Positions 1-64,000 of a stretch of DNA of 64,000 bases are shown here, in pieces; positions within the stretch are counted from its first letter, which is position 1, and each line of letters opens with the position of its first letter. The stretch is from the NCBI RefSeq assembly GCF_041886205.1, contig NZ_CP169029.1; one strand, written 5' to 3'. Both the position numbers and the translations under genes were made by a program. This DNA comes from Escherichia coli (lineage in GTDB: Bacteria; Pseudomonadota; Gammaproteobacteria; Enterobacterales; Enterobacteriaceae). The notes beneath the pieces are model-generated. The model was not told the DNA's origin. It worked only from the letters and a program-made list of their open reading frames with translations, and did not search any database.

Positions 1-1
1 C

Positions 2-1729
2 GATTTAAGCAGTGTGCAAAATGTGGAAGTGCTGCGTGGCCCCTTCTCTGCCCTGTATGGCAACGCGTCTGGCGGTGTAATGAATGTCACCACCCAGACC
101 GGGCAACAGCCACCAACCATTGAAGCCAGCAGTTACTACGGCAGTTTTGGCAGCTGGCGCTATGGGCTCAAAGCAACGGGTGCAACGGGCGACGGCACAC
201 AGCCCGGCGATGTCGATTACACCGTCTCAACCACGCGTTTTACGACCCACGGCTATCGTGACCATAGTGGCGCACAGAAAAATTTAGCTAATGCCAAACT
301 GGGCGTACGCATTGATGACGCCAGCAAATTAAGCCTGATTTTCAATAGCGTGGATATCAAAGCAGATGACCCTGGTGGGCTAACCAAAGCAGAATGGAAA
401 GCGAATCCGCAACAAGCGCCACGCGCTGAACAATACGACACGCGAAAAACCATCAAGCAAACTCAGGCTGGGTTGTGCTATGAACGTAGCCTGAGTTCGC
501 GGGATGATATGAGTGTGATGATGTATGCCGGAGAGCGAGAAACGACCCAGTACCAGTCAATACCCATGGCACCACAACTTAACCCGTCACATGCGGGCGG
601 CGTGATTACCCTGCAACGCCATTACCAGGGAATAGACAGCCGCTGGACACACCGTGGTGAACTGGGCGTTCCGGTCACGTTCACTACCGGCCTGAACTAC
701 GAAAACATGAGTGAAAACCGCAAGGGCTACAATAACTTCCGCCTGAATAGCGGCATGCCGGAGTACGGGCAAAAAGGTGAGTTGCGTCGCGACGAACGCA
801 ATCTGATGTGGAACATCGATCCCTATTTACAGACGCAGTGGCAGCTGAGCGAAAAACTGTCGCTGGATGCTGGCGTGCGCTACAGCTCCGTGTGGTTTGA
901 TTCCAACGACCATTACATTACTCCGGGTAACGGCGATGACAGCGGTGATGCCAGTTATCACAAATGGCTACCAGCCGGATCGTTAAAATATGCAATGACC
1001 GATGCCTGGAATATCTATCTGGCAGCCGGGCGTGGTTTTGAAACGCCGACGATTAATGAGCTGTCTTATCGGGCTGATGGGCAAAGCGGTATGAACTTTG
1101 GTTTAAAACCATCCACCAACGATACAATTGAGATCGGCAGTAAAACGCGTATTGGTGATGGGCTGCTTAGTCTCGCATTGTTCCAGACCGACACCGATGA
1201 TGAAATTGTTGTCGATAGCAGTAGCGGTGGGCGTACGACTTACAAAAATGCTGGAAAGACCCGTCGTCAAGGCGCTGAACTGGCATGGGATCAACGTTTC
1301 GCGGGAGATTTTCGCGTAAACGCGTCCTGGACCTGGCTTGATGCGACCTATCGCAGCAATGTTTGCAATGAACAGGATTGTAACGGTAATCGGATGCCTG
1401 GGATCGCCCGTAATATGGGCTTTGCGTCGATAGGTTATGTACCGGAAGATGGCTGGTATGCAGGCACGGAAGCGCGTTATATGGGCGATATTATGGCAGA
1501 TGATGAAAATACGGCCAAGGCGCCGTCTTATACTCTCATCGGCTTATTCACCGGGTATAAATACAATTACCACAATTTAACTGTGGATTTATTTGGTCGT
1601 GTCGATAATTTATTCGATAAAGAATACGTTGGTTCTGTCATTGTCAATGAGTCAAACGGGCGATATTACGAACCTGCGCCCGGGCGAAATTATGGTGTCG
1701 GCGTGAATATCGCATGGCGATTTGAGTAA
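2..1729 (+). CDS. yncD: TonB-dependent outer-membrane receptor, C-terminal ~575 aa; 5' end lies before the window
   Basis: Open frame runs from window edge to stop at 1727-1729; beta-barrel receptor-like sequence; synteny next to mcbR/curA. Confidence 0.85.
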   Translation, partial: DLSSVQNVEVLRGPFSALYGNASGGVMNVTTQTGQQPPTIEASSYYGSFGSWRYGLKATGATGDGTQPGDVDYTVSTTRFTTHGYRDHSGAQKNLANAKLGVRIDDASKLSLIFNSVDIKADDPGGLTKAEWKANPQQAPRAEQYDTRKTIKQTQAGLCYERSLSSRDDMSVMMYAGERETTQYQSIPMAPQLNPSHAGGVITLQRHYQGIDSRWTHRGELGVPVTFTTGLNYENMSENRKGYNNFRLNSGMPEYGQKGELRRDERNLMWNIDPYLQTQWQLSEKLSLDAGVRYSSVWFDSNDHYITPGNGDDSGDASYHKWLPAGSLKYAMTDAWNIYLAAGRGFETPTINELSYRADGQSGMNFGLKPSTNDTIEIGSKTRIGDGLLSLALFQTDTDDEIVVDSSSGGRTTYKNAGKTRRQGAELAWDQRFAGDFRVNASWTWLDATYRSNVCNEQDCNGNRMPGIARNMGFASIGYVPEDGWYAGTEARYMGDIMADDENTAKAPSYTLIGLFTGYKYNYHNLTVDLFGRVDNLFDKEYVGSVIVNESNGRYYEPAPGRNYGVGVNIAWRFE

Positions 1730-1738
1730 TTACCTTGA

Positions 1739-1766
1739 TGCCCGGTATTTGCCGGGCATTTACTTT
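1739..1766 (+). terminator. Rho-independent terminator downstream of yncD
   Basis: GC hairpin GCCCGG-tatttg-CCGGGC followed by T-rich tract immediately after yncD stop. Confidence 0.6.
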
Positions 1767-2430
1767 AACGATTGTATTGCTGGTATAAAATAGCAATATT
1801 TTGTTGCATAATTTCAGCAAGACAATGTCTGCATCCCTCTTTGTCTTTTGCTTTTAACGCAGCGAGTAACAGATGATAGTTTTCTATATGCTCCCGTAAT
1901 TCCGCTGGATTAATCGCTTCATAGAGATAATGTAAACCAGGTCCCATCCTGACCCACAGTTGCTCAATCATCTCACACAGGATGGGCATATTTGAGCGAT
2001 GATAAATCGCTAAGCGAAATAGCCTGTTTACATTAATGATTTGTTCCATGTCGCCCTTTTCTTGCGCCTGCTGTAATTTCTCGAGCAATTCCTGGAGTTC
2101 CGCCAGGTCTTGCGGGGTGAGGTTTTCAACAGCCAGAGCAACTGCCATTAATTCCAGTTCGTAGCGGATCCGATTGATTTCGTCTAATTGACGTTTCCCC
2201 ACTTCCGGAACTGTAAATGCTTGCGCTGGTGCGACAGAAAGCGCATTCACCGAAACCAGACGTAATAATGCTTCACGCACAGGTGTAATACTCATACCTA
2301 ATTGCTCCGCCAGATTTTTAGTAATAAGGCGTGCGCCAGGTTTTAGTGCGCCAATACTAAGCTGATGTTTCAGGTCGTTCTCAACCTGCAGAGTCAAACT
2401 GACATGTTTCATTTTTTCCGTTCCAGGCAT
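1765..2430 (-). CDS. mcbR: GntR-family transcriptional regulator McbR (YncC), 221 aa
   Basis: ORF 1765..2487; N-terminal HTH, FCD-type C-terminus; ATG at 2430 gives 221 aa. Confidence 0.85.
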   Translation of the reverse strand: MPGTEKMKHVSLTLQVENDLKHQLSIGALKPGARLITKNLAEQLGMSITPVREALLRLVSVNALSVAPAQAFTVPEVGKRQLDEINRIRYELELMAVALAVENLTPQDLAELQELLEKLQQAQEKGDMEQIINVNRLFRLAIYHRSNMPILCEMIEQLWVRMGPGLHYLYEAINPAELREHIENYHLLLAALKAKDKEGCRHCLAEIMQQNIAILYQQYNR

Positions 2431-2627
2431 TTTAATTCCTTCGCGTGTTTTCTGTCCAACCCTGCCTGCATGGCAGAAGGAATTCACCTGGTGTATTAAA
2501 GTGAATAATCATAAACCACTCACCTTTGTTGTTATTAGCAGCAGAACAATGATGTGGTTAGTTAATTAAAGCTGAAAATAAGCTTTTTGCCTGGATTTTT
2601 ATGGCGGCTTACGCCGCCGTTGAAACT

Positions 2628-3665
2628 TTAATCATCACCCGCCACGCGGATCACCACTTTGCCGAAGTTTTTACCCTTCAGCAGGCCGATAAACGTCTGT
2701 GGCGCATTCTCTAAACCGTCAGTAATTTCTTCGCGGTAGTGGATTTTATCCTCTTTCACCCATTGCCCCATCTCCCTCTGAAACTCATGGATGCGGTGAC
2801 CATAATCCTGAGCGATAATAAAACCTTGCAAGCGAATACGTTTTTTCAGCACTGTAGCCATCAACAGAGGTAAACGATCCGGACCGGGTGGTAGCTCTGT
2901 AGCGTTATAGCTGCTCACTAATCCGCAGACGGGAATGCGCGCAGATGTATTAAGTAACGGTAGCACCGCATCGAATACCTTACCGCCCACGTTTTCATAA
3001 TAGATATCAATACCTTTTGGGCACGCTTTCGCCAGTTGTTCGGCAAAATCATCCGCGTGGTGATCAAGACAAACATCGAAGCCTAACACCTCGGTAGCAT
3101 GGCGGCATTTTTCCGCGCCACCGGCTACCCCCACCACTCTGCAACCTTTAAGTTTGCCGATTTGCCCCACCGTCGCCCCCACTGGTCCTGTCGCCGCAGC
3201 TACCACCAACGTTTCGCCCTCTTTAGGCTGACCGATATCCAGCAGCCCCATATAAGCGGTAAAGCCTGGCATCCCCAGCACACCCAGCGACCACGATGGA
3301 TTTTGCGGATGATCGCCAAGTTTCACCAGATCATCACCACTGGATATGTCATAGTCCTGCCATCCACTGTAGCCCAGCACCCAGTCGCCAGGCTGATAAT
3401 CAGGATGATTCGACTCCACAACACGGCTCACCGTGCCGCCGACCATCACGCCGCCAATATCAACAGGCGGTGAATAAGATGGCTCATCGCTCATACGTCC
3501 ACGCATATACGGGTCCAAGGACAAATAAACTGTGCGCAGTAACACCTGTCCTTCACCCGCTGTGGCGACATCATCTTCTTCAAGACGGAAATTCTCCGGA
3601 ACCGGTGCGCCATGTGGACGCGAGGCCAGAACCCAACGTCGATTACGCTGCTTTTGTTGCCCCAT
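2628..3665 (-). CDS. curA: NADPH-dependent curcumin/dihydrocurcumin reductase, 345 aa
   Basis: ORF 2628..3770; zinc-independent MDR-family oxidoreductase sequence; start at MGQQKQRNRRW (ATG 3665). Confidence 0.9.
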   Translation of the reverse strand: MGQQKQRNRRWVLASRPHGAPVPENFRLEEDDVATAGEGQVLLRTVYLSLDPYMRGRMSDEPSYSPPVDIGGVMVGGTVSRVVESNHPDYQPGDWVLGYSGWQDYDISSGDDLVKLGDHPQNPSWSLGVLGMPGFTAYMGLLDIGQPKEGETLVVAAATGPVGATVGQIGKLKGCRVVGVAGGAEKCRHATEVLGFDVCLDHHADDFAEQLAKACPKGIDIYYENVGGKVFDAVLPLLNTSARIPVCGLVSSYNATELPPGPDRLPLLMATVLKKRIRLQGFIIAQDYGHRIHEFQREMGQWVKEDKIHYREEITDGLENAPQTFIGLLKGKNFGKVVIRVAGDD

Positions 3666-3844
3666 AATGCTCTCCTGTGCTTTTGGCATGAATCCATCAA
3701 TAGTAGCAGGCTCACGGGATTGGTTTTGTTTGCAGCCGTCACATCCCCTCTGAACACGCAATAATTTCATCGAGGAATCCGTTGCTTCGGGCTGTTATCG
3801 ATAGTATTGATAACATCATCATCATTATTTTATCGAGGCCAGAC

Positions 3845-4363
3845 ATGTCCATCCGTTTTGCCCGCAAAGCCGATTGTGCTGCTATTGCGGAAATTTATAA
3901 CCACGCCGTGTTGTATACGGCGGCTATCTGGAATGACCAAACGGTGGATGCAGATAACCGCATTGCCTGGTTTGAAGCGCGGACTTTAGCTGGTTATCCG
4001 GTGCTGGTGAGCGAAGAAGATGGCGTAGTGACGGGATATGCCTCGTTTGGCGACTGGCGTAGTTTCGATGGTTTTCGCCATACCGTGGAACATTCGGTTT
4101 ATGTCCATCCCGATCATCAGGGCAAAGGTCTGGGGCGTAAATTGTTAAGCCGATTGATTGATGAAGCGCGGGATTGCGGGAAGCATGTCATGGTCGCCGG
4201 GATCGAATCGCAAAATCAGGCCTCGCTGCATCTGCACCAGTCGCTGGGATTTGTCGTCACCGCACAAATGCCGCAGGTGGGCACTAAATTTGGGCGCTGG
4301 CTGGATCTGACATTTATGCAGTTGCAACTCGACGAACGCACTGAACCGGACGCGATTGGATGA
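3845..4363 (+). CDS. mnaT: GNAT N-acyltransferase MnaT (YncA), 172 aa
   Basis: ORF 3782..4363; start MSIRFARKAD at ATG 3845; GNAT motifs. Confidence 0.85.
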   Translation: MSIRFARKADCAAIAEIYNHAVLYTAAIWNDQTVDADNRIAWFEARTLAGYPVLVSEEDGVVTGYASFGDWRSFDGFRHTVEHSVYVHPDHQGKGLGRKLLSRLIDEARDCGKHVMVAGIESQNQASLHLHQSLGFVVTAQMPQVGTKFGRWLDLTFMQLQLDERTEPDAIG

Positions 4364-4809
4364 ATCAGTCGCTCACCCTTGCCTTTTTGATTGCCGCCGG
4401 AATTGGTCTGGTAGTCCAGAACACGCTGATGGTGCGCATCACCCAGACCTCCTCTACCATTCTCATCGCCATGTTGCTGAACTCACTGGTGGGGATTGTG
4501 CTCTTTGTTTCTATTTTATGGTTTAAACAAGGTATGGCGGGGTTTGGCGAACTGGTGTCCAGCGTGCGCTGGTGGACACTTATACCTGGCTTGCTGGGAT
4601 CGTTTTTTGTCTTCGCCAGTATCAGCGGATATCAGAATGTGGGAGCGGCGACAACTATTGCAGTACTGGTCGCCAGCCAGCTGATTGGCGGTCTGGTTCT
4701 GGATATCTTCCGCAGTCATGGCGTACCACTACGGGCGTTGTTCGGCCCAATTTGTGGCGCAATTTTACTTGTGGTTGGCGCCTGGTTGGTGGCCAGACGC
4801 TCATTTTAA
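4360..4809 (+). CDS. ydcZ: Inner-membrane protein YdcZ, 149 aa
   Basis: ORF 4360..4809, hydrophobic; start overlaps mnaT stop (ATGA). Confidence 0.85.
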   Translation: MNQSLTLAFLIAAGIGLVVQNTLMVRITQTSSTILIAMLLNSLVGIVLFVSILWFKQGMAGFGELVSSVRWWTLIPGLLGSFFVFASISGYQNVGAATTIAVLVASQLIGGLVLDIFRSHGVPLRALFGPICGAILLVVGAWLVARRSF

Positions 4810-5043
4810 TCAGAGGATGGTGCCGCCTTTGGTTAACTGTTCGTGGCGCGCTTCCATATCTTCTTTATGCTTGCGACCGTGATGGGCAATAGCGGTGCGC
4901 AAGCGCTGCTGCTGGGTGTAGCGATCTTCCCGACTTAACTCCGCGTCATCGCTCAGGGCGATTAATAATTCGTTCATATGGGCAATGACGCTCTCTTCAA
5001 TCGCGGCATCCACGCGCGCGATGACTTCATCCAGATGCGACAT
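4810..5043 (-). CDS. ydcY: Small protein YdcY, 77 aa
   Basis: ORF 4810..5043; convergent with ydcZ with no gap. Confidence 0.8.
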   Translation of the reverse strand: MSHLDEVIARVDAAIEESVIAHMNELLIALSDDAELSREDRYTQQQRLRTAIAHHGRKHKEDMEARHEQLTKGGTIL

Positions 5044-5128
5044 ACTTTCTCCTTAGCCACTTGTGAAATTTATCGATTCATCCAAATGATATAAGTCTGT
5101 GTGGTGCCGTCAAGCCAGTGAGTAAGAT

Positions 5129-5302
5129 TTAAAACAGTGAAAACAACAGCGCCACCGGGAAACTCATCGGCCATGTTGCCCCCACCAGAAAGGCGCTTAA
5201 GAAACGGATGCGTTTCTTATCGTGAGAAAGAAACCAGGTGATAAGAAATGCGATTGCTGCCATAACCGCATAAAAAACAAGCATGTGTTGATAGAGAGAC
5301 AT
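5129..5302 (-). CDS. ortT: Orphan membrane toxin OrtT (YdcX), 57 aa
   Basis: ORF 5129..5350; internal ATG at 5302 gives 57-aa hydrophobic peptide MSLYQHMLVFYAV... Confidence 0.8.
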   Translation of the reverse strand: MSLYQHMLVFYAVMAAIAFLITWFLSHDKKRIRFLSAFLVGATWPMSFPVALLFSLF

Positions 5303-5496
5303 GTACGGGCGTCCAGCCAGATGAATAAAACGCGCGCAAATATGCGTCATTTTTTGACGTGCATCAAGTTTTTTAACCGGTTTGAGAAAAAAACATCAAA
5401 CAGCAACTTGCCCTTATCCATCTTCAGAATGAGTATGATTGCGGATTTTCTTAACCCGTACTATACACATAGGGGCAATGATAAAAGGTGGCAAAA

Positions 5497-5592
5497 ATGA
5501 ATGTTTCCAGTAGAACTGTAGTACTGATAAATGTCTTTGCTGCTGTTGGTTTGTTTACTCTTATCTCTATGAGATTTGGCTGGTTTATTTGA
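5497..5592 (+). CDS. yncL: Small membrane protein YncL, 31 aa
   Basis: ATG 5497 to TGA 5590-5592 translates to MNVSSRTVVLINVFAAVGLFTLISMRFGWFI; below ORF-track size cutoff. Confidence 0.75.
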   Translation: MNVSSRTVVLINVFAAVGLFTLISMRFGWFI

Positions 5593-5688
5593 TGTAGTGA
5601 TTTTGCACGCAGCACGTACTGTCAGAGAAATCAACTCTCTGACAGTACGCAAGATCATCTCATACTCTTACGATCTGCAATATTATCC

Positions 5689-7113
5689 TTAATGTTTAAC
5701 CATGACGTGGCGGACGACGGTGTAATCCTCCAGCCCATAAAGTGACATATCCTTGCCGTAACCAGAAAGTTTCTGCCCACCGTGCGGCATTTCACTTACC
5801 AGCATGAAATGGGTATTGACCCAGGTACAACCATATTGCAGCCGTGCGCTGACGCGATGCGCCCTGCCCACATCTTTAGTCCATACCGAAGATGCAAGTC
5901 CGTACTGGCTGTCATTCGCCCAGTTCACCACCTGTTCTTCGTTGTCGAAGAGCGTAACACTCACTACTGGACCAAATACCTCTTTTTGCACGATGGCATC
6001 GTCCTGTAATGCGCCAGCCAGCAGCGTCGGCGCATAGTAATAGCCATTACCCTTGCGCTTTTCACCGCCGGTGATCACTTTGATATGCCCTGTCGCTTTC
6101 GCCTCTTCTACCGCCTTGCTGACGCGTTCGAGATGCGCCAGCGAGCTTAAAGGTCCAAGCTCCGTAGACTCGTCATCCGGCGCACCCGATTTTAACGTTG
6201 CCACCGCAGCACCGAGTTTTTCCACCAGCGTATCGTAAATGCCTTTTTGCGCGTAGATCCGACAAGCCGCAGTACAATCCTGTCCGGCATTGTAATAGCC
6301 AAATGTACGTACACCTTCGACCACTGCTTCAATATCCGCATCATCAAAAACAATCACTGGCGCTTTGCCACCAAGTTCCATATGAGTACGCTTAATGGAG
6401 GGCGCGGTATGGCTGATGATGTGCTCGCCGGTGGCGATAGAGCCCGTCAGCGACACCATCCGCACTTTGGGATGACCGGTCAGCGGATCCCCCACCGTTT
6501 TGCCTCTGCCAAACAGTACGTTAATCACGCCTGCCGGGAAGATATCTTTCGCCAGCTCTGCCAACTTCAACGCGGTCAGCGGGGTAATTTCTGATGGTTT
6601 AAGCACTACGCAGTTCCCTGCCGCCAGCGCCGGAGCCAGTTTCCACGCTGCCATCATCAGCGGATAATTCCACGGTGCGATAGAAGCCACGACCCCCAAC
6701 GGATCGCGACGGATCATCGAAGTATGACCTTCAAGATATTCACCTGCCGCCAGACCATTCAGACAGCGCGCCGCACCCGCGAAAAAGCGAAAAACATCGA
6801 CAATCGCCGGGATTTCATCATTGAACGCACTATGCAGCGGTTTGCCACAATTACGGGACTCCAGTTCGGCAAAAACCTGACCATTTTCTTCGATAACATC
6901 AGCCAGTTTCAGCAGACATTCCGCACGCACTTTCGGCGTGGTTTGCCCCCATTCGGCAAATGCTGCATCTGCCGCGCGCACAGCAGCATCGACCTGCTCT
7001 GCGGATGCCTCGGCAATCTCCAGTAAAACGTCCCCCGTTGCCGGATTATAGACAGGCTGTTTTTCCCCTTCGCCGCTAACCAGTTCTCCGTTAATCAGTA
7101 ACTTATGTTGCAT
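5689..7113 (-). CDS. patD: Gamma-aminobutyraldehyde dehydrogenase PatD (YdcW/Prr), 474 aa
   Basis: ORF 5689..7113; aldehyde dehydrogenase family with catalytic Cys/Glu region. Confidence 0.9.
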
Positions 7114-7134
7114 AGCATATTCCTGTATCAGTGG

Positions 7135-7929
7135 TTATTGACCATTGTCGCCTTCGCGGGTTAGCCACCAGGCCCCCAGGATCGGCAAGGTTGTTACCAA
7201 CATAACCAGCAGTGCCACCACGTTAGTTACCGGTACATCACGCGGTCGCCCAAGCTGATTGAGCAACCACAACGGTAACGTTCGTTCATGACCTGCCGTA
7301 AAAGTCGTAACGATGATTTCATCGAACGACAAGGCAAACGCCAGCATTCCTCCTGCCAGTAGCGCCGAACTGAGATTCGGCAACACTACGTAGCGGAAGG
7401 TTTGCCAGCCATTGGCCCCAAGATCCATTGACGCCTCAACCAGACTCCACGAGGTGCGGCGAAAACGGGCGATGACATTGTTAAACACCACCACTACGCA
7501 AAAAGTCGCATGACCGACCACGATGGTGAAAAATCCCGGCTCCAGATTGATGGTTTTAAAAGCGGTTAATAGCGCCAGACCAGTGACAATGCCCGGCAGC
7601 GCAATGGGCAGCAGCAGTAACAGCGAAATGGCGTTTTTGCCGAAAAAGTCTCGTCGCCACAGCGCGGCAGCTGCCAGCGTCCCTAACACCAGCGCCATTA
7701 ATGTCGCCAGCGCCGCCACTTTAAGTGACAGTGTCACGGCATCAAGAATATCACTACGCTGTGCTGCCACGCTAAACCAGCGCAGCGTCAGGCCCTGCGG
7801 TGGAAAACTAAACGCCGCATCTTCAGTGTTAAACGCATAGGCGGCGATTATCAGGATGGGAAAATGTAGGAAAACAACGCCGCCCCAGGCCGCCAGTTTG
7901 AGGAAAAACGGTGCGCGATCAGAGTGCAT
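7135..7929 (-). CDS. ydcV: ABC transporter permease YdcV, 264 aa
   Basis: ORF 7135..7929; hydrophobic permease sequence; last gene of ydcSTUV. Confidence 0.9.
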
Positions 7930-8860
7930 CGAACGCTCCCAGACGTTTCACGAACGCCAGGTACAGTGCGATAAGAACAATCGGCACCAGGGTGAATGCC
8001 GCCGCCATCGGCATATTGCCAATCGCCCCCTGCTGGGAATAAACCATATTGCCGATAAAATATCCTGGCGGGCCAACCAGCTGCGGGACGATAAAATCGC
8101 CCAGTGTGAGTGAGAAGGTAAAGATAGAGCCAGCGGCAATACCCGGGATCGCCAGCGGCAGCACCACATAGCGAAAGGTTTGTCGTGGACGTGCGCCGAG
8201 ATCAGCCGACGCCTGCAACAATGACGGCGGCAAACGCTCAAGCGCCGCCTGCACGGGCAGGATCATGAACGGTAGCCAGATATAGAGAAACACCAGAAAG
8301 CGCCCCAGCCCGGAAGTTGACAGCGTATTGCCGCCCACCGCAGGTAATGTAAGGAACGCAGTCAGCAGTGGTTCCAGCCCAAGATGTTGTAAAAACCACT
8401 GAGCCACGCCATCTTTTGCCAGCAATAACGTCCAGGCATAGGCTTTAACAATGTAGCTCGCCCACATCGGCAACATTACCGCGATATAAAAAAACGCTTT
8501 CATTTTTCCGCTGGTATAGCGCGCCATATACCACGCCATTGGAAAAGCCAGAATGGCGCTGGCGATAGTGACTGCCACAGCCATGGTCAGCGTGCGGAGA
8601 ATGATGTCGTAATTCGCCGGATTAAACAGCGCACGGATATTCGCCAACGTCAGTTCCGGCGTTACCGACATGGTGAAATCGTCAAAGGTATAAAAGCCCT
8701 GCCATAACAGTGTTAGCAGCGAGCCGAAATAGACAATGCCAAACCACATTAGCGGGCCAAGCAGCAGCAAAAACAGCCCCCGCCCCGGATTACGCCAAAA
8801 GAAACCGGACACCTTACCCAGACCTGGACGTGAAGGTGATTGCAATACATTCATCGCCAT
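7919..8860 (-). CDS. ydcU: ABC transporter permease YdcU, 313 aa
   Basis: ORF 7919..8860; overlaps ydcV start by 11 nt. Confidence 0.9.
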
Positions 8861-9874
8861 TCACCTCTCCTCAACCAGCGGCACCATCACATCACGCGAC
8901 CAGGAAACCATCACCTGTTGTCCGGGCGTGAGCGTGGCAGGCAGTTCTTCGCCTGTCATATTGGCCTGACTCACAAGCAGTTTTTCACCGCCGTTCAATT
9001 TCAGTTCAAAACGAGTTGCCGCGCCCTGATATTGCACCGCCTGGATCGTGCCATTGGCCTGCAGTTCACCAGGGGTGTTGAGGCGGATATGTTCCGGTCG
9101 CAGGGCGAAGCTTCCCGTCATGCCACAAAGTTTCTCTGCCATCAGTCCATCAAAAACATTCGATGTACCAACGAACCCGGCAACAAACGGCGTGTGCGGG
9201 CGCATATAGAGATCGCGCGGGGAATCGACCTGCTCAATGCGTCCATTATTGAAAACCGCCACACGATCGGACATCGATAACGCTTCGCCCTGATCGTGGG
9301 TAACGAAGATAAAAGTGATACCGAGAGACTGTTGCAGTTTTTTCAGTTCCAGCTGCATCTGCTCACGCAATTTGAGATCCAGTGCGCCGAGCGGTTCATC
9401 CAACAGCAATACGCGCGGTTCATTCACCAATGCTCTGGCGATAGCAACCCGCTGGCGCTGACCACCAGAAAGTTGTGACGGTTTACGTTGCTGTACAAAC
9501 CCCAGCGCCACTTTCTCCAGCGCTTCTTGCGCCATTGCGTGCCGCTGCTTTTTATTCACGCCTTTGACCATCAGCCCATAGGCGACGTTGTCAAGAATCG
9601 ACATATGCGGAAACAGCGCATAGTCCTGGAAGACAGTATTCACGTCCCGCTCCCACGGTGGCAGATTGCTGGCGGGTTTACCAAAGATAGAGATAGCCCC
9701 GCCGGAAAGCTGTTCGAAGCCAGCAATCAGGCGCAGGCAGGTAGTTTTGCCGGAGCCGGACGGCCCCAGCATAGAGAAGAACTCACCATCTTTTATCGCA
9801 ATACTGACGCCATCTACTGCGCGCACGTCACCGTACAACCGCGAGACGTTGTCAAACTCCACTGCGTACGTCAT
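8861..9874 (-). CDS. ydcT: ABC transporter ATP-binding protein YdcT, 337 aa
   Basis: ORF 8861..9874; Walker A GPSGSGKTT and LSGGQRQR signature. Confidence 0.9.
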   Translation of the reverse strand: MTYAVEFDNVSRLYGDVRAVDGVSIAIKDGEFFSMLGPSGSGKTTCLRLIAGFEQLSGGAISIFGKPASNLPPWERDVNTVFQDYALFPHMSILDNVAYGLMVKGVNKKQRHAMAQEALEKVALGFVQQRKPSQLSGGQRQRVAIARALVNEPRVLLLDEPLGALDLKLREQMQLELKKLQQSLGITFIFVTHDQGEALSMSDRVAVFNNGRIEQVDSPRDLYMRPHTPFVAGFVGTSNVFDGLMAEKLCGMTGSFALRPEHIRLNTPGELQANGTIQAVQYQGAATRFELKLNGGEKLLVSQANMTGEELPATLTPGQQVMVSWSRDVMVPLVEER

Positions 9875-9891
9875 AAAGCACCCCAGCGAAG

Positions 9892-11037
9892 TTAGCGACC
9901 GCCCATAATGGCAATGTAATCCTGCGTCCAGCGACTGTAGGGAACAAACTTGCCCCCTTCTGCTATAGGCGTTTTCCAGAAGGCTATTTTATCGAAATAG
10001 TTAAAACCGTTTGTTTCACAACCTTTCTCGCCTAATAACGAACTGGCTTTACACCCTTCCGGCACGACGGGTAACGAGCCAAACCAGGCCGCCACATCGC
10101 CCTGCACTTTTGGCGTTAATGACCAGTTCATCCATTTGTAGGCGCAAACCGGATGTTTCGCTTCGCTATGCAGCATGGTGGTATCAGCCCAACCGGTAAC
10201 ACCCTCCTTCGGGAAAACGGTAGCAACAGGCTGGCCTTCGGCTTTCAGGGCGTTGGCCTGATAGGGCCAGGCACTGGAAGCAACCACACCCTCGTTTTTG
10301 AAATCGCTCATTTGCACGGTAGTGTCATGCCAGTAGCGATGGATCAAACTGTGTTGAGCGCGCAGCACTTTCAGCACCGCCTGGTACTGTTCTTCGGTGA
10401 GTTGATACGGATCGCTGATGCCCAACTGCGGCTGAGTGGCTTTAACGAACAACGCAGCGTCCGCAATATAGATCGGGCCATCATAAGCCTGAACGCGGCC
10501 TTTATTGCTCTTGCCGTCCGGCAGATTTTGCTCAACAAAAACCACTTGCCAGCTATCCGGCGGCGTCGGGAAGGTTTTAGTGTTGTACATCAGCAGATTC
10601 GGCCCCCACTGGTATGGTGTGCCGTAAACTTTGCCGCCAACATTGAACCAGTCGCCTTTAACCACGCGGGGATCGAGCGTTTTCCAGTTGGGGATCAATG
10701 CGGTATTAATCGGCTGCACGCGTTTACCCATAATCAGGCGCAGCGAGGCATCGCCGGATGCAGTAACCAGATCGTAACCCCCTTTGGTCATCAGACTGAC
10801 CATTTCATCGGAAGTCGCGGCGGTTTTCACATTCACCGCGCAGCCTGTCTCTTTTTCGAATTGCGTTACCCAGTCGTATTGTTTATCAGTTTGTCCGCGT
10901 TCGATATATCCCGGCCAGGCGATAATATCCAGTCGCCCTTCCGGTTTATCTAAATTGGTAGGCGGTTCGGCGGCGTGAGCGGTCATTATTGTCATGCTGA
11001 GCGCACACAGGCTGCTGCGGGCAAATGTCTTGCTCAT
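9892..11037 (-). CDS. ydcS: Periplasmic substrate-binding protein YdcS (polyamine-binding family), 381 aa
   Basis: ORF 9892..11037; N-terminal signal peptide. Confidence 0.9.
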   Translation of the reverse strand: MSKTFARSSLCALSMTIMTAHAAEPPTNLDKPEGRLDIIAWPGYIERGQTDKQYDWVTQFEKETGCAVNVKTAATSDEMVSLMTKGGYDLVTASGDASLRLIMGKRVQPINTALIPNWKTLDPRVVKGDWFNVGGKVYGTPYQWGPNLLMYNTKTFPTPPDSWQVVFVEQNLPDGKSNKGRVQAYDGPIYIADAALFVKATQPQLGISDPYQLTEEQYQAVLKVLRAQHSLIHRYWHDTTVQMSDFKNEGVVASSAWPYQANALKAEGQPVATVFPKEGVTGWADTTMLHSEAKHPVCAYKWMNWSLTPKVQGDVAAWFGSLPVVPEGCKASSLLGEKGCETNGFNYFDKIAFWKTPIAEGGKFVPYSRWTQDYIAIMGGR

Positions 11038-11281
11038 AAAGTCTTACTCCTGTCGTAATTAATTGTTCAGCCGCCGTGCCGTAAAAATATCTCCTTGTTT
11101 AACCATAGACGGCGGCTTGCAGGCACACCTTCGCCCCTGAGAAAATTTAATCAGGTTGTGAGCTACCGCGCATTATGCCGTCTGTAAGGTTATCTTCTGG
11201 AGTATAGACAAGGAGTTAGGAAATATGACTGCTATTCGAAATTCATATTACCCAATCTAAGAGGAATTAAATTAAACGCTA

Positions 11282-12688
11282 TTACAGCCGTTCTTGAATA
11301 AGTTTGCCTAATTGTTTTACCGCCTGTTCTTCACGTTCTCCCCACTGCCACGCGGTATTAAAACGAAAAAAACGTGACCAGTTTTCACCGGTAGAAAACA
11401 TTTTACCCGGCGCAATACTGATATGATGCGTCAGTGCCGCCAGGCTTAATTCGTCGGCATCTAACGGCTCGGGGAGCTCCAGCCAGAGAAAATAACCGCT
11501 GTCATTATGATGAATTTTAACTTCCGCAGGCAGATAACGCAGCAGTGCCTGCCAGGCACGTTGTTTACGTTCCGCAAGCTGGCGACGCAGGCGACGAAGA
11601 TGGGCGTCGTATCGGCGCGTGGAAAGGTAATCCACCAGCGCAAGCTGCATCGGTGAGCTGGTGGAAAGCGTACTCATCAACTGCAAGCGTTGAATTTTAC
11701 GTGCATGTTTTCCGGCGGCGACCCAACCAATACGAAAACCAGGCACCAGACATTTCGAAAACGAAGAGCAATGCAAAACGCCATCGTGGCGATCCCACGC
11801 TTTCGCAGGCAGCGGTTTTTCCCGTCCAAAATAAAGTTCGCTGTAAACGTCATCTTCAATCAGCGTTACGTTGTACTGATTGAGCAACGCCACCAGTTGT
11901 GCTTTTTTTTGCGGCGTTAAGGTAAATCCGAGTGGATTCTGGCTATTAGTCATCAGCCAGCACGCTTTCACCGGATACTCCTGCAACGCCAGTTCCAACG
12001 CCTGAAGATCGATCCCTTCTTTAACATCCGTCGCCACCGATAACGCCTTCAGCCGTAGCCGCTCCAGCGCCTGCAACGCACCGTAGAAACAAGGATTCTC
12101 TACTATCACCCAATCGCCCGGTTCAGTTACCGCTTGCAAACTGAGGTTTAATGCCTCTAACGCCCCGGCAGTAATGACAATTTCATCAGGAGAAATGGTG
12201 ATGCCCTGTAAGGCATAGCGACGAGCAATAGCCTGACGCAGTTCTGCGTTTCCTGGCGGTAAGTTTTCAATCACGCTCATCGCCGTGGCGGTTTTGCTTA
12301 CCTGCGCCAGCGAGCGGTTTAGTTGTTGTAGGGGGAAAAGTCGCGGGTCGGGAAAGGCCGAGGCAAACGGAACTACCGACGGATCGCGACTGGCCTGCAA
12401 CATATCAAAAATATAAGTGTTGATATCGACTGCTTCATCTCGAGTGACTGGAATGACTGGCGCTTTCGGCATTTTTATTGCCTGTGGCGCAACGTAATAA
12501 CCTGACTGCGGTCGTGCGATAATATATCCCTGACTTTCGAGCAACTGATAGGCATGGCTGACAGTCATAAAGCTCATGCCAGAAAGCGCCACCTGGTCAC
12601 GCAACGAAGGCAAACGATCGCCGGGTTGCCAGATACCCGACGCAATCTGCTCGCGTAATTGTTCTGCAAGCTGCTGGTATTTTTTCAT
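11282..12688 (-). CDS. ydcR: MocR-family regulator YdcR (HTH fused to aminotransferase-like domain), 468 aa
   Basis: ORF 11282..12688; N-terminal GntR-type HTH, C-terminal PLP-fold domain. Confidence 0.9.
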   Translation of the reverse strand: MKKYQQLAEQLREQIASGIWQPGDRLPSLRDQVALSGMSFMTVSHAYQLLESQGYIIARPQSGYYVAPQAIKMPKAPVIPVTRDEAVDINTYIFDMLQASRDPSVVPFASAFPDPRLFPLQQLNRSLAQVSKTATAMSVIENLPPGNAELRQAIARRYALQGITISPDEIVITAGALEALNLSLQAVTEPGDWVIVENPCFYGALQALERLRLKALSVATDVKEGIDLQALELALQEYPVKACWLMTNSQNPLGFTLTPQKKAQLVALLNQYNVTLIEDDVYSELYFGREKPLPAKAWDRHDGVLHCSSFSKCLVPGFRIGWVAAGKHARKIQRLQLMSTLSTSSPMQLALVDYLSTRRYDAHLRRLRRQLAERKQRAWQALLRYLPAEVKIHHNDSGYFLWLELPEPLDADELSLAALTHHISIAPGKMFSTGENWSRFFRFNTAWQWGEREEQAVKQLGKLIQERL

Positions 12689-12766
12689 TATCGAATCGTA
12701 ATTATGTGCAGATGATTCGGCAGTCTATATCAGTTGTTAAAAATGACAACTTTTCGTTAACTGTAA

Positions 12767-13183
<417 letters not shown>

Positions 13184-13228
13184 AATTTCGACTGTCTCTC
13201 GCATGTCATTAACCTTTTTAATTGGCGA

Positions 13229-13405
13229 TTAACTCAAACCGAGTTGTTTCAGAATTGCTTTACGCAATGGTTCTTTAATCTCATCGCTAGGGTGACACGG
13301 CATGACACTGCGCCTCCCGTGAAACCTGAGTTTTAAATGGTTGCTGCCATTCGCTACATCGACGCCCTGAGATTCGAGCCAACGTCTGAACTCGCTTTGT
13401 TTCAC
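13229..13405 (-). CDS. hicA: mRNA-interferase toxin HicA, 58 aa, GTG start
   Basis: Manual translation of minus strand: (V)KQSEFRRWLESQGVDVANGSNHLKLRFHGRRSVMPCHPSDEIKEPLRKAILKQLGLS; directly upstream of hicB. Confidence 0.8.
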   Translation of the reverse strand: MKQSEFRRWLESQGVDVANGSNHLKLRFHGRRSVMPCHPSDEIKEPLRKAILKQLGLS

Positions 13406-13437
13406 ATCGCCTCCCTGCCGCTGAGTATATCAACAAA

Positions 13438-13455
13438 GTAAACATTAGTGTTTAC
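13438..13455. promoter_or_regulatory. Palindrome GTAAAC-N6-GTTTAC in hicA/yncJ divergent promoter region; candidate operator
   Basis: Perfect 6-bp inverted arms 33-50 bp upstream of hicA start. Confidence 0.3.
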
Positions 13456-13626
13456 CTCCGTGTGTAATTTGCTCGAAAATAGCACTAAATCGCCGCAACG
13501 GCAGAATGCAATGCAAAATCAGGAAGGAAGATTCCAGAATTTCTTTGCGCTAATTTGCAAAACTGAATAATAACCTCAAGAAACGATCGGCATCATAGCG
13601 GCAAAAGGTAAGAAAAAGGTGGCAGG

Positions 13627-13857
13627 ATGTTTACGAAGGCGTTATCGGTTGTCTTATTAACGTGTGCGCTGTTCTCAGGACAACTCATGGCAGGGCACAA
13701 AGGACATGAATTTGTGTGGGTAAAGAATGTGGATCATCAGCTGCGTCATGAAGCGGACAGCGATGAATTGCGTGCTGTGGCGGAAGAGTCGGCGGAAGGT
13801 TTGCGCGAGCATTTTTACTGGCAAAAATCGCGCAAACCAGAAGCGGGACAACGTTGA
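13627..13857 (+). CDS. yncJ: Small secreted protein YncJ, 76 aa
   Basis: ORF 13627..13857; N-terminal signal peptide. Confidence 0.85.
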   Translation: MFTKALSVVLLTCALFSGQLMAGHKGHEFVWVKNVDHQLRHEADSDELRAVAEESAEGLREHFYWQKSRKPEAGQR

Positions 13858-13867
13858 GTCATTTATT

Positions 13868-13897
13868 GCCGGATGCGGCGTGACGCCTTACCCGGCC
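13868..13897. repeat. REP (repetitive extragenic palindromic) element
   Basis: GCCGGATGCGGCGTGACGCCTTACCCGGCC matches REP consensus; between convergent yncJ and ydcP. Confidence 0.7.
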
Positions 13898-13948
13898 AAC
13901 AATATCATGCAGATTCAATAAGTTGTGAGTAACCAGAAAACTGGCGTT

Positions 13949-15910
13949 TTACCCTTTTCGCTTCGGCAATGTTTTCAGCAGCTCATCCGGACTTACGGAT
14001 GCCACTACGCTTCCCGGTAACGGCATTTTCAGTATGTGATTTTTGATTTTGCCAATGACGTGCATCTCGCATGGGCGGCAATCAAACTTTAGCGTTAATA
14101 CTTCATCGCCGTTAACCAGTTGCATTGGCGTCGCCTTCCAGCTTTTGATATTGCCTTTCGCCTGTTTCGGGCACAGATTAAAGGCAAAGCGCAGACAATG
14201 CTTGGTGATCATCACCGGGACTTCGCCCTTCTCTTCATGTGCCTCATACGCCGCGTCAATCAGCTGCACACCATAGCGATGATAAAATTCACGCGCTTTC
14301 TGGTTGTATACGTTCGCGAGGAAACTCAGATGAGTTTGCGGATAAACCGGCGCAGGATCAGCAACCGGTTTACGGCTGCCCCGCTGGTAACTGGCAAGAC
14401 GTGCAGCATCCAGCATGTCGGCGGCTTCACGGCGAAACTGGTTTAACAGACTGTTTGGTACAAACAGCGCCCCCGGCAAATTAATTTGCACATCGCGGGC
14501 GTAATAGAGGGTTTGCCCCAGTTTTGCCAGACCATCCTTCAGATTGCTCATTGCTTTTTCGGCGTTATTGGCTTCGTCGAACTGCCCATCCAGCGTATGC
14601 GTGATGCTGACCCCCTCTTCACTGGTGAGGGTCAGAATCAATTGTTCCTGCCAACCGCCCAGTTCAATGTCTACCGCCACCCGACGTTCGCTGGAGGTTT
14701 TTGTCAGTGCCTGCTGCCAGTTATGATCAAGATTACGGTTTAGTGGGTGATGCGGACGAATTTTGTGCAAATCTGCTGGCATTTCATTGGGCCAGACGCG
14801 GTACTGATTTTCTCCGGTTTTCTCGACCGTATTGGCACGAAAACCGACGACTTCACGTTTAATCATCACGTTCAGGCCATCACCATTTGCCAGTGGCTCG
14901 GTGACGGCAACATCGAGATGATCTTTCGCCACTTTCAATACTTCACCCACCGGCAGGCCGATAAATTTCGGCGAATCGAACGCGCCAATATCGCCTTTAC
15001 GGGCATTTACAAAATAATCTGTGCTACCACGGTGGAATGTCTTTTCCGTCGATGGAACAAAGAAATGTTCAGTACGACCTGATGAAGCACGCGTCAGATC
15101 GCCACGTTCTTCAATAATGGCATCCAGCATCTGGCGATAATGAGCAGTGATATTCTTCACGTAGCTCATATCTTTGTAACGCCCTTCAATCTTGAAGGAA
15201 CGTACGCCAGCATCAATCAGCGCGCCGAGGTTGGCAGTCTGATCGTTATCTTTCATCGACAGCAGATGTTTTTCATAGGAAACCACCCGCCCCTGATCGT
15301 CTTTCAATGTGTATGGCAAACGGCACGCCTGCGAGCAATCGCCACGGTTGGCGCTACGCCCTGTTTGCGCATGAGAAATGTAGCACTGACCCGAATAGGC
15401 CACGCACAGTGCGCCATGAATAAAGAATTCAATGGTCGCGTCCGTGGCCTGGTGAATCGCGCGGATCTGCTCAAGATTCAGCTCTCGCGCCAGCACAATC
15501 TGCGTGAAGCCAACATCAGAGAGGAACTTCGCTTTTTCTACTGTACGAATGTCGCACTGCGTACTGGCGTGCAGTTCAATCGGCGGAATATCAAGTTCCA
15601 GAATCCCCATATCCTGAACAATCAGCGCATCGACACCGGTCTGGTAGAGGTCAGTAATCAGCCGTTGCGCGGGTTCCAGCTCATCATCATGCAAAATGGT
15701 GTTAAGCGTGACGAAAATTTTTGCACCATAACGATGGGCAAACGGCACCAGCTCGGCAATATCTTTCAGGCTATTACTGGCATTATGACGGGCACCAAAA
15801 CCAGGGCCGCCGATATAAACAGCATCGGCACCGTGCAAAATAGCTTCGCGGGCAATGGCGGCATCGCGTGCCGGGCTTAACAGTTCAAGTCGATGAGAAG
15901 ATACGGTCAC
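13949..15910 (-). CDS. ydcP: U32-family peptidase YdcP (RlhA, 23S rRNA hydroxycytidine synthase), 653 aa, GTG start
   Basis: ORF 13949..15952; GTG at 15910 gives VTVSSHRLELLSPARD start; peptidase U32 sequence. Confidence 0.85.
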   Translation of the reverse strand: MTVSSHRLELLSPARDAAIAREAILHGADAVYIGGPGFGARHNASNSLKDIAELVPFAHRYGAKIFVTLNTILHDDELEPAQRLITDLYQTGVDALIVQDMGILELDIPPIELHASTQCDIRTVEKAKFLSDVGFTQIVLARELNLEQIRAIHQATDATIEFFIHGALCVAYSGQCYISHAQTGRSANRGDCSQACRLPYTLKDDQGRVVSYEKHLLSMKDNDQTANLGALIDAGVRSFKIEGRYKDMSYVKNITAHYRQMLDAIIEERGDLTRASSGRTEHFFVPSTEKTFHRGSTDYFVNARKGDIGAFDSPKFIGLPVGEVLKVAKDHLDVAVTEPLANGDGLNVMIKREVVGFRANTVEKTGENQYRVWPNEMPADLHKIRPHHPLNRNLDHNWQQALTKTSSERRVAVDIELGGWQEQLILTLTSEEGVSITHTLDGQFDEANNAEKAMSNLKDGLAKLGQTLYYARDVQINLPGALFVPNSLLNQFRREAADMLDAARLASYQRGSRKPVADPAPVYPQTHLSFLANVYNQKAREFYHRYGVQLIDAAYEAHEEKGEVPVMITKHCLRFAFNLCPKQAKGNIKSWKATPMQLVNGDEVLTLKFDCRPCEMHVIGKIKNHILKMPLPGSVVASVSPDELLKTLPKRKG

Positions 15911-15982
15911 ATTCTTATCCAGTAGCTGAAAAATGGCGGCTATTTTAGCCACAAGCGCGACGTTGCGAAATAGTTTTCCCGC

Positions 15983-16519
15983 TTAACTGCGCGGGTAATG
16001 GATGAGGGAATGAAAATGTACGATTTGCTCCCTACCATTACGATAGACATGCGTGACGTCTGCAGCAAATCGAGCGCCTTCCCCACAATTAAGGCTCTGC
16101 CATTCACCATCAACGCACAGATCAAGTTGTCCATCAATGACGACGACATGTTCGATTACCCCCTTCTCATGGGGCGTCGATTCGCTTATTGCACCGGGTG
16201 CCATCTGAATCGAGAAGTGTTCAAAGCAGAGTTGTGGATCATAAGGAAACAGCGAAGTGATCACCATCGCCTGCTGTTGTGGATCATAAACTGAAGGCGT
16301 TGCGGACTGCGGCGGAGAAATAAATGTCGAAAATGGCACGTTCAACCCGGTGGCAATTTTCCATAATGTCGCGACCGTCGGGCTGGACTCATTACGCTCA
16401 ATCTGCCCTAACATCGCTTTAGAAACGCCCGTCGCTTCTGCCAATCGCGAAAGACTCCAGCCGCGCTGCTGGCGTAGTTGTTTAAGTGTGGTGGATAAAA
16501 AGCGAGCGAGATTTTCCAT
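15983..16519 (-). CDS. ydcN: XRE-family HTH regulator with cupin domain YdcN, 178 aa
   Basis: ORF 15983..16519; N-terminal HTH. Confidence 0.85.
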   Translation of the reverse strand: MENLARFLSTTLKQLRQQRGWSLSRLAEATGVSKAMLGQIERNESSPTVATLWKIATGLNVPFSTFISPPQSATPSVYDPQQQAMVITSLFPYDPQLCFEHFSIQMAPGAISESTPHEKGVIEHVVVIDGQLDLCVDGEWQSLNCGEGARFAADVTHVYRNGREQIVHFHSLIHYPRS

Positions 16520-16610
16520 GCGACTCCTCCGGCAAAACGGAAGTTTATCACTTGTGCGTTATAACGGACAAATGCTACGGTACCTGTACGCTATAACGCA
16601 CGAGGTGACT

Positions 16611-17783
16611 ATGCGTCTGTTTTCTGTTCCTCCACCCACGCTACTGGCGGGGTTTCTGGCGGTATTAATTGGCTACGCCAGTTCAGCGGCAATAATCTGG
16701 CAAGCAGCGATTGTCGCCGGAGCCACCACTGCGCAAATCTCTGGCTGGATGACGGCGCTGGGGCTGGCAATGGGCGTCAGTACGCTGACTCTGACATTAT
16801 GGTATCGCGTACCTGTTCTCACCGCATGGTCAACGCCTGGCGCGGCTTTGTTGGTCACCGGATTGCAGGGACTAACACTTAACGAAGCCATCGGCGTTTT
16901 TATTGTCACCAACGCGTTAATAGTCCTCTGCGGCATAACGGGACTCTTTGCTCGTCTGATGCGCATTATTCCGCACTCGCTTGCGGCGGCAATGCTTGCC
17001 GGGATTTTATTACGCTTTGGTTTACAGGCGTTTGCCAGTCTGGATGGTCAATTTACGTTGTGTGGCAGTATGTTGCTGGTATGGCTGGCAACCAAGGCCG
17101 TTGCGCCGCGCTATGCGGTAATTGCCGCGATGATTATTGGGATCGTGATCGTCATCGCGCAAGGTGACGTTGTCACAAATGATGTTGTCTTTAAACCCGT
17201 TCTCCCCACTTATATTACCCCTGATTTTTCGTTTGCTCACAGCCTGAGCGTTGCACTCCCCCTTTTTCTGGTGACGATGGCATCGCAAAACGCACCGGGT
17301 ATCGCAGCAATGAAAGCAGCCGGATATTCGGCTCCTGTTTCGCCATTAATTGTATTTACTGGATTGCTGGCACTGGTTTTTTCCCCTTTCGGCGTTTATT
17401 CCGTCGGTATTGCGGCAATCACCGCGGCTATTTGCCAAAGCCCGGAAGCGCATCCGGATAAAGATCAACGTTGGCTGGCAGCTGCCGTTGCAGGCATTTT
17501 TTATTTGATCGCAGGTCTGTTTGGTAGTGCTATTACCGGGATGATGGCTGCCCTGCCCGTAAGTTGGATCCAGATGTTGGCAGGTCTGGCGCTGTTAAGT
17601 ACCATTAGCGGCAGTTTGTATCAGGCGCTGCATAATGAGCGTGAGCGAGACGCGGCGGTGGTGGCATTTCTGGTAACGGCAAGTGGATTGACGCTGGTCG
17701 GGATTGGTTCTGCGTTCTGGGGATTAATTGCCGGAGGCGTTTGTTACGTGGTGTTGAATTTAATCGCTGACAGAAACCGATGA
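16611..17783 (+). CDS. ydcO: BenE-family inner-membrane transporter YdcO
   Basis: ORF 16350..17783; first ATG at 16611 (MRLFSVPPPTLLAGF), multi-pass membrane protein. Confidence 0.8.
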   Translation: MRLFSVPPPTLLAGFLAVLIGYASSAAIIWQAAIVAGATTAQISGWMTALGLAMGVSTLTLTLWYRVPVLTAWSTPGAALLVTGLQGLTLNEAIGVFIVTNALIVLCGITGLFARLMRIIPHSLAAAMLAGILLRFGLQAFASLDGQFTLCGSMLLVWLATKAVAPRYAVIAAMIIGIVIVIAQGDVVTNDVVFKPVLPTYITPDFSFAHSLSVALPLFLVTMASQNAPGIAAMKAAGYSAPVSPLIVFTGLLALVFSPFGVYSVGIAAITAAICQSPEAHPDKDQRWLAAAVAGIFYLIAGLFGSAITGMMAALPVSWIQMLAGLALLSTISGSLYQALHNERERDAAVVAFLVTASGLTLVGIGSAFWGLIAGGVCYVVLNLIADRNR

Positions 17784-17809
17784 TAAAAAGCGCCATCTTA
17801 CGATGGCGC
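17781..17809 (-). terminator. Rho-independent terminator for ydcL
   Basis: Hairpin GCGCCATC-gtaa-GATGGCGC followed by UUUUU on the minus-strand transcript. Confidence 0.6.
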
Positions 17810-17817
17810 GGCTGGAA

Positions 17818-18486
17818 TTACTTCTTGTTAACGTCAAACATGGTGGCATCGGTCGCCATGTCATCAATAACTTGTTTAATATTTTCGAAAGCCATTGGCG
17901 TACTTTCGTTATTCAGGTCTTTACCTTCGCCCTGACGAACGACTTTGATAACCGGTTTATTAGTCGCTGCATCAATCAGCTCACCTTCAAAATAGAGGCG
18001 AGTATCCATGGTACGGTGGCCTGTAGCCATTTGCGTCCCCGCAACCACTAATGCAACAGGAACCACTTCATAGAATTGCAGCCCTTCTTTGCTGGTATCT
18101 ACACCGGTAATGGCCCCACGGAAAATCAGACTACGCGGCCCAGCGGTGGTAACCAGTGGTTTACGCTGCGCAATCGCTTCTTTCATTTCGGTGTTGGTAT
18201 AGCTCAAAATTTTATCCAGAACTGTCTGCCCTACCTGGGTAGAAGGTTTTGGTACCGGATAATAAGTGATTGGGTTCCAGACAATGCTGTCATATTTGCT
18301 TTGATCAAAACTCGGGTCTACCCAACGTAAAACAGGTTTACCTGTTGCTGAGGTTGTTTCTTTTAAATCAGAGTAATTGTTTAAAAAACCAGAATATTTA
18401 TCTGGCTGGGTGATTTTAGAGGCACAACCAGACAGAGCCAACAAGCCGCATAAAGCTGCAACTTTCGCAAATGATGTGGTACGCAT
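17818..18486 (-). CDS. ydcL: Lipoprotein YdcL, 222 aa
   Basis: ORF 17818..18486; lipobox LSGC after signal peptide. Confidence 0.85.
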   Translation of the reverse strand: MRTTSFAKVAALCGLLALSGCASKITQPDKYSGFLNNYSDLKETTSATGKPVLRWVDPSFDQSKYDSIVWNPITYYPVPKPSTQVGQTVLDKILSYTNTEMKEAIAQRKPLVTTAGPRSLIFRGAITGVDTSKEGLQFYEVVPVALVVAGTQMATGHRTMDTRLYFEGELIDAATNKPVIKVVRQGEGKDLNNESTPMAFENIKQVIDDMATDATMFDVNKK

Positions 18487-18582
18487 GAATAGTTTCCTGA
18501 GATGATTATATTACTTTTTAAGTTATAGCAAAAAGCGCCGCTTCGTGTTGTGGCAAAAAAAGTGTTGGTGAAAATAAATTTT

Positions 18583-18628
18583 TTAGCCCCTTTTCAGACG
18601 ACATAGTCAATGCCGAAAAAGGGGCTAA
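18583..18628. repeat. Inverted repeat (12-bp arms, 21-nt loop) downstream of tehB; possible terminator
   Basis: TTAGCCCCTTTT ... AAAAGGGGCTAA. Confidence 0.35.
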
Positions 18629-18788
18629 GTCAATCATCAGTAGTTAAATTTCAGTATGTTAAGCTGATAAAAAACTTCGACTACTGTGATTAATTTCACA
18701 TCACTTCGATAAAAAATATGCTTACCGAAAAGAAGAACAGTAAACCATCTCAGCGTGGGGAATTTTCACGCGCTTTGTTCTTACCGGG

Positions 18789-19382
18789 TCATTTTTTACG
18801 TGCCAGCATCGTGGCGAAACGTAGTTTAATACGATTACCGTTGGCGTCGGTGCGGTGCAGCTCGCCGACGTCTTCATTGTATTTCACCCTCTCCCAGCCT
18901 TCGTAATATCGACGTAATTCTCCCTCTTTGAAGGCAAACGGGAAGCCGACAGTACATGGATAATCAGCGGTATCCATCGCCGCCACAATCAGGTTGTAAC
19001 CGCCAGGTTTAGTGCAACGCTGCATATTGGCAATCAGCCCTGGGATGGTTTTAGCCTCAAGGAACATCAGCACCACAGTCGAAAGAATAAAATCGTACTG
19101 TCCATCAAATGTGAGGTTATTCAGATCAACGACTCGGGTGTGTAAATTATCCAGATTTTCAATGGATTTAATGCGCTCTACATTGGCGATACTCATGGCA
19201 TTTTTATCCCATGCGTCAACATCATAACCATTGGCTGCCAGGTAAAGACTGTTACGACCATTGCCACAGCCCAGATCCAGCGTTTTACCCGGTTTAACCA
19301 CTTTCACCGCTTCCAGTACTTCAGAGTGTGTGCGGGTTAATTCATATTTATCAGTAAAATAGTTTTCGTCACGAATGATCAT
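18789..19382 (-). CDS. tehB: Tellurite-resistance SAM-dependent methyltransferase TehB, 197 aa
   Basis: ORF 18789..19382; class I methyltransferase motif [11 protein letters not shown]. Confidence 0.9.
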
Positions 19383-20371
19383 TCTTTGTCCTCTGCTTTC
19401 ATTAAAACGGCGCGCTCAGTTCTGACTAACAATTTTCCCTGCATCAGAAGCGCAAAAGTACGGATGAGCAGTATTGCAATAATAAAATTGGTAAAGATAA
19501 ACAGCGGCACCGCCAGCGTATGGAAAAATCCATTATCGCTGCCACTCCCCAGATGCAAACCGGTGGTTGCCAGTGCAGATACGCCGAACGAGAAACTCCA
19601 GAATGAAGCATTAAATGGCTGGGAGAGATACCATGGCATCAGACGTAGCATAAACAGCAGTTGCAGCAGTCCATAACCGAAAAGCATTTTCGCCAGCGTG
19701 TCACCCTCGCCGCCATTGACGCTCAGCCAGGCACTACAGGCCACCAGCGCAGGAGCGAGCTGAATGCCGAGTGATGTCCGCAGTGCCGTGGGTAATTCTC
19801 CCGAACTGCGCAGACGCTGCAAGATCACAGGTTCAAGGCTTAGCCATGAGAAAACGCCTGCGCCTAAAAACACCAGACCGGCGTCGGTGTAGCCCAACGC
19901 ACCACAGGCCATTGCGCTGATAAAGTTGTTGGCAACTGTCGGCAGATACAGTCCAGGCGTGGTAGCTTCTTCAGGGTGAGATCCGCGCCATAATCCCGCA
20001 GTTTGCCAGGCGGCATAAGCCAACTGAACCACGACACCAAAACTGAACAGGCACACCGCCAGTGGGCGAAACCACGGAACAAAACCAATCGCCACCAGCA
20101 TCGTCGTTGCCGGAAACAAACTCACAAAACTGCTCAGCACTGGATGGCGCACTTCCGCCAGCACGCTATGCGGAAAGCGTATGAGTCGGGTAATAAATGC
20201 GCTAGTTAATAATCCCCAGATGATCATCGCCAGAATCACCAGCCCATCCCCTAACCAGTGGCTGACCTGCCAAACCTGGCTGGCATAGCGCCAGGCAAAT
20301 CCCATCCCTATCGTCCCCAACACAATACCAAAGTAGCCTGCCGGCAAATTGAGCACTTTATCGCTCTGCAT
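19379..20371 (-). CDS. tehA: Tellurite-resistance membrane protein TehA, 330 aa
   Basis: ORF 19379..20479; ATG at 20371 ([17 protein letters not shown]); stop overlaps tehB start. Confidence 0.9.
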
Positions 20372-20494
20372 CTTCTTACTCATTTTGTTTAATTTATAAA
20401 GTATATTTGAAATACATTTTATGGAATTTTCTCGAGCATAGCCAGAGCCGCAGAATTTGCTACGGTTATAGTAAGTCACCTGTGGGAAAACGCT

Positions 20495-21475
20495 ATGCGC
20501 AAATATCGTCTAAGTGAAGAACAGCGAGCCTTTAGTTATCAGGAAGATGGCACTAAAAAAAATGTGTTATTACGGCAGATTATCGCCATTAGCGATTTTA
20601 ACGATGTGATAGCAGGAACCGCTGGCGGCTGGATCGATCGCGAAACGGTGTTAGCACAGGAAGGAAATTGCTGGATTTACGACCAGAATGCTATTGCGTT
20701 CGGCGGAACGGTGATTTCCGGTAATACGCGTATCACCGGCACCAGCGTGCTGTGGGGAGAGGTTTACGCAACGGATAACGTCTGGATCGATAATAGTGAA
20801 ATCAGCCAGAGTGCACATATAAGTGACAGTGTCACCATTCGTGGCTCATTAGTTTGCGGTCAATGTAGAATATTTGGTCACGCCTTAATTGATCAACATT
20901 CTATGATCGTCGCCGCACAAGGCTTAACGCCCGACCATCAACTCCTGCTACAAATTTATGATCGCGCAAGGGTTAGCGCCTCGCGTATTGTCCACCAGGC
21001 ACAAATTTATGGCGATGCCGTCGTCCGGTATGCTTTTATTGAACATCGCGCCGAAGTTTTTGATTTTGCCAGTGTTGAAGGTAATGAAGAGAACAACGTA
21101 TGGCTATGCGATTGCGCTAAAGTCTACGGTCACGCGCAGGTGAAAGCTGGCATAGAAGAAGATGCCATTCCGACGATTCATTACAGTTCGCAGGTGGCGG
21201 AATATGCCATTGTGGAAGGTAATTGTGTGTTAAAACATCATGTCTTGGTTGGCGGAAATGCCGTGGTACGTGGTGGACCGATTCTGCTCGACGAGCACGT
21301 TGTCATACAAGGTGAGAGCCGTATTACAGGTGCGGTGATAATTGAAAACCATGTGGAGTTAACCGACCACGCCGTCGTTGAAGCCTTTGATGGCGACACG
21401 GTTCATGTCCGTGGTCCAAAAGTCATTAACGGCGAGGAGCGCATTACGCGAACGCCGCTGGCAGGGTTATTGTGA
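20495..21475 (+). CDS. ydcK: Uncharacterised left-handed beta-helix protein YdcK, 326 aa
   Basis: ORF 20495..21475; hexapeptide-repeat-like sequence. Confidence 0.85.
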
Positions 21476-22006
21476 ATCGATAATACGCGCGTATAAGTTC
21501 ACATCATCATAGGCATCATTCAGGAACTCAGCCTGTTTAAGGCAACCTTCAAGGATAAAACCATTGCGCAAAGCGACCTGATTGCTTTGCGGATTGTCCA
21601 CCCGACATTTGATCACAAAGCGTCTAAGTTCACCAGACTGGGCGTAATGATGAATCAGTGCCTGCAGCGCCTGAGAAATGATCCCCTGCCCCTGATGAGA
21701 TTCGTCCAGCCAGTAGCCGATTTCAGCGGTTTTATTCAGTGGTTCAATTCGATTAAACGAGATAACGCCGATAAGTTCATCTTCTTTGAAAATCATGAAC
21801 ATTTTGGCATAGCCGCGTTGATGCAACATCACATTACCCTGCACCGTTTTTCGCGTGTCCTCTTCACTCTGAACAAACTGCGGCCAGTTTAGCGACTGCT
21901 GTAACCAGGTTTTATTTTTACAGATTAACTGATAAAGAGGAGTGACGTGATTTTCTGCAACAGCATGTAATTCAAGTGATTCACTTACTTTTATCGTTTC
22001 GGTCAT
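21467..22006 (-). CDS. rimL: Ribosomal protein L7/L12 serine acetyltransferase RimL, 179 aa
   Basis: ORF 21467..22021; ATG at 22006 ([14 protein letters not shown]); GNAT fold. Confidence 0.85.
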
Positions 22007-22034
22007 CTTATCTCCAGTCAATCCATGCAGTTGT

Positions 22035-22059
22035 TAAAAAAGCCGCCTGGCTGGCGGCT
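22035..22059 (-). terminator. Rho-independent terminator for ydcH
   Basis: Minus-strand hairpin AGCCGCC-agcc-AGGCGGCT followed by UUUUUU. Confidence 0.6.
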
Positions 22060-22068
22060 TAGGAAAGT

Positions 22069-22293
22069 TTACACCTCTTTGACGCTCTCCTGCTGCAGGA
22101 TTTTGAGCATCTCATCTTTTAACTGTAGCTTTTGTTTTTTCATGCGGACCACTTCCGCATTGTACCCTCGACCGTCGGAACCTTCCTTTCTGGCAATTTC
22201 ATGATCAAGTTTATTGTGTTTATCGAACAAGGACATAAAGCGAGGATTTTCGTTTTTCAGACGGGATATTAAATCTCGGTATTCTGGAAACAT
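22069..22293 (-). CDS. ydcH: Small protein YdcH (DUF465), 74 aa
   Basis: ORF 22069..22299; ATG at 22293 (MFPEYRDLISRL). Confidence 0.8.
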   Translation of the reverse strand: MFPEYRDLISRLKNENPRFMSLFDKHNKLDHEIARKEGSDGRGYNAEVVRMKKQKLQLKDEMLKILQQESVKEV

Positions 22294-22432
22294 ACGCACT
22301 CCCTGTTAGTGGCTGACAAGGTGTATCTGAAATACACACCATCAGATTACTCATTTAACTTAGGGAAAAATGCGAGCGGGATCGTGTTTAACCAGACGGC
22401 ACCTCCCGTAGAAGGTGCCGAAGAAAAAACGA

Positions 22433-24088
22433 TTAACTCATCACACGGTCGTCAACATACTGACGTTTATCCGGCGCTGGCGGGAAATACTGATACAGCC
22501 ATGTTTCACTGATAGCGTCCCCCTGACAACGCAGATACATCCGCATATCGACCGGATCAGTGGAGTCCGAAGTCGGATACCAGTCAAACTGAATACGATA
22601 ACCATCAATGGGTTCAATATAGAGAATTTCGATTTGCTTCGCTTCCCCACTGGAAAGCGTAATCACCGGCTCAATGCCTTTTGGCGCGGCAGCTTTCAGA
22701 TCACCACCAACGAAATCGACGGCAAAACGACGCGCCCATTTTTCGGGATAATGTTCACCTGGTGCCCAGCCTTCCGGGAAACCGCCCATGCCGGTACGCG
22801 TCGCCATAACGCGCGCTAATGGGCAATGAACAGGCGGTTGCGCACTCCAGTACAGACGATACTGGAATGCAAACTCATCACCCGCTTTTACAGCTTTTTC
22901 TGGCTGCCAGAAGCAGACAATGTTATCCAGCGTTTCGCCCGTTGTTGGGATTTCCATCAGGCCGATGGTGCCCTTACCCCACTTGTTACGCGGCTCCACC
23001 CACAGACTTGGGCGTTTGTTATACCAGCCCATAATGTCCTGATAATGGGAGAAATCACGATCCAGTTGCAATAAACCAAACCCTTTCGGGTTGTTGTCGG
23101 TATAAGCATTGAACTGCAATTTTTGTGGATTATTCAGCGGACGGCAAATCCACTCGCCGTTGCCCCGCCACATGGACAGACGATCAGAGTCATGAATTTG
23201 CGGATGAATTGTATCGCACATCCGACGTTCATTAGTACCGCAGCTGAACATGCTGGTCATCGGCGCAATGCCCAGCTGTTTAATGTCTTTGCGCGCATAC
23301 AGGTGATTTTCCACATCCATAATCACCTGACTTTTCTCACAATGGATAGTGAACTTATAGGCACCAGTAATGCTGGCGCTATCGAGCAACGCATAAACGG
23401 TAAAGGTAGTTGCCCCCGGTTTTACAGTATCAAACCAGAAGGCGGTAAAGTCGGGGAACTCTTCTTTACTGTCGGTGTAAGTGTCGATCGCCAGGCCGCG
23501 GGCCGACAAACCGTATTGATATGTATCATCAACGGCACGGAAATAACTCGCGCCGAGGAATGATACTACATCACGGCGCGCCAGTTCGGGGGCTTTAAAC
23601 ACGCGAAAACCGGCAAAGCCGAGATCGCTTTGCCCTTCTAATTGTTTGGTATCAACACCCGCATCGTTGTATTTGAACAACTCCGGGCGAAAGTGAATTT
23701 CACGCGCCAGATGTGTTGCTGGATCTACAGAAAACATACGAACGCGGCGACGGAATCCCATTCCCATATGGAAGAACTGAGCGTCCAGTTGACGGTTCTC
23801 AACGTTATGCCAGAGCGATTTTTCGGCGTCGTATTGAATACTGTTATAAGCCTGCGGCGTCATTGTCGCCAGCGTGTCAGGTAACGGACGCGGCGCACCA
23901 CGCCACGCTGTTTGCGCTAAGTCGTGCGCCATTGACTGTAGAATGGAGAAGTCAAAACGCTGGGTTTGCCCGTCGGCAATATCAGAATCTGCCGCGAATG
24001 CCGCCTGAGAAAAAAGAGAAGCAATGCCGCTGGTACCGCACACGGCGGCCATAGCCATTGAACCTTTAATAAATCGTCTACGATCCAT
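22433..24088 (-). CDS. opgD: Glucans biosynthesis protein D (OpgD/MdoD), 551 aa
   Basis: ORF 22433..24088; twin-arginine signal [15 protein letters not shown]. Confidence 0.9.
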
Positions 24089-24312
24089 ACCTGAAAGTGA
24101 GTCCTTCTGGTGTTGTGAATGGTCCCGCGCTGGTCGTTTTCAGCGGCAAGAAAGTGCTTATTTATGACCGCTCACTCTAGACAATATTTATTAATAATCC
24201 AATTGTTGAACTGAGAGAATATGCATAAATCGGCATTTTTTTTATGTCGATGGGATGAGCCTGATTCGTTTGTAAAATCAGGCAAATTTTTGCAAAGGCG
24301 GATGGTCTGAAT

Positions 24313-25656
24313 TTAAAGCAAACCACAGCGACGTTTACTGCGTTCTTCCGCTTCCTGATAAAGCTGGAACTCATCCAAAACCGGACAACCCAACGCCTGC
24401 TCAAATGCTTCGCGACTGGCATTACCGTGACTGCGTGTCTGCGTTTCATTACCCAGATTTGACTGGAAGATCCCCGCCGCGCTAACGGGCAAGAAATCTT
24501 CATAGGTAATGGGTTGCGCCGCGACCCAACCACGTTCAATTAAGGGCTGTGGATCGTCTCCGGGATGAATCGCTTGACGATGCGCCTCACCTGAAGGCGT
24601 CAGACGGTACCGGAACCATGCCAGCCCTTGCTGACGCATTAAAAACTCACTGTCAGGAAAAGTGCGGAAGGTTTCCTGTAAATGCATTTGGTGAGTGAGA
24701 TTATCCTGCCCGGTTCCAGCGTTACGCAGAAGATCATCATACAGTTGTCGCCCTTTCGGCGTTAATGCCACGCCACGCTGCTCAATTTCACCAAAGCGCG
24801 CAGTATGCGTGCCCTGTTTCTGCCCCGCAAACAACACCGTCTCTTCCAGTGCTTTAAAGCTGGTCTGGCGTAGTAAAATCGGTACCTCGCGGCGCGGCGG
24901 CCCTTCGATCAGAATTTTGGGTTCAATCCCGCATTCAGGCATCATCGACTGCACCCGGTCAATATCCAGCGTACGTGGCGTCAGGTGGTTGATATGGCAT
25001 CCAGGGAAACAGACCACATCAGCAATCAACCGATGTTCGTTGTGCAAGGCGCGATAGGTTTCTTCATCTACCGTTGCTGACTGGTGCCAGCGAAACGTTT
25101 CCAGGGCTTCCTGCACAAACTCCTGTGCCTGTGTTTCGTTAAAACCGCCCAGCTGCTCATATTCCTCTAACAGTTGTCGACAACGTGGGGTGAAGATATC
25201 GCGCTGACGCAGAATCTCCGCCGCTTTCTGGCGCAAAATTTCGTTCTCGATAAGCTCAAGGCGGAGTAAGGAGGTAAAAACGCGGAAGGGATTACGCGCC
25301 AGAGAAGCATCATCAATGGGCCGAAATGCTGTCGAATGTACCGGCACCCCTGCCTGCGAGAGATCGTAATAGCTCACCGGGTACATCCCCATAATGGCAA
25401 ACATCCGCCGAAGAGTAGCAAGCTCTTGTGCAGTCCCAACGCGAATCGCCCCATGACGTTCAACATTCAGTCGCGCCAGCTCGTCTGCATTTACCATTTT
25501 TTCGTGCAGTTGAGGATTGTTTTCCAGCACAGCCAGATTCACATCAGCTACCAGTTCCAGCAGCGTGCCGTACTGCGGAACTTCTTGCTGGTACATGGCT
25601 GACATTGCCTGCGAAAACTGTTCCCGAATCTCATCCGCCGTGATGCTGTTCGCCAT
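24313..25656 (-). CDS. ydcJ: Uncharacterised protein YdcJ (DUF1338), 447 aa
   Basis: ORF 24313..25656; synteny between opgD and ydcI. Confidence 0.85.
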   Translation of the reverse strand: MANSITADEIREQFSQAMSAMYQQEVPQYGTLLELVADVNLAVLENNPQLHEKMVNADELARLNVERHGAIRVGTAQELATLRRMFAIMGMYPVSYYDLSQAGVPVHSTAFRPIDDASLARNPFRVFTSLLRLELIENEILRQKAAEILRQRDIFTPRCRQLLEEYEQLGGFNETQAQEFVQEALETFRWHQSATVDEETYRALHNEHRLIADVVCFPGCHINHLTPRTLDIDRVQSMMPECGIEPKILIEGPPRREVPILLRQTSFKALEETVLFAGQKQGTHTARFGEIEQRGVALTPKGRQLYDDLLRNAGTGQDNLTHQMHLQETFRTFPDSEFLMRQQGLAWFRYRLTPSGEAHRQAIHPGDDPQPLIERGWVAAQPITYEDFLPVSAAGIFQSNLGNETQTRSHGNASREAFEQALGCPVLDEFQLYQEAEERSKRRCGLL

Positions 25657-25872
25657 AGTGTCTGCCTCCAGTGGTCAGTAATCTGGAGTGTAGGTAACCG
25701 CATTCACTCTGGCGGGAAGAATTTACAAACTGTGATCTCGCCGCGAAAACATCAATATTATCCATTTTGCTGTAACACAATTGCTTTAATTGTTAATAAT
25801 ATTTTGCAATCAAGTTATCATAATCAAACAACTTCACTTGTCAGCGACACCGCTTCGTTTTTAACATCGCTT

Positions 25873-26796
25873 ATGGAAAAAAATAGTCTGTTTAGTCAGC
25901 GCATCCGTTTGCGCCACCTTCATACATTCGTAGCTGTCGCACAACAAGGAACTTTGGGGCGCGCGGCTGAAACCCTTAATTTGAGTCAACCTGCGCTCTC
26001 TAAGACATTGAATGAACTAGAGCAGCTGACGGGCGCTCGCTTGTTTGAGCGTGGTCGTCAGGGGGCGCAACTTACCTTACCCGGCGAACAATTTTTAACG
26101 CATGCAGTCAGAGTTCTTGACGCCATCAACACTGCCGGACAGTCGCTTCATCGTAAAGAAGGTCTTAATAATGATGTCGTCAGGGTTGGTGCACTACCTA
26201 CTGCGGCACTGGGGATATTACCTTCGGTTATAGGTCAGTTTCATCAGCAACAAAAAGAGACGACCTTGCAAGTTGCGACAATGAGTAACCCTATGATTCT
26301 GGCGGGTTTAAAAACCGGGGAAATCGATATCGGCATTGGTCGGATGTCAGATCCTGAACTGATGACCGGGCTTAATTACGAACTGCTGTTTCTTGAATCG
26401 CTGAAGCTGGTTGTCCGCCCTAATCACCCGCTACTTCAGGAGAACGTAACGCTAAGCCGGGTGCTGGAATGGCCGGTCGTTGTATCACCAGAAGGCACTG
26501 CGCCACGCCAGCATTCAGATGCATTAGTACAGAGCCAGGGCTGTAAAATTCCTTCGGGTTGTATCGAAACGCTGTCTGCTTCGCTATCTCGTCAACTTAC
26601 GGTTGAATACGATTACGTGTGGTTTGTCCCTTCTGGCGCTGTAAAAGACGACCTGCGTCATGCCACGCTGGTGGCCCTGCCTGTTCCGGGACATGGTGCA
26701 GGCGAACCGATTGGAATACTGACCCGCGTAGATGCGACGTTCTCTTCTGGTTGCCAGTTGATGATTAATGCTATTCGAAAATCAATGCCGTTCTGA
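25873..26796 (+). CDS. ydcI: LysR-family transcriptional regulator YdcI, 307 aa
   Basis: ORF 25732..26796; ATG at 25873 (MEKNSLFSQRIRLRHLHTF); LysR HTH. Confidence 0.85.
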   Translation: MEKNSLFSQRIRLRHLHTFVAVAQQGTLGRAAETLNLSQPALSKTLNELEQLTGARLFERGRQGAQLTLPGEQFLTHAVRVLDAINTAGQSLHRKEGLNNDVVRVGALPTAALGILPSVIGQFHQQQKETTLQVATMSNPMILAGLKTGEIDIGIGRMSDPELMTGLNYELLFLESLKLVVRPNHPLLQENVTLSRVLEWPVVVSPEGTAPRQHSDALVQSQGCKIPSGCIETLSASLSRQLTVEYDYVWFVPSGAVKDDLRHATLVALPVPGHGAGEPIGILTRVDATFSSGCQLMINAIRKSMPF

Positions 26797-26803
26797 AAGG
26801 TGA

Positions 26804-26821
26804 AGGGATCTGTCGATCCCT
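26804..26821. terminator. Hairpin between convergent ydcI and trg; probable shared terminator
   Basis: AGGGATC-tgtc-GATCCCT inverted repeat. Confidence 0.45.
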
Positions 26822-26833
26822 CCTTGAACATTT

Positions 26834-28474
26834 TCACACCGTAGCGAAACTAACTGGTTCACCCGCTCCGCGAGGTTCTGCCGACACAGAATGTTTGTGC
26901 AGACGGAATACATCCACCGCCTCAGTTAATCGTGCCGCCTGTTCTTCAAGGGACACCGCCGCCGCTGAGGCCTCTTCTACCAGAGAAGCATTCTGTTGCG
27001 TCACCTTATCCATTTCAGAAATCGCCTGGCTAACCTGCGTTATGCCTCTACTTTGTTCATCCGAGGCGGCGGCGATTTCCTGCATGATATGTGTGACACT
27101 CGCGACGGCATCAACAATAGTGCTCATGGTTTTCCCTGCCGTTGCCACCTCATCCGACCCCAGGTCAATTAACCTGACTGATTCACTGATCAAGCCTTCA
27201 ATCTCTTTCGCCGCCTGAGCGCTGCGACTTGCGAGTGTCCGTACTTCGCTGGCGACAACGGCAAATCCACGCCCTTGCTCACCCGCTCGCGCGGCTTCAA
27301 CGGCAGCATTCAGTGCCAGAATATTCGTCTGGAAAGCAATACTGTTGATGACGGCGGTGATCTCAGAAATTTTCTTCGAACTCGTGGAGATAGCGCCCAT
27401 CGTTTTTACTACACCGGAAACCGTCTGCCCGCCATCGCTGGCTTTAATAGAAGCCTCTTGCGCCAGTTTACTGGCATAATGCGCGTTATCCGCATTCTGT
27501 TTCACCGTCGCAGTGAGTTGCTCCATGCTGGCGGCAGTTTGTTCAATTGCCGCCGCTTGTTCTTCGGTGCGAGATGAAAGATCCGCATTGCCAGCGGAAA
27601 TTTCGCTGGTGCCACGATAAATCTCTTCCGCGCCCTGTCGAACAGTCCCTACTGTCATCCCCAGTGAATGCTGCATTTGCTGTAAATGACGACTTAAGCG
27701 ACCGATTTCATTACGACCCGCCGGTTCATCATTCATCGTCAGATCGCCACTGGCGATTTTTTCAATCCGTTGTGCGGCATGTTGCAGTGGACGAATGACG
27801 ATCCGACGTAGCACCATAAATGTTATCAGCGTCATGACCAGGGCAAGCACAAACGCGCCAATCATAAACATCCCACCCAGGCTGGTGCGCTGATGGGCCA
27901 GTTCCGCCAGTTGGTTGGCTCTGGTGCTACGTATCTTAACGGCTTTGTTCAAAATATCGGTATAAGCATTATCCAGCGTTCGGATCTGCTCACTTTCATG
28001 ATTGATAATCGCTTCAAACATGCCATTTTTGGCATATTTCATCATAGGTTGCATACCCGTGATATAAGCCTGGAAGCGTTGATTTAATTCAGTGTCGAGG
28101 GCTTCATCAGCAGGTGTTTTCACCGGCCGATTCTGATAAGCACGATAACCTTGCTGCGACTGTTTAATCTCCGATTCGGCTTGCGCAATATTTCGCTTCA
28201 TTGCTTCCATTTCCGCAATACGACTCGCAGCCCCGGCCTGAATCATATTGATCCGGGCTGAACGCAAAAAATCTGAACTGTTCGCTAACCCGGTCCGAAT
28301 CTCAATCTCCGCAGTAACATCACGCTGATCGCGATCGGCCTGCCAGAGGAAATAGCCAGCCAGGGCTGAACTTAATGCGAATAGAACTAAGATACCGCCT
28401 AGAATGCAGGCAAATAACGGAACCAATCTGATGTGATGCAAAAAACCTAATCGCTGTGAGGGAGTTGTATTCAT
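26834..28474 (-). CDS. trg: Methyl-accepting chemotaxis protein III (ribose/galactose sensor) Trg, 546 aa
   Basis: ORF 26834..28474; two TM segments, HAMP and conserved MCP signalling domain. Confidence 0.9.
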
Positions 28475-28513
28475 TACCGTTGTCTCTCGTCCAGGTTTAC
28501 TCCTGATAGAAAG

Positions 28514-28540
28514 TCATCGGCATTTGACGGTAATTACTTA
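28514..28540 (-). promoter_or_regulatory. Candidate sigma-28 (FliA) promoter of trg
   Basis: Minus strand TAAG-N15-GCCGATGA close to TAAA-N15-GCCGATAA consensus, ~40-65 bp upstream of trg start. Confidence 0.45.
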
Positions 28541-28794
28541 CGACTAAAAGCCTCTTTGCGTCACATTTTTACAACAATTATTGCAGAGAAGATTAATGCT
28601 ATTGGAATGAAGAGAGTAACGAATGGCTAAACCGAATGACGAAAAATTCTGGAAAACAGCACGCAATTTCGTGAAGTGATTATTTCGTCCCTAAGGAAAC
28701 CTCATAGGATGCCTGCGGGTGCCTGAGACTTTCTGTTTTCAGGCTAACCGGGAATCAGAAAGACGAAGGCCCAGACCGATATTTCTATCAACCG

Positions 28795-29012
<218 letters not shown>

Positions 29013-29083
29013 GGGCAAGCGCGGGGATTTTCCCCGTGCATCTGACTAGCGGATTCATTTTCTCATGGCACCCCTTTTACACT

Positions 29084-29257
29084 TCAGTTAGTGCATGTTT
29101 TTTTCGATGCACTAATAGAACCATCATTACAGACAAATTTGCCGCCTGCCGTACAGTGTGAGATCCCCCCTTTCGAACCAGAACAGGGTTAGCGCCCGGC
29201 ATCGGCATAAAAGGAAACAAGCGTTCCCATAAACAAAATAAGTGCCAGTTTTTTCAT
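29084..29257 (-). pseudogene. ydcA: ydcA interrupted by ochre stop at codon 23 (58-codon frame otherwise intact)
   Basis: Minus-strand translation [63 protein letters not shown]; stop at 29189..29191. Confidence 0.7.
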
Positions 29258-29427
29258 ATAATCTCCATGGTTTATCGAATCTTATGTTCGATTTGAACGT
29301 TATACGCTGGTTTATTTTGATACCGTTGATGAGATCAAAGATCGGGTGAATTGATTAAAGATAAGCCAGATGAACGTATGGACAAGGATTATGGTTTTAT
29401 TTGTCATACAAATAAATATAATAGGCG

Positions 29428-29491
29428 CTTCCGATGTAGACCCGTATTCTTCGCCTGTACCACGGGTCGGTTTTAGTACAGGCGTTTTCTT
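29428..29491 (+). ncRNA. rydC: Hfq-dependent sRNA RydC, ~64 nt
   Basis: CTTCCGATGTAGACCCGTATTCTTCGCCTGTACCACGGGTCGGTTTTAGTACAGGCGTTTTCTT matches recalled RydC sequence; TATAAT -10 at 29417..29422; terminator hairpin plus U-run. Confidence 0.8.
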
Positions 29492-29501
29492 GAAATATCC
29501 T

Positions 29502-30032
29502 TCAGGAACGTTTACGCGGCATCATGCGTAGAAGTGTGTTGTCCTTCCAGAAATAGTGGTGTGCCAGTGCAGCCGCAGCGTGCAACCCGATGACAAAATA
29601 TCCCAGATTCGCCAGCGTTTCATGCCACGACTTTAAGCTATCTACCCGTTCGAAATTGGCCTCTGAAGCGTAAGGCATCGTCAAACCAAACGCAAACCAC
29701 GGGTTACCCCGGTTATACATCATCACCAAACCAATCACTGGCAGCGCAATAAACAGGAGATAAATCACCAAATGTCCCAAATGCGCCAGTCCCGTCATCA
29801 TCGGTTTTGGCTTAGGTATAATCGGCGGGGTTGGGTATTTCAGCCTTAACAAAAGACGAACGACCATCAGCACGAGAATTGAGATGCCGCAGGAAACATG
29901 AATCATGTTGATGAGCGGCCGATCGCTACGTGGGAAGAAACCACGAAACTCCATTGCGCAATACGCTGCGATAACCAGTAAAAAGACCAGCCAGTGAATG
30001 CTGATTTGTAACCTTGAGTATTTATTTTCCAT
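29502..30032 (-). CDS. cybB: Cytochrome b561 CybB, 176 aa
   Basis: ORF 29502..30068; ATG at 30032 (MENKYSRLQISIHWLVFLL); four TM helices with conserved His. Confidence 0.9.
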   Translation of the reverse strand: MENKYSRLQISIHWLVFLLVIAAYCAMEFRGFFPRSDRPLINMIHVSCGISILVLMVVRLLLRLKYPTPPIIPKPKPMMTGLAHLGHLVIYLLFIALPVIGLVMMYNRGNPWFAFGLTMPYASEANFERVDSLKSWHETLANLGYFVIGLHAAAALAHHYFWKDNTLLRMMPRKRS

Positions 30033-30220
30033 AACATTTCCTGCTTTAACATAATTTTCTGTTAACATAACGGGCTTTTCTCAAAATTTCATTAAATATT
30101 GTTCACCCGTTTTCAGTACGTTACGTTTCACTGTAAGAATGGAGATTGCCCATCCCACAATCCTGGTCTAAGCCTGGAAAGGATCAATTTTCATCCGAAT
30201 GTTCCTGACAGGAGAAAACC

Positions 30221-31222
30221 ATGAGTAAAGTTGGTATTAACGGTTTTGGTCGTATCGGTCGACTGGTGTTGCGTCGATTACTTGAAGTCAAAAGCAACAT
30301 AGACGTTGTCGCTATTAATGATCTCACTTCCCCAAAAATTCTCGCCTACCTGCTGAAACATGATTCAAACTACGGACCATTCCCCTGGAGCGTTGATTTT
30401 ACGGAAGATTCACTTATCGTTGATGGGAAAAGTATCGCGGTTTACGCCGAAAAAGAGGCTAAAAATATTCCGTGGAAAGCGAAAGGTGCAGAAATCATTG
30501 TCGAATGTACTGGCTTTTATACCTCCGCCGATAAATCGCAGGCGCATCTTGATGCTGGTGCGAAGAAGGTGTTGATTTCCGCTCCTGCCGGTGAAATGAA
30601 AACCATCGTTTATAACGTTAATGACGACACTCTGGATGGCAACGACACCATTGTTTCCGTGGCGTCATGCACCACTAACTGCCTTGCGCCGATGGCCAAA
30701 GCCTTGCATGACAGTTTCGGGATAGAAGTCGGCACGATGACGACCATTCATGCCTATACTGGCACCCAGTCACTGGTGGATGGCCCACGTGGTAAAGATT
30801 TACGTGCTTCACGCGCAGCGGCAGAAAATATCATTCCCCACACTACGGGGGCGGCAAAAGCCATTGGTCTGGTGATCCCGGAACTGAGCGGCAAACTGAA
30901 AGGTCATGCGCAACGCGTGCCGGTGAAAACAGGTTCGGTCACTGAACTGGTATCGATTCTCGGAAAAAAAGTGACTGCCGAAGAGGTGAATAACGCACTT
31001 AAACAAGCAACCACCAATAACGAGTCATTTGGTTATACCGATGAAGAAATAGTCTCTTCCGATATCATTGGCAGCCATTTCGGTTCGGTGTTTGATGCCA
31101 CGCAAACGGAAATTACCGCCGTGGGGGATTTACAACTGGTGAAAACGGTCGCCTGGTACGATAACGAATATGGCTTCGTCACGCAGCTTATTCGCACCCT
31201 CGAAAAATTCGCTAAACTCTGA
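30221..31222 (+). CDS. gapC: Glyceraldehyde-3-phosphate dehydrogenase GapC, intact 333 aa
   Basis: Uninterrupted ORF 30221..31222; NAD-binding GxGxxG (NGFGRIGR) and catalytic SCTTNC motif. Confidence 0.9.
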
Positions 31223-31230
31223 CGCGCACA

Positions 31231-31258
31231 GGCGGAGGAAAAAACCTCCGCCTCTTTC
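31231..31258 (+). terminator. Rho-independent terminator after gapC
   Basis: Hairpin GGCGGAGG-aaaaaa-CCTCCGCC followed by TCTTTC. Confidence 0.6.
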
Positions 31259-31263
31259 ACTCA

Positions 31264-32703
31264 TTAAGACTGTAAATAAACCACCTGGGTCTGCAGATAT
31301 TCATGCAGGCCATGTTTACCATCTGCGCCGCCAATACCGGATTTACGCCATCCGGCGTGGAAGCCTTGCATAGCTTCGAAGTTTTCACGGTTGATGTAAG
31401 TTTCACCAAACTTCAGCCCTTTAATGGCTTTCATCGCGACGTTCAGATTTTGGGTATAGATTGATGAGGTCAGGCCGTAATCACTGTCATTAGCCATTGA
31501 GATAGCATCTTCCAGCGTGTCAAATGCGACAACTGGCAGCACCGGGCCAAAGGTTTCCTCATGCATAATCGACATTTCCTGGCGAACATCCAGCAGCAAT
31601 GTCGGCGGATAATAATATCCTTTCCCCTCTACCGCTTTGCCACCCAACGCCACTCTCGCCCCTTCTTCTACTGCGCGCGCCACTTTTTGCTCGACCCTTT
31701 CCAGCGCCGCGGCGTTAATCAACGGCCCCATCGCAATGTCGTTGCGTTCAGCGGGGTTACCAAATTGAACCGCCTGCATCGCTTCACCCAGCCGATTGAC
31801 GAACTGATCATAAATGCCTTTCTGTACATAAACACGTTCTGCACAGTTACACACTTGCCCACTATTAATGACGCGTGAATCAACGATGGCTTTGACTGCC
31901 AGTTCAAGATCGGCATCGTCCATTACGATAGCTGGTGCTTTACCACCCAATTCCAGACACACTTTAGTGATGTTTTTCGCCGCAGTCGCCATGATCTTCT
32001 CACCTGCAGAGACGCTGCCTGTCATACTGACCATTGCGACCTTTGGGTTACCCGCCAGTTCTTGCCCAACGGTTTCACCACGCCCCAGAACAAGGTTAAA
32101 CACGCCGCGCGGAAGGCCTATTTCATCGACGATTTTGGCGAATGCAATCGCATTGTTTGGCGTAAATTCACTGGGTTTAATGACGATGGTATTACCGGTC
32201 AAAAGAGCGGGAGCCATTTTGCGGGCAATGAGGAAGAACGGGAAGTTCCACGGCAGAATGCCGGTAGTCACGCCAAGTGCACGTTTAAACAGAAGAATAT
32301 TTTCTCCTGGACGATCGCTTTGAATAATCTCGCCCTCGTAACGCCGTGCCCACTCCGCCATGTAATCGATATAGTCCGCAGTAAAAGCCACTTCGACTTC
32401 AGCCAGCTGCTGGATCTTGCCCCCTTCTTCAACAATCAGCGCACTGATTTCACTGGCGCGTTCGCGGATCCCGGCGGAGATTTTGCGCAACCAACTGGCG
32501 CGTTCAATGGCAGGCAACGCTTCCCATTCTGGTTGTGTACGTTCTGCTGCATCGATTGCCTTACGGGCATCCTCGGCCTGACCATCGGGAATGCTGGAAA
32601 TGACAGCCTCTGTAGCAGGGTTTACCACATCAATCCATGCGTCTCCACGCCAGGTAACAAACTGTCCATCAATATACATAGGATGTTGAACGGGTACTGA
32701 CAT
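31264..32703 (-). CDS. aldA: Lactaldehyde dehydrogenase AldA, 479 aa
   Basis: ORF 31264..32703; aldehyde dehydrogenase family. Confidence 0.9.
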   Translation of the reverse strand: MSVPVQHPMYIDGQFVTWRGDAWIDVVNPATEAVISSIPDGQAEDARKAIDAAERTQPEWEALPAIERASWLRKISAGIRERASEISALIVEEGGKIQQLAEVEVAFTADYIDYMAEWARRYEGEIIQSDRPGENILLFKRALGVTTGILPWNFPFFLIARKMAPALLTGNTIVIKPSEFTPNNAIAFAKIVDEIGLPRGVFNLVLGRGETVGQELAGNPKVAMVSMTGSVSAGEKIMATAAKNITKVCLELGGKAPAIVMDDADLELAVKAIVDSRVINSGQVCNCAERVYVQKGIYDQFVNRLGEAMQAVQFGNPAERNDIAMGPLINAAALERVEQKVARAVEEGARVALGGKAVEGKGYYYPPTLLLDVRQEMSIMHEETFGPVLPVVAFDTLEDAISMANDSDYGLTSSIYTQNLNVAMKAIKGLKFGETYINRENFEAMQGFHAGWRKSGIGGADGKHGLHEYLQTQVVYLQS

Positions 32704-32899
32704 GGGCGACTCCTGTGATTTATATGTTTGTTTTCGGTGAATGCATTGTTAATTAACATCAATCATCAGAGAGACGGCATCGTGAAAGGACAATTCTGTG
32801 AAGGGCTTCATAAAAACAAGTGTAAAAGGAATAAGAGGCAGAAATAAAAGGCAGGAGTTATGCCCGTTTGCAAACAAGTGGTTCACAAACGGGCAATTT

Positions 32900-33700
32900 T
32901 TAACGTAACGAGCGACTTTCCATCGCCTCGATGAGCACCGCATCGTGTTTCAGCGTTTGCCATGCATGGATGACTTCTGCCGGAAAATCAACGTGAACGA
33001 TAAAATCTCGCCCGCGGGGACCGTAGCCATCGCTATCATCGCGTAAACGCGGCAGCTCGCCAGTGAGTAGTGATAGATAACGCTCAACCGGCCATAATCC
33101 TTGTAACTGATTAATAAAGATTACACTGTCTACGTTATTTCCTAACTGAGGAACGAATCCGGGATAACTTAACCAGCGTGGTGCATCGGGATTGTCCCCG
33201 GTCATACGGCGGAACGTCGCCATCGTGCGCCGCTGCATGGTGGGGTCCTGAACAACGATAGCCGTATGAACTCGTTCTACGGCCTGATTCAATAGCGCGA
33301 TGCTAAAGCGTGCGTTTTCACCGCAGTTTGTTGACTGGTCTTCAATCCAGATTTTTTCATGCGGAATATGCCAGAACTGATGAGCGATATCCGCCAGGAT
33401 GGTCGCTTCTGCTCTGCCAGTGGTGCGGATAGTGTTGTAGTGCGGATGCTGTGCGATGGCGCTATACAAAAAAGTTGTCGAGTGACCGATACCACCACTA
33501 ATCAGTAAAGGAATTTGCTGATCGCGGGCAATCTTACATGCCGCATCGATAGTCGGCATAACCGCATTGCCTGCAAGGATCACGCAATCGGCCTGATACG
33601 GCACCTCACCGGAGAAATCATCCTGCGCCAGCCACTGTCCAATAACATTTATGGCATCTATGGTTGCCGTCGAAAGCGTCGGAAACGGGGTATTGTTCAT
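32900..33700 (-). CDS. ydcF: DUF218-family protein YdcF, 266 aa
   Basis: ORF 32900..33700; synteny between aldA and hrpA. Confidence 0.85.
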
Positions 33701-33911
33701 GGTTCCTCCTTATCGTTCCCTTAAGAATACTGCGTGAGATAATAGTGAGAAGCGGAGCACTCTGAAAGGAGGAAGTCGTATTTCCTTAACCGCCACTCCG
33801 CAAGCCTGACATATCTTTTAAGGAAATGCTGTAGATAAACATTATTCATCTTGCAGCAGAGAATTGTATTTTTCTGAATTCCTGAATTTTTGCCCTTACC
33901 GTTTTAGAATT

Positions 33912-33947
33912 AATAAAAAACCCGGCGCTAAATGCTTACCGGGTTTT
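33912..33947 (-). terminator. Rho-independent terminator for hrpA
   Basis: Minus-strand hairpin AAAACCCGG...CCGGGTTTT followed by UUUUUU. Confidence 0.6.
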
Positions 33948-33971
33948 AGATTTATCAGGCAAATAGCAGTG

Positions 33972-36900
33972 TTAACCGCTAATCTGTTCCATCGCCTGCA
34001 AAATACGCTTATCTGAAATCGGATAAGGCGTACCAAGTTGTTGAGCGAAGTAACTAACGCGCAGCTCTTCTATCATCCAACGGATCTCTTTCACGTCTTC
34101 ATCCTCACGACGTGCGGGCGGCAGTTTGTTGATCCATTGCTGCCACGCCTGCTGGACGTTTTCGACTTTCAGCATCTGTGCACGATCGCGATGTGGATCA
34201 ACCGCCAGTTTTTCCAGTCGTTTTTCAATCGCCTGCAAATATCGCAGCGTGTCGCCCAGCCGTTTGAAGCCGTTACCAGTGACAAAACCGCGATATACCA
34301 ATCCGCCCATCTGCGCTTTAATGTCAGAAAGCCCCAGTGCCATGGTCATATCCACCCGCCCTTTCAGACGTTTGTTGATATTGAACACCGCAGTGAGGAT
34401 TTGCTCGACCTGCTTCGCAATATCCACCACCGTGTCATTCAGTTCGGCGCGCACTTTTTCATGCAGCGCAGCAAAGCCTTCTTCCGTCCAGACCGGGCCA
34501 CCATTGGCGTCGATCAATTTATCCACACCGCAGGAGATACAGTCGTCGATCAGCTCCAGCACTTTGCCATACGGGTTAAAGTACAGCCCCAGCTTGGCTT
34601 TGTTTGGCAACTTCTCATGCAAATATTTGATTGGCGAGGGAATATTCAGCAGCAGTAGACGGCGAAGACCGTTCCACATTGCCTGCTTTTGCTCCAGCGG
34701 GTTATCAAACAGTTTGATCGCCACACTGTCGCGTTCATCCACTAGCGCTGGCCACGCCTTCACTTTGTAGTTGCCACGCTTCTGTTCGTAGCTTTCCGGC
34801 AGTTGCCCAAAGCTCCAGATATGCAGCCCGCTCTGCTCGATACCGTCATCCGCCACCGCAGACAGCGTTTCCTGCACTTTGCCTTTCAGGGCGTCTTTCA
34901 GATCCTGTAATGAGCGCCCTTCTTTTAGCTTCTTATTTTTGTCGTCCACCACGCGGAAGGTGATTTTTAGGTGATCGGGCACCTGATCCCAGTGCCAGTC
35001 TTCGCGGTCAACGGTAACGCCGGTCATCCGCCGTAACTCGCGCTCAAGGCTGTCAAGCAACGGTAACTCCAGCGGTGTGACGCGGCCTAAAAACGCTTCG
35101 GCATAGTTTGGCGCAGGTACAAAATTACGGCGTACCGGTTTCGGCAACGATTTAATCAGAGCAATCACCAGTTCGCGGCGCAGACCGGGGATCTGCCATT
35201 CAAACCCGCTCTCCTCAACCTGGTTAAGTAACGGCAGCGGAATATGTACGGTCACACCGTCAGCATCCGCGCCGGGCTCAAACTGATAGCTCAAACGCAG
35301 CTTGAGATTGCCCTGATGCCAGAAGTTCGGGTAATCCAGCTTGCTGATTTTTTCCGCCCCTTCTTTGATCAACATGCTCTTTTCAAAGTTGAGCAAATCA
35401 GGCGTTTCGCGGCTGACTTTTTTCCACCAGCTGTCGAAGTGGCGTGCAGAGATCACATCATGGCTGATGCGCTGGTCGTAGAACTCAAACAACGTTTCGT
35501 CATCAACCAGAATATCGCGGCGACGTGATTTGTGTTCCAGCTCTTCCACTTCGGCCCGCAGTTTCAGGTTTTCACGGAAGAATGCGTGACGAGTCTGCCA
35601 GTCACCTTCCACCAGCGCGTGGCGAATAAAGAGTTCACGACATAACGCCGGATCAATCTGGCTGTAGTTGACCTTGCGCGCGGCAACAATCGGCAAGCCA
35701 TAAACAGTGACTTTTTCCGTTGCCATCACCGCGCCCTGCGCCCGTTCCCAGTGCGGTTCGCTGTAGGTGCGTTTAATCAAATGCTGAGCAACTGGCTCCA
35801 CCCATTCCGGGTCGATGCGCGCAGCAATGCGCCCCCACAGGCGGCTGGTTTCTACCAGTTCCGCCACCATTACCCATTTCGGCGGTTTTTTGAATAAACC
35901 AGAACCGGGGAAGATGGAGAAACGCGCGTTACGTGCGCCGGTATATTCTTGTTTATCGGCATCTTTCATGCCGATATGGGAAAGCAAACCCGTCAGCAAC
36001 GCAATGTGAATTTCGCGATACTCCGCCGGTTCGCTGTTAACCGGAATGCCAAGTTCTTTCACCACCTGACGCAACTGGGTGTAGATATCCTGCCATTCGC
36101 GCACGCGCAGATAGTTGAGATAATCGGTGCGGCACAGGCGACGGAAAGCGTTTGAAGAGAGCGCCTTTTGCTGCTCGCCGAGATAATTCCACAGATTCAC
36201 AAACGCGAGGAAGTCGGATTCTTTGTCGTGGAAGCGACGATGTTTTTCGTCCGATGCCTGCTGTTTATCCATCGGACGCTCGCGCGGATCCTGAATGGAG
36301 AGCGCGGACGTGATAATCATCGCCTCACGCACGCAGCCATGTTTTTGCGCTTCCAGCACCATACGCGCCAAACGTGGGTCGACAGGCAACTGCGAGAGCT
36401 GGCGACCGAGCGGCGTCAGTTTATAGGCGCTGACCTGTTCATCAGTGGTGATCGCGCCCAGTTCTTCGAGCAGACGCACGCCATCCTGGATATTGCGTTT
36501 ATCCGGTGCTTCGACAAACGGGAACGCCGCGATATCGCCCAGCCCCAGCGCGGTCATCTGCAAAATAACCGATGCCAGGTTGGTACGCAGAATCTCCGGA
36601 TCGGTAAACTCCGGGCGCGAGAGGAAATCGTCTTCGGAATAGAGACGAATACAGATCCCTTCGGACACACGACCACAGCGGCCTTTACGCTGATTGGCAG
36701 ACGCCTGGGAAATCGGCTCAATCGGCAAACGCTGCACTTTGGTGCGATAGCTGTAGCGGCTGATACGCGCCGTACCGGGGTCGATAACGTATTTAATCCC
36801 CGGTACGGTCAGCGAGGTTTCCGCGACGTTGGTCGCCAGCACAATGCGTCGCCCGCTGTGCGACTGGAACACGCGGTTCTGTTCGCTATTCGAAAGCCGC

Positions 36901-37874
36901 GCATAAAGCGGCAAGATTTCGGTATGGCGTAAGTTCAGCTTGTTCAGCGCATCGGCGGTATCGCGGATTTCCCGCTCGCCGCTCATAAAGATCAGAATGT
37001 CGCCAGGGCTTTCCTGACTCAGTTCGTCTACGGCGTCAAAAATCGCCTGCAACTGATCGCGCTCGGTGTCGTCGGCTTCTTCAACAATCGGTCGATAGCG
37101 CACTTCCACCGGATAGGTCCGACCGGAGACTTCGATAATCGGCGCATTATTAAAGTGGCGCGAAAAGCGTTCCGGGTCGATAGTCGCGGAAGTGATAATG
37201 ATTTTTAGGTCAGGACGCCGCGGCAGCAACTCTTTCAAATAGCCGAGCAGAAAATCGATATTCAGGCTGCGTTCGTGTGCTTCATCGATAATGATGGTGT
37301 CGTACTGCATCAGCAGGCGGTCTTGCTGGATCTCCGCCAGCAGGATACCGTCGGTCATCAGCTTGACCATCGTGTTATCACTAACGTGATCGCTGAAACG
37401 CACTTTGTAACCGATGCAACCGCCCGGCTCCGTTTTCAGCTCTTCCGCAATACGGTTCGCCACCGTTCGTGCCGCCAGGCGACGCGGCTGGGTATGGCCG
37501 ATCAGTCCTTTAATCCCGCGCCCCAGCTCCATACAGATTTTCGGCAACTGGGTGGTTTTGCCTGAACCGGTTTCCCCGGCGACGATCACCACCTGGTGAT
37601 CACGAATCGCTTCGAGAATGTCCTGTTTTTTCTGACTAACCGGTAAATTGTCAGGATAAGTGATTTCCGGTCGTGCCGCTTCACGCAGCAGGACTTTCCC
37701 TGCCGCCTGGTCAATCTCTTTCGCCATCTCCTGGAAAATGGCCTGTTGTGCATCAGGATTTTTAACCTTCTTAACACCGTGCAGACGGCGAGAAAAACGC
37801 AGTCTGTCGCGCAGCATCAGCGAATCCAGCCGCTGCTGCAAAGCAGTAAAGGTCAATTTTTGTTGTTCTGTCAT
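33972..37874 (-). CDS. hrpA: ATP-dependent RNA helicase HrpA (DEAH-box), 1300 aa
   Basis: ORF 33972..37874; Walker A GETGSGKTTQ and DEAH motif (IIIDEAHERS). Confidence 0.95.
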   Translation of the reverse strand: MTEQQKLTFTALQQRLDSLMLRDRLRFSRRLHGVKKVKNPDAQQAIFQEMAKEIDQAAGKVLLREAARPEITYPDNLPVSQKKQDILEAIRDHQVVIVAGETGSGKTTQLPKICMELGRGIKGLIGHTQPRRLAARTVANRIAEELKTEPGGCIGYKVRFSDHVSDNTMVKLMTDGILLAEIQQDRLLMQYDTIIIDEAHERSLNIDFLLGYLKELLPRRPDLKIIITSATIDPERFSRHFNNAPIIEVSGRTYPVEVRYRPIVEEADDTERDQLQAIFDAVDELSQESPGDILIFMSGEREIRDTADALNKLNLRHTEILPLYARLSNSEQNRVFQSHSGRRIVLATNVAETSLTVPGIKYVIDPGTARISRYSYRTKVQRLPIEPISQASANQRKGRCGRVSEGICIRLYSEDDFLSRPEFTDPEILRTNLASVILQMTALGLGDIAAFPFVEAPDKRNIQDGVRLLEELGAITTDEQVSAYKLTPLGRQLSQLPVDPRLARMVLEAQKHGCVREAMIITSALSIQDPRERPMDKQQASDEKHRRFHDKESDFLAFVNLWNYLGEQQKALSSNAFRRLCRTDYLNYLRVREWQDIYTQLRQVVKELGIPVNSEPAEYREIHIALLTGLLSHIGMKDADKQEYTGARNARFSIFPGSGLFKKPPKWVMVAELVETSRLWGRIAARIDPEWVEPVAQHLIKRTYSEPHWERAQGAVMATEKVTVYGLPIVAARKVNYSQIDPALCRELFIRHALVEGDWQTRHAFFRENLKLRAEVEELEHKSRRRDILVDDETLFEFYDQRISHDVISARHFDSWWKKVSRETPDLLNFEKSMLIKEGAEKISKLDYPNFWHQGNLKLRLSYQFEPGADADGVTVHIPLPLLNQVEESGFEWQIPGLRRELVIALIKSLPKPVRRNFVPAPNYAEAFLGRVTPLELPLLDSLERELRRMTGVTVDREDWHWDQVPDHLKITFRVVDDKNKKLKEGRSLQDLKDALKGKVQETLSAVADDGIEQSGLHIWSFGQLPESYEQKRGNYKVKAWPALVDERDSVAIKLFDNPLEQKQAMWNGLRRLLLLNIPSPIKYLHEKLPNKAKLGLYFNPYGKVLELIDDCISCGVDKLIDANGGPVWTEEGFAALHEKVRAELNDTVVDIAKQVEQILTAVFNINKRLKGRVDMTMALGLSDIKAQMGGLVYRGFVTGNGFKRLGDTLRYLQAIEKRLEKLAVDPHRDRAQMLKVENVQQAWQQWINKLPPARREDEDVKEIRWMIEELRVSYFAQQLGTPYPISDKRILQAMEQISG

Positions 37875-38065
37875 AACGTTAGTGGGCAGTAGTCTGCCTG
37901 ATTAATTTTCTTTTAAATGATAGATATAGAGTACCACATCGCGGCTTTCTATGCGTTGTTCAATAAATTCGAACATAGGCTTCGATTTATTGCGCTATCT
38001 CTGTGGCAGGATTGTGAATAAAGTGTCAGCAAGCAACGGGGCATCGTCCATTCAAACATCTATAA

Positions 38066-38680
<615 letters not shown>

Positions 38681-38694
38681 CCGGACACGATCTT

Positions 38695-38721
38695 GATGTG
38701 GACTGTAGTTCAGTCCACATC
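38695..38721. terminator. Inverted repeat (11-bp arms) between convergent azoR and ynbD; probable bidirectional terminator
   Basis: GATGTGGACTG-tagtt-CAGTCCACATC. Confidence 0.4.
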
Positions 38722-38730
38722 TCAATCCAC

Positions 38731-41701
<2,971 letters not shown>

Positions 41702-41871
41702 TATCAATCCTTGATAATTCGGTTTGCGCTATGGTGCATCAATTCCCCTGACGGAGATATCGCAACACGCCGCTTCATTAAAAATTCAGAATATATCAAG
41801 GTATTGGGGACTCACTGCCAGGAATGATTATCCCCAATTAATCAAATGGTTAAGAAACATTACGTTGTGGA

Positions 41872-44178
41872 TCAATACAACTCATCAAGTTTTCTCATCG
41901 CTTGTTCCCGTATTGCGCGCGTCTTACCGTTAAGCGCCAGCTGGCGGACTAAATCCAGTTCAGGGTTAACAAGCTCTAACGCCAGCAAAGGATCACGTTT
42001 CAGCCTCGCCTTTAATACATCAACTGGAAAACGGGGATTATTCATCGCCACAATCCACCACTCGGGATCAATTTCTGCCGCCAGTACTGCAGGCGGTGTG
42101 TGGCGGTTGTTAAGTGCGCCGAACTTGAAAAATGTGAGATTGCTTTTCGCCAGTGTACTCCACCATATACGATCCGGTTGTTTTGCCAGTACATCCAGTT
42201 GTGCTAACGCATCGGGGTCGAGTGCATAATAAACACGTAATGCTTCATCAACCTGCGCACGGGAGCTGTTTTCCTGCCTCAGAAAAAACTTCGCCCAAAT
42301 ATCATTGCGTGGCGTATTTTGCTGTAATTCCTTGAGGACAACAGCGGGTAAATTATCCCAACTAACTAATGCACTCTCTAAAAAGTCCCAGTCTTCCAAA
42401 CGTATCAGGGCGGTGGCATTTAATAGCATCTGGTCATCAACTTCACCGTGGCTGATAAGCTCAGACAAAATCATATCAGCGCTGGTTTCATATGCAGCTG
42501 AATCTGCTTTCGGATTATTTTTCCGATGTGATAAAGCACGTTGCCAAATTTTTTGTTTCATCGCCGTACTCAGATACTGATTTTTCGCCAGATTACTCCA
42601 CCCCTCAGGATCGTTGAAACGTGTCAATAACCGTTGTAAAGCAGCGTCAGAGTGAATTACCTGCATATCCCGACAGCAAAAGTAGGCAGGGGATTTTTTC
42701 TCCATCCTTTTAACAAAATTAAACTGTAAGTTATCTGGCAACGCTAAAAATAACGCACCTATTAGATCATCGTCATTCTCGAATTTTTGGTATAAATATA
42801 CTGCTATTTTGTCACTCTCTTGTGGCGTCATCCGCAACAATTGACCATGGTGTTTCATCTCTGCCAGCTTTAACGCTAAGCTTGTGACAACATCGTTTGA
42901 TGAATCGTTCGCCAACTGCATTGCCTGATTGTAGGTGAGTTGTCCTCCAGCACCGACCTGACGAATAGAGGAATCATCACTGCGGATATAGCCATCAATA
43001 ATGGATTCGGGCAATAACCACGCATCTTTATAAAGCTCCTGAATGATCATATCCCAATCTCTTTTCGCCAGAGTCATGACGATATCCAGAGGGAGATTTT
43101 CACGTAGCGCAAGATTCAACGGACCGACACCATCAGGTAGATGACTCATTCGCGTCATTATTTCGACAGAGAGCGGTTCACGGTCGAGCAACCCCAGAAC
43201 AACAGGCTGGTAACCCAATTGCTGATCGGTCAACTCCAGAATCTCATTGTCCGGCATATATCTCGCCATACTTTCAATCGTTTGTTCATCATTGCTATTA
43301 ATAAGTTGTTTGCGTAGGTTAGCTGAAATTCCTTTAAGCCTTGGGAGAGTTCGCATTATGGCAAGATCAAATGTCGCAATATCTCGTCCTTCAAATGCAG
43401 CAACGTTGCCTTCATCCAGCATTTGCAATTCCTGCACTAACTCAGGAGAAGGCTTAGGGCGAAACAGCGCTTCTTTTTTCATCTGATTACAGACATTCCC
43501 TGCCATGCGAATATTGCTTCGCTTAAAAATTTCTTTCAGAGCATCTTCATCATTTATTCGACCCTAATAATATGCATCAGGATTTATTATCATCAGCGCT
43601 TTTTTGACATTTTCAGTGTCATTTTTGTCACTCGCACGGACCATGAATTCACTATTTGTCGAAGACGCAACAACAGGTGCAATTATGTCATTGATAAATA
43701 TCCCACGCGCATTAATACTCCCCTTAATCGTAGACGGATTATCGTAATATGAGTCGATAAATACCAGTCCACTTGCATTTATCGAACCGGTAATTAACAG
43801 TGGCGAATCTGTAACTATATTTGTTGCCGTCACGTTACCGAGAATAACCCATGGATTAGAAAGAGAGAAAGTGGAAATATTACCTTTGACTGTCAAATTG
43901 CCAAGAACAATCAATTTTTGATTACTCTCTATATTACCTTCTACCACTAAATCGCCACGATGCACTTTCCAGTCCGATGCAGATAAACCGAAGGGGACAA
44001 GATTCACGCTACTGTTGATAGCTTGTTCAACTTGTTGTTTATCTTCAGCGGTAGCTGCAGATAAAAATGGTTCAATATCAACTGCATTTGCAACACATCG
44101 AAGTTCCGCCTGTACTGGAAGACTCAGCATAAACAGGGGAAGTAAACCTATCCAGCTGCAAATCCTGGGCTTAAACAT
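41872..44178 (-). pseudogene. ydbD: ydbD (DUF2773) split by in-frame amber codon into 204/206-aa and 544-aa ORFs
   Basis: ORFs 43564..44184 and 41872..43506 are in the same frame, separated by TAG at 43564..43566 and 19 open codons; total matches a 768-codon frame from ATG 44178. Confidence 0.65.
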
Positions 44179-44241
44179 ATGCACTCCATGCCATTAAAAA
44201 AGAAACAAAAGGGAAATGCATCTTTCCCTTTTGTATATTCG

Positions 44242-45102
44242 TTATTCTCGCGAAATACCATCCAACGTAGACAACACTTCCTCAGAAAGATGCAATTTTT
44301 CAGCAGCCATATTCTCCCGTAAATGCGCAACAGAAGATGTCCCTGGGATCAGCAAAATATTCGGTGAACGTTGTAACAGCCACGCCAGCGCCACCTGCAT
44401 GGGTGTTGCACCCAGGCTCGCAGCAACATCCGACAGCGTAGAGGATTGCAGCGGTGTAAAGCCCCCGAGCGGGAAGAACGGCACGTAGGCAATGCCATCG
44501 CGGGCCAAAGCATCAATCATTGCATCATCCGCACGATGAGCAATGTTGTATTCGTTCTGCACGCAGACGATTTCGGCAATCTTGCGTGCCTCTGCAACCT
44601 GCGTCGGTGTGACGTTGCTCAGGCCAATATGTTTTACCAGACCTTGTTGTTGCATCTCAGCCAGCACGGTCAGGCTGGCCTCAATCGATCCTTCCGCTGG
44701 GCCATGACCATCCCCCATCATAACGCGCAGGTTAACCACATCCAGTACGTCCAGGCCGAGATTACGTAGATTATCGTGCACCGCTTTTTGCAACTCTGCC
44801 GGAGAAAAGGCGGGCAACCAGGAAGCGTCCTCTCCACGCCGCGCACCAATTTTAGTGACAATTGTCAGGTCGTCAGAGTAAGGATAAAGCGCTTCGCGGA
44901 TAATCTGATTGGTGACGTGCGGACCATAAAAGTCGCTGGTATCAATGTGATTGACGCCCAATGCCAGCGCCTCGCGCAGCACAGTTATAGCGACGTGGCG
45001 ATCTCTTGGGGGACCAAAAACCCCAGGACCTGCCAGTTGCATCGCGCCATAACCAAGACGGTTAACGGATTTTGTACCGAGAGTAAATGTATTGCTGCTC
45101 AT
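44242..45102 (-). CDS. ydbC: Aldo-keto reductase YdbC, 286 aa
   Basis: ORF 44242..45102; AKR family sequence. Confidence 0.9.
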   Translation of the reverse strand: MSSNTFTLGTKSVNRLGYGAMQLAGPGVFGPPRDRHVAITVLREALALGVNHIDTSDFYGPHVTNQIIREALYPYSDDLTIVTKIGARRGEDASWLPAFSPAELQKAVHDNLRNLGLDVLDVVNLRVMMGDGHGPAEGSIEASLTVLAEMQQQGLVKHIGLSNVTPTQVAEARKIAEIVCVQNEYNIAHRADDAMIDALARDGIAYVPFFPLGGFTPLQSSTLSDVAASLGATPMQVALAWLLQRSPNILLIPGTSSVAHLRENMAAEKLHLSEEVLSTLDGISRE

Positions 45103-45256
45103 CGCACCCTGCCCTGTAATAAAACGGATTAAGAAAAATCAGTATAGAAACGAAAAGAGATAAATAATGCGAAGGTGTAAACAAGATTACTGGATGAGTT
45201 GCTCTATTGTCCTGAAAGACACCAAAACAAAACGCGTCAAGTACCGCATCCGGCAA

Positions 45257-45289
45257 TAAAAAAACCGCAACCTGTATCAGCGTTGCGGT
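45257..45289 (-). terminator. Rho-independent terminator for ydbA
   Basis: Minus-strand hairpin CCGCAAC...GTTGCGG followed by UUUUUUU, 20 bp after ydbA stop. Confidence 0.6.
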
Positions 45290-45310
45290 TTAGGGATCAC
45301 ATGCTAAAAA

Positions 45311-48300
45311 TTAGAACGTTTTCTTGAAGTTCAGCATCACGCCTTTGTCGCTGATGCCGTCCTCTTTCCAGTTGTACGCATCCAGATTCAGCGAACTTTC
45401 TTTGCTGCTGTACTTCACGCCGACGCTTGCCAGGCTGTTAATGCCGCCGCCCTTCTGACCGTCATCGACGTTAAAGTGCTGACTGCCTGCGCCTGCCAGG
45501 CTTGCCGTACGCTGGCTCTTCGCGTAGCTCAGGTTCGGCCCGCCTTCCAGCGTGGCGTTCGCACTCCAGCCGTCTTTTCCTGCATAATCCAGCTTCAGCC
45601 CGACGATGCTGTCCACCGCCGTTTCGCTGCCGCTGTTCATATTCAGGTTAAAGTCTCCGGCGTTACGCTCCTTATAGCCACCTTCCAGTGTGTGACGCAG
45701 TTTTACACCCGCATATGGCGTAACCTTCAGTCCTTCGCTCGGTTCGAAAGTCTTCGCTCCTTCGCTACGGAACTCCAGGTACTGCTGCTTCACGTCGGTA
45801 TCAGCCGTTTTGTTCGTGTTGCTAAATGCAATCGAGCGGCTGCTGTCAAGGTTGTGAACGTCGTAACGCAAGGCGTTATTCCAGTTCATGCCATTGTCGA
45901 AGGACATCTGATGTTTCAGGCCAAAGAACTGGCTATAACCGCCTGTAACGCCATTATCACCCGCTTTCTGCGCACCATCACCATCGAGACGAGCGATACC
46001 GTACTCCAGACTCATCGTCTGGCTTTCGCTCAGGTCGATGGTTTTACGCAATGCCAGCATGTCGTATTCGGTATTATTACCTAACTCGGCACGCGGATCG
46101 CCTTTCGCGACAACGTTGAACGCCAGACCGTTACCTACCTTCGGTGCGGCATCCGCCAACATACTAAAGCGGTTGCTTAACACGCGCGCTTCGCGGAATA
46201 CCGTGGTCGCCTGGCTACCGCTGACCTGTTTCAGAGCGCTGTTCAGTTCAGCAGTCGTGCCGACGTTCAGGCTGGTAAACAGTTCGTTGTTGGTGTAACC
46301 CGCATCCAGTGCTTTCGCGATGTCATTCACCGAAGCATCTGTTGCCACATCGGTATAAGCGTTTTTGCTCATGGTGACGTCAACGTTACCGCTGGCATCG
46401 GTGCTGCCTTTAGCAGTCCATACCACGGAGGTTGAGGTGATAGCATCCGCGTCGGTCAGGTTGCTGCCCTCCACCACGTTATCAAAATTAACGGTGGTGT
46501 CTGCCGTACAAGCGGTAAACCCGGTGTTGATCCCCACGCCGTTCATGCTGGCATTGTTGACCCTGAGCTTACCGGCGCTGCCATCGGCACTCGTTCCCAC
46601 CACGTAACCGTTGAGATTATTCATGCCGCCATCAACTGCATCACTTCCCGGCGTTAGGCTAACCGTAGTGGGATTCGGTACATCCGGCAACGTATAGTCG
46701 CCATAATGCAATTCCGTGTTATTACCGTTGTTACCGTTCACGCCTTCAACATTGACGCTGTCGCCCTGCTTAATCAGCCCCGATCCTGTCACGCCATCCG
46801 CAATGACCACCGTGCCGTTGTTGACCACGTGACCTTCTGTACCCAGCACGCTGAATGCAAACGAGTCATTGGCGAAGATATTGATGGTGCCGTTGTTCTC
46901 GATCACCGCATCCGCCGTGGCGTTAGCATCGAGTTGCATACCGATCATGCCCGTATCGGTAGTGCCCTCTGTACCGAGGTTGATGGTGCCAGTGTTAACC
47001 AGTTGCGCATTCTTATCACCTTCCATAGCCACAGCACCGGTGCCGCTGATATTCATCGTGCCGTCATTCTGCGCAATGAAGTTACTGTGAGTGAATTTCA
47101 CGGCGCTGGTACTGTCGTGGTCGAAGTTGATGACCCCGTTATCCAGATTCCAGAAGAATGCGCTCTGATCGCCAGCGTTATTGGCGCTCACCACCAGCGA
47201 CTTCGCAGAGACATCAATCGTTCCATCGTTGATAAAGCGACCATTCCCACCCCACATATTGACAGCACCGTTATGTGAGGAATTACTGATGTCCATGTGA
47301 CCAGTGTTATAAAGCGTACCGGACTGATTAATATGCACAGCATTCTTGTTGTTATCGAGGATAAACTCACCGCTGTTATTGAAGACGGCGTTGTTATTAA
47401 CTTCCAGCATACCTGCGTTATTGCCGCCACTGCTACTACCGAGGCGCCAGGTTCCTTCGTTATTGACCCAGGCATCACCGGTTAATGCAGAACCATTGTC
47501 CACTTTGCCATCTTGTAGGTTATTAAAGATGCCACTGGTCTGAATAATACGTTTACTCACCGTACCACTGTTATTAAAGACGCCGGATTTTTGCACAACA
47601 TTGCTAATAGTACCGGAGTTGTTCACCAGATTAGTGCTAGCCCCAGCATACATTGTCACATTACCGTTGATGGTACCCTCATTATTGAGTACCCCCCCCT
47701 GAGCATCAATATTACCCATCGAGCCAGCATTATCTATTACAGCATCTGGTGCCAATTTCACCATGGAGTTAATAATCCCCGTAGAGGCATTTTCGAGCGT
47801 ACCACTCCGAACGTTAATATCACTACCAGAAGCCGTCCCCGCATTAATAACGCTTCCGGGCACTGCGTCAGTTATCACCACAGAATTAATGAAGTTTGTC
47901 GACTCACCATCTGCCACCAGGATATCACCACCAGAGTATTGCAATGAGACATAATTATCGCCCTGGTTATATTCATCCGCACTCTGACAAATACCAAAAG
48001 TACAGAACCTGCCATAGTTAATAATTATTCCTGTTCCATCGCTGTAAAATGCCTGGCCGATATTTGTATCGATATTAATTACACCCGTTATATCATTAAT
48101 TGCCATACCACTATTAATTGCACCCACCGCGAACAGCTGGTTCTCTTGCTGCTTCGTCACGCCCTCATCTGCGGTGAGGTTGATTGTCCCCTGGTTGACA
48201 ACGGTCCCGCCGCTCATCGCCAGCATACCGAAACCTTCGTTATTAACATTGATGGTTCCGGTATTTAACCCACTGGCATCGCCATTTCCGATATCGGTTG

Positions 48301-51196
48301 ACCCCACAAGAACGCCACCGGACATAAGATAAGGATGGGACGTTTGCCAGTAGGATTTACTGATGATATTACCATCGCTGTCCAGTTCGGGAATAAAGCC
48401 ATCGACATTGATTTCCCCGGCGTTGGTCGCCGTGCCTTTAGATGCGGCGACGGCATAAATCCCCGCCCCCTGCAGATTCATGGTGGCGTCGGATTCATTG
48501 ATCACGCTGCCATCATTACTGGCCCACAGACCATAGTTGGCACCGAAATACCATTTCAGAGGGGCTTCAGATATCCCTCCGGCAAAAGCAGGCGTCGTTA
48601 CAGAAAGCAGATTTATCACGCCACCCGACGCATTCGTAACCTGAGAATTCTGGCCACGAGCACGCATTGTCCCCACCGTGGTGAATTGCTCACCGCTAGG
48701 TTTGACATTAATAGTTCCACTATTAGTGATATGTGCACCATTGTTAGCCATCATTAAATCCTGGCTATCCAGCGTGTTAATCACACCTTTGTTTTCAACG
48801 CCGGACTGACTGCCAGTAGCAGAAATAAGCGCACGATTATCGAAGAAATAGTCGGTATCTCTGACTTTACTGGATATATCCGTTACAGAGTTTTTATCAA
48901 ATATAACATTTCCACCGTCCGCCACCGTGACCAACGTAAAGGCACCCACTACCTGACGGATATCCATAGTTGAATGGCCACTAATGTTAACTGTATTATC
49001 ACCAATAATTGATATACCATCTATGATATGCGCGGAGCTATCCCCAGCAACATTAATACCACCATCGATATTAATGGTATTATTCGTACCGGAAACGACC
49101 ATGCCATTCGCCAAGTGATCTTGATATATTAATACACCTTCCACCGTAATATTAACATGACCACTAATATCCACCGTGTTATTTTCACCACTGATCACGC
49201 CGCCGCTTATCGGAGTGATTTGTGCATCAGCGTTATCGCCGAGACTGGAATTAATATTAATGCTTCCGTCAACGCTAATATGGCTGTCATTACCCGTCAG
49301 GCTGAAACCTGTAGCACCCGGCGCATTGCCTTCGCTATCTGGTTGCTGGAATACGTTAATATCTCCGCTTAATTCAACCTGCTCACGGTCACCCACAATG
49401 GATACCCCAGTTCCGTATCGCGAAACATCAATTTCGCCCACGTTACCAAAAACTTCATCATCACCATCTATCAGAACTCCCACAGAACCGGAATCCGTAA
49501 CAACAATCTTGCCTTTATTACTTATCTGCGAGTTATTACCGGCGATATAAATACCCGTTGCCCCTCCGCTGACGTAGAGGTCACCTTCCTGGCTAATTGT
49601 TGCATTGTGCCCAGCAACTTTTGTCCCTACCGCATTCTCACCGTCAACCGTCATATCCCCGGCGATATTCATCTCATTGCCATCGCCAGTGATGGTTATA
49701 CCGGTGGCATTCTCACCCAAAATATTAAGATCATAGGTCGCCAGGGTAATACTATTGTTGTCGCCGATAATCTCCATGCCGGTTGTATCGTCTTTAACCA
49801 ACATCGAGCCAGCAAGCGAAATACTGCTGCTGTCCCCGGTGATTTTTACACCAGTACCGTTATTTGTCGTGGTGATGTCCCCCACATTGACAAAGGTAGT
49901 ATTATCACCATTGATTAACACGCCATAGGGGTTTCCATCACCGTCCGCCTGACCAACATTGATATCACCAATGTTCATAAAGGTTGTCTGATCGCCATCC
50001 AGCAACACACCGATGGAACTGTCATCCACCACAGTAATATTACCTTTATTACTGATGACAGTACCCTTACCCTCGGCGTCAATACCGTGTGCGCCACCGC
50101 TGACGTATAAGTCACCCTGCTGCCTTACAATGGCATCTTCGCCGATAATTTTTGACCCCGTTGAATTTGCACCATCAACGGTCATGTCGCCTTTGATTTC
50201 AACGCGGGCATCATCCCCTGTAATCACACTCCCCGTGCCTCCATTCGCGATTTCAACATCACCAACGGTGTCCAGCGTGGTACGATCGCCATTAACAATA
50301 ACTGCCGCCCCACCATCAACTTCCGTCTCACCATTATTAGTAATGGTGATATCATCACCGGTAAGAATACCTACCACCGAACCTTCACCAATCGCGGTAG
50401 TTTTGCCATCGTTGTTCAGGGTGATGTCGTTACCGTCAACGTTTATCACAACGCCGCCATTCAGCGCGATGTTGCCGCCATGGTCGGTAATAGTGGCATC
50501 GTTAATATGGAAATGTTCGCCAGTTGTACCGTCTGCGGTGGTGAGTGACTCTATGATTATTTCGATTTTTCCCGCTTCGTCATAGCGCCAGGTGGAGGTT
50601 CCGCCAGGATTGACGCCATTGAACGAAGCCGTGTTAGCCGCCTCGTCGACTAACCAATCCTTCACGATTGTGGTAGTGCCGCCAGGTCCGGTAAGCGTAT
50701 AGCTGCCATCGTCATTTTTGGTGTAGGTAAAGGTGGTATCACGTAATTTTAGGGTCTTCGCGTCCTGATCCCAGGTGACATCGTTTTTATAGACCACAGG
50801 ATCGTGTTTGACTGGCGTGTCATCGCCACCGTCGTCCGGGGTATCATCGCCGCCATCATCCGGCGGGACAGGTGTGTCGCCGCCATCATCCGGCACCGGA
50901 GACGGATCGTCATGATGATTATTATTATCGTGGAGTGCATATACTGCGACGCCTGTGACTGCCGCTGCCAGCCCCACTGCAGCCCAGGGTAATAACTCAT
51001 TATCTTCAACTGATTTACACTCTGCCGGCAGCTTTTCTAGCTGTTCTTTACTTAGTGATTTAATATTAGCCGGGCAGCTAATCTTGCTGGATTTACGAGA
51101 TTCATCCGATGTTTCCGCTATCGACGTATCTGCCGCCCATGTCTGACTGCTTAACGCCATTGCAACACAGACACTGAGCAATTTTTTCCTTTGCAT
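45311..51196 (-). CDS. ydbA: Intact autotransporter YdbA, 1961 aa (signal peptide, repetitive beta-helix passenger, C-terminal beta-barrel)
   Basis: Single ORF 45311..51196; signal peptide MQRKKLLSVCVAMALSSQTWA; GD/GN-rich repeats; C-terminal barrel ending KKTF; SD GAGGA upstream of ATG. Confidence 0.85.
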   Translation of the reverse strand: MQRKKLLSVCVAMALSSQTWAADTSIAETSDESRKSSKISCPANIKSLSKEQLEKLPAECKSVEDNELLPWAAVGLAAAVTGVAVYALHDNNNHHDDPSPVPDDGGDTPVPPDDGGDDTPDDGGDDTPVKHDPVVYKNDVTWDQDAKTLKLRDTTFTYTKNDDGSYTLTGPGGTTTIVKDWLVDEAANTASFNGVNPGGTSTWRYDEAGKIEIIIESLTTADGTTGEHFHINDATITDHGGNIALNGGVVINVDGNDITLNNDGKTTAIGEGSVVGILTGDDITITNNGETEVDGGAAVIVNGDRTTLDTVGDVEIANGGTGSVITGDDARVEIKGDMTVDGANSTGSKIIGEDAIVRQQGDLYVSGGAHGIDAEGKGTVISNKGNITVVDDSSIGVLLDGDQTTFMNIGDINVGQADGDGNPYGVLINGDNTTFVNVGDITTTNNGTGVKITGDSSSISLAGSMLVKDDTTGMEIIGDNNSITLATYDLNILGENATGITITGDGNEMNIAGDMTVDGENAVGTKVAGHNATISQEGDLYVSGGATGIYIAGNNSQISNKGKIVVTDSGSVGVLIDGDDEVFGNVGEIDVSRYGTGVSIVGDREQVELSGDINVFQQPDSEGNAPGATGFSLTGNDSHISVDGSININSSLGDNADAQITPISGGVISGENNTVDISGHVNITVEGVLIYQDHLANGMVVSGTNNTINIDGGINVAGDSSAHIIDGISIIGDNTVNISGHSTMDIRQVVGAFTLVTVADGGNVIFDKNSVTDISSKVRDTDYFFDNRALISATGSQSGVENKGVINTLDSQDLMMANNGAHITNSGTINVKPSGEQFTTVGTMRARGQNSQVTNASGGVINLLSVTTPAFAGGISEAPLKWYFGANYGLWASNDGSVINESDATMNLQGAGIYAVAASKGTATNAGEINVDGFIPELDSDGNIISKSYWQTSHPYLMSGGVLVGSTDIGNGDASGLNTGTINVNNEGFGMLAMSGGTVVNQGTINLTADEGVTKQQENQLFAVGAINSGMAINDITGVINIDTNIGQAFYSDGTGIIINYGRFCTFGICQSADEYNQGDNYVSLQYSGGDILVADGESTNFINSVVITDAVPGSVINAGTASGSDINVRSGTLENASTGIINSMVKLAPDAVIDNAGSMGNIDAQGGVLNNEGTINGNVTMYAGASTNLVNNSGTISNVVQKSGVFNNSGTVSKRIIQTSGIFNNLQDGKVDNGSALTGDAWVNNEGTWRLGSSSGGNNAGMLEVNNNAVFNNSGEFILDNNKNAVHINQSGTLYNTGHMDISNSSHNGAVNMWGGNGRFINDGTIDVSAKSLVVSANNAGDQSAFFWNLDNGVINFDHDSTSAVKFTHSNFIAQNDGTMNISGTGAVAMEGDKNAQLVNTGTINLGTEGTTDTGMIGMQLDANATADAVIENNGTINIFANDSFAFSVLGTEGHVVNNGTVVIADGVTGSGLIKQGDSVNVEGVNGNNGNNTELHYGDYTLPDVPNPTTVSLTPGSDAVDGGMNNLNGYVVGTSADGSAGKLRVNNASMNGVGINTGFTACTADTTVNFDNVVEGSNLTDADAITSTSVVWTAKGSTDASGNVDVTMSKNAYTDVATDASVNDIAKALDAGYTNNELFTSLNVGTTAELNSALKQVSGSQATTVFREARVLSNRFSMLADAAPKVGNGLAFNVVAKGDPRAELGNNTEYDMLALRKTIDLSESQTMSLEYGIARLDGDGAQKAGDNGVTGGYSQFFGLKHQMSFDNGMNWNNALRYDVHNLDSSRSIAFSNTNKTADTDVKQQYLEFRSEGAKTFEPSEGLKVTPYAGVKLRHTLEGGYKERNAGDFNLNMNSGSETAVDSIVGLKLDYAGKDGWSANATLEGGPNLSYAKSQRTASLAGAGSQHFNVDDGQKGGGINSLASVGVKYSSKESSLNLDAYNWKEDGISDKGVMLNFKKTF
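50818..50896. repeat. Imperfect tandem repeat (three ~24-30-bp units) encoding Pro/Asp/Gly-rich linker in ydbA
   Basis: Repeated TCGCCGCCATCATCCGG units encoding PDDGGD(D)TP x3. Confidence 0.6.
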
Positions 51197-51597
51197 ATGA
51201 AATTCCTCATAAATAGATGATTACGCAGCCCAGATAAACTGCACAGGGTTAAATAGTTACAAATATTCGAAATCTGGATATTGTTTTTAACAGAATAAAT
51301 ATATTGATTTAGCGAATGCATTTATTCATTAAGTCAATACATCTTTTCTTTAATTTATATTTTTAACGCATTTATTTCAACTTAAAATATGACGCAATTG
51401 AGATTAAATCCGATAACACTGATGAATTAAATAATGCAATTAATTCATGAAATAAATAAATTATCATGTGAATGAAGCATTCATCATCGGCATCTATATG
51501 AAATTAAATGAAAAATAATTCTCAATAGCATTGCAGTTAATATTGAATATTTCAGGAGGTACAACCAGGCAGATTTTTCTCGACGAATACCGACTTA
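51197..51597. promoter_or_regulatory. Highly AT-rich 400-bp intergenic region upstream of ydbA (probable promoter / nucleoid-protein-bound region)
   Basis: Long AT-rich tracts between ydbL stop and ydbA start. Confidence 0.4.
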
Positions 51598-51924
51598 TTA
51601 TTTTTGCAACCACATTCCGTTTATCCCGCGAATGTATTCTCCCGGCTTAGCTTTTGCTACCAGTTTCTGCCCCGCCAATTTTTCCACTTCCGCAACCGGC
51701 AGATTATTTTTCATGGCGAGTTGTTGATAGCTCTTATTACGCGATTCATTAATCCTTTTGACTAACATCTGTGTTTCGGTATCCGCCTTTAATGCAACCA
51801 GATAACCATTATACGTTTCGCCAACACGCCCCTGAGTTCGAGCGTCATCCAGCGTCAGAGCCATCGCACTGGTGCTAAATAAGGCATTAATGACAAAACA
51901 CAGTATTAAACTTCTCTTCATCAT
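51598..51924 (-). CDS. ydbL: Periplasmic protein YdbL (DUF1318), 108 aa
   Basis: ORF 51598..52002; ATG at 51924 (MMKRSLILCFVINALFSTSAMA signal peptide). Confidence 0.8.
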   Translation of the reverse strand: MMKRSLILCFVINALFSTSAMALTLDDARTQGRVGETYNGYLVALKADTETQMLVKRINESRNKSYQQLAMKNNLPVAEVEKLAGQKLVAKAKPGEYIRGINGMWLQK

Positions 51925-51928
51925 CGCC

Positions 51929-52114
51929 TCAGAAAAGATCGCTACGAGTTTCAAGCAGCTCTTCGACATCTTTGTCTGCCTTGATGATGATCTCATGCTC
52001 AATTTTAACGTTCATATTGATAGTGATCGGTTCCTTAGGTGCAGCGACTTCAATGCGAGGCGTACAGCCAACCAGCATAAAAGATGACGTCAACGCAGCC
52101 AGTAAAATTTTCAT
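51929..52114 (-). CDS. ynbE: Lipoprotein YnbE, 61 aa
   Basis: ORF 51929..52114; lipobox LVGC; start overlaps ydbH stop. Confidence 0.8.
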   Translation of the reverse strand: MKILLAALTSSFMLVGCTPRIEVAAPKEPITINMNVKIEHEIIIKADKDVEELLETRSDLF

Positions 52115-54750
52115 TGTTTTTCCTCACACTCTTTTCCTTGCGGACAGTCATTTCCCGGCAGACGTGCGTTCTGCTCCAACCATGCCTGGAGATTATCGCC
52201 AAAGCGTAAACTGCGCCACAGCGTAAAAATATTCTCTTCATGATGGTAATTAAGGTTTACCGTACCGCTTTTACCATCAACGCGACTGGTACCTGTAATG
52301 TTGGCCTGCATGGTTAATAAACCGAGATTATCTAAATTAATATTTGTCGATGAACGGCTAATTTCCATATAGCGCAACCAGTTAATTGCTGAACCCGCAG
52401 TCATATTGTCTTTCACCACCGCATCTGCGGTGTCTTTATCCAGCCGCAAGGTCATTGGCCCGCTATTTGCCAGCCAACCATCTTTCACTATCCATTTTTC
52501 GTTGTTTAGCCATAACGGCAATGCACCACTAAATGCCCCGGACATGGCGAATTGTTTCGGATTGACGGCGCTAACCAGTTCGCTGGATGAGAGATTATTC
52601 AGCCGCAACAGCGCCGAGTCATGTTGCGGCATACGTAATTGTTTCATCAGTACGTTACCGCCTAACACATCGACGCTAACATCAGTCAACAGTAATGGTT
52701 CTTCTTCAGTCCACGGATAACGCCCTTGCAAATCAGCCGTAATATTTTTCGCTGTCACCAGATTAATCACTTCGGCAATTCGCAACGTAACGGGGCCGCG
52801 AGTCCCCAGATGCCAGGCTCCATCGGCAAAACGGAAAGGCAGGACAAAATCGACACCGTTAACCTGATTATCTGGCATCCAGGCACTACCGCCTTTCAAC
52901 ACGCCGTGCCCTCCCGCGCGGAATCCTTGTTCAGGCGCAGCAGAAAATGCAACCTGAGCATACAGTTCACCATCGCGTAAGTTCATCTTCCAGTCGGGTG
53001 GCACCAGCGGCTGGAATACAGTCAGTGATTGTTTAGGCCACCAGGCGTTACCGCGCAGACGAATACCGTCCCAGCGACCATTTACCCGAACCGGGCCAAT
53101 CTCACCAGCATGTAAATCGCCTTTAAAGAGGAAATAGGTCGGATCGCGCCCATCGACGCTAAATTTTAAGGTTGATGGCGGTAACACACTGCCGCCAGTG
53201 AACAGCGTTTGCCCGGCGTCCAGTGACAGCGCGCCGCTAAAAGAGGGATGCTGTGCGTCACGTACCCAGACGACGGGCTTGTCGAGAATTAATCGCGGCT
53301 TTTCTACCGTCATCGTACCGTATTGTAACTGGTCGAAACCGGTGGAGAGATCGGTCAGTGTAATCGTGCTGTCATGCCACTCACCCTTTCCTGCGACATC
53401 CCAGGTGGCATTCATCGGTGTAAAACTGCCTTTTCCCCAGTAGCGCCACTGCCAGCGGCCAGCGTCAGGGAGAAAATCATTCGCCAGCCCATCCATATGC
53501 AGCACGAAATCGCCCAGTTCATTTTCATGCGCCTGCAAAATGGCCTGCAAACGTCCGTCAACACCACGTTGGGTGACTTTTACACCCGCTAAAGGCCAGC
53601 GGATTTCATCGATGTCCAGCGAATCGATGACTCTTCCCTTCGAACGTAATAACGCGCCGGGCTCAAAGGCCAGCGTTGGGTCAGTCAGACTTCCACTTAG
53701 CTGCGCGGGTAAGCGGGCATATAAAATGAGGTCCGCCTGTTTCGCTTCACCGGTCAGCTGTAAAGGCAGCTGGCTGTTATCCATGCTTAATTTTCCTGGG
53801 CCAAAATTAAGCACCGCGTTGCCCTTACCCGCTTGCCCCTGGGTCAGCACACTCAGTCGTCCGCTGACCAAAGCGTTCTCAAGCCCTGCCTGCCAGTTGT
53901 CGACTTTGACACCCAGTCGGCCACTCAAAGGAAAACCTGCATACGGCCAGCTCCAGCGACCATCGCTTACGGTCAATTGTTGACGAGTAATTTGCCACGG
54001 CAAATCGAGCAACGGATCGCCGTTATCCCGTGCCAGCACGATCAATTGCCCGCTATTTTCCTGCCAGTCCAGCTCGGCATCCACCAGTGACGGTTCCTGA
54101 GGCAAGTTTAACGTCGCAGTAGCATGACCACTTACAGGAAGTCCATCCGGCACTAGCGGCATAGTAAATTCCCCCACCAGTTTTACCGGCGGCTGATTTT
54201 CAAACGCGACGACATCCAGTTCGCTGACTGTAAGTTGTTGCCCTTTCAGCTGGCCTTGAAATTTAACTTTTTCGCCCTGATAACGCAGTTGCTGGATATC
54301 AGAGGTTAATGCGAGAGAGAGTTTTCCCTGCCATTCCTGCCAGGGAGAAAAAATCAGTTTATCGATATTGATCCAGGTGTTAGGCAGCATGGACTGCCAC
54401 TGCGCGAGGGTTTTTGGAGCAGCTGGCGATTGCTCCGTCTGCGGCAATTTCGCCAGACAAGCAGAATCAAGTTCTACCGTGCCGACGTTCAATAACCAGC
54501 GGCTCGAATGTGAAAGGCTGGCGTTGGTGATATGCGCAAGCTGACAATCTCCCACCAGATAACGGAGATCGGGAATGATTAAACCTTTACGCGTAATGCG
54601 TGGGCTTTCATCTAATGCAATACGTGTCCCGAGCGGTAGCCAGATGCCCGCCAGTGTGGGAACCCACAGCCCGAGCGTCATCAGCAGCGTCAACGGCACA
54701 AGAATAATCAGTAATAACAGCGCGAGAACGGCTTTATATTTACCCAGCAT
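52111..54750 (-). CDS. ydbH: AsmA-family envelope protein YdbH, 879 aa
   Basis: ORF 52111..54750; N-terminal TM anchor, large periplasmic beta-rich domain. Confidence 0.9.
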   Translation of the reverse strand: MLGKYKAVLALLLLIILVPLTLLMTLGLWVPTLAGIWLPLGTRIALDESPRITRKGLIIPDLRYLVGDCQLAHITNASLSHSSRWLLNVGTVELDSACLAKLPQTEQSPAAPKTLAQWQSMLPNTWINIDKLIFSPWQEWQGKLSLALTSDIQQLRYQGEKVKFQGQLKGQQLTVSELDVVAFENQPPVKLVGEFTMPLVPDGLPVSGHATATLNLPQEPSLVDAELDWQENSGQLIVLARDNGDPLLDLPWQITRQQLTVSDGRWSWPYAGFPLSGRLGVKVDNWQAGLENALVSGRLSVLTQGQAGKGNAVLNFGPGKLSMDNSQLPLQLTGEAKQADLILYARLPAQLSGSLTDPTLAFEPGALLRSKGRVIDSLDIDEIRWPLAGVKVTQRGVDGRLQAILQAHENELGDFVLHMDGLANDFLPDAGRWQWRYWGKGSFTPMNATWDVAGKGEWHDSTITLTDLSTGFDQLQYGTMTVEKPRLILDKPVVWVRDAQHPSFSGALSLDAGQTLFTGGSVLPPSTLKFSVDGRDPTYFLFKGDLHAGEIGPVRVNGRWDGIRLRGNAWWPKQSLTVFQPLVPPDWKMNLRDGELYAQVAFSAAPEQGFRAGGHGVLKGGSAWMPDNQVNGVDFVLPFRFADGAWHLGTRGPVTLRIAEVINLVTAKNITADLQGRYPWTEEEPLLLTDVSVDVLGGNVLMKQLRMPQHDSALLRLNNLSSSELVSAVNPKQFAMSGAFSGALPLWLNNEKWIVKDGWLANSGPMTLRLDKDTADAVVKDNMTAGSAINWLRYMEISRSSTNINLDNLGLLTMQANITGTSRVDGKSGTVNLNYHHEENIFTLWRSLRFGDNLQAWLEQNARLPGNDCPQGKECEEKQ

Positions 54751-54957
54751 GGGTAGTTAATATCCTGATTTAGCGAAAAATTAAGCATTCAATACGGGTA
54801 TTGTGGCATGTTTAACCGTTCAGTTGAAGGTTGCGCCTACACTAAGCATAGTTGTTGATGAATTTTTCAATATCGCCATAGCTTTCAATTATATTTGAGA
54901 TTTTGTAAAATATTTTTAGTAGCTTAAATGTGATTCAACATCACTGGAGAAAGTCTT

Positions 54958-55947
54958 ATGAAACTCGCCGTTTATAGCACAAAACAGTACGACAAGAAGT
55001 ACCTGCAACAGGTGAACGAGTCCTTTGGCTTTGAGCTGGAATTTTTTGACTTTCTGCTGACGGAAAAAACCGCTAAAACGGCCAATGGCTGCGAAGCGGT
55101 ATGTATTTTCGTAAACGATGACGGCAGCCGCCCGGTGCTGGAAGAGCTGAAAAAGCACGGCGTTAAATATATCGCCCTGCGCTGTGCCGGTTTCAATAAC
55201 GTCGACCTTGACGCGGCAAAAGAACTGGGGCTGAAAGTAGTCCGTGTTCCAGCCTATGATCCAGAGGCCGTTGCTGAACACGCCATCGGTATGATGATGA
55301 CGCTGAACCGCCGTATTCACCGCGCGTATCAGCGTACCCGTGACGCTAACTTCTCTCTGGAAGGTCTGACCGGCTTTACTATGTATGGCAAAACGGCAGG
55401 CGTTATCGGTACCGGTAAAATCGGTGTGGCGATGCTGCGCATTCTGAAAGGTTTTGGTATGCGTCTGCTGGCGTTCGATCCATATCCCAGTGCAGCGGCG
55501 CTGGAACTCGGTGTGGAGTATGTCGATCTGCCAACCCTGTTCTCTGAATCAGACGTTATCTCTCTGCACTGCCCGCTGACACCGGAAAACTACCATCTGT
55601 TGAACGAAGCCGCCTTCGATCAGATGAAAAATGGTGTGATGATCGTCAATACCAGTCGCGGTGCATTGATTGATTCTCAGGCGGCAATTGAAGCGCTGAA
55701 AAATCAGAAAATTGGTTCGTTGGGTATGGACGTGTATGAGAACGAACGCGATCTGTTCTTTGAAGATAAATCCAACGACGTAATTCAGGATGACGTATTC
55801 CGTCGCCTGTCTGCCTGCCACAACGTGCTGTTTACCGGGCACCAGGCATTCCTGACAGCAGAAGCTCTGACCAGTATTTCTCAGACTACGCTGCAAAACT
55901 TAAGCAATCTGGAAAAAGGCGAAACCTGCCCGAACGAACTGGTTTAA
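54958..55947 (+). CDS. ldhA: Fermentative D-lactate dehydrogenase LdhA, 329 aa
   Basis: ORF 54958..55947; D-2-hydroxyacid dehydrogenase family, NAD-binding GxGxxG. Confidence 0.95.
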   Translation: MKLAVYSTKQYDKKYLQQVNESFGFELEFFDFLLTEKTAKTANGCEAVCIFVNDDGSRPVLEELKKHGVKYIALRCAGFNNVDLDAAKELGLKVVRVPAYDPEAVAEHAIGMMMTLNRRIHRAYQRTRDANFSLEGLTGFTMYGKTAGVIGTGKIGVAMLRILKGFGMRLLAFDPYPSAAALELGVEYVDLPTLFSESDVISLHCPLTPENYHLLNEAAFDQMKNGVMIVNTSRGALIDSQAAIEALKNQKIGSLGMDVYENERDLFFEDKSNDVIQDDVFRRLSACHNVLFTGHQAFLTAEALTSISQTTLQNLSNLEKGETCPNELV

Positions 55948-55953
55948 TCTTGC

Positions 55954-55976
55954 CGCTCCCCTGCATTCCAGGGGAG
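55954..55976 (+). terminator. Probable terminator hairpin after ldhA
   Basis: CTCCCCTG-cattc-CAGGGGAG hairpin after stop; weak U-tract. Confidence 0.4.
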
Positions 55977-56057
55977 CTTATTCAGATAATCCCCAAAGAC
56001 CTTTCATCCTCTATTCTTAAAATAGCCCTGAGTCAGAAACTGTAATTGAGAACCACA

Positions 56058-56480
56058 ATGAAGAAAGTAGCCTCGCTTGTTGCGCTAAGCCTGCTGATGG
56101 CGGGATGTGTAAGTAGTGACAAAATTGCTGTAACGCCAGAACAGTTACAGCATCATCGCTTTGTGCTGGAAAGCGTAAACGGTAAGCCCGTGACCAGCGA
56201 TAAAAATCCGCCAGAAATCAGCTTTGGTGAAAAAATGATGATTTCCGGCAGCATGTGTAACCGCTTTAGCGGTGAAGGCAAACTGTCTAATGGTGAACTG
56301 ACCGCCAAAGGGCTGGCCATGACCCGTATGATGTGCGCTAACCCGCAGCTTAATGAACTCGATAACACCATTAGCGAAATGCTGAAAGAAGGTGCACAAG
56401 TGGATCTGACCGCGAACCAGTTAACGCTGGCAACCGCGAAACAGACATTAACTTATAAGCTAGCGGATTTAATGAATTAA
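56058..56480 (+). CDS. hslJ: Heat-shock lipoprotein HslJ, 140 aa
   Basis: ORF 56046..56480; ATG at 56058 (MKKVASLVALSLLMAGC lipobox). Confidence 0.85.
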   Translation: MKKVASLVALSLLMAGCVSSDKIAVTPEQLQHHRFVLESVNGKPVTSDKNPPEISFGEKMMISGSMCNRFSGEGKLSNGELTAKGLAMTRMMCANPQLNELDNTISEMLKEGAQVDLTANQLTLATAKQTLTYKLADLMN

Positions 56481-56743
56481 TAGCTGCCACAGCTCCCGGC
56501 GGCAAGTGACTGTTCGCTACAGCGTTTGCCGTTGGGTAATGCACACATCCCAATCGCCGTACCATCCAGTTGACGGGCAACAGAAAGCGAACCGCCGATC
56601 ATTGCACAATTTGCTTCTCCACTACTGGACATCGACGCTTTTAAACCTGGCGCTACGTGCGCCGCAGTCGCCTGCTGAACAGGTTCACTACTACACGCCG
56701 ACAACAATAAAGCGGCACCCCCTACCCAAAACGCTGCTCGCAT
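56477..56743 (-). CDS. ydbJ: Lipoprotein YdbJ (DUF333), 88 aa
   Basis: ORF 56477..56743; signal peptide with lipobox LSAC. Confidence 0.8.
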   Translation of the reverse strand: MRAAFWVGGAALLLSACSSEPVQQATAAHVAPGLKASMSSSGEANCAMIGGSLSVARQLDGTAIGMCALPNGKRCSEQSLAAGSCGSY

Positions 56744-57016
56744 CTTTTCTTCCTCTGATCTTCAAGCCAAACGACACCGCCATAAATAATAGGCAGCACA
56801 GAGGGCGACGTCGAGAGCTGTCCTGCGCGTTGCCCCGCATTTTTACTTTTTTATGGCTATTTTTTTGCCCTCTGTTTGATCAAAACATTCATTACGCTGA
56901 TGTGGGGGACACAAAAGCGAAAATGCAGAAGAAAGCCATTTGCTAAAATTGAAAGATTACTACTGGGCGCGCAGCAATTTCGTGCGCCCCTCATTTGCGC
57001 AATGTAAGGGTGTCAT

Positions 57017-60000
57017 ATGATTACTATTGACGGTAATGGCGCGGTTGCTTCGGTCGCATTTCGCACCAGTGAAGTTATCGCCATCTACCCTATTACCCCC
57101 AGTTCCACGATGGCAGAACAGGCTGATGCCTGGGCCGGAAACGGCTTAAAGAACGTTTGGGGAGACACACCACGCGTGGTTGAAATGCAGTCGGAAGCGG
57201 GTGCTATCGCTACCGTGCATGGCGCTTTGCAGACGGGTGCCCTTTCAACATCGTTTACGTCATCGCAGGGTTTGCTGCTGATGATCCCGACGCTGTACAA
57301 ACTGGCAGGCGAACTAACACCGTTTGTCCTGCATGTAGCGGCACGTACCGTTGCCACTCATGCACTCTCTATTTTTGGCGATCATTCCGACGTTATGGCG
57401 GTGCGCCAGACGGGTTGCGCGATGTTGTGTGCAGCAAACGTCCAGGAAGCGCAAGACTTTGCTCTCATTTCGCAAATCGCGACGCTGAAAAGCCGCGTGC
57501 CATTTATTCATTTCTTTGATGGTTTCCGCACGTCCCACGAAATCAATAAAATTGTCCCGCTGGCCGATGACACGATTCTTGATCTCATGCCGCAGGCCGA
57601 AATTGATGCTCATCGCGCCCGGGCGCTCAACCCGGAACATCCGGTGATCCGCGGTACGTCCGCCAATCCTGACACTTATTTCCAGTCACGCGAAGCCACC
57701 AACCCATGGTACAACGCGGTCTATGACCATGTTGAACAGGCGATGAATGATTTCGCTGCCGCGACAGGTCGTCAGTATCAGCCGTTTGAGTATTACGGGC
57801 ATCCGCAAGCGGAACGGGTGATAATCCTGATGGGCTCTGCCATTGGCACCTGTGAAGAAGTGGTTGATGAATTGCTAACCCGTGGCGAAAAAGTCGGCGT
57901 GCTGAAAGTTCGCCTGTACCGCCCCTTCTCCGCCAAACACTTGCTACAAGCTCTGCCGGGATCCGTACGCAGCGTGGCGGTACTGGACAGAACCAAAGAA
58001 CCCGGTGCCCAGGCAGAACCGCTCTATCTGGATGTAATGACCGCACTGGCAGAAGCCTTTAATAATGGCGAGCGCGAAACTCTGCCCCGTGTCATTGGTG
58101 GGCGCTATGGTCTTTCATCCAAAGAATTTGGCCCGGACTGTGTACTGGCGGTATTTGCCGAGCTCAACGCGGCTAAACCGAAAGCACGCTTTACGGTTGG
58201 TATTTACGATGATGTAACCAATCTGTCACTACCGTTGCCGGAAAACACCCTGCCAAACTCGGCGAAACTTGAAGCCTTGTTTTATGGCCTTGGTAGTGAT
58301 GGCAGCGTTTCCGCGACCAAAAACAATATCAAGATTATCGGTAATTCCACGCAGTGGTACGCACAGGGCTATTTTGTTTACGACTCCAAAAAGGCGGGCG
58401 GCCTGACAGTTTCTCACCTTCGCGTGAGCGAACAGCCGATTCGTTCCGCTTATCTCATTTCCCAGGCTAATTTTGTTGGCTGCCACCAGTTGCAGTTTAT
58501 CGATAAATATCAGATGGCTGAGCGTTTAAAACCTGGCGGCATTTTCCTGCTCAACACGCCGTACAGCGCAGATGAAGTGTGGTCGCGCTTGCCGCAGGAA
58601 GTTCAGGCCGTGTTAAACCAGAAAAAAGCGCGCTTCTATGTGATTAACGCGGCGAAAATCGCCCGCGAATGTGGCCTGGCGGCCCGTATTAATACCGTCA
58701 TGCAGATGGCTTTTTTCCATCTGACGCAAATTCTGCCTGGCGATAGCGCCCTCGCAGAATTGCAGGGTGCGATTGCCAAAAGTTACAGTAGCAAAGGTCA
58801 GGATCTGGTGGAGCGCAACTGGCAGGCTCTGGCGCTGGCGCGTGAATCCGTTGAAGAAGTTCCGCTGCAGCCGGTTAATCCGCACAGCGCCAATCGACCA
58901 CCAGTGGTTTCCGATGCCGCTCCTGATTTCGTGAAAACCGTAACCGCGGCGATGCTCGCCGGGCTTGGTGATGCACTCCCCGTTTCGGCGCTGCCGCCAG
59001 ACGGCACCTGGCCGATGGGCACTACGCGCTGGGAAAAACGCAATATCGCCGAAGAGATCCCCATCTGGAAAGAGGAACTTTGTACCCAATGTAACCACTG
59101 CGTTGCCGCTTGCCCACACTCAGCTATTCGCGCAAAAGTGGTGCCGCCTGAAGCGATGGAAAACGCCCCTGCCAGCCTGCATTCGCTGGATGTGAAATCG
59201 CGTGATATGCGCGGGCAGAAATATGTCTTGCAGGTGGCACCGGAAGATTGCACCGGTTGTAACCTGTGCGTCGAAGTTTGCCCGGCGAAAGACCGTCAGA
59301 ATCCAGAGATTAAAGCCATCAATATGATGTCTCGCCTGGAACATGTCGAAGAAGAGAAAATCAATTACGATTTCTTCCTCAACCTCCCAGAAATCGACCG
59401 TAGCAAACTGGAACGTATTGATATTCGTACATCGCAGCTGATTACACCGCTGTTTGAATATTCCGGTGCTTGTTCCGGTTGTGGCGAGACGCCGTATATT
59501 AAATTGCTGACTCAGCTCTATGGCGACCGGATGTTGATCGCTAACGCCACCGGCTGTTCTTCAATTTATGGCGGTAACCTGCCCTCTACACCGTATACCA
59601 CCGATGCCAACGGTCGTGGGCCGGCATGGGCGAACTCTCTATTTGAAGATAATGCCGAATTTGGCCTTGGTTTCCGCCTGACGGTCGATCAACACCGTGT
59701 CCGCGTGCTGCGTCTGCTGGATCAATTTGCCGATAAAATCCCGGCGGAATTACTGACGGCGTTGAAATCAGACGCCACGCCAGAGGTTCGTCGTGAACAG
59801 GTTGCAGCTTTACGCCAGCAACTCAACGATGTTGCCGAAGCACATGAACTTCTACGTGATGCAGATGCACTGGTGGAAAAATCAATCTGGCTGATTGGTG
59901 GCGACGGCTGGGCTTACGATATCGGCTTTGGCGGTCTGGATCATGTATTGAGTTTGACGGAAAACGTCAACATTCTGGTGCTGGATACGCAATGCTATTC

Positions 60001-60541
60001 CAACACCGGTGGTCAGGCGTCGAAAGCGACACCGCTGGGTGCAGTAACTAAGTTCGGCGAGCACGGCAAACGTAAAGCGCGTAAAGATCTTGGCGTCAGT
60101 ATGATGATGTACGGTCATGTTTATGTGGCGCAGATTTCTCTCGGCGCGCAGCTCAACCAGACGGTGAAAGCGATTCAGGAAGCGGAAGCGTATCCGGGGC
60201 CATCGCTGATCATCGCTTATAGCCCATGTGAAGAGCATGGTTACGATCTGGCACTCAGCCACGACCAGATGCGCCAACTCACAGCTACCGGCTTCTGGCC
60301 GCTATATCGCTTCGATCCTCGTCGTGCCGATGAAGGCAAACTGCCGCTGGCGCTGGATTCACGCCCGCCGTCAGAAGCACTGGAAGAAACGTTACTTCAC
60401 GAGCAACGTTTCCGTCGTCTGAATTCGCAGCAGCCAGAAGTGGCAGAACAGTTATGGAAAGATGCTGCAGCTGATTTGCAAAAACGCTATGACTTCCTGG
60501 CACAAATGGCCGGAAAAGCGGAAAAAAGCAACACCGATTAA
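57017..60541 (+). CDS. ydbK: Pyruvate:flavodoxin oxidoreductase YdbK/Pfo, 1174 aa
   Basis: ORF 57017..60541; two 4Fe-4S ferredoxin motifs (CxxCxxCxxxCP) and TPP-binding region. Confidence 0.95.
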   Translation: MITIDGNGAVASVAFRTSEVIAIYPITPSSTMAEQADAWAGNGLKNVWGDTPRVVEMQSEAGAIATVHGALQTGALSTSFTSSQGLLLMIPTLYKLAGELTPFVLHVAARTVATHALSIFGDHSDVMAVRQTGCAMLCAANVQEAQDFALISQIATLKSRVPFIHFFDGFRTSHEINKIVPLADDTILDLMPQAEIDAHRARALNPEHPVIRGTSANPDTYFQSREATNPWYNAVYDHVEQAMNDFAAATGRQYQPFEYYGHPQAERVIILMGSAIGTCEEVVDELLTRGEKVGVLKVRLYRPFSAKHLLQALPGSVRSVAVLDRTKEPGAQAEPLYLDVMTALAEAFNNGERETLPRVIGGRYGLSSKEFGPDCVLAVFAELNAAKPKARFTVGIYDDVTNLSLPLPENTLPNSAKLEALFYGLGSDGSVSATKNNIKIIGNSTQWYAQGYFVYDSKKAGGLTVSHLRVSEQPIRSAYLISQANFVGCHQLQFIDKYQMAERLKPGGIFLLNTPYSADEVWSRLPQEVQAVLNQKKARFYVINAAKIARECGLAARINTVMQMAFFHLTQILPGDSALAELQGAIAKSYSSKGQDLVERNWQALALARESVEEVPLQPVNPHSANRPPVVSDAAPDFVKTVTAAMLAGLGDALPVSALPPDGTWPMGTTRWEKRNIAEEIPIWKEELCTQCNHCVAACPHSAIRAKVVPPEAMENAPASLHSLDVKSRDMRGQKYVLQVAPEDCTGCNLCVEVCPAKDRQNPEIKAINMMSRLEHVEEEKINYDFFLNLPEIDRSKLERIDIRTSQLITPLFEYSGACSGCGETPYIKLLTQLYGDRMLIANATGCSSIYGGNLPSTPYTTDANGRGPAWANSLFEDNAEFGLGFRLTVDQHRVRVLRLLDQFADKIPAELLTALKSDATPEVRREQVAALRQQLNDVAEAHELLRDADALVEKSIWLIGGDGWAYDIGFGGLDHVLSLTENVNILVLDTQCYSNTGGQASKATPLGAVTKFGEHGKRKARKDLGVSMMMYGHVYVAQISLGAQLNQTVKAIQEAEAYPGPSLIIAYSPCEEHGYDLALSHDQMRQLTATGFWPLYRFDPRRADEGKLPLALDSRPPSEALEETLLHEQRFRRLNSQQPEVAEQLWKDAAADLQKRYDFLAQMAGKAEKSNTD

Positions 60542-60570
60542 ATGCTCTGGATAAGGATTATCCAATTCTA

Positions 60571-60679
60571 AAAAAAAGCCCGGACGACTGTTCGGGCTTG
60601 TCTTTTTATATGTTGGAAAATCAGTGGCAATGCAATGGCCCAACAGAAAATAAAATCTGTGACAATAAAGGCATATAAC
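60571..60679 (-). ncRNA. micC: Hfq-dependent sRNA MicC (repressor of ompC), ~109 nt
   Basis: Minus strand GTTATATGCCTTTATTGTCACAGATTTTATTTTCTGTTGGGCC...AAGCCCGAACAGTCGTCCGGGCTTTTTTTT matches recalled MicC; divergent from ompN. Confidence 0.8.
60578..60608. terminator. Bidirectional intrinsic terminator shared by ydbK (+) and micC (-)
   Basis: Hairpin GCCCGGACGACTGTTCGGGC flanked by A-run upstream and T-run downstream. Confidence 0.7.
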
Positions 60680-60906
60680 CCGCGCAGAATAACGTATAGA
60701 AAATTAAAAGTATAATTTTTATTTTGTATGTATTATCTTCGATACATTCACCAGACTTATTATCATTTCAGAAGAATTATTTGATTAAGGTTTTACTTAA
60801 GGCGTAACAAATGATATTTATCGGCTAACTGAACTTCTCCTTTAGGATGTTTTCACTCCCCGAAATGGGGATAAAAGGCAAATAAAATAACTAAAGGATT
60901 TATTCA

Positions 60907-62040
60907 ATGAAAAGCAAAGTACTGGCACTTTTAATTCCTGCCCTGCTCGCCGCAGGTGCTGCACATGCAGCCGAAGTTTATAATAAAGACGGCAACAAAT
61001 TAGATCTGTATGGCAAAGTTGATGGCCTGCATTATTTTTCTGATAATTCAGCGAAAGATGGCGACCAGAGCTATGCGCGTCTGGGTTTTAAAGGCGAAAC
61101 CCAAATTAACGATCAACTCACTGGCTACGGTCAATGGGAATACAATATTCAGGCAAACAACACTGAATCTTCAAAAAACCAGTCATGGACCCGTCTGGCA
61201 TTTGCCGGACTGAAATTTGCAGAATACGGTTCTTTCGATTACGGACGTAATTATGGCGTAATGTACGACATCGAAGGCTGGACCGATATGCTGCCTGAAT
61301 TTGGCGGTGACTCTTATACCAATGCAGACAACTTTATGACTGGTCGTGCCAATGGCGTCGCGACTTATCGTAATACTGATTTCTTCGGTCTGGTAAATGG
61401 TCTGAACTTCGCGGTGCAGTACCAAGGTAACAACGAAGGTGCCAGTAATGGTCAGGAAGGCACCAACAACGGACGTGATGTTCGCCATGAAAACGGTGAC
61501 GGCTGGGGTCTTTCCACAACATATGATTTAGGCATGGGCTTTAGCGCTGGTGCGGCATACACCTCTTCTGACCGCACCAATGACCAGGTTAACCATACTG
61601 CGGCGGGTGGTGATAAAGCAGACGCGTGGACTGCTGGGCTAAAATACGATGCTAACAATATTTACCTGGCAACCATGTATTCAGCAACGCGTAATATGAC
61701 CCCGTTTGGCGACAGCGATTATGCAGTTGCGAACAAAACCCAGAACTTTGAAGTTACTGCACAATACCAGTTTGATTTTGGTCTGCGTCCGGCAGTCTCT
61801 TTCCTGATGTCTAAAGGCCGTGACCTTCACGCTGCCGGTGGTGCAGACAACCCGGCAGGTGTTGATGATAAAGATCTGGTTAAATACGCCGATGTTGGCG
61901 CAACTTACTATTTCAATAAAAACATGTCCACCTATGTTGACTATAAAATCAACCTGCTGGATGAAGATGACAGTTTCTACGCTGCCAACGGCATCTCTAC
62001 CGATGATATTGTTGCTTTAGGTCTGGTTTATCAGTTCTAA
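60907..62040 (+). CDS. ompN: Outer-membrane porin OmpN, 377 aa
   Basis: ORF 60907..62040; signal peptide, general porin family, C-terminal YQF. Confidence 0.9.
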
Positions 62041-62048
62041 ATCCTCCT

Positions 62049-62072
62049 GCCCGCTGTTTTGGCGGGCTTTTT
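62049..62072 (+). terminator. Rho-independent terminator after ompN
   Basis: Hairpin GCCCGC-tgtttt-GGCGGGC followed by TTTTT. Confidence 0.7.
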
Positions 62073-62099
62073 CTGCTTATTCTTCCTCCTTTGATCTAA

Positions 62100-62615
<516 letters not shown>

Positions 62616-62621
62616 CACTAA

Positions 62622-62647
62622 CGCCCGCACATTGCTGCGGGCTTTTT
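62622..62647 (+). terminator. Rho-independent terminator after uspF
   Basis: Hairpin CCCGCA-cattgc-TGCGGG followed by CTTTTT. Confidence 0.65.
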
Positions 62648-62790
62648 GATTCATTTCGCAAATGTGCTGACATTTTCCCCTCTAATCCGTACCATACACG
62701 CCACAGTTTTTATATCAGATTTCTTATGCTGGGCGTTCCGGCATGACGCATACTCTTCTGATGCCATATAACGAATTGAGTCGCTTTTAA

Positions 62791-63726
62791 ATGTCGCAAA
62801 ATCAAGAAATTAGTAAGAAAGAACAATACAACCTGAACAAATTACAAAAACGCCTGCGTCGTAACGTGGGCGAAGCCATTGCTGACTTCAATATGATTGA
62901 AGAAGGCGATCGCATCATGGTTTGCCTCTCAGGGGGTAAAGACAGCTATACCATGCTGGAGATTCTGCGCAATTTGCAGCAAAGCGCGCCAATCAATTTT
63001 TCGCTGGTGGCTGTTAACCTCGATCAAAAGCAACCGGGCTTCCCGGAACACGTTCTGCCCGAGTATCTTGAAAAGCTGGGCGTTGAGTACAAGATTGTGG
63101 AAGAGAACACTTACGGTATCGTGAAAGAGAAGATTCCGGATGGTAAAACAACATGTTCTCTGTGTTCTCGTCTTCGTCGCGGTATCCTTTATCGCACCGC
63201 AACGGAACTGGGGGCGACGAAGATCGCGCTGGGTCACCATCGTGACGATATCCTGCAAACGCTGTTCTTAAATATGTTCTACGGCGGCAAGATGAAAGGT
63301 ATGCCTCCGAAACTGATGAGCGATGATGGCAAACATATCGTTATTCGTCCGCTGGCCTACTGCCGCGAGAAAGATATTCAGCGATTTGCCGATGCAAAAG
63401 CGTTCCCGATTATTCCGTGCAACCTGTGCGGTTCACAGCCTAACCTGCAACGACAAGTGATTGCTGACATGTTGCGTGACTGGGATAAACGTTATCCGGG
63501 GCGTATCGAGACGATGTTCAGCGCGATGCAGAATGTGGTGCCGTCGCATCTGTGCGATACCGACCTGTTCGATTTTAAAGGCATTACCCACGGTTCTGAA
63601 GTGGTTAACGGGGGGGATCTGGCGTTTGATCGCGAAGAGATCCCACTACAACCGGCGGGCTGGCAGCCTGAAGAAGATGAAAATCAGTTGGATGAGTTAC
63701 GGCTGAATGTGGTTGAAGTGAAATAA
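62791..63726 (+). CDS. ttcA: tRNA 2-thiocytidine(32) synthetase TtcA (YdaO), 311 aa
   Basis: ORF 62791..63726; PP-loop SGGKDS motif and CxxC clusters. Confidence 0.9.
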
Positions 63727-63729
63727 CCC

Positions 63730-63832
63730 GGATAGCGCCCGATGCGCAAGCGTATCGGGCTACTCTTATGGAGGCCGGATAAGACGCGGTCAGCGTCGCA
63801 TCCGGCAATCCCGAATAAGATGTTTACTCTTG
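63730..63832. repeat. REP/BIME-type extragenic palindromes downstream of ttcA
   Basis: Palindrome GCCCGATGCGCAAGCGTATCGGGC and GCCGGATAAGACGCGGTCAGCGTCGCATCCGGC (REP consensus). Confidence 0.65.
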
Positions 63833-63854
63833 CACCCGGCAATTCAACATTTCA

Positions 63855-64000
63855 TTATTTTAATAACCGCACCCGGCACGTTTTTCCTTTAATCTTCCCG
63901 CCCTGTAACTGTTTCCATGCTTTATGAGCAACAGCCTGACGGACCGCGACATAGACATGCGCCGGATGCACGGCGATTTTGCCAATATCTGCGCCATCAA
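63855..64000 (-). CDS. dbpA: 3' end of a convergent gene, probably RNA helicase DbpA (C-terminal ~48 codons); continues beyond window
   Basis: Minus-strand open frame to window edge ending ...GKIKGKTCRVRLLK-stop at 63855..63857; identity inferred from synteny. Confidence 0.45.
   Translation of the reverse strand, partial: DGADIGKIAVHPAHVYVAVRQAVAHKAWKQLQGGKIKGKTCRVRLLK

Follow-up and report, generated by a model that had tools for sequence, protein, structure and literature searches.

The question raised by this locus is whether an in-frame amber codon that divides the ydbD gene into two open reading frames (ORFs) is a genuine and inactivating mutation, an error of sequencing or assembly, or a tolerated feature of a gene that still works. 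The locus lies on the minus strand of a 64,000-nucleotide stretch of Escherichia coli DNA (the window). Counted from GTG 44184, the upstream ORF (43564..44184) is 206 codons long; counted from ATG 44178, the start that RefSeq uses, it is 204. The downstream ORF (41872..43506) has 544 codons from ATG 43506. A sequence-only reading of this DNA had claimed that both share one minus-strand frame split by a TAG codon, and all of its coordinates and counts were correct on re-examination. Translation of 41872..44184 gave 771 codons with one internal stop. This premature amber codon, at 43564..43566, is codon 205 counted from ATG 44178, and the minus strand around it reads ...CCT GAT GCA TAT TAT TAG GGT CGA ATA AAT GAT..., with the TAG running from 43566 to 43564. 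The remaining N-terminal frame upstream of it (43567..44178, minus strand) comprises 204 codons, with a signal-peptide-like start followed by repeats. The remainder of ydbD past the stop (41872..43563, minus strand) comprises 19 open codons, up to ATG 43506, and then the 544-codon ORF, which ends at the native stop codon at 41872-41874.

Comparison of the 2313-nt frame with ydbD of K-12 strains W3110 and MG1655 gave 97.6% nucleotide identity over the full length. The read-through frame from ATG 44178 is 768 codons long, which is the length of ydbD in K-12 W3110 (2307 nt including the stop) and agrees with the length given for K-12 YdbD in the sequence-only reading. In the window ydbD is flanked by pdxI (ydbC) and ynbA, the same order as in K-12 W3110, where the genes run pdxI (ydbC), ydbD and ynbA-ynbB-ynbC-ynbD. 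Given this identity and these K-12-like neighbours, chance resemblance is no concern for the identity of the gene. A terminator-like 12-bp stem-loop followed by a T-run is present in the sequence between pdxI (ydbC) and ydbD (44205..44234, minus strand). The K-12 gene (b1407, WP_000910026.1, 'DUF2773 domain-containing bactofilin') thus shares with the window its 768-codon length, its neighbours and a C-terminal DUF2773 domain, but differs in having TGG at codon 205, an uninterrupted ORF and an intact ynbABCD cluster. The window frame, used as query, matched ydbD in 3996 of the 5426 complete E. coli genomes searched, and at least 80% of the frame was covered in 3833 of them.

The C-terminal DUF2773 domain (PF10971) occupies residues 688-768 of the read-through protein (41875..42117, minus strand; Pfam i-Evalue 2.3e-45, full model length), and the TAG sits far upstream of it. 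The N-terminal region is of a different kind. Read by eye, it begins with MFKPRICSWIGLLPLFMLSLPVQA followed by E, a typical n-h-c layout that resembles a Sec signal peptide, and it continues into visible G-N/S-[ILV] repeats of the beta-helix type. The earlier claim that truncation falls after a signal peptide and a repeat-rich N-terminal domain therefore agrees with the position of the TAG, which follows both. Residues 78-141 (43756..43947, minus strand) match Bactofilin (PF04519), the family of polymer-forming cytoskeletal proteins, at a Pfam i-Evalue of 0.047, which is below significance, although the NCBI annotation pipeline PGAP uses the name, calling the gene product 'DUF2773 domain-containing bactofilin'. 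Classical bactofilins are cytoplasmic, in contrast to the signal-peptide-like start of YdbD. An NCBIfam scan of both ydbD fragments assigned no family at cutoff and returned only a spurious MinC-like match, and a sequence search of the PDB with YdbD detected no solved structure. YdbD is described as an uncharacterized, methylglyoxal-induced protein whose gene is upregulated 3.9-fold on sigma-E overexpression (PMC2731931), and the literature on its function is limited to induction by methylglyoxal or sigma-E overexpression (PMC2731931, PMC13313352).

Alignment with ydbD of K-12 and other E. coli identified the ancestral codon as TGG (Trp205). Codon 205 was TGG in the fetched loci of K-12 W3110, O157:H7 SS TX 313-1, ws5-3, SWHEFF_69 and STEC383, and also in ET201, the nearest relative, which carries the ydbD allele of the window apart from 2 substitutions and a 1-bp deletion over the 2313 nt. 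None of the reference YdbD orthologues ended at the position of the TAG. TAG arises from the ancestral codon by a G-to-A transition in its middle position, base 43565, which now reads A on the minus strand and T on the plus strand, where the change is C-to-T. The proposal that a one-base nonsense change splits full-length ydbD was thus upheld, with TGG in intact alleles versus TAG here. At a probability of roughly 0.93, ydbD has been inactivated in this genome by a single G:C-to-A:T transition, Trp205 TGG to amber TAG (W205*), and the locus is a young pseudogene. With TAG at codon 205, it is to be regarded as a ydbD pseudogene and not as a functional member of the family.

The same codon was then sought with a 61-mer centred on the TAG, which matched exactly in 7 of the 5426 complete genomes. 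These were independently assembled and come from six countries: LHM10-1 (pig, China), VE-T9 (host not given, Viet Nam), CP52E (human, Thailand), wlxctx60 (Asian black bear, Japan), XJ5.2 (bovine, China), 6EVA (human, Singapore) and MB53 (poultry, Cuba). All seven have the TAG, codon, allele and genomic context of the window without substantive difference, and in all seven PGAP labels ydbD a pseudogene with an 'internal stop'. Codon 205 was read as TAG in the first six, which differ from the window at 0-1 positions each, and only two positions in total vary among these six full-length copies. In MB53, a loss next to an IS1 has also taken away pdxI together with the initial 240 nt of ydbD. Aligned over the whole 64 kb, the window and wlxctx60 are collinear and differ by 18 mismatches and a 300-bp difference in repeat number, and the window comes from another member of the LHM10-1/wlxctx60 TAG lineage. 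Among the genomes compared directly, none was identical to the window, and the ranking from a 24-kb megablast consisted largely of more distant genomes. A literature search for the sequence type of the LHM10-1 lineage found nothing useful. Beyond complete genomes, public contigs from NCBI, ENA and Logan carried the exact 204-aa product, named 'polymer-forming cytoskeletal protein', in 423 cases and the exact 544-aa downstream ORF in 333. These distributions show W205* to be real and heritable. It is the signature of a shallow clonal lineage of E. coli whose hosts are pigs, cattle, poultry, humans and a bear, for the most part in Asia.

A second difference lies close to the stop. Codon 207 (43558..43560, minus strand) is CGA (Arg) only in the ydbD allele of the window; all other alleles that were read have CTA (Leu) here. 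Since ET201 has CGA at codon 207 together with TGG at codon 205, the Leu-to-Arg change predates the stop. ET201 is ~100% identical to the window lineage over only ~4 kb (about 41200-45000), and its divergent flanks identify it as a recombination mosaic.

The surroundings of the gene allowed the stop to be placed relative to another lesion. Compared with K-12, the window has lost 1610 bp, so that ynbA has no 3' part, ynbB is absent altogether and ynbC has no 5' part; the junction lies at the short imperfect direct repeats TTTATCCGT / TTTGTCCGT (41507..41515, minus strand). The deletion yields an in-frame ynbA'-'ynbC fusion ORF from ATG 41701 to 40037 on the minus strand, and in the lineage genomes PGAP annotates the ynbA and ynbC halves as partial pseudogenes. 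In ydcA, about 14 kb from ydbD, a premature TAA is present at codon 23. These two lesions contradict the sequence-only reading on one point, namely that the strain otherwise looks intact here. A 71-mer across the ynb junction was found full length in 98 of the 5426 complete genomes, in at least 2 allele classes, and ET201 carries the deletion together with TGG at codon 205. The ynbA-ynbC deletion is thus older than the ydbD stop and has spread much more widely, the stop having arisen when the ydbD allele of the lineage already adjoined the deletion.

The stop at codon 205 was also found outside the lineage. Z226-5 and Z226-6, from a hospital in Qingdao, carry TAG at codon 205 on another allele, with CTA at codon 207. 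There are 36 differing sites between the Z226 allele and the window, but only one, at this base, between the Z226 allele and the intact ydbD of STEC383; the Z226 allele falls in the commonest allele group (2384 records with at least 99% identity). Including these two, TAG at codon 205 is present in 9 of the ~3600 genomes that hold the segment. Since the stop is confined to these 9 and all intact alleles read are contiguous, the distribution is not that of programmed recoding or of a naturally split gene. A further search was made for 204-aa truncations of the K-12, ws5-3, O157, SWHEFF_69 and Z226 alleles, which would represent W205* on other backgrounds, and only the K-12-allele version was found, on 25 Logan contigs. 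This candidate for a third event was rejected as a contig-end artefact: the six contigs read end no more than 2 nt from codon 204, and in five of them the last base is the wild-type G of TGG.

Lesions in ydbD proved to be frequent in the species. With the common Z226 allele as query, some ydbD was found in 4456 of the 5426 genomes and at least 80% of the gene in 3833, leaving remnants only in about 620 genomes and none in about 970. Very limited sampling was sufficient to gather a series of independent lesions. W110* (TGG to TAG) was present on the common allele within contigs of 150-540 kb (L026-L028), and among truncation controls at Q87, W110, R220, Q232 and Q249 of that allele it was the only one to exist, as a genuine internal TAG. 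A 1-bp deletion at codon 154 gives ORFs of 164 and 590 aa in L033, and another 1-bp deletion lies near nt 1600 of ydbD in ET201. IS1 was found at nt 582-591 of ydbD in LR-25, with a ~10-bp overlap, within ydbD at unmapped insertion sites in PSJ-36 and ATCC 43886, and adjoining an N-terminally truncated ydbD in Shigella flexneri 2a 2457T. These lesions inactivate the same gene at the same locus as in the window, but, except in Z226-5 and Z226-6, the mutations and their positions differ. W205* is thus one of many independent ydbD lesions, and the gene is dispensable and often lost in the species.

The occurrence of one stop on two alleles could be taken to mean that truncation of YdbD is selected, loss of the C-terminal part or of the whole protein being advantageous in some niches, or that nt 620, the altered base, is a mutational hotspot. 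In addition to the same G-to-A change on the separate Z226 allele, the states of nt 620 and nt 626 occur in each of their four possible combinations among the alleles, ET201 included. To account for these, one needs recurrent mutation or, failing that, recombination with its breakpoint within those 6 bp; recurrent mutation is the simpler. The IS1 of LR-25 lies only about 30 bp upstream of nt 620, and a ydbD mutation swept in laboratory populations selected with iron(III) (PMC12466345). However, 285 single-base changes in ydbD could create a stop, 71 of them G:C-to-A:T transitions, and with so many possible nonsense sites and at least 5 other independent lesions after minimal sampling, a single coincidence is unremarkable. 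Nor do the lesions respect a domain boundary, as seen from W110*, codon 154, nt ~1600 and the N-terminal deletions, and W205* lineages are uncommon, accounting for 9 of the 5426 genomes. IS1 moreover favours AT-rich targets such as the stretch around nt 582-591, which counts against reading the nearby insertion as a sign of a hotspot or of selection. We therefore regard selection or a hotspot as improbable, and chance adequately explains the repeated W205*.

A more specific form of the same idea holds that truncation after the beta-helix domain is convergently selected, or falls at a hotspot, and may be tied to decay of the phospholipid-type operon ynbABCD. Were this so, joint lesions would indicate that ydbD and ynb form one functional envelope module. 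Combined lesions do exist in the window lineage (ynbA-ynbC deletion), in Z226 (a stop in ynbC) and in ET201 (the ynb deletion plus a stop in ynbD). In contrast, LR-25 and one W110* strain have a ydbD lesion with intact ynbABCD, and the idea that ydbD and ynb always decay together was rejected as a rule, ynbABCD being intact in LR-25 and L031. The ynb deletion, in 98 genomes, is also far commoner than the stop, which counts against linked decay. Convergent truncation of this kind is thus quite unlikely.

Ordinary inactivation by W205* has predictable consequences for the protein. Release factor RF1 would end translation at codon 205, and the product would be a precursor of no more than 204 residues, made up of the putative signal peptide and the bactofilin-like repeat domain of beta-helical type. 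The 563 residues at the C-terminus, DUF2773 included, would not be made. Reinitiation at ATG 43506 or ATG 43482 would yield a fragment that has no signal peptide and would reside in the wrong compartment.

It could nevertheless be envisaged that split ydbD still functions, either through amber read-through or suppression, or as a secreted N-terminal protein together with a C-terminal protein restarted at ATG 43506 or 43482. Past the TAG the frame stays open throughout and has in-frame ATGs after 57 and 81 nt, the TAG separates the N-terminal repeat domain from the remainder of YdbD, and the identical truncation point arose twice. The restart at ATG 43506 that the sequence-only reading had put forward received little support, however, with predicted Shine-Dalgarno pairing of -2.3 kcal/mol compared with -5.9 at the native ydbD start and -7.8 at pdxI, and a product devoid of a signal peptide. 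The second in-frame ATG, at 43482, has moderate predicted pairing (-5.1 kcal/mol), and on this prediction some C-terminal fragment might be expressed, although it too would start without the signal peptide. As regards suppression, spontaneous read-through of UAG in E. coli is ~1% or less, which counts against functional read-through, and the 64-kb window contains no tRNA genes. None of the intact ydbD orthologues read is naturally split, and MB53 later deleted the N-terminal part of the gene. The openness of the downstream frame follows from the recency of the mutation, lineage members differing at 0-1 positions, and so counts against a function of the split gene; with two differing positions among six copies, the lineage is too young for relaxed selection past the stop to show. 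Rescue of YdbD by suppression or reinitiation is accordingly judged unlikely from these sequence features, and a working split gene very improbable.

That the TAG is a sequencing or assembly error for a true TGG, as might be suspected because single-base differences are the commonest type of assembly error, the nearest relative ET201 reads TGG, and at least 24 Logan contigs with the K-12 allele end exactly at this base, a hint of some local sequencing or assembly peculiarity, is effectively excluded by its recurrence in independent assemblies, namely the identical TAG in seven complete genomes from different laboratories, hosts and countries and the exact truncated product on 423 contigs, at a site with no Dam or Dcm motif and no long homopolymer.

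The W205* pseudogene is already known, in that RefSeq/PGAP annotates the sister genomes so, and it represents ordinary gene decay. The locus in the window should be annotated in the same manner, as a ydbD pseudogene (W205*), which has little import beyond bookkeeping, although the TAG allele can be used as a marker of a small lineage. More broadly, pdxI-ydbD-ynbABCD is a region of repeated gene loss in E. coli, which is consistent with ydbD being dispensable. Within this region ynbB is patchy, being present in 4274 of the 5426 genomes. In LHM10-1 and CP52E, a Tn3-family element stands in place of the sequence just past the ynbA remnant.

The TAG stop at ydbD codon 205 was found a second time, in strain Z226-5 (NZ_CP159644.1), where codon 205 has undergone the same TGG to TAG change as in the window, although on a very common ydbD allele that is distinct from the window allele. 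When the gene was compared with the intact ydbD allele of STEC383, this change was the sole difference across 2313 nt. The codon-205 stop of Z226-5 appears to have an origin independent of that in the window. The ynbC gene of Z226-5 likewise has an internal stop.

A 204-aa protein is also recorded for the K-12 ydbD allele, on 25 Logan contigs, every one of them short (longest 5.3 kb). Six of these (L020-L025) were followed to their ends, and all terminate at codon 204 or no more than 2 nt away. In 5 of the 6 contigs read the last base is nt 620 (...CATATTATTG), a wild-type G at the very base that is mutated in the window ydbD, and no IS sequence lies at the contig end. The database 'protein' of this allele is spurious, a product of contig breaks.

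Strain ET201 (NZ_CP100994.1), when compared with window 38872-47184, showed ~100% identity only over pdxI-ydbD-ynbA' (~41200-45000), while both flanks of this shared segment diverge by 2-14% from the window lineage, which makes ET201 a recombination mosaic. ET201 carries its own ydbD frameshift and an internal stop in ynbD.

Adjacent to ydbD, a 1610-bp deletion (window 40037-41707, minus strand; junction ~41507-41515) has removed ynbB and cut ynbA down to its initial ~65 codons, now joined in frame to the last ~490 codons of ynbC. Of 5426 complete E. coli genomes, 98 carry the junction, and they represent at least two allele classes, so the deletion predates the ydbD stop and is independent of it. 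In LHM10-1 and CP52E, both members of the lineage sharing the stop, a Tn3-family transposase follows the ynbA remnant, and in LHM10-1, which was traced farther, IS26, a recombinase gene and IS1133 come next. The transposase stretch replaces the ynbC'-ynbD sequence of the window in both genomes, an additional rearrangement inside this lineage.

Upstream of ydbD lies a strong terminator-like hairpin (window 44205-44234; 12-bp stem and T-run). Since its T-tail stops ~17 nt before the ATG (44178), almost no space is left downstream for a dedicated ydbD promoter.

The large BigA/YdbA-type autotransporter (window 45311-51196, minus strand) is an intact 1961-codon ORF, in contrast to the IS2/IS30-disrupted copy of K-12 and that of the sister genome wlxctx60, which has an internal stop. 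Relative to wlxctx60, the window gene is shorter by 300 bp, which indicates that repeat number varies between the two. In the small gene ydcA (window 29084-29257, minus strand), codon 23 is a premature TAA (29189-29191; MKKLALILFMGTLVSFYADAGR followed by the stop), and the wlxctx60 copy of ydcA is labelled 'internal stop' by PGAP.

Follow-up and report, generated by a model that had tools for sequence, protein, structure and literature searches.

The window (the whole stretch of 64,000 nucleotides that was analysed) carries a single open reading frame (ORF) of 1961 codons plus one stop at positions 45311..51196 of the minus strand, a strand that the earlier note had not given. It constitutes a complete coding sequence of the ydbA/bigA family (1961 aa), with its TAA stop at 45311-45313. 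By our arithmetic, 1961 consecutive codons would be free of stops with a probability of (61/64)^1961, or about 1e-41, so the ORF did not arise by chance. Annotated full-length homologues can be aligned with it over its entire length. The start codon, an ATG at 51194-51196, follows a Shine-Dalgarno sequence, GAGGA, which was read from the sequence at 51204..51208 (minus strand) and is separated from the ATG by 7 nt. At the other end, an intrinsic terminator is found at 45255..45291 (minus strand). Its 10-bp GC-rich stem (AAACCGCAAC / GTTGCGGTTT, at 45262-45291) encloses a loop of 10 nt, lies 20 nt past the stop codon, is directly followed by a run of seven Ts on the minus strand, and folds at -16.6 kcal/mol. 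The consensus terminator scan missed it because its loop exceeds the limit of 8 nt used by that scan. The single 5.9-kb ORF of 1961 aa, the ATG preceded by a Shine-Dalgarno sequence and the downstream intrinsic terminator had all been proposed in the earlier note and are borne out, and neither an IS element nor a frameshift was found. The ORF is real and looks functional. An Rfam search of the gene flanks returned no RNA family.

The locus is flanked by pdxI and ydbD on one side and by ydbL, ynbE and ydbH on the other. pdxI (ydbC), at 44242..45102, lies directly downstream of ydbA, as it does in K-12 and in all listed genomes, and the gene thereby occupies the position adjoining pdxI that is characteristic of the BigA/YdbA family in Escherichia. 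The intergenic region between ydbL and ydbA (51197..51597, minus strand), which presumably bears the promoter, is AT-rich, with 27% GC. It contains one sigma-70-like sequence at 51380..51352, a consensus match only, and the number of matches in the promoter scan equals the expectation from shuffled sequence. Among genomes sharing the ydbL-ydbA junction this region is 98.4% identical, and it has no homology to the K-12 upstream region.

The C-terminal part of the protein has the features of a type Va translocator. A Pfam scan restricted to the last 340 residues detected the autotransporter beta-domain PF03797 with an E value of 1.4e-19; that it was missed in the Pfam scan of the full-length protein is due to a filter artefact rather than to absence of the translocator. 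An AlphaFold model of the C-terminal 461 residues (pLDDT 89.7, pTM 0.81) predicts a pore helix and 12 strands. The input for this model comprised 24 diverse C-termini from a search of representatives of all proteins; with 15 close E. coli homologues, the pLDDT was just 30.7. The helical junction comprises residues 1614-1708 (46073..46357, minus strand), with helices at model residues 121-132, 148-159 and 165-182. The last of these, a long helix at residues 1665-1682, immediately precedes the first barrel strands in the predicted structure and presumably sits in the pore. It leads into the 12-stranded outer-membrane beta-barrel of residues 1709-1961 (45314..46072, minus strand), which ends in ...VMLNFKKTF. 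The terminal phenylalanine, the aromatic beta-signal recognized by BAM, is present in at least 90% of 25 diverse aligned family members.

The model matches the translocator structures of EstA, AaaA, NalP, AIDA-I, Hbp and EspP, and its superpositions on EstA, AaaA, NalP and AIDA-I cover 259-337 residues, that is, the entire barrel and more. EstA, NalP and AIDA-I are structures in which a helix lies inside the barrel. At the level of sequence, a profile of the C-terminal region matched the EstA barrel with an E value of 0.0013, which was the only sequence route to a PDB match: phmmer searches with either the whole protein or the C-terminus as query gave nothing meaningful among PDB sequences, and the profile of the whole family had no match there. 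Despite the structural likeness, the solved type Va translocators EstA (3KVN), AaaA (9OQA), NalP (1UYN/1UYO), AIDA-I (4MEE), Hbp and EspP share only 5-17% sequence identity with YdbA. They also differ from it in carrying unrelated passengers (esterase, aminopeptidase, protease) where YdbA has a repeat stalk, and YdbA has a BigA_beta sandwich just before the junction helices that lead into the barrel. This sandwich (PF25783, residues 1530-1613; 46358..46609, minus strand) was detected with an E value of 3.8e-23 and is seen in the AlphaFold model as beta strands at model residues 25-111 with a pLDDT above 90.

The protein begins with a Sec-type signal peptide, MQRKKLLSVCVAMALSSQTWA, at residues 1-21 (51134..51196, minus strand), which is followed by AD. 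It was recognized by inspection and by conservation: it has a basic n-region (R3, K4, K5), a hydrophobic core of 10 residues and a cleavage-type site T-W-A/A, and 20 homologues show little or no variation at M1, Q2, K4, L7, S8, A12, A14, L15, S16, W20 and A21. A NalP-like lipoprotein was considered and rejected, as there is no plausible lipobox: C10 lies only 4 hydrophobic residues past the basic n-region and has V at -1. Residues 22-66 (50999..51133, minus strand) form a segment with a cysteine pair, C41 and C60, that is conserved in homologues, and the motif C-P..LS.E...KLP..C recurs in representatives of other genera. A Gly/Ala-rich, helix-like hydrophobic segment with acidic flanks, LLPWAAVGLAAAVTGVAVYAL, occupies residues 67-89 (50930..50998, minus strand), and the presence of such a segment after the signal peptide is a family-wide feature. 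Then come a His/Asp cluster and a Pro/Asp/Gly repeat linker at residues 90-133 (50798..50929, minus strand), encoded by a variable-number repeat of 30 bp of which about 1.6 copies are present here. The linker precedes the BigA/YdbA N-terminal beta-barrel domain BigA_N (PF25784), which was assigned to residues 134-213 (50558..50797, minus strand) with an E value of 1.3e-25 and 89.8 bits against a cut-off of 24.5. BigA_N and BigA_beta are thus both well above their gathering scores, and homologues have the same precomputed Pfam set.

Between these two domains lies a Gly/Asn/Asp/Thr-rich passenger, residues 214-1529 (46610..50557, minus strand), which is presumed to form a parallel beta-helix. 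This fold is suggested by composition, periodicity and annotation: residues 215-700 show a periodicity of 24-25 residues whose autocorrelation was equalled in none of 500 shuffles, and PGAP labels a 99.9%-identical gene 'pectate lyase-fold domain-containing'. Pfam scans of the N-terminus and of three passenger blocks, with E values of up to 10, gave only noise, and the passenger had no counterpart among PDB sequences either. The signal peptide, the repeat-rich passenger and the C-terminal barrel had each been claimed before, and each reappears in this architecture; a missing translocator had been named as grounds for abandoning the autotransporter reading, and a complete one is present by sequence and predicted structure. 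In sum, a signal peptide, a 12-strand PF03797 barrel, a predicted helix ahead of the barrel and a C-terminal aromatic residue place the protein among type Va autotransporters.

A known relative is BigA of Salmonella enterica, which is annotated as a 'surface-exposed virulence protein'. The best NCBIfam match, over residues 424-1961, is NF033178 (auto_BigA), and both proteins have BigA_N, BigA_beta and a variable tandem repeat after the signal peptide. In Salmonella this repeat is STTR3, an MLVA locus that separates the signal peptide from the remainder of the BigA chain (PMC5183578). With 1329 bits, far short of the equivalog cut-off of 3400 bits, YdbA is best described as a member of the BigA/YdbA family and not as a BigA equivalog. 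In one published classification, BigA itself combines an AIDA-I-like passenger with a NalP-type barrel (PMC3419190). Its role as an adhesin is mostly a matter of annotation, and in the papers found it is listed as a candidate or pseudogenised adhesin. Like the self-associating E. coli autotransporters AIDA-I, Ag43 and TibA, YdbA combines a large, repetitive passenger rich in Gly, Asn and Asp with a type Va barrel. In contrast to these proteins, its passenger has no AIDA or pertactin-type Pfam match at E values of up to 10, and its N-terminal modules (Cys pair, hydrophobic helix, repeat linker and BigA_N barrel) are absent from them. The repeat period of AIDA-type passengers is about 19 residues, whereas that of YdbA is 24-25 residues, which sets the YdbA repeats outside the AIDA type.

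Taken together, the ORF is very probably an intact allele of the chromosomal E. coli gene ydbA, encoding a type Va monomeric autotransporter of the BigA/YdbA family. Nothing speaks against the integrity of the gene or the type Va architecture in this reading. It had been stated previously that ydbA of K-12 is split by IS2 and IS30. This is confirmed by the locus of the K-12 strain MC1061, which is annotated as two pseudogene pieces with IS30 and IS2 transposases between them. The proposed alignment to K-12 ydbA was carried out and gave a divided answer: the locus is the same, but near-identity does not extend along the whole length, the overall identity to the reconstructed K-12 protein being 56%. 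The present gene shares with K-12 ydbA_1 / ydbA_2 its position next to pdxI (ydbC) and its domain order, and over residues 1246-1961, the C-terminal 716, the identity is 90-100%, in contrast to 34-48% over residues 1-1245. At the nucleotide level, blastn similarity to K-12 is limited to positions 45000-47464 of the window, a 3' stretch of 2465 bp (~2.46 kb) that is 92.6% identical. In addition to the IS elements, which are present in K-12 and absent here, the two loci differ in their upstream neighbour, which is paaY in K-12 and, because the fea-tynA-paa cluster is absent, ydbL here; the promoter regions are non-homologous. The idea that the gene is the K-12 allele minus its IS elements was thus rejected: it is a divergent allele, a different mosaic and not the ancestor of the K-12 copy. 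E. coli ydbA passenger alleles are mosaics. The hypervariable block, residues 214-1245, is reshuffled between strains by recombination, as is expected of a surface antigen.

An intact ydbA is neither rare nor new. Twenty contigs in NCBI, one of them of 4.86 Mb, encode exactly this 1961-aa protein, and hundreds of full-length homologues of 1850-2130 aa are annotated as autotransporters. The translocator end of YdbA is present in 57% of 5426 complete E. coli genomes, and full-length ydbA has been reported in ~42% of phylogroup A (PMC4951805). With an identical protein already public and full-length ydbA common in E. coli, the present copy is ordinary. Its significance lies mainly in correcting a picture centred on K-12: ydbA is a pseudogene in that strain, yet many natural E. 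coli carry it intact, as a highly polymorphic gene for a surface protein. For the biology of the strain, it adds one further candidate adhesin or antigen and has little importance beyond bookkeeping.

The linker repeat was identified via sister genomes; Tandem Repeats Finder reported no array in the linker of the present gene, since fewer than two copies are left. The six complete genomes that share the allele all contain 7.6-11.6 copies of this 30-bp repeat (7.6 in L001, 11.6 in L002), and the lengths of cluster members differ by multiples of 10 aa. Over its full length, the 1961-aa ORF shows 4 substitutions and one contraction of 60 aa in the repeat when set against the 2021-aa protein annotated in strain LHM10-1. 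As assemblies are well known to collapse at tandem repeats and all six complete genomes have the longer array, the length of 1961 aa could be an artefact in which an array of ~8-12 copies was reduced to ~1.6, the real gene encoding 2011-2061 aa as in the sister genomes. We find this hard to credit, given that 20 independent public contigs, among them the one of 4.86 Mb, encode the identical protein, and that an array of at most 350 bp is short enough to be spanned by reads and inserts. Being in frame, the contraction would leave the interpretation of the gene as an intact ydbA allele unaffected.

From what is established for type Va secretion, the signal peptide would take the YdbA pre-protein through SecYEG, and its C-terminal barrel of 12 strands would be inserted in the outer membrane by the BAM complex. 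The passenger of ~1600 residues would then be threaded outward starting at its C-terminal end and would fold on the surface as a long, repetitive beta-helical stalk held by the helix in the barrel pore. The 30-bp repeat near the N-terminus changes in copy number. Once exposed, the passenger would most likely mediate adhesion or aggregation. Display on the surface, a function as an adhesin and expression are accordingly predicted properties of YdbA, and no experimental study of the E. coli protein was found in the literature.

Expression under laboratory conditions is probably low because of the 27% GC of the upstream region. It is possible, although we consider it somewhat unlikely, that the gene is intact but cryptic, that is, transcriptionally silent (e.g. 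through H-NS acting on the AT-rich upstream region), perhaps on its way to becoming a pseudogene, and without a phenotype in most conditions. The low GC content of the upstream 400 bp and a sole promoter-like match at chance level agree with such silence. Decay is also evident around the gene and among its relatives: in this lineage, an in-frame stop interrupts the neighbouring ydbD and the genes from ynbA to ynbC have undergone deletion or fusion, the 99.9%-identical gene of wlxctx60 carries an internal stop, and the K-12 copy was lost to IS elements. The protein cluster of the 1961-aa sequence contains members of 802, 1433 and 167 aa, which points to frequent truncation, and a Salmonella paper states that the inducing conditions of most adhesins are unknown (PMC13228587). 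Nevertheless, the 5.9-kb ORF has been kept open, differs from sister genomes by only 4 substitutions and recurs in identical form on 20 contigs, and the Shine-Dalgarno sequence, the terminator and the family-conserved N- and C-termini have all been kept. Moreover, the ydbA fragments of K-12 are measurably transcribed, at a higher level in an rpoZ mutant (PMC5811629). A cryptic state would be compatible with the gene being an intact autotransporter allele and does not exclude it.

The hydrophobic helix at residues 67-89 is not predicted by the standard type Va model. With a Kyte-Doolittle value of 1.77 it contains the top 19-residue window of the whole protein. An inner-membrane anchor was rejected as the main reading of this segment: once the signal peptide is engaged, either orientation would keep both passenger and barrel in the cytoplasm, and acidic flanks on both sides suggest that there is no positive-inside signal. 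A parallel is offered by the autotransporter VacA, with its N-terminal GxxxG segment. The passenger may be more than a simple adhesin, and members of the BigA/YdbA family may be membrane-active, the Gly/Ala-rich helix at the distal tip, carried on the variable Pro-rich linker, inserting into a target membrane or driving oligomerisation. Apart from the hydrophobicity, the layout of signal peptide, Cys pair, helix and linker is kept in other genera while the repeat units of the linker differ, and the Cys pair is suggestive of export into an oxidising compartment. We nonetheless regard membrane activity as very unlikely. It has neither experimental nor structural support, and the helix could equally pack on BigA_N or merely delay release from the inner membrane. 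Summed by hand with the Hessa biological scale, residues 67-89 come to a marginal ~+2.5 kcal/mol, which explains Sec passage but is silent on insertion into a target membrane.

A broader proposal, which we put forward as an unlikely conjecture, is that the family has a conserved N-terminal 'tip module' for which the standard type Va picture has no explanation. It would be made up of a signal peptide that can be cleaved, two cysteines able to form a disulfide, a hydrophobic Gly/Ala-zipper helix and a Pro-rich linker whose length depends on the copy number of its tandem repeat. The helix would either enter a target membrane or form oligomers in the manner of VacA, or else hold the N-terminus temporarily while the protein is secreted, the linker tuning the reach. 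If this were true, the present allele, which has the shortest linker seen (~1.6 against 7.6-11.6 repeats), would represent a natural length variant. The role of the N-terminal hydrophobic helix and variable linker of the family is the sole question of wider interest raised by this locus. On a more practical level, the N-terminal repeat of ydbA could serve as a typing marker, as STTR3 does in Salmonella bigA.

This analysis confirmed that the window carries an intact ydbA, a BigA/YdbA-family autotransporter gene. Its 1961 codons form one open reading frame (45311..51196, minus strand) with no internal stop, a run whose chance probability is about 1e-41 by our own arithmetic. A GAGGA motif (51204-51208) lies upstream of the ATG (51194-51196), from which it is separated by 7 nt. 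The TAA is followed, 20 nt beyond, by a 10-bp GC-rich stem (45262-45291) and then seven T on the coding strand, with a hairpin folding energy of -16.6 kcal/mol. The uninterrupted frame, Shine-Dalgarno sequence and intrinsic terminator described in the earlier note were all recovered. A generic terminator scan did not report this terminator, solely because its loop is 10 nt long.

The earlier note had also described K-12 ydbA as a pseudogene split by IS2 and IS30, and the annotation of K-12 strain MC1061 agrees, the pdxI-adjacent gene being present as two pseudogene pieces with IS30 and IS2 transposases between them. The interpretation drawn from this is supported, but the allele differs from that of K-12. 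Against a 2007-aa K-12 reference protein rebuilt from both pieces, the window protein is 56% identical overall; identity rises from 34-48% over residues 1-1245 to 90-100% over the remainder (1246 onward), and the DNA match with K-12 is restricted to 45000-47464 (92.6%). The locus is the same, but the window gene is not the K-12 gene minus its insertions, whose position corresponds approximately to residue 781. The gene is flanked downstream by pdxI (ydbC) and ydbD and upstream by ydbL, ynbE and ydbH. In K-12, paaY and the whole fea-tynA-paa cluster separate ydbL from ydbA, whereas in the window only 400 bp do. At 51197-51597, ydbA abuts ydbL, and the feaRB-tynA-paa (phenylacetate) cluster found here in K-12 is absent. 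The ydbA upstream regions of the window and K-12 are not homologous, and the junction region was matched over at least 80% in only 114 of 5426 complete genomes.

Intact ydbA is ordinary and already annotated. The exact 1961-aa sequence is present in NCBI on 20 contigs (e.g. EJW6288204.1, EKI53818.1), under the names autotransporter or BigA/YdbA-domain protein, and its 90% cluster has 203 members of 1961, 2011, 2021, 2031 and 2061 aa, in 10-residue steps. More than 100 clusters of full-length homologues (1850-2130 aa) occur in E. coli, E. albertii, E. ruysiae and Pseudocitrobacter. The conserved 3' part, encoding the translocator, is found in 3096 of 5426 complete E. coli genomes, and a comparative-genomics study put the share of phylogroup A strains with full-length ydbA at about 42% (PMC4951805). 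Among the genomes with the 3' part, the window's allele occurs at 99.9% in only six, which also match the window at 99.9-100% in the flanking DNA. In several RefSeq genomes and in one 2027-aa GenBank protein record, the YdbA homologue is annotated as 'EntS/YbdA MFS transporter', seemingly because the names YdbA and YbdA were confused and the error was then passed on.

The signal peptide claimed previously was borne out, residues 1-21 resembling a standard Sec signal by sequence. Pfam places BigA_N at residues 134-213 (E=1.3e-25) and BigA_beta at 1530-1613 (E=3.8e-23). The top NCBIfam model, auto_BigA, scored 1329 bits, far short of its 3400-bit cut-off, which makes the protein a BigA family member rather than a Salmonella BigA equivalog. 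The Pfam autotransporter beta-domain was not matched in a scan of the whole protein and was matched at E=1.4e-19 in a scan of the last 340 residues alone. The last 461 residues were modelled with AlphaFold from an alignment of 24 diverse family C-termini (pLDDT 89.7, pTM 0.81). In the model, a beta-sandwich is followed by a helical junction, whose long helix spans residues 1665-1682, and by 12 long strands ending at the terminal Phe. Together, the Pfam match and the model support the proposed C-terminal barrel and therefore argue against the absence of a functional translocator.

The passenger (residues 214-1529) contains 13% Gly and 10% Asn and is rich in Thr, Ser and Asp. Its repetitive nature, as previously claimed, is evident from a 24-25-residue period in residues 215-700 that was reached by 0 of 500 shuffles. 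Such a period fits a single coil of a three-faced parallel beta-helix. A 99.9%-identical gene is labelled 'pectate lyase-fold' by the NCBI pipeline, and the BigA passenger has been described as AIDA-I-like on a NalP-type barrel (Celik et al., PMC3419190). The passenger matched no Pfam or PDB sequence. We infer a beta-helix fold.

The signal peptide is followed by a conserved Cys pair (C41/C60; 50999-51133), a Gly/Ala-rich hydrophobic segment (residues 67-89, LLPWAAVGLAAAVTGVAVYAL; 50930-50998), a His/Asp cluster and a repeat linker (50798-50929). The segment has the highest hydrophobicity of the entire protein (Kyte-Doolittle 1.77). A stable inner-membrane anchor is ruled out, because the passenger and barrel would remain in the cytoplasm, and the standard type Va model offers no explanation for the segment. 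The segment could act as a cap, pace secretion or form a membrane-active tip like that of VacA. As the layout of Cys pair, segment and linker is kept in BigA/YdbA relatives of other genera, with different linker repeat units, it is a family property and not specific to the window.

The linker is a 30-bp in-frame tandem repeat (PDDGGDTPVP), present in about 1.6 copies in the window, 7.6 in strain LHM10-1 (L001 11848-12075) and 11.6 in wlxctx60 (L002 11848-12195), despite otherwise 99.9% identity to the window allele. Relative to LHM10-1, the window protein differs by four substitutions and is 60 residues shorter in this repeat. The repeat is analogous to STTR3, the Salmonella MLVA marker located in bigA between the signal peptide and the remainder of the chain (PMC5183578), so variation of this kind is already known. 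E. coli homologue clusters that are 100% identical at the N-terminus diverge by as much as 67% over residues 214-1245: for P0002, P0004, P0029 and P0039, identity within the passenger (46610-50557) falls to 33-92% over 214-700 and 701-1245 and is 97-100% in the translocator, which is 89-100% identical across the compared E. coli clusters. The passenger alleles are mosaics, a pattern expected of a recombining surface antigen that suggests recombination-driven antigenic diversification.

Function and expression are predictions; a literature search found no experimental work on E. coli YdbA. Papers on Salmonella treat BigA as a putative adhesin or adhesin candidate and describe its pseudogenisation in host-adapted lineages. 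The 400 bp upstream of ydbA (51197-51597) have 27% GC and contain a single promoter-like match, at chance level. Xenogeneically silenced loci typically have such low GC. Neighbouring genes are decaying in this lineage, with a stop in ydbD and a deletion or fusion of ynbA-ynbC. In ydbD (DUF2773 bactofilin; 41872-44184, minus strand), an in-frame stop lies at 43564-43566 (...PDAYY*GRIND...); the gene is intact in K-12 and annotated as a pseudogene with the same defect in sister genomes, which carry the same ydbA allele. Compared with K-12, the phospholipid-related ynbABCD operon has a deletion, with ynbA-ynbC deleted or fused. At about 40037-41701 (minus strand), a 100%-identical sister genome keeps only a ynbC that lacks its N-terminal part and a ynbA that lacks its C-terminal part, and ynbB is missing. 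One sister genome has a stop inside ydbA itself. Given the AT-rich upstream region, the chance-level promoter match and the eroding neighbourhood, the window ydbA is most likely an intact, secretion-competent gene, predicted to be weakly or conditionally expressed. Rfam gathering-score matches to MicC (60562-60682, minus strand), RydC (29428-29491, plus strand) and sok, a hok/sok-type antitoxin RNA (28717-28868, plus strand), correspond to chromosomal small RNAs that are usual in E. coli and have no connection with ydbA.

Follow-up and report, generated by a model that had tools for sequence, protein, structure and literature searches.

A conserved N-terminal module with a transmembrane-like helix and a variable repeat linker in the YdbA/BigA autotransporters

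NalP and SphB1 are N-terminally lipidated autotransporters, in which a hydrophobic membrane-binding group is located at the N-terminus of the passenger, and the autotransporter pertactin displays polymorphic Pro-rich repeats, in-frame variable-number tandem repeats (VNTRs) being found in other surface proteins as well. In the autotransporter toxin VacA, channel formation requires a GXXXG-containing stretch of 32 uncharged residues at the N-terminus, and this hydrophobic stretch must itself traverse both the inner and the outer membrane before it acts (PMC4926140). Some type V proteins of very large size carry an extra N-terminal element, the extended signal peptide region (ESPR), for which an effect on inner-membrane release has been suggested (PMC5023192). 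Regarding passage by the autotransporter route, acidic residues are reported to be critical for secretion of a disordered passenger (PMC4174580), and export of the Pet autotransporter is reported to be blocked by disulfide loops that exceed 20 residues (PMC10269718).

Within the Salmonella BigA / Escherichia coli YdbA family (PF25784 BigA_N, PF25783 BigA_beta, NF033178), BigA combines, according to one classification, an AIDA-like passenger with a barrel of the NalP type (group 6), and so shares its barrel class with NalP (PMC3419190). Our search of the YdbA/BigA literature for function retrieved gene lists and this one barrel classification, with no characterised function, and none of the papers searched mention or describe an N-terminal module.

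In this work, we analysed the ydbA gene carried by a 64,000-nucleotide stretch of an E. coli contig (NZ_CP169029.1, assembly GCF_041886205.1), hereafter the window. As judged from sequence and structure prediction, its product is a YdbA/BigA-type type Va autotransporter with predicted surface display, and the alignments indicate that residues 1-129 constitute a conserved, family-specific N-terminal module of the BigA/YdbA autotransporters.

Gene identity and type Va architecture

The first-pass annotation had assigned the gene to ydbA, and this identity is upheld by synteny with K-12 ydbA (ydbL upstream, and downstream a 286-aa ORF with the length of pdxI), by an N-terminal architecture that is the same in the K-12 and window proteins, and by scores above the gathering cut-offs for both family domains, namely Pfam BigA_N (89.8 bits, cut-off 24.5) and BigA_beta (81.5 bits, cut-off 24.3). 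The locus is the same in both strains, but K-12 ydbA is split by IS2D and IS30C, whereas the window gene is uninterrupted. The window protein is homologous to the family over its whole length: NCBIfam auto_BigA matches residues 424-1961 (E=0), and positions 1-125 of the profile match residues 1-129 (E=7e-19), the N-terminal module being included. The score against NF033178, an exception-type model, is 1329 bits and lies far below the curated BigA cut-off of 3400; we therefore regard the protein as a YdbA orthologue and not BigA proper. None of the Pfam and NCBIfam models searched covers the N-terminal module alone, and profile and sequence searches of the PDB with the module and the whole protein returned no match. 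The intergenic region between ydbL and ydbA holds one weak sigma-70-like site (51380-51352), fewer than shuffled sequences yield. Beside distant family members no conserved partner gene was found; their neighbourhoods are unrelated, so that ydbA of E. coli probably sits next to ydbH-ynbE-ydbL through local synteny only.

The protein displays the traits of a type Va autotransporter. An N-terminal Sec signal peptide is recognizable by inspection of the sequence, and the C-terminus ends in an aromatic residue, as in a beta-signal (...MLNFKKTF), with F330 of the translocator invariant in 15 sequences. Modelled with AF2, the C-terminal 330 aa (pLDDT 85.8, pTM 0.81) form a helix at positions 34-51 followed by around 12 long strands, consistent with the 12-stranded barrel preceded by an alpha-helix of this class. 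The best Foldseek matches of this model in the PDB, with E-values from 6e-9 to 3e-6, were the translocators of AaaA, EstA, EspP and NalP. BigA_N is the first folded passenger domain past the linker, modelled as all-beta with a pLDDT of at least 95. The mature protein has a net charge of -140.

Table 1. Features of the window ydbA locus and of the encoded protein.
Feature	Residues	Coordinates	Strand	Description	Basis
ydbA/bigA-family type Va autotransporter gene		45311..51196	minus	intact, 1961 aa	ORF and translation
C-terminal translocator		45314..46303	minus	alpha-helix and ~12-stranded beta-barrel, ends ...NFKKTF	AF2, Foldseek
BigA_N beta-barrel domain	134-213	50558..50797	minus		PF25784, E=1.3e-25
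Acidic Pro-rich repeat linker	98-129	50810..50905	minus	PVPDDGGDTPVPPDDGGDDTPDDGGDDTPV; contracted 3-unit VNTR	
His/Asn/Asp cluster	89-97	50906..50932	minus	HDNNNHHDD	
Gly/Ala-rich uncharged segment	68-88	50933..50995	minus	LLPWAAVGLAAAVTGVAVYAL	hydropathy, conservation
Conserved Cys loop	41-60	51017..51076	minus	C41-P-x5-L-[ST]-x2-[EQ]-x3-L-P-x2-C60	22-sequence alignment
Variable acidic start of mature protein	22-40	51077..51133	minus	22.5% mean identity across family	
Predicted Sec signal peptide	1-21	51134..51196	minus	MQRKKLLSVCVAMALSSQTWA, followed by AD	read from sequence
Upstream intergenic region between ydbL and ydbA		51197..51597		AT-rich, 24-28% GC	composition profile

Parts of the N-terminal module

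Translation of the ORF bears out the signal peptide proposed at the N-terminus, which consists of an n-region RKK, a 10-residue h-region LLSVCVAMAL and a c-region SSQTWA, with cleavage predicted between A21 and A22 (T-W-A followed by A). Every one of the 11 aligned homologues has Ala at position -1, and position -3 is a small residue. The lipobox [LVI][ASTG][GA]C is absent from the signal-peptide end because the latter reads SSQTWA followed by A, and C10 lies inside the h-region with no lipobox; the hydrophobic group of YdbA would be a peptide helix, whereas that of NalP and SphB1 is an acyl chain. The ESPR, in turn, is an extension upstream of the signal-peptide n-region (total length about 50-60 aa) that is removed together with the signal peptide, whereas the YdbA signal peptide has 21 aa and the additional element lies downstream of the cleavage site, being kept on the mature protein.

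Between the predicted cleavage site and the hydrophobic segment lie 46 residues (22-67; net charge -3), 17 of which are charged. The Cys-containing segment noticed here in the first pass is confirmed, with two cysteines that, along with P42 and L56, are invariant in 22 sequences; the spacing of 18 residues between them is kept in 24 of the 26 long family members. This loop is the best-conserved N-terminal segment after the linker (60.5% identity), and AF2 models it as short helices (pLDDT ~78). With 18 residues, the putative disulfide loop of YdbA is shorter than the loops of more than 20 residues that block Pet.

The hydrophobic stretch that follows had been given as 20 residues long; its existence stands, and translation gives 21. 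Among all 19-residue stretches of the protein, 68-86 has the highest hydrophobicity (Kyte-Doolittle mean 1.77). In the single sequence, 57% of composition shuffles reach this value and 19% reach an uncharged run of 21 residues, so the significance of the segment comes from its conservation, and hydropathy and run length were dropped as stand-alone evidence. G75 is invariant in the 22-sequence alignment, followed by W71 (95%), A78 (86%), A73 (77%) and G74 (73%), and small residues occupy positions 73, 74, 75, 77, 78, 81, 82 and 84. Across the family the uncharged segment spans 17-28 aa and is composed of 30% Ala and 17% Gly. The VacA region has 32 residues and three strict, tandem GXXXG motifs at the extreme mature N-terminus, whereas that of YdbA comes after the 46-residue disulfide-loop segment, has only small-xxx-small pairs (G75-A79, A78-G82) with one invariant Gly, and is followed by the VNTR spacer. 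The two are unrelated in sequence, VacA is a toxin whereas no toxin activity is known for YdbA, and any resemblance would be functional only.

This segment had been read as a transmembrane helix resembling a membrane anchor, atypical for an autotransporter. A second hydrophobic helix is indeed atypical for type Va, and the separate helix-like segment holds, but its reading as an anchor is weak. A type I stop-transfer anchor calls for an insertion free energy of 0 or below and a basic cytoplasmic flank; simple Hessa sums give +2.98 kcal/mol in the window and are positive in every one of 27 members (+0.4 to +4.1, median near +2), and the 25 residues past the segment hold no Lys or Arg in the window and most members, with 2-9 Asp/Glu. 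Nevertheless, both Kyte-Doolittle (1.77, above the 1.6 threshold) and the Wimley-White octanol scale (-2.7 kcal/mol) call the segment transmembrane. Across the family the flank downstream of the helix is rich in N, D, G, S and H (0-4 His) and has almost no K/R. A stable inner-membrane anchor is unlikely because the hydrophobicity is marginal and the flanks are acidic rather than basic. In addition, a stable N-out/C-in anchor would strand the C-terminal beta-barrel in the cytoplasm, and since the C-terminus is a genuine type Va barrel, the 1870 residues past the helix must exit this compartment. In the AF2 model of residues 1-220 the segment is unpacked, with no confident structure (pLDDT 34-44). 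Docking of the helix into the BigA_N barrel was considered and dropped, as the model shows no packing on either the Cys loop or BigA_N; several relatives with no detected BigA_N still carry the helix.

Such an N-terminus had been presented as unusual; it is no peculiarity of this allele but a conserved hallmark of the whole BigA/YdbA family. The order of the parts is the same in 26 of 26 long relatives, including Escherichia, Enterobacter, Citrobacter and Yokenella, and the hydrophobic segment occupies the same place in all 26. Run against 1.84 billion representatives, a profile of the module retrieved 80 clusters, with a single exception matched within residues 1-100, and the full-length matches (1300-2070 aa) share the C-terminal barrel. 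The exception (P0091), in which seven stretches match the Cys-loop part of the profile, was rejected as spurious, being an unrelated helical-repeat protein. A single relative (P0094) was noted to have Lys in the linker.

A strain-variable repeat linker

The linker of the window protein (net charge -14) comprises three degenerate PDDGGD(D)TP units. Tandem repeats had been located in the DNA at 50818..50896; they are present, at slightly different positions, as three 24-nt copies (50814-50837, 50838-50861 and 50871-50894), the last two with 79% and 67% identity to the first. Tandem Repeats Finder reported nothing on this array, even at score 30, because it is short and degenerate, and the array is visible only with find_repeats and by comparison with sister alleles. 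The latter carry 8-12 units with identical flanks against three in the window, the differences corresponding to whole 30-bp units; the period is 30 bp, and two related strains have 10.6 and 17.3 copies.

That the copy number could vary was anticipated, and comparison of ydbA alleles supports it: the number of units is not invariant, ranging from 2 to 19 across 15 complete E. coli genomes and taking values of 2, 5, 7 and 9 within the O157:H7 lineage. The spacer thereby spans 32 to 202 residues, the shortest (32-41) being those of the window and ERL06-2442, and all length changes are in frame. By this comparison of alleles, the window linker is a contracted remnant of a canonical in-frame 30-bp VNTR. 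No record of this VNTR as an established MLVA locus of E. coli O157 emerged from a literature check; early O157 MLVA schemes include a 30-bp locus that may be its counterpart.

The YdbA array resembles the pertactin-type repeats in being in frame, variable in number among strains and located in an autotransporter passenger, but its unit of 30 bp (10 aa) is strongly acidic, and the array separates a hydrophobic helix from the first folded domain, whereas the pertactin-type repeats lie in a beta-helix loop.

Export and possible role of the helix

We tentatively favour, at somewhat short of an even chance, a reading in which the helix is exported to the tip of the passenger, held there by a polyanionic tether of variable length, and would insert into membranes or self-associate at this site. 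Marginal hydrophobicity and the acidic, Lys/Arg-free downstream flank would let the helix pass SecYEG, and a net-negative disordered spacer with a disulfide loop of under 20 residues would be compatible with outer-membrane passage by the autotransporter route. As the last part to emerge, the module would come to lie farthest from the barrel end of the passenger, and the flexible, polyanionic tether that carries it would differ in length among strains. The helix at this tip would be a membrane-inserting or self-associating (small-xxx-small) element, comparable in function to the VacA N-terminal hydrophobic region or the NalP-type N-terminal lipid. As counterpoints to this tip location, the ~19-21 uncharged residues with a Trp at the N-terminal edge resemble a bilayer-spanning helix, and strict GxxxG is absent in the window allele.

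The main rival, a rather unlikely one, is that the helix only tethers the unfolded passenger of ~2000 residues transiently to the inner membrane during biogenesis, lingering at the SecYEG lateral gate or periplasmic leaflet until the barrel engages BAM. The length of the helix suits a bilayer, its marginal hydrophobicity fits a reversible association, the acidic spacer supplies slack, and such an element would be a functional analogue of the ESPR, which is absent from the family, in a protein whose signal peptide is short (21 aa) despite its very large passenger. A mere tether, though, needs no invariant Gly, small-residue face or fixed 18-residue disulfide loop, leaves the hypervariable length of the spacer unexplained, and has no conserved partner gene nearby. 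Permanent retention is improbable; here the disulfide loop and the helix would stay in the periplasm or inner membrane, while the Pro-rich acidic repeat runs across the periplasm and through the outer membrane. TonB-type proteins do use Pro-rich extended spacers to span the periplasm, the helix resembles a real membrane helix in its length and Trp cap, and the loop size is at the edge of the autotransporter-exportable limit. Against this, a cleaved signal peptide leaves both helix flanks periplasmic, so the helix cannot span the inner membrane and leave the passenger exportable; two chains would lie permanently within a 12-stranded barrel already holding an alpha-helix; and the shortest linkers could hardly cross the periplasm plus the outer membrane. 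We know of no type Va precedent for permanent N-terminal retention; if true, it would represent a type V protein fastened by its two ends on either side of the envelope, its span being reset by VNTR slippage. In another, less unusual reading, pH or metal would trigger the His/Asp-flanked helix to insert into membranes at the tip of the adhesin. Finally, it is highly improbable, and close to refuted, that the hydrophobic stretch is an extended or misplaced signal peptide (wrong start), or that the first 90 residues stem from an artefact of annotation or fusion. Some alleles do have a Met directly before the segment (K-12, ..NLMPW..), but the window allele lacks it (ELLPW), no basic n-region precedes the segment, and the preceding 67 residues are kept within a single ORF in at least five genera, with the invariant Cys pair and a canonical A-x-A site. 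Because the segment begins 46 residues past the predicted cleavage site, with 17 charged residues and the Cys pair in between, it does not belong to an extended signal peptide and is distinct from it, as first proposed.

Independently of the helix, the repeat variation may reflect neutral slippage in a disordered spacer whose length has no bearing on function, or antigenic variation of an immunodominant surface loop, which we rate as evenly poised. The variation within the O157:H7 lineage and the polymorphic repeats of pertactin favour it, as do units that differ wholly among genera (PPDDGGDTPV, PDDGGNT, PDPT/PDPI, VDPVDP, DGGSGGDT, TGNGGDN); such dissimilarity suggests that selection acts on the composition and extension of the spacer and not on a binding motif. 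On the other side, an acidic Pro/Gly-rich spacer is kept in every family member, which argues that the spacer as such is under selection, and no length change breaks the frame.

Type Va secretion is the textbook 'simple' system, constituted by a signal peptide, a passenger and a barrel, and the YdbA module is hard to reconcile with that export. A conserved TM-like helix just past a cleavable signal peptide is found in a whole family of enterobacterial giant autotransporters, among them two frequent entries on lists of adhesin or virulence candidates, Salmonella BigA and E. coli YdbA. The helix raises a topological question, namely how export arrest is avoided and where the helix ends, for which the invariant Gly, the fixed disulfide loop and the His/Asp cluster provide handles on function. 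The 30-bp VNTR, with 2-19 units and variation even within O157:H7, causes broken assemblies and 'partial BigA' annotations; it also constitutes a natural experiment on tether length and a source of strain-to-strain surface variation.

The ydbA gene and its product

The reading frame encodes a YdbA/BigA-type autotransporter, and the locus is ydbA. The product matched Pfam BigA_N (a beta-barrel domain following the repeat linker) at residues 134-213 (89.8 bits) and BigA_beta at residues 1530-1613 (81.5 bits), and its residues 424-1961 aligned with the NCBIfam model 'autotransporter adhesin BigA' (E=0) with 1329 bits, under a model cut-off of 3400 bits that was set high on purpose; the generic Pfam Autotransporter domain gave no match to this ORF even at E<=1. 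For the last 330 residues, which end in ...NFKKTF, AlphaFold2 modelled an alpha-helix and, after it, about 12 long beta-strands (pLDDT 85.8, pTM 0.81), the top matches of this model among solved structures being the translocator domains of AaaA, EstA, EspP and NalP; as modelled, the C-terminal fold is clearly that of a type Va translocator. Two newer Pfam families, BigA_3rd and BigA_4th, are present in the precomputed matches of relatives and absent from the Pfam copy scanned here. Besides C41 and C60, the mature protein contains a C-x4-C pair (CTFGIC, C1065/C1070, about 47987-48004), found again in many relatives (e.g., ICTFGNC, ICADGSC), and a single C1563; such few, closely spaced cysteines fit what is known of autotransporter passengers.

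Features of the window ydbA allele
Feature	Position	Strand	Evidence
ydbA/bigA-type ORF, 1961 codons	45311..51196	minus	ORF and translation; N-terminal features at the 5' end
Signal peptide MQRKKLLSVCVAMALSSQTWA, predicted cleavage before AD	N-terminus	minus	translation
Hydrophilic stretch, 46 residues, with C41 and C60	between cleavage site and residue 68	minus	translation
Uncharged hydrophobic segment LLPWAAVGLAAAVTGVAVYAL, residues 68-88	50933-50995	minus	translation
HDNNNHHDD	directly after residues 68-88	minus	translation
Repeat linker PSPVPDDGGDTPVPPDDGGDDTPDDGGDDTPV, residues 98-129	50810-50905	minus	translation

Directly upstream and on the same strand lie ydbH, ynbE and ydbL; ydbH-ynbE-ydbL-ydbA are contiguous and co-oriented (51598-54750 and 45311-51196), an order also present in 13/13 other E. 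coli loci with the upstream gene in view; downstream is a 286-aa ORF with the length of pdxI. In K-12, ydbA is directly preceded by paaY, and the fea/tynA/paa cluster sits between ydbL and ydbA. The neighbors of distant family members are unrelated genes. The gene is intact in the window (1961 aa), whereas in K-12 MG1655 it is an annotated pseudogene split by IS2D and IS30C (1465392-1474013), its N-terminus having the same architecture as that of the window. The annotations of several O157:H7 genomes give ydbA truncated products (~960-1030 aa) under the names 'proline-rich domain-containing', 'hypothetical' or 'beta strand repeat-containing' protein. The upstream intergenic region (51197-51597) has 24-28% GC, compared to ~50% in the flanking genes, and a promoter scan retrieved one weak sigma-70-like site there, fewer than in shuffled sequences; in a related strain (L006), a 21-bp AT-rich tandem repeat occupies the corresponding place (548-608). 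A silenced or regulated promoter may lie here.

Conservation of the N-terminal module

The first-pass annotation had described a signal peptide followed by a Cys-containing segment, a 20-residue hydrophobic stretch and a linker encoded by tandem repeats at 50818..50896. Translation recovered these parts, including the Cys pair, with a hydrophobic stretch of 21 residues, and a repeat search of the window DNA placed three imperfect 24-nt copies a few bases away, in 50814-50894; Tandem Repeats Finder reported no repeat at the linker of this allele. No other 19-mer of the protein is as hydrophobic as residues 68-86 (Kyte-Doolittle 1.77; Wimley-White octanol -2.7 kcal/mol). The protein is long and Val/Ala/Gly-rich, and since 57% of composition shuffles equaled this hydropathy and 19% attained an uncharged run of 21 residues, the segment is not beyond chance in the window sequence alone. 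The reality of the N-terminal feature rests instead on its conservation.

When 1.84 billion representative proteins were searched with a profile built on the first ~100 residues, 80 clusters were retrieved, the match lying essentially always at residues 1 to ~100; the sole off-position match, the protein entry P0091, was rejected as a spurious repeat match. The full-length members are proteins of 1300-2070 aa that share the C-terminal barrel. Members with a named source are from Escherichia coli, E. albertii, Salmonella, Yokenella, Enterobacter, Citrobacter and [Enterobacter] lignolyticus. The order of the N-terminal parts was identical in 26/26 long members examined: a signal peptide of the ordinary type, in which position -3 is small and position -1 is Ala; a Cys loop of pattern C-P-x5-L-[ST]-x2-[EQ]-x3-L-P-x2-C, with 18 residues between the cysteines in 24 members (20 in the remaining two); a mostly acidic stretch of 5-20 residues; an uncharged segment of 17-28 residues with a Trp cap; and an Asn/Ser/Gly/Asp/His-rich stretch followed by a Pro/Asp/Gly-rich repeat.

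In an alignment of 22 sequences, C41, P42, L56, C60 and G75 were invariant and W71 was conserved in 95%; positions 73, 74, 75, 77, 78, 81, 82 and 84 were mostly Gly/Ala/Ser/Thr, and positions 72, 76, 79, 83 and 85 were Val/Ile/Leu, a pattern that, judged from the alignment, points to small-xxx-small helix packing rather than a generic greasy anchor. Across the family, identity reached 60% in the Cys loop and 39% in the helix, compared to 37% in the folded BigA_N domain; the first two are thus conserved equally to or better than the latter. Neither Pfam nor NCBIfam contains a model for the module on its own, and no solved structure matched it.

A hypervariable repeat linker

The ydbA linker repeat is a hypervariable in-frame 30-bp VNTR. 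The suspected variation in copy number between alleles was borne out by comparing 15 complete E. coli genomes, picked to span length classes and not a random sample, which carried 2, 5, 7, 7, 8, 9, 9, 10, 10, 12, 12, 13, 14, 15 and 19 PPDDGGDTPV units (linkers of 32-202 residues); O157:H7 and close relatives alone had 2, 5, 7 and 9 units, and the lengths of database matches point to five length classes or more. In EFF60 and CP52E the flanks are the same as in the window, and the sole difference is insertions of 150 and 180 bp, made up of whole 30-bp units. Tandem Repeats Finder reported period 30 in VE-T9 (10.6 copies, 89% matches) and G6/7 (17.3 copies, 93% matches). The window allele, with 3 units, is a contracted, partly degenerate remnant of the array, hence its appearance as three imperfect 24-30-bp copies.

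Further, 16 units occur in an E. albertii protein and 15 units of the 7-residue PDDGGNT in another relative, and the unit sequence is wholly different in other genera (PDPT/PDPI, VDPVDP, DGGSGGDT, TGNGGDN). What is conserved is an acidic, Pro/Gly-rich and presumably disordered spacer, with no conserved motif; AlphaFold2 confidence was low over the linker. Repeat number may be functional (tip reach, antigenic variation) or may reflect neutral slippage in a spacer. Among database entries such as P0006, P0008, P0009, P0013 and P0017, many 'partial BigA' proteins end within the array, pointing to breaks of short-read assemblies at this VNTR; one entry is a chimera with a methyltransferase. One YdbA fragment bears the name 'EntS/YbdA MFS transporter', apparently because ydbA was mistaken for ybdA.

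Possible roles of the hydrophobic segment

The segment was rejected as part of the signal peptide, as it lies 46 residues (17 charged) past the canonical predicted cleavage site, follows the conserved Cys pair and has no basic n-region of its own; no Met lies ahead of it in the window allele, against a wrong start codon. A mis-annotated start or extended signal peptide is essentially excluded. The segment had also been read as resembling a membrane anchor; it is conserved and TM-like, but a stable stop-transfer anchor is unlikely. Once the signal peptide is cleaved, a helix oriented N-out/C-in would strand the remaining 1870 residues in the cytoplasm, including the outer-membrane barrel indicated by AlphaFold2 and structure matches, and a hydropathy scan of the window protein found no second hydrophobic segment able to re-initiate export. 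Hessa free energies, taken as simple sums with no position weighting, were positive in 27/27 sequences, from +0.4 to +4.1 kcal/mol with a median of ~+2 (+2.98 in the window), the segments being 30% Ala, 17% Gly, 15% Val and <1% Phe. Furthermore, in most members the 25 residues that follow lack Lys/Arg; they include 2-9 Asp/Glu and as many as 4 His, opposite to the positive-inside rule.

We tentatively propose, as a possibility short of an even chance, that the module is exported on its tether to the distal end of the passenger, where the helix would be membrane-active or self-associating. Being marginally hydrophobic and followed by a strongly acidic chain, the helix would pass SecYEG, and the module would be the last passenger part to arrive at the outer-membrane translocator. 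For an intrinsically disordered passenger, acidic residues were critical to secretion through the autotransporter route, and natural passengers are mostly acidic (PMC4174580); in window YdbA the net charge is -14 for the linker and -140 for the mature protein. According to a passage of PMC10269718 quoting Leyton 2011, disulfide-bonded loops of >20 residues are incompatible with translocation of Pet, a limit above the 18 residues of most family loops. On these grounds, export across the outer membrane is plausible. Once exported, the module would be carried by a flexible polyanionic tether whose length is strain-specific, and its conserved small-residue face and invariant Gly point to helix-helix association in a membrane. 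Alternatively, the helix might transiently tether the chain to the inner membrane during biogenesis, as a functional analogue of the ESPR (extended signal peptide region), for which a slowing of translocation or of inner-membrane release is reported (PMC5023192); marginal hydrophobicity fits this rather doubtful option, which leaves the invariant Gly, the fixed disulfide loop and the VNTR unexplained. That the module stays for good in the periplasm or inner membrane while the spacer crosses the envelope is highly improbable: topology, a barrel already filled by a helix and linkers of as few as 32-41 residues all speak against it.

NalP-type autotransporters carry a membrane-binding group at the distal end of the passenger through N-terminal lipidation. 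BigA and NalP were placed in one barrel class by Celik et al. (PMC3419190), yet the BigA/YdbA module differs from the NalP type by the lipobox test. The closest precedent for the proposed role is VacA, an autotransporter toxin of Helicobacter pylori, with 32 uncharged N-terminal residues and tandem GXXXG needed for channel formation (PMC4926140); by the defining test of such regions, the module is not of the VacA type. The ESPR is absent from the family, and the module does not classify as a stop-transfer anchor. In the literature searched, BigA and YdbA figure solely as adhesin candidates, as pseudogenes or as examples in a barrel classification, with no mention of an N-terminal helix, Cys loop or VNTR. 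The family is already known, and the window adds one allele only. Because the module falls outside the ESPR, lipobox, stop-transfer anchor and VacA types, BigA/YdbA may be described as a type Va autotransporter that carries, on a VNTR tether, a proteinaceous N-terminal element both conserved and TM-like; the helix of this element, with a putative role only, would be puzzling to the specialist and readily testable.

Follow-up and report, generated by a model that had tools for sequence, protein, structure and literature searches.

What became of the nineteen kilobases that separate ydbL from ydbA in Escherichia coli K-12, when in another E. coli chromosome the two genes are neighbours? Could their junction be the scar of a deletion or the site as it stood before any insertion, or is it neither of the two? 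In K-12 (NC_000913.3) the ydbL stop at 1446206 and the ydbA start at 1465392 lie 19,185 bp (19.2 kb) apart, and the interval holds 17 genes, feaR, feaB, tynA, paaZ, paaA-K, paaX and paaY, together with ynbG. The original prediction, made from the letters alone, had given this gene order, had placed ydbL directly beside ydbA across a strongly AT-rich spacer of about 400 bp with the catabolic cluster absent, and had proposed that the junction is either an ancestral empty site or a deletion scar. That order agrees with the K-12 record, and the adjacency without the cluster is confirmed by open reading frames, homology and tblastn on the window, by which we mean the whole 64-kb stretch of DNA analysed here. 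The window contains the ldhA-ydbH-ynbE-ydbL-ydbA-pdxI region of E. coli in reverse orientation relative to K-12, with the following features around the junction.

52111-54750, minus strand: ydbH, 879 aa, part of the conserved flank, assigned by open reading frame and homology (99% amino acid identity to K-12 YdbH) and annotated as ydbH in strain wlxctx60.
51929-52114, minus strand: ynbE, 61 aa, the final gene of the conserved flank, 100% identical to K-12 ynbE in amino acids and in nucleotides.
51598-51921, minus strand: ydbL, 107 aa, a rare divergent allele of the DUF1318 family (Pfam PF07027, E=1.7e-29).
51197-51597, no strand assigned: the AT-rich spacer of 401 bp, from the ydbL stop to the ydbA start, 27% GC.
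45311-51196, minus strand: ydbA, an intact gene for a probable autotransporter of the BigA family, 1961 aa, with Pfam BigA_N and BigA_beta.
47465-51925, minus strand: the core of a divergent haplotype (the 5' 3.7 kb of ydbA, the spacer and ydbL), of which 47465-51599 has no blastn match to K-12.

The predicted length and composition of the spacer proved accurate: its GC content contrasts with 49.5% for the window, it overlaps the lowest-GC 401-bp frame of the window (51180-51580, 26.2%), and only 0.08% of frames lie below the spacer's own frame. When K-12 proteins were compared with the 64-kb window by tblastn, no orthologue of FeaR, FeaB, TynA, PaaZ, PaaA, PaaK, PaaX or PaaY was found, the sole matches to proteins of the cluster being two distant aldehyde dehydrogenase paralogues at 32-37% identity. 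As a genome-wide proxy we used a composite query that joins the spacer and ydbL to 600 nt each of paaA and tynA. Among the 60 junction-bearing genomes listed, this query matches exactly one place in each, so paaA and tynA are absent elsewhere in them and the spacer is present as a single copy. These 60 genomes include eight that match the window at 99.9-100% in the flanks, and strain wlxctx60 (NZ_AP045833.1), which is 99.97% identical to it across 41200-64000. The search by proxy for paa and tynA thus bears out the predicted absence, and so does the alignment to K-12, in which the flanks are conserved, the fea-paa block is missing and a divergent segment is sharply bounded.

In itself the absence of the cluster is nothing unusual: strains are on record as differing in it, at a locus that bears an autotransporter and is prone to recombination. 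The genes paaA-E are present in 3,154 of 5,426 complete E. coli genomes, leaving 42% without them. A region of heterogeneity has been described between ydbH-ynbE-ydbL and ynbC-ynbD-azoR, with the cluster present in about 80% of phylogroup A genomes (PMC4951805), and tynA-negative strains include O157:H7 (by PCR), neonatal-meningitis isolates and CFT073 (PMC4640556).

How, then, is the junction itself built? The surroundings are those of K-12: nucleotide identity is 97-100% per 100 bp across ldhA, ydbH and ynbE and 98% at the ydbH 3' end, and PdxI is 99.7% identical. The ldhA-nifJ segment is found at 95% identity or more in 5,412 of the 5,426 complete genomes. At the start codon of ydbL this likeness breaks off, identity falling from 100% in ynbE to 68% within about 30 bp. 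From 51599 to 47465, that is through the spacer and the 5' 3.7 kb of ydbA, no nucleotide similarity to K-12 was detected at all; identity then recovers gradually, to 76-91% from 47464 and to at least 95% from about 46460. With flanks that are 98-100% identical to K-12, this is an abrupt drop in identity bounded by near-identical sequence, the pattern of an allelic replacement. The position on the chromosome is the same as in K-12 MG1655 (b1383-b4492), with ldhA, ydbH and ynbE on one side and pdxI and ydbD on the other, and in both an AT-rich tract (330 bp, 25% GC in K-12) stands directly upstream of ydbA. K-12 differs in that 19.2 kb and 17 catabolic and regulatory genes take the place of 401 bp, and in that IS2 and IS30 interrupt its ydbA; the window's copy is intact.

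Beyond ydbA the window has further lesions. About 10 kb from the spacer, at 41507-41515, a deletion has taken out 1.6 kb (K-12 1477816-1479416), so that the 5' end of ynbA now runs into ynbC and ynbB is gone, with a short microhomology of the TCCGT type at the junction; the same two ynbA/ynbC pseudogene fragments are annotated in wlxctx60 and in strain PT62. The gene ydbD (41875-44178, minus strand) is an apparent pseudogene as well, its longest open stretch covering 563 of 768 codons, and an internal stop is noted in the wlxctx60 annotation.

YdbL is a periplasmic partner of YnbE. The window YdbL shares 63.5% of its amino acids and 68.8% of its nucleotides with the K-12 form. More broadly, nucleotide identity between the window gene and the other Escherichia ydbL genes compared is 66-69% in every case, against 75-88% among those genes themselves, and in a tree of YdbL proteins the window sequence falls outside all those of Escherichia, Citrobacter and Salmonella. 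A protein search of 5.8 billion sequences returned E. coli members at 96-99%, one variant at 90% and one chimera at 72%, and nothing closer. The 90% variant, on Logan contig L011, has the same layout with a spacer of 399 bp. Divergent as it is, the window allele keeps the residues reported to be essential, namely L24, R28, E35, Y40, N58, R61, Y65, L68, N72, K86, L87, W104 and K107, and its R90K is a change reported as tolerated; at position 60 it has E60S, the tolerated changes there being E60A and E60D (bioRxiv 10.64898/2026.03.16.712125). It also carries I79V. Beside an invariant YnbE, E. coli as a whole has several YdbL alleles that are only 63-72% identical to each other: the K-12, Sakai and window types, and others such as P0075, P0108 and P0114.

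The product of the downstream gene in this haplotype, YdbA, has Pfam BigA_N and BigA_beta domains above their cut-offs and matches NCBIfam auto_BigA (NF033178) over its full length at 1329 bits, below the 3400-bit cut-off of that model; at E<=0.001 no autotransporter barrel (PF03797) appeared in the window protein. Its amino acid identity is 55% to a reconstructed K-12 YdbA and 67-69% to proteins of E. ruysiae and Escherichia sp. Length and sequence of the gene vary also among carriers of the haplotype. A linker near the N-terminus rich in Pro, Asp and Gly (50847-50894, PDDGGD-like) is polymorphic in length, being 300 bp longer in wlxctx60, which shows no other notable difference from the window across 41200-64000, and 150-200 bp longer in the group of 5.0-5.3-Mb genomes described below (for instance B20105 and 7/2) than in the window. 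The central passenger region, at 47600-50290, is hypervariable, and against B20105 it is 67-88% identical or unalignable. In wlxctx60, ydbA is annotated as a pseudogene, whereas it is intact in the window.

How widespread is this haplotype, and does it move? The junction of the window type occurs in 114 of the 5,426 complete genomes. Those listed fall into two groups. One comprises about nine small genomes (4.6-4.8 Mb) from varied hosts, with spacer and ydbL 98.8-99.9% identical to the window; the other is a larger set of 5.0-5.3 Mb, several with the strain name '405', in which the same segment is 98.2% identical. The two groups differ by about 2% inside the shared part of the haplotype and by as much in the flanks, and since the difference is the same inside and outside there is no sign of a recent transfer. 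The middle of ydbA is far more different between the groups, and ydbA is itself a mosaic. Direct evidence that haplotypes recombine comes from a chimeric ydbL on an ENA metagenome contig (L012 39-365), the 5' third of which is of the window type and the rest of the K-12 type, followed by feaR-feaB-tynA; its crossover lies inside a conserved stretch of 16 nt.

A source outside these genomes was sought in several collections. The divergent segment has no match in plasmid or phage collections. The 5.8 billion protein sequences and the GTDB species representatives yielded no donor lineage; among the latter, a YdbL query returned nothing closer than 64%, with Citrobacter (64%) and Arsukibacterium (37%) as the only genera. 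The haplotype may thus be an import from outside, an old polymorphism or the outcome of fast evolution within E. coli.

Several other states of the same locus lend themselves to comparison, and in total the ydbL-ydbA locus occurs in at least five structural states. Like the window, O157:H7 Sakai has ydbL (ECs_2005) next to an autotransporter, BigA-like/BigB-like ECs_2006/2007, across a spacer of 413 bp with 27% GC and without fea, tynA or paa. Unlike the window, Sakai encodes a YdbL that is only 64% identical to that of the window, its spacer cannot be aligned with the window's, its autotransporter is annotated as two genes, and its divergent block reaches into ynbE and the ydbH 3' end, where that of the window starts at ydbL. 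The Sakai junction is present in 374 of the 5,426 genomes. In the Sakai segment (L004 12227-13308), ynbE is 82% and the ydbH 3' end 92% identical to K-12 in nucleotides; with 92-95% identity, E. marmotae, E. ruysiae and E. albertii all resemble this ynbE more closely than K-12 does, a sign that the Sakai type may stem from an import between species.

Two further states retain the sequence of K-12 on both sides. In strains such as Iso00225 and SK1144 the paa cluster is likewise missing between ydbL and ydbA, yet remnants of feaR and paaY and flanks of the K-12 type are kept, and the junction, at a 4-bp microhomology, is a real scar. In Iso00225, which served as positive control for the remnant search, 252 bp of feaR and 340 bp of paaY are left; about 823 of the 5,426 genomes match this feaR'-paaY' scar over at least 80% of the query. 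APEC 16-1068 and the type strain DSM 30083 resemble the window in having ydbL, one short AT-rich spacer (375 bp) and ydbA, but their spacer consists of 64 bp from the ydbL side and about 310 bp from the ydbA side of K-12, with which the window's spacer is not colinear. This clean junction with K-12 flanks is present in an estimated 200 or so genomes (1,036 minus 823). Measured against the APEC junction, the block specific to K-12 (L003 5272-24085) amounts to 18.8 kb, and its edges are clean and intergenic, because the APEC spacer is colinear with both outer parts of the K-12 intergenic regions. A hexamer, GAAACA, lies at or near both edges of the K-12 block (L003 5266-5271 and 24054-24059) and may represent microhomology or chance.

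Insertion sequences have entered the locus too. ETEC1730, a paa-positive strain, has an element of the IS91 family between ynbE and ydbL (L007 10261-11813). In PT62 an IS1-associated deletion has removed ydbL, ydbA, pdxI and the 5' part of ydbD, so that ynbE adjoins IS1 (L026 8183-9000); since this strain lacks ydbL, the gene is dispensable in a natural isolate.

Outside E. coli, with few genomes compared per species, E. ruysiae and Escherichia sp. show the same arrangement as the window: no paa genes intervene, and a tract of 405-406 bp (23-28% GC) separates ydbL from an intact ydbA that encodes about 2060 aa. Among those compared they contain the closest full-length relatives of YdbA from another haplotype or species. 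They differ in their ydbL allele, about 70% identical to the window's in amino acids, and in a spacer that is unalignable. In E. albertii, E. marmotae and Citrobacter amalonaticus, ydbL is followed directly by pdxI, with neither ydbA nor paa, and in S. bongori it is followed by ynbA. Across the ydbA alleles, the AT-rich tract of about 400 bp upstream of the gene is thus kept in length and composition and not in sequence.

Which history accounts for the junction in the window? The original prediction was right in part: the site does look unoccupied and not scarred, but as a separate divergent haplotype and not as the empty allele of the K-12 flanks. A simple deletion, in which feaR through paaY were lost by an illegitimate or microhomology-mediated event that left the 401 bp behind, would have precedents, as such scars with their 4-bp microhomology are common here in other strains (the roughly 823 genomes above) and the window itself has suffered a genuine deletion between ynbA and ynbC. 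Yet tblastn of the K-12 cluster proteins on 51101-51700 detected no remnant of a cluster gene (best E=0.44), and the spacer aligns with neither K-12 intergenic region. The adjoining ydbL and 5' part of ydbA are moreover at least 30% divergent, which a deletion cannot produce. The direct repeats that were looked for at the junction turned out, like the inverted ones, to be pairs of AT-rich low-complexity sequence, with no target-site duplication or att-like repeat, and a tandem-repeat finder returned nothing relevant. We regard a scar as extremely unlikely. That the window displays the unoccupied version of the fea-paa insertion site, allelic to the K-12 flanks, is very unlikely too. Such an allele does exist, with clean intergenic edges, in APEC 16-1068 and DSM 30083, but the spacer of the window has no similarity to it, and the window YdbL is 63% identical to that of K-12 as against 97% for the allele common to Iso00225 and APEC 16-1068. 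The lack of similarity is general: with the K-12 ydbL-feaR and paaY-ydbA intergenic regions and with the APEC and Sakai spacers, the window's spacer gave no blastn match and Smith-Waterman z values of at most 1.25. Almost no weight falls on the idea that the catabolic genes lay on a mobile genomic island which was later excised. The strain-to-strain variability of the cluster and the GAAACA hexamer near both edges of the K-12 block would suit such an island; however, neither the window junction (by the annotation of wlxctx60) nor the K-12 block has an integrase, tRNA, IS or att-like repeats, the plasmid and phage collections do not contain the segment, and a 6-mer is within chance expectation.

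A stronger contender is loss by allelic replacement, in which an imported ydbL-spacer-ydbA segment of about 4.4 kb, itself without paa, replaced a K-12-like locus of about 23 kb in a single event of homologous recombination, and the cluster was lost as a by-product. We consider this a real possibility, though one that falls short of even chances. It would explain the K-12-like flanks, with ynbE at 100% and the ydbH 3' end at 98%. The next-closest flank haplotypes, furthermore, are found in strains with ydbL of the K-12 type, the cluster is present in about 80% of phylogroup A genomes (PMC4951805), and recombination between haplotypes is documented by the L012 chimera. Against it, the search turned up no sister genome that combines this background with an occupied site, and the eight closest flanks all have the window-type junction. 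The closest relative of another type found, PT62, has lost the whole segment from ydbL through the 5' part of ydbD to its IS1 deletion, and for that reason does not tell the history of the lineage. As to the haplotype itself, allelic replacement agrees with the explanation that we prefer and differs from it only in the history of this lineage.

In our preferred explanation, which we hold to be likely, the locus is a rare alternative haplotype, deeply divergent and not a scar, that most likely never held the paa block. The haplotype begins at the start codon of ydbL (about 51925), takes in the spacer, and extends to about 47465, fading by about 46460. Homologous recombination would maintain it and exchange it, the crossovers lying probably at the boundary of ynbE and ydbL and within the conserved 3' portion of ydbA. 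The distribution among relatives suggests an order of events: in some members of the genus, ydbA would have been added beside ydbL together with its own AT-rich upstream region; the fea-paa block would later have been inserted between ydbL and the AT-rich tract, in the family of haplotypes to which K-12 belongs, and afterwards would have been lost by deletion in some lineages. The block looks like the later insertion because E. ruysiae and Sakai have ydbA without paa, while E. albertii, E. marmotae and Citrobacter are without ydbA. That the window haplotype never contained the block is accordingly the most likely reading of its past. A bolder extension would treat ydbL, the tract of about 400 bp and ydbA as one cassette that travels in old trans-species allelic lineages, the window's deriving from an unsampled Escherichia-like relative, and in which ydbL is matched to the autotransporter, for example as a periplasmic chaperone, rather than hitch-hiking beside a surface protein under diversifying selection. 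We think this extension improbable.

What might the spacer do in the haplotype that we favour? It would belong to ydbA, for which it carries a ribosome-binding site (the Shine-Dalgarno sequence GAGGAA, 7 nt ahead of the ATG) and probably a promoter and leader. Compared with L011, the most divergent variant available, the ydbL-proximal 201 bp are 75% identical, and two elements stand out on the ydbA side.

51197-51396, minus strand: the ydbA-proximal half of the spacer (200 bp), putative ydbA promoter and 5' leader, 89% identical to L011.
51352-51380, minus strand: a predicted sigma70-like promoter, TTGAAA, 17 nt, TAAATT, from a consensus scan, both hexamers being kept in L011.

Promoter-like sites as such are not in excess, with 2 in 50900-52200 versus 4.3 +/- 2.0 in shuffles; this was a simple scan, whereas promoter islands are defined by PlatProm. 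A terminator scan found no intrinsic terminator after ydbL, so ydbA may also be transcribed by read-through from the ydbH operon. An Rfam scan of 44000-58000 identified no family, and RNA folding of the ydbL-proximal part of the spacer gave no stable structure (z=0.5). The small ORFs that occur in the spacer encode low-complexity peptides of 26-56 aa and were treated as spurious.

An H-NS-bound ydbA promoter in the spacer, likewise proposed in the original prediction, is plausible by analogy with K-12. There, the intergenic region of paaY and ydbA counts among 78 "promoter islands", with H-NS binding listed for it in two ChIP data sets (Panyukov & Ozoline 2013, PMC3661553). The spacer of the window shares with this island its position relative to ydbA and its AT-rich composition; it differs in having no sequence similarity to it, and in the lack of an excess of promoter-like sites in our scan. 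The 10-mer motif of H-NS, with at most 3 mismatches, matches 18 times as against 10.2 +/- 3.1 in composition-matched shuffles, a weak excess. The setting would suit H-NS silencing, being a markedly AT-rich tract upstream of the strain-variable ydbA, and both composition and the K-12 counterpart suggest that H-NS probably binds and silences the spacer.

What does the locus tell us in a wider sense? The absence of a gene relative to K-12 usually reflects ordinary pan-genome variation and calls for caution, and a junction that looks empty can be a third allele, neither a scar nor an ancestral site. Of mild interest is the depth of the allelic divergence in ydbL and ydbA beside a fully conserved ynbE and ydbH. 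For the strain itself, the gene content leads us to expect that it would be unable to grow on phenylacetate or 2-phenylethylamine via the Paa pathway. In strains with the window-type junction, the use of 2-phenylethylamine, tyramine and phenylacetate via TynA, FeaB and Paa should fail, and these strains encode an intact predicted adhesin of the BigA/YdbA type that is missing in K-12.

Follow-up and report, generated by a model that had tools for sequence, protein, structure and literature searches.

The 64,000-nucleotide stretch of Escherichia coli DNA analyzed here (the window) carries three genes on its minus strand, in the order ydbH, ynbE, ydbL, as read from the open reading frame (ORF) list and the minus-strand sequence. 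These genes and the region upstream of them are as follows:

52111–54750, minus strand: ydbH (from the ORF list), 879 amino acids; AsmA-like protein anchored in the inner membrane, with a lipid-transport beta-groove
51929–52114, minus strand: ynbE (from the ORF list), 61 amino acids; outer-membrane lipoprotein capping YdbH
51598–51921, minus strand: ydbL, 107 amino acids from the conserved start, with an alternative ATG at 51924; periplasmic DUF1318 chaperone-like protein
54751–54957, no strand assigned: divergent intergenic region between ldhA and ydbH, 207 bp; presumed seat of the operon promoter

Profile matches agree with the gene identities given in the original prediction (an AsmA-family protein, a small lipoprotein, and a DUF1318 protein). 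YdbH matches PF11739 (E = 3.7e-290; 966 bits, cutoff 26.3) over residues 14–862 and profile positions 1–892 of 893, and reaches 1398 bits against the equivalog model NF007971 (cutoff 824); as expected of the family, its N-terminal hydrophobic segment AVLALLLLIILVPLTLLMTLGLW (about residues 7–29, read by eye from the translation) is a predicted transmembrane anchor. YnbE matches PF13617 (E = 3e-16; 59.3 bits, cutoff 25.8), and its translation contains a lipobox, L-V-G-C, at residues 14–17 with threonine at position +2; the protein is thus a predicted lipoprotein, with a lipidatable cysteine and no inner-membrane retention signal. YdbL matches PF07027 (E = 1.8e-29; 102.5 bits, cutoff 27) and the structure of a "Probable chaperone-like protein YdbL" (PDB 28oj; E = 1.5e-34), and its signal peptide ends in AMA before LTLDD.

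The region is found in 5,417 of 5,426 complete E. coli genomes, and the matched genomes annotate the first gene as ydbH. The K-12 operon (b1381–b1383) shares with the window its gene order, the ATGA overlap, the GAGGA motif, and the 7-nt spacer described below, and the DNA of ydbH and ynbE is 96–100% identical between the two. They differ in the spacer, where GGTG in K-12 is GGCG in the window (T to C), in the allele class of ydbL, and in what lies downstream, which is the feaR-feaB-tynA-paa island in K-12 and an intact ydbA/bigA in the window.

Co-transcription of ydbH, ynbE, and ydbL is stated by De'Ath et al. (2026; bioRxiv 10.64898/2026.03.16.712125), and the coding strand shows no terminator-like sites across the three genes or their junctions. 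A consensus scan returned three promoter-like matches, none of them convincing, compared with a mean of 6.1 in shuffled sequence, with a single weak match inside ydbH (52622–52594; 9 of 12 positions); this simple sigma-70 scan found no match in the ldhA/ydbH intergenic region and thus missed the ydbH promoter, so its result does not decide the operon structure.

Coupling at the ydbH/ynbE junction

Across the junctions, the minus strand reads ...gaggaaaaacaATGAaaatt. The ynbE start overlaps the ydbH stop, and a Shine-Dalgarno (SD) motif lies inside the upstream gene:

52111–52114, minus strand: ATGA overlap of 4 nt, formed by the ynbE ATG (52114–52112) and the ydbH TGA (52113–52111); termination-reinitiation site
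52121–52125, minus strand: GAGGA SD motif within ydbH, 6 nt before the ynbE ATG

The overlap had been predicted, and its coordinates are exact in the minus-strand sequence. A 4-nt overlap by itself is a common operon feature (among 13 co-directional neighbor pairs in the 22 kb around the locus in K-12, overlaps of 4 nt and of 1 nt each occur twice and one of 11 nt occurs once); what makes it notable here is its conservation. Among 72 Enterobacterales loci, 65 have an overlap, of the ATGA type in 51 and as a 1-nt TAATG or TGATG in 14. The remaining seven, mostly from distant genera, have none, which indicates that the system does not require it. An SD-like motif precedes ynbE in 67 of the 72 loci (GAGGA, AAGGA, or AGGAG in 65; GGAG in two), and in 28 aligned loci AGGA is invariant despite a switch between the codons GAG (Glu) and AAG (Lys).

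An ATGA overlap whose SD motif sits within the upstream gene fits the geometry of coupled gene pairs, and coupling at this very junction was measured by Huber et al. (2019; PMC6728339) with a dual reporter containing the last 99 nt of ydbH and the first 30 nt of ynbE. When the upstream gene was given an early stop codon, ynbE translation became extremely low or undetectable, a sign of strong coupling, and removal of the intragenic SD motif abolished reinitiation; of the five E. coli overlaps examined in that study, ydbH/ynbE was the one in which the SD motif was strictly essential (Huber et al. 2019). The window carries a single base change relative to the 129-nt K-12 fragment (position −65), and compared with the termination-reinitiation (TeRe) pairs of that study its ydbH/ynbE junction is the same in both the ATGA overlap and the intragenic SD motif at about 6 nt, with no differences. 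The translational coupling of ydbH and ynbE that had been predicted is therefore borne out by this reporter; overlap and coupling are also mentioned explicitly by Kumar et al. (2024; PMC11126948).

It could be argued that the overlap and the short spacer reflect compact packing, with ynbE and ydbL translated de novo from their own SD motifs. Neighboring operons commonly contain 4-nt and 1-nt overlaps and spacers below 15 nt, SD-like motifs stand at a workable distance before both genes, and bioBF, another of the five pairs, showed no coupling (Huber et al. 2019). For ynbE this explanation is refuted by the near loss of its translation when the upstream gene is stopped early, and it also fits poorly with retention of the overlap in most loci although the C-terminal tail of YdbH is otherwise poorly conserved in the aligned loci. 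We consider packing very unlikely as an account of the operon as a whole, and prefer coupling by reinitiation at ynbE.

According to Huber et al. (2019), local RNA structure is the reason why ynbE is not initiated de novo. Such masking of its start codon is not supported here, since the ydbH/ynbE fragment is no more stably folded than shuffled versions of itself (z = +1.23) and no structure is shared among the genera compared. Consensus folds of 28 and 30 loci reached −3.4 and −1.05 kcal/mol and contained no base pairs close to either start; conserved RNA structure is absent at both junctions.

The ynbE/ydbL junction and the start of ydbL

At the second junction, the ynbE stop codon (TGA, 51931–51929) is followed by GGCG and two tandem ATG codons, at 51924 and 51921, which begin 4 nt and 7 nt past the stop, respectively. 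The stop itself forms part of a probable ribosome-binding element:

51927–51931, minus strand: TGAGG, the ynbE stop fused with a GAGG SD core, 5 nt before the conserved ydbL ATG

TGAGG occurs in 53 of 67 loci and is invariant in the 30 aligned loci. The original prediction placed the start of ydbL 4 nt after ynbE. An ATG does exist there and can be read, but it is probably not the real start, because only the 7-nt ATG is present in all 30 aligned loci, from many genera, and because the K-12 RefSeq annotation (ynbE end 5873, ydbL start 5881) and the PGAP annotation of the best-matching genome both use it. The start of ydbL is thus probably the ATG at 51921.

With its 7-nt gap, this junction falls outside the set tested by Huber et al. 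(2019), whose TeRe pairs overlap. Proximity suggests that ydbL may be coupled to ynbE, a link that is relevant because YdbL dosage is critical. One possible form of control would be a hairpin between the AUGAUG of the ydbL start and AUCAUCAUC inside ynbE, which would gate ydbL until ribosomes translating ynbE melted it. The minimum-free-energy fold of the 129-nt junction does pair UCAUCAUC with GAUGAUGA, in a helix that continues over the stop codon. Its stability, however, lies within that of shuffled sequences (z = −0.39; 55 of 200 shuffles were as stable), the pairing is missing from the 30-locus consensus structure and has no covariation, and other genera carry AUCCAUAUC in ynbE, with start regions that are not complementary to it. 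Attractive as it looks in the window, the hairpin was rejected for want of conservation, and we regard gating of this kind as extremely unlikely.

A rare and divergent ydbL allele

The downstream end of the operon lies in a region of deep allelic divergence:

47160–51921, minus strand: deep allelic divergence block, comprising ydbL, the ydbL-ydbA spacer, and the ydbA/bigA passenger domain

The proximal edge of the block coincides exactly with the ydbL start codon in comparisons with both K-12 and 14EC033. Identity to K-12 is 97–100% down to 51921 and 53–80% beyond it; against 14EC033, the flanks are 93–94% identical, whereas the block is 70–72% identical or unalignable. At least three classes of ydbL allele occur in E. 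coli, a K-12 type (about 4,776 genomes), one also present in cryptic Escherichia clades (about 555), and the rare type of the window (about 114 of 5,426 genomes). All three adjoin a near-identical ynbE, and synonymous divergence among them is at between-genus levels. The window YdbL is 66% identical to that of the GTDB E. coli representative and, in its mature part, shares 59 of 86 residues (69%) with that of K-12. Among about 5.8 billion proteins no donor was identified; relatives at least 90% identical to it were found in E. coli only, the next being a single metagenome protein at 72% and the rest being at most 69% identical.

This low identity to other E. coli alleles, together with two window-specific changes (A80E and V97I) at positions invariant in the other 24 sequences compared, might suggest relaxed or positive selection on a decaying or function-shifted gene rather than an old or imported working allele. 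Yet dN/dS is 0.08–0.15 with dS at least 1.6, the ORF and signal peptide are intact, and matches to Pfam and PDB are strong. The protein keeps L24, R28, E35, Y40, N58, R61, Y65, L68, N72, K86, L87, W104, and K107, and its I79V, R90K, and E60S substitutions are tolerated in experiments or common in other genera. As judged from these substitution patterns, the gene appears to be under purifying selection with all essential residues kept, and decay or a shift of function is improbable; we favor an old or imported working allele.

Two associations of the allele with its neighbors were considered and rejected. Co-variation between the C-terminal helix of YnbE (EELLE in the window, EDLLK in the GTDB representative) and the YdbL allele was discarded because K-12 YnbE is 100% identical to that of the window, yet the K-12 YdbL allele differs. 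A strict tie between allele class and downstream neighbor also fails: window-type and 14EC033-type ydbL both adjoin bigA, but at one locus (L015) a 14EC033-like allele adjoins feaR. That the alleles are held by balancing selection or are functionally tuned, beyond hitchhiking beside the variable surface antigen (the BigA/YdbA adhesin), seems unlikely; if they were tuned, they might set different thresholds for YnbE multimerization or act on the neighboring autotransporter.

A coupled lipid-transport bridge and its modulator

Taken together, the locus is very probably the E. coli ydbH-ynbE-ydbL operon, encoding a YdbH-YnbE lipid-transport bridge together with YdbL, with synthesis of YnbE tied to that of YdbH. 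The physical interactions that had been predicted among the products are documented in published work. Site-specific in vivo photo-cross-links place the C-terminus of YdbH in contact with YnbE, and YnbE levels drop without ydbH (Kumar et al. 2024). The structure of YdbL has been solved, and its binding to the C-terminal helix of YnbE was detected with a YnbE peptide by NMR and native mass spectrometry (De'Ath et al. 2026). Excess YdbL is lethal in a yhdP tamB double mutant, and replacement of the native TGAGGTGATG by a strong ribosome-binding site raised YdbL, with harmful effect (De'Ath et al. 2026).

On this reading, YdbH, TamB, and YhdP are three redundant AsmA-like systems that supply the outer membrane with phospholipid. 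YdbH, anchored in the inner membrane, stretches a beta-sheet groove across the periplasm, and YnbE, anchored in the outer membrane, adds beta-strands to the YdbH C-terminus and so completes the bridge. YdbL binds the C-terminal helix of YnbE and limits its self-multimerization, becoming harmful in excess. A ribosome ending ydbH reinitiates on ynbE at the ATGA, held by the GAGGA 6 nt upstream, so that production of YnbE depends on that of YdbH, a step demonstrated in experiments on nearly identical K-12 sequence. The ribosomes that translate ydbL have probably either come straight from the ynbE stop codon or initiated weakly de novo, and in both cases little YdbL would be made.

Like YdbH, TamB (with TamA) and YhdP are described as inner-membrane-anchored beta-groove proteins that span the periplasm and have redundant functions. 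YdbH is shorter and, to reach the outer membrane, needs the small lipoprotein YnbE in place of an Omp85 barrel such as TamA; unlike these systems, that of YdbH has a dedicated periplasmic modulator, YdbL.

The overlapping codons and the protein contacts of this operon are already in the literature, and in that sense the original prediction is right but ordinary; the two checks it proposed, on operon structure and co-purification, have in effect been carried out by other groups. The present analysis makes small additions: the conservation of the overlap and SD motifs in Enterobacterales, the 7-nt start of ydbL, and the lack of a conserved mRNA structure that would mask ynbE. The rare ydbL allele would be of interest mainly as a naturally occurring variant for structure-function studies of the YdbL-YnbE interaction. 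As one of three redundant phospholipid routes to the Gram-negative outer membrane, a role resting on established work, the operon is a possible antibiotic target.

Gene order and the ydbH/ynbE junction

Three ORFs stand in a row on the minus strand between 51598 and 54750, and the minus-strand junction sequence reads ...tgtGAGGAaaaacaATGAaaatt... (ORF list and window sequence):

54750..52111, minus strand: ydbH, ORF of 879 aa; full-length PF11739 (E 3.7e-290) and NCBIfam equivalog NF007971
52114..52112, minus strand: start ATG of ynbE
52113..52111, minus strand: stop TGA of ydbH
52114..51929, minus strand: ynbE, ORF of 61 aa; full-length PF13617 (E 3e-16)
51931..51929, minus strand: stop TGA of ynbE, then GGCG, ATG (51924) and ATG (51921)
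51598-51921, minus strand: ydbL, inside an ORF ending at 51598; full-length PF07027 (DUF1318; E 1.8e-29)

The locus, annotated as ydbH, ynbE and ydbL and adjoining ldhA, was found in 5,417 of 5,426 complete E. coli genomes; this presence, together with the Pfam and NCBIfam matches, identifies the window as E. coli chromosome. The gene names and outer coordinates of the original prediction proved exact (ORFs, Pfam, NCBIfam and the annotation of matched genomes), and the ynbE start does overlap the ydbH stop in a minus-strand ATGA (52114..52111), an overlap of 4 nt. YdbH fragments from two non-enterobacterial assemblies, one 99% identical to the window protein (Caballeronia mineralivorans, 395-bp contig; L073) and one 77% identical (Halomonas elongata, 373-bp contig; L074), most probably reflect contaminated assemblies, not genuine homology.

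A 4-nt overlap alone is ordinary; the 13 co-directional neighbour pairs in the 22 kb of K-12 at this locus include two 4-nt, two 1-nt and one 11-nt overlap. The meaning of the ydbH/ynbE overlap comes from its conservation. Among 72 junctions scored from 73 related loci (one genome per species, window counted in), 51 have an ATGA-type overlap, 14 a 1-nt overlap (TAATG or TGATG) and seven none, the last mostly in distant genera such as Serratia, Brenneria and Erwinia. A Shine-Dalgarno (SD)-like motif lies at most 20 nt upstream in 67/72 loci (GAGGA, AAGGA or AGGAG in 65, GGAG in two). Its AGGA is invariant in the alignment despite a switch between GAG (Glu) and AAG (Lys) codons and despite poor conservation elsewhere in the YdbH C-terminal tail; the pattern suggests that selection acts on the mRNA motif and not on the protein.

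Translational coupling and protein partners

The whole of the interpretation offered with the original prediction is already in the literature, including direct experiments on the ydbH/ynbE pair. Tight coupling was demonstrated on a near-identical fragment by Huber et al. (2019; PMC6728339), who chose ydbH/ynbE among five native E. coli pairs with 4-nt overlaps and built a dual reporter from the final 99 nt of ydbH and the initial 30 nt of ynbE. When the upstream gene carried an early stop, downstream translation was extremely low or undetectable, and removal of the SD, described as "strictly essential" for ydbH/ynbE, abolished reinitiation (PMC6728339). Because the window differs from K-12 at a single base of this fragment (position -65), the result transfers to the window.

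Physical contact is likewise published: the YdbH C-terminus was photo-cross-linked to YnbE in vivo, YnbE multimerisation was reported, and the ATGA overlap and coupling were invoked for the lowered YnbE levels without ydbH (Kumar, Davis and Ruiz 2024; PMC11126948). YdbL as a partner is covered by De'Ath et al. (2026; bioRxiv 10.64898/2026.03.16.712125), who solved its structure at 2.12 A (28oj in the PDB copy; window YdbL match E 1.5e-34) and mapped YdbL binding to the C-terminal helix of YnbE. In the same study excess YdbL killed a yhdP tamB double mutant, and a strong ribosome-binding site in place of the native TGAGGTGATG gave more YdbL and impaired function.

Experiments have shown that YdbH and YnbE bridge the two membranes, that YdbL binds to YnbE, and that ynbE translation is coupled to ydbH by SD-dependent termination-reinitiation. 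ydbL may be translated by ribosomes that reach the ynbE stop and terminate there, or through weak de novo initiation on the GAGG embedded in this stop; both routes would hold YdbL low relative to its partners. The suggestion that local RNA structure prevents de novo ynbE initiation (PMC6728339) is not supported; the ydbH/ynbE fragment had no folding advantage over shuffles (z = +1.23), and no conserved structure was found at this junction among 28 loci. A promoter and terminator scan, which gave nothing convincing within the operon, is uninformative since it also missed the ydbH promoter itself.

The start of ydbL

The original prediction placed ydbL 4 nt after the ynbE stop; an ATG is present there, but a second ATG, 7 nt off, is favoured by the cross-genus alignment, by annotation and by SD spacing. 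Only the 7-nt ATG is common to all 30 aligned loci (Escherichia, Citrobacter, Salmonella, Klebsiella, Raoultella, Enterobacter and others), and in many genera it is the single ATG. The 7-nt start appears in the K-12 RefSeq annotation (ynbE end 5873, ydbL start 5881) and in the PGAP annotation of the best-matching genome. The GA of the GAGG core is part of the ynbE stop, and the core is 5 nt away from the second ATG but only 2 nt from the first; TGAGG occurs at this junction in 53/67 loci and is invariant in 30/30 aligned loci.

Window-type YdbL has 123 aa in several database entries, from an in-frame ATG within ynbE (window 51922-51969, upstream of ydbL), and 134 aa from a TTG in the mechanical ORF list; these starts were rejected as over-extended, the 107-aa form being backed by the comparative alignment. 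A hairpin that would mask the ydbL start appears in the window fold and was rejected, being neither conserved nor more stable than shuffles. Where K-12 has GGTG in the ynbE-ydbL spacer, the window has GGCG (51925-51928); the T-to-C change leaves only GAGG of the longer SD complementarity, GAGGTGAT.

A rare and deeply divergent ydbL allele

Relative to the GTDB E. coli representative, the C-terminal 150 residues of YdbH are 96% and YnbE 93% identical, and YnbE is 100% identical to that of K-12. YdbL shares only 63-66% protein identity with any other Escherichia YdbL (69% with K-12 over the mature part), about the same as with those of Citrobacter, Salmonella and Klebsiella. At the DNA level, 114 of 5,426 complete E. 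coli genomes carry window-type ydbL (at least 95% identity) and 5,295 match at 60-80%, the window gene being ~70% identical to ydbL of the remaining E. coli genomes. About 4,776 genomes have a K-12-type gene (at least 90% identity) and about 555 a third type. The third-type YdbL of E. coli 14EC033 (L077, 9001-9324) and the YdbL of a cryptic-clade species, Escherichia sp. E1V33 (L003), are identical proteins, which suggests allele sharing or introgression here between Escherichia species.

The window departs from K-12 abruptly: it is 97-100% identical as far as the ydbL ATG (51921) and 53-80% identical within ydbL. Strain 14EC033 has the window's gene order (ydbL, bigA, pdxI), and two features describe the downstream region:

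51921 to about 47160: block divergent from 14EC033, comprising ydbL, the spacer and the BigA/YdbA passenger domain; flanks 93-94% identical
45311-51196, minus strand: ydbA/bigA, intact 1961-aa autotransporter-type ORF with BigA_N (PF25784) and BigA_beta (PF25783)

The ydbA/bigA passenger region either aligns with its 14EC033 counterpart at just 70-72% identity or is unalignable. The gene is intact in the window, whereas it is an IS-interrupted pseudogene in K-12 and is truncated by IS1 in MB53, the closest genome. In K-12 the feaR-feaB-tynA-paa (phenylacetate/phenylethylamine) island follows ydbL; in the window the island is absent and ydbA follows directly, after a 400-bp AT-rich spacer (about 51197-51597). 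The ydbL-ydbA region is heterogeneous in E. coli (Goldstone 2016, PMC4951805).

The window allele is under purifying selection (dN 0.25, dS 1.67, omega 0.15 against K-12; the corresponding dS between C. braakii and S. arizonae is 1.5). All residues essential according to De'Ath et al. are retained, and the only changes at positions they tested are I79V, R90K and E60S; V is the commonest residue at position 79 in other genera, R90K was shown to be tolerated, and E60 tolerates change (bioRxiv 10.64898/2026.03.16.712125).

A search of 5.8 billion proteins returned no relative of window YdbL above 72% identity outside E. coli, and thus no donor lineage. Read most simply, the allele represents a haplotype, either old or introgressed, in linkage with a hypervariable surface adhesin and on the margin of a heterogeneous region; one crossover point would fall in the conserved ynbE/ydbL junction. 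A limited literature search found no description of this allele structure. For population genetics the ydbL allele is a modest curiosity; in studies of the YdbL-YnbE interface it could serve as a natural variant.

Follow-up and report, generated by a model that had tools for sequence, protein, structure and literature searches.

The window analyzed here is a 64,000-nucleotide stretch of Escherichia coli DNA. It contains ydbK and ompN in the same orientation, with a gene for a small RNA, micC, on the opposite strand between them (Table 1). The last 300 amino acids of YdbK are 100% identical to NifJ of strain MB53 and to YdbK of K-12 (b1378), and the 3' end of the gene falls within a 701-bp stretch around micC that is 100% identical to the annotated nifJ region of MB53. 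OmpN has 100% amino acid identity to its counterpart in MB53 and 99% to that in K-12. A G+C-rich hairpin sits at the 3' ends of two convergent units: it begins 36 nt past the stop codon of ydbK (60539-60541), and the body of MicC ends in it. The ompN gene, co-directional with ydbK, starts 309 nt downstream of this hairpin. The original prediction had placed micC divergent from ompN, and this is the arrangement that we found, with the +1 of micC on the minus strand and the ATG of ompN on the plus strand separated by a 227-bp spacer, and with an ompN that is 100% identical to annotated records. The position of micC between ompN and ydbK/nifJ is confirmed by the annotated records of MB53 and K-12.

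Table 1. Features at the micC locus. Positions are those of the window; nucleotide n of MicC corresponds to window position 60680-n on the minus strand.
Feature	Position in window	Strand	MicC nucleotides	Basis or remark
ydbK (nifJ/pfo), pyruvate:flavodoxin/ferredoxin oxidoreductase, 1174 aa	57017..60541	+		Open reading frame; convergent with micC
micC (MicC sRNA)	60570..60679	-		RF00121, 125.3 bits; identity to K-12 b4427 except in U-run length
MicC seed, ompC-pairing, GUUAUAUGCCUUUAUU	60664-60679	-	1-16 (extends to ~22)	Perfect complement to the K-12 ompC leader
Central stem-loop, stem UGUUGGG/UCCAACA	60611-60645	-	35-69	Stem of the Rfam consensus
A/U-rich single-stranded linker, UAUAAAAAGACAA	60598-60610	-	70-82	Sequence; upstream of the terminator
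Terminator hairpin of MicC	60578-60597	-	83-102	
U8 tract completing the MicC intrinsic terminator	60570-60577	-	103-110	On the plus strand, the A-tract before the hairpin
Shared G+C-rich hairpin	60578..60597	both		Plus-strand scan match 60576-60599; folds; orthologue pairing
Interrupted T-tract TTGTCTTTTT, candidate U-tract of a ydbK-direction terminator	60598..60607	+		Terminator scan
micC-ompN divergent control region	60680..60906	both		227 bp, 29.5% G+C
ompN, quiescent porin, 377 aa	60907..62040	+		Open reading frame; annotated ompN in MB53 and K-12 (b1377); divergent from micC

We scanned positions 55000-64000 with covariance models (Rfam cmscan) against all 4227 Rfam families. The sole strong match in this region was to MicC (RF00121) at 60562-60682 on the minus strand. 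This match spans model positions 1-123 of 123, and its score of 125.3 bits (E 2.8e-20) exceeds the family's gathering score, 90. Scanning the whole window reproduced it and gave three gathering-level matches in all, MicC among them. At the homologous position in K-12 MG1655 there is an annotated ncRNA, micC (b4427, NC_000913.3 1437121-1437231), between ompN and ydbK. Aligning the window with b4427 revealed no substitutions within the RNA, the two being identical from +1 (60679, which is also the +1 in K-12) through the terminator hairpin; the sole difference in the RNA is a terminal T-run of 8 in the window versus 9 in K-12.

The minus strand of 60571-60679 reads GUUAUAUGCCUUUAUUGUCACAGAUUUUAUUUUCUGUUGGGCCAUUGCAUUGCCACUGAUUUUCCAACAUAUAAAAAGACAAGCCCGAACAGUCGUCCGGGCUUUUUUU, corresponding to a 109-nt RNA that starts with GUUAUAUGCCUUUAUUGUCACA and ends in GCCCGAACAGUCGUCCGGGC followed by U's. 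These predicted coordinates give the classical length of 109 nt. Their 5' end is exact. Their 3' end leaves out the last T of the T-run (60570), a difference of no consequence; the 3' end of the RNA lies somewhere in this U-run. The prediction of a MicC of about 109 nt on the minus strand was borne out both by the covariance-model score and by identity to the annotated K-12 gene, and the 5' region that pairs with ompC, where divergence from the reference MicC would have counted against it, contains no changes relative to K-12. Because of this identity, which includes the entire ompC-pairing 5' region, and because of the RF00121 score, 60571-60679 is standard MicC. Judged by its sequence, the minus-strand feature at 60570-60679 is the ordinary, already known chromosomal micC of E. 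coli, and neither its allele, its position nor its neighbors are unusual. It is MicC proper and not a mere functional lookalike, agreeing with MicC in every defining feature that can be tested on sequence.

The MicC RNA of about 109 nt would be built, from 5' to 3', of four elements: an unpaired seed, a stem-loop in the center, a linker rich in A and U, and a hairpin and U8 that form an intrinsic terminator. The structure of the MicC family, a central stem-loop and a Rho-independent terminator with a poly-U tail, is present according to the fold of the window sequence, the U-run of 8, and the pairing in orthologues described below. The linker is unpaired in the centroid fold, and the minimum-free-energy fold pairs its GACA with the terminal U-run. 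The complement of the linker is the T-rich tail of the terminator form on the plus strand. Going by Hfq-dependent sRNAs in general, the linker may contribute to Hfq binding. sRNAs of this class are known to depend on Hfq and to use the terminator poly-U as an Hfq site. The terminator of MicC probably doubles as an Hfq-binding 3' module.

Since ompC is outside the window, we took the target site from the K-12 ompC leader and checked it across the species E. coli. Nucleotides 1-16 of MicC are a perfect 16-nt Watson-Crick complement of positions -30 to -15 of this leader, directly upstream of the GAGGG Shine-Dalgarno sequence. The duplex between the first 30 nt of MicC and the ompC leader had a predicted energy of -26.5 kcal/mol, a value reached by none of 2000 shuffles. 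Applying RNAduplex to full-length MicC and the ompC leader gave a forced, meaninglessly long duplex, and this calculation was replaced by a search for exact complements and by the fold limited to the first 30 nt. In 5360 of 5426 E. coli genomes the K-12 ompC leader is matched at 99% identity or more, and for this reason the source genome almost certainly carries the conserved leader as well.

The 109-nt MicC is described in PMC5745476, with reference to Chen et al. 2004, as encoded opposite ompN and as a repressor of OmpC that pairs with the ompC 5' UTR and inhibits binding of the 30S subunit. Together with Hfq, the seed would base-pair to the ompC leader immediately before the Shine-Dalgarno sequence and block the 30S subunit, leading to less OmpC. 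We infer that this mechanism, known for K-12 MicC, carries over to the window allele, and that micC in the window is expressed as in K-12 (Chen et al. 2004, as reported in PMC5745476), that is, as an Hfq-binding transcript of about 109 nt that lowers OmpC. Pairing of MicC with the adjacent ompN leader was also considered and was rejected; its energy of -14.6 kcal/mol was reached by 221 of 2000 shuffles and is not significant. This agrees with PMC5745476, in which ompN is not under the control of Hfq-dependent sRNAs.

The micC locus is widespread in E. coli. The 701-bp stretch around micC recurs at 100% identity in several complete chromosomes of the species, and matches over at least 80% of its length occur in 5387 of 5426 genomes. 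A 129-bp stretch made up of micC and about 10 bp on each side (the upstream part being just -1 to -11) was found in 5412 of 5426 complete E. coli genomes, in many of them, including O157:H7, at 100% identity. Upstream of micC the window differs from K-12 at two single bases, -21 (T/G) and -94. At least three complete genomes among the matches listed carry both of these differences, with 100% identity over the 701 bp. Apparent occurrences of micC on plasmids were rejected as mislabeled chromosomes or chromosome-sized fragments, all non-mobilizable and 0.12-4.9 Mb long. A minority allele, 87.6% identical, occurs in E. coli GN02270 (locus L003, 401-524) and about 500 other E. coli genomes (502 in the 80-90% identity band). 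Its seed (nt 1-22) and whole terminator are identical. Its central loop has lost 5 nt and there are several substitutions, and the sequence upstream of +1 has diverged. Such a pattern would be expected if the seed and terminator alone were under constraint.

Among the matches listed, the PGAP-annotated E. coli RefSeq genomes have no feature annotated under micC (either none at all or just ompN and nifJ), and K-12 MG1655 has the ncRNA feature. The missing annotation is a gap in annotation and no biological difference. With almost all RefSeq E. coli records lacking this feature, genome scans will go on rediscovering micC.

We searched for orthologues by matching a degenerate seed pattern to 100,044 species genomes, which returned 45 matches. 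Eleven of these were chance matches in unrelated phyla, without the terminator or the rest of the RNA. There were 34 enterobacterial micC loci, from Escherichia, Citrobacter, Salmonella, Klebsiella, Superficieibacter and Pseudocitrobacter. Conservation was examined in a set of 36 distinct orthologue sequences. Seed nucleotides 1-20 are invariant in this set; the search pattern itself fixed 18 of the 20 positions, and both free positions are also invariant. RNAalifold applied to a MAFFT alignment recovered the terminator and not the central helix, which was then tested with the structure derived from Rfam. In the 36 orthologues, 83% of the cells of the central helix were paired, and compensatory changes were seen in 5 of the 7 pairs; the terminator helix was 99.7% paired with one covarying pair (C-G to U-A). 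As a control we slid the pairing partners by 1-3 columns, and the whole two-helix structure was then only 28-54% paired.

The two sides of the terminator differ in conservation. The T-run of MicC is 7-10 long in all 36 orthologues; U8 is the commonest length, and the U9 of K-12 is in the minority. On the nifJ strand, the tail following the hairpin has 8 T in 10 positions in Escherichia and 4-7 in 10 in the other genera. A T-run kept at 7-10 for MicC next to a variable tail on the nifJ strand points to selection chiefly for the MicC terminator. Within the 3' arm of the terminator, a C at 60582 (G on the plus strand) creates an A·C mismatch in MicC. This base was found in four sequences only, those of the window/MB53, K-12, GN02270 and Escherichia sp. 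MOD1-EC7003. All other orthologues have T at the equivalent position, including the Escherichia-labeled SCPM-O-B-8794, E69, E. whittamii and E1V33.

The gene neighborhood is also largely conserved. In every one of the 34 enterobacterial loci with enough flanking sequence micC converges on nifJ, and the nifJ stop codon is 22-41 nt from the hairpin across genera, where the tblastn match reaches the stop. The ydbK-micC-ompN arrangement is kept across the six genera except in two subspecies of Salmonella enterica, arizonae (L027) and diarizonae (L045). These have no ompN homologue upstream of micC, which instead adjoins uspF; in arizonae the product of this next gene is 92% identical to UspF of the window. 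The ompN neighbor is typical of micC, not defining, and the pairing of micC with ompN is not universal.

We propose that micC has a weak promoter of its own within the AT-rich spacer that separates it from ompN. A consensus promoter scan detected no sigma-70 site on the minus strand upstream of micC. By eye, a candidate -10 hexamer, TATTCT, is at 60686-60691 on the minus strand (-12 to -7) with a weak -35 that matches at 3 of 6 positions; both hexamers are the same in K-12. The lack of a consensus promoter fits a weak, silenced promoter, but the start site assigned to micC then rests on homology to K-12. This fragment was used as the micC/ompN promoter region in PMC5745476, where silencing by H-NS was reported. 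The same paper names OmpR as a repressor of micC, and H-NS and sigma-E as negative regulators of the micC-ompN region. Silencing by H-NS fits with the low G+C content of the spacer. A GC-rich hairpin, UCCCC-GAAAU-GGGGA, at 60857-60871 on the plus strand lies 36-50 nt before the start codon of ompN, is identical in K-12, and could be a structure of the ompN 5' UTR.

The hairpin shared by micC and ydbK, GCCCGGACGACTGTTCGGGC, lies between A8 and TTGTCTTTTT. On the plus strand it folds as GCCCGGAC-GACU-GUUCGGGC, with 8 bp including one G·U and an energy of -13.3 kcal/mol. On the minus strand it folds as GCCCGAAC-AGUC-GUCCGGGC, with five G-C pairs, the A·C mismatch and 2 bp, and an energy of -9.3 kcal/mol. 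The tail score was 3.24 for TTGTCTTTTT on the plus strand (top 0.8% of the 15-mers in the window) versus 5.22 for U8 on the minus strand (top 0.005%). A consensus terminator scan called the plus-strand form as a 10-bp stem (8 core pairs and flanking A-T pairs) followed by GTCTTTTTAT. The same scan did not call the minus-strand form (7+2 bp, one mismatch, U8), probably because the mismatch takes the loop past the scan's 8-nt limit. A match to Leu_leader at 60545-60603 on the plus strand is below threshold (24.5 bits, E 0.13; gathering score 50). It most likely comes from the plus-strand form of the hairpin fitting the attenuator-terminator portion of the Leu_leader model, and not from a leader.

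It had been claimed that MicC and ydbK end at the same palindrome, flanked by A- and T-runs, and that this is a bidirectional terminator. A single hairpin with A/T runs on both sides is indeed shared by the two strands; as a palindrome it is imperfect, with one position that is G·U on the plus strand but A·C in MicC. The form of an intrinsic terminator, a hairpin followed by a U-rich tract, is likewise present on both strands, but that ydbK terminates here is a part of the claim that we infer from this form, and termination is likely to be partial. The element has the form of a bidirectional but asymmetric terminator, with the better hairpin on the ydbK strand and the better U-tract on the MicC strand. 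Most likely it would act as a bidirectional intrinsic terminator that is efficient for MicC and partial for ydbK. The Term-seq supplements of PMC7815308 contained no entries for micC, ydbK or pfo and no coordinates starting with 14371 or 14372; these tables are possibly incomplete and were uninformative. A literature search on bidirectional terminators together with MicC found nothing relevant.

Taken as a whole, the explanation that this is micC with its own weak promoter, repressing ompC through Hfq and ending at a hairpin that is efficient for MicC and partial for ydbK, is one that we hold with great confidence. We give practically no credence to the reading that the region is only the 3' UTR or terminator of ydbK, or a gene for a small protein, with an incidental resemblance to MicC. 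What suggests it is a mechanical open reading frame of 63 aa listed at 60452-60643 on the minus strand and the sub-threshold Leu_leader match. This reading frame starts in the middle of MicC, crosses the terminator of the sRNA, overlaps the 3' end of ydbK and has no support as a gene, and the reading is refuted by the full-length RF00121 match, by identity to an experimentally characterized sRNA gene in K-12, and by the compensatory base changes in the MicC helices. It is highly improbable that micC is present here as a silent or defective allele owing to the base at -21, the base at -94 or the shorter U-run. The allele does have two upstream differences from K-12 and one T fewer, and no consensus promoter was detected upstream of it. 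However, the K-12 promoter is no better, its hexamers being identical, and U8 is the commonest run length among the orthologues. Further, the 129-bp sequence, which reaches upstream just from -1 to -11, recurs unchanged in many genomes, and at least three of the listed complete genomes carry both upstream differences in an identical 701 bp.

PMC6176095 cites Fabrega et al. 2012 for co-expression of ydbK and ompN as an operon controlled by SoxS, and if this is so then some ydbK transcription would read through the shared hairpin. Taken further, the hairpin could be one-way, serving MicC only, with ydbK transcription mostly reading through it, antisense over micC and its promoter, into an operon with ompN, or ending elsewhere or by Rho. 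We consider this unlikely, though to be taken seriously. It would account for the interrupted tail TTGTCTTTTT and its lower score on the ydbK side, for a nifJ-strand tail that drops to 4-6 T in 10 in Citrobacter, Superficieibacter and Salmonella beside a MicC T-run that never leaves 7-10, and for an ompN gene in the same direction as ydbK a short way past the hairpin. Against this, the hairpin is stronger on the plus strand than on the minus strand, having 8 core pairs, or 10 if the flanking A-T pairs are included, and the plus-strand form is the one that the terminator scan calls; it is found 22-41 nt from the nifJ stop in every genus examined, and the operon statement in PMC6176095 is second-hand. 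A literature search for ydbK-ompN or pfo-ompN as a named unit found no papers. A related reading, which we regard as improbable, is that the ydbK-direction terminator is deliberately leaky, so that SoxS-induced read-through of ydbK into ompN would run antisense to all of MicC and cross the micC promoter. MicC would then be lowered by transcriptional interference or by duplex-dependent decay, coupling the induction of OmpN to derepression of OmpC. One element of such tuning would be the E. coli-specific change of T to C, which weakens the hairpin of MicC but leaves the ydbK strand with a G·U pair. The reading draws on the second-hand operon statement of PMC6176095 and on the asymmetry of the sequence.

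Under the preferred explanation, a standard micC that ends in a probably bidirectional hairpin, the significance of this locus is small beyond its correct annotation; it is the standard allele in its standard place. MicC is familiar from textbooks as a porin-regulating sRNA, and synthetic sRNAs are widely built on its scaffold. A mildly interesting point is the extent to which ydbK transcription may continue past the shared hairpin and interfere with micC.

Other features were observed elsewhere in the window. A match to the sok antitoxin RNA (RF01794) at 28717-28868 on the plus strand (97.8 bits versus a gathering score of 59) marks a hokB/sokB type I toxin-antitoxin locus, and hokB is annotated in the homologous region of MB53. 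The sRNA RydC (RF00505) matched over its full length at 29428-29491 on the plus strand (92.5 bits versus 48), in a cybB-ydcA neighborhood. Downstream of ompN, ttcA is intact as a 311-aa open reading frame (62791-63726, plus strand), as it is in MB53, where the next annotated gene is dbpA. In K-12 the Rac prophage is at the ttcA site and just a ttcC remnant is found beside uspF. The intact ttcA therefore indicates that the window has the Rac-free configuration. Sub-threshold matches to naRNA4/CssrE on both strands at 63773-63811 (27.7 and 25.6 bits versus 59.5) coincide with a GC-rich palindrome, GCCGGATAAGACG...CGTCGCATCCGGC, that looks like a REP element downstream of ttcA.

Compared with MicC of K-12 (b4427; RF00121), the window has the same sequence from +1 through the hairpin, the same seed, the same neighbors, with ydbK convergent and ompN divergent, and the same intergenic distances. 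The differences are U8 rather than U9, the two upstream bases at -21 and -94, and the Rac prophage, which is in ttcA in K-12 and absent from the window. MicC from Citrobacter, Salmonella, Klebsiella, Superficieibacter and Pseudocitrobacter shares seed nucleotides 1-20, the stem GCCCGAA/TTCGGGC, the T-run and the convergence with nifJ. In these orthologues the region from seed to terminator has diverged with the helix kept by compensatory changes, and their terminator stem is fully palindromic, also at the position of the A·C in E. coli. MicF follows the same logic as a porin-repressing, Hfq-dependent sRNA that is divergent from another porin gene and pairs near the ribosome-binding site (PMC5745476). 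It adjoins and is divergent from ompC, and it represses ompF; MicF thus belongs to a different family with a different target and is likened to MicC by this logic alone. Bidirectional intrinsic terminators between convergent genes are a general class, reported genome-wide in E. coli from SEnd-seq. The shared hairpin resembles this class in having one G+C-rich hairpin with A-tract and T-tract flanks between two convergent transcription units. It differs in its asymmetry, with a perfect U-tract just on the MicC strand and a perfect hairpin just on the ydbK strand.
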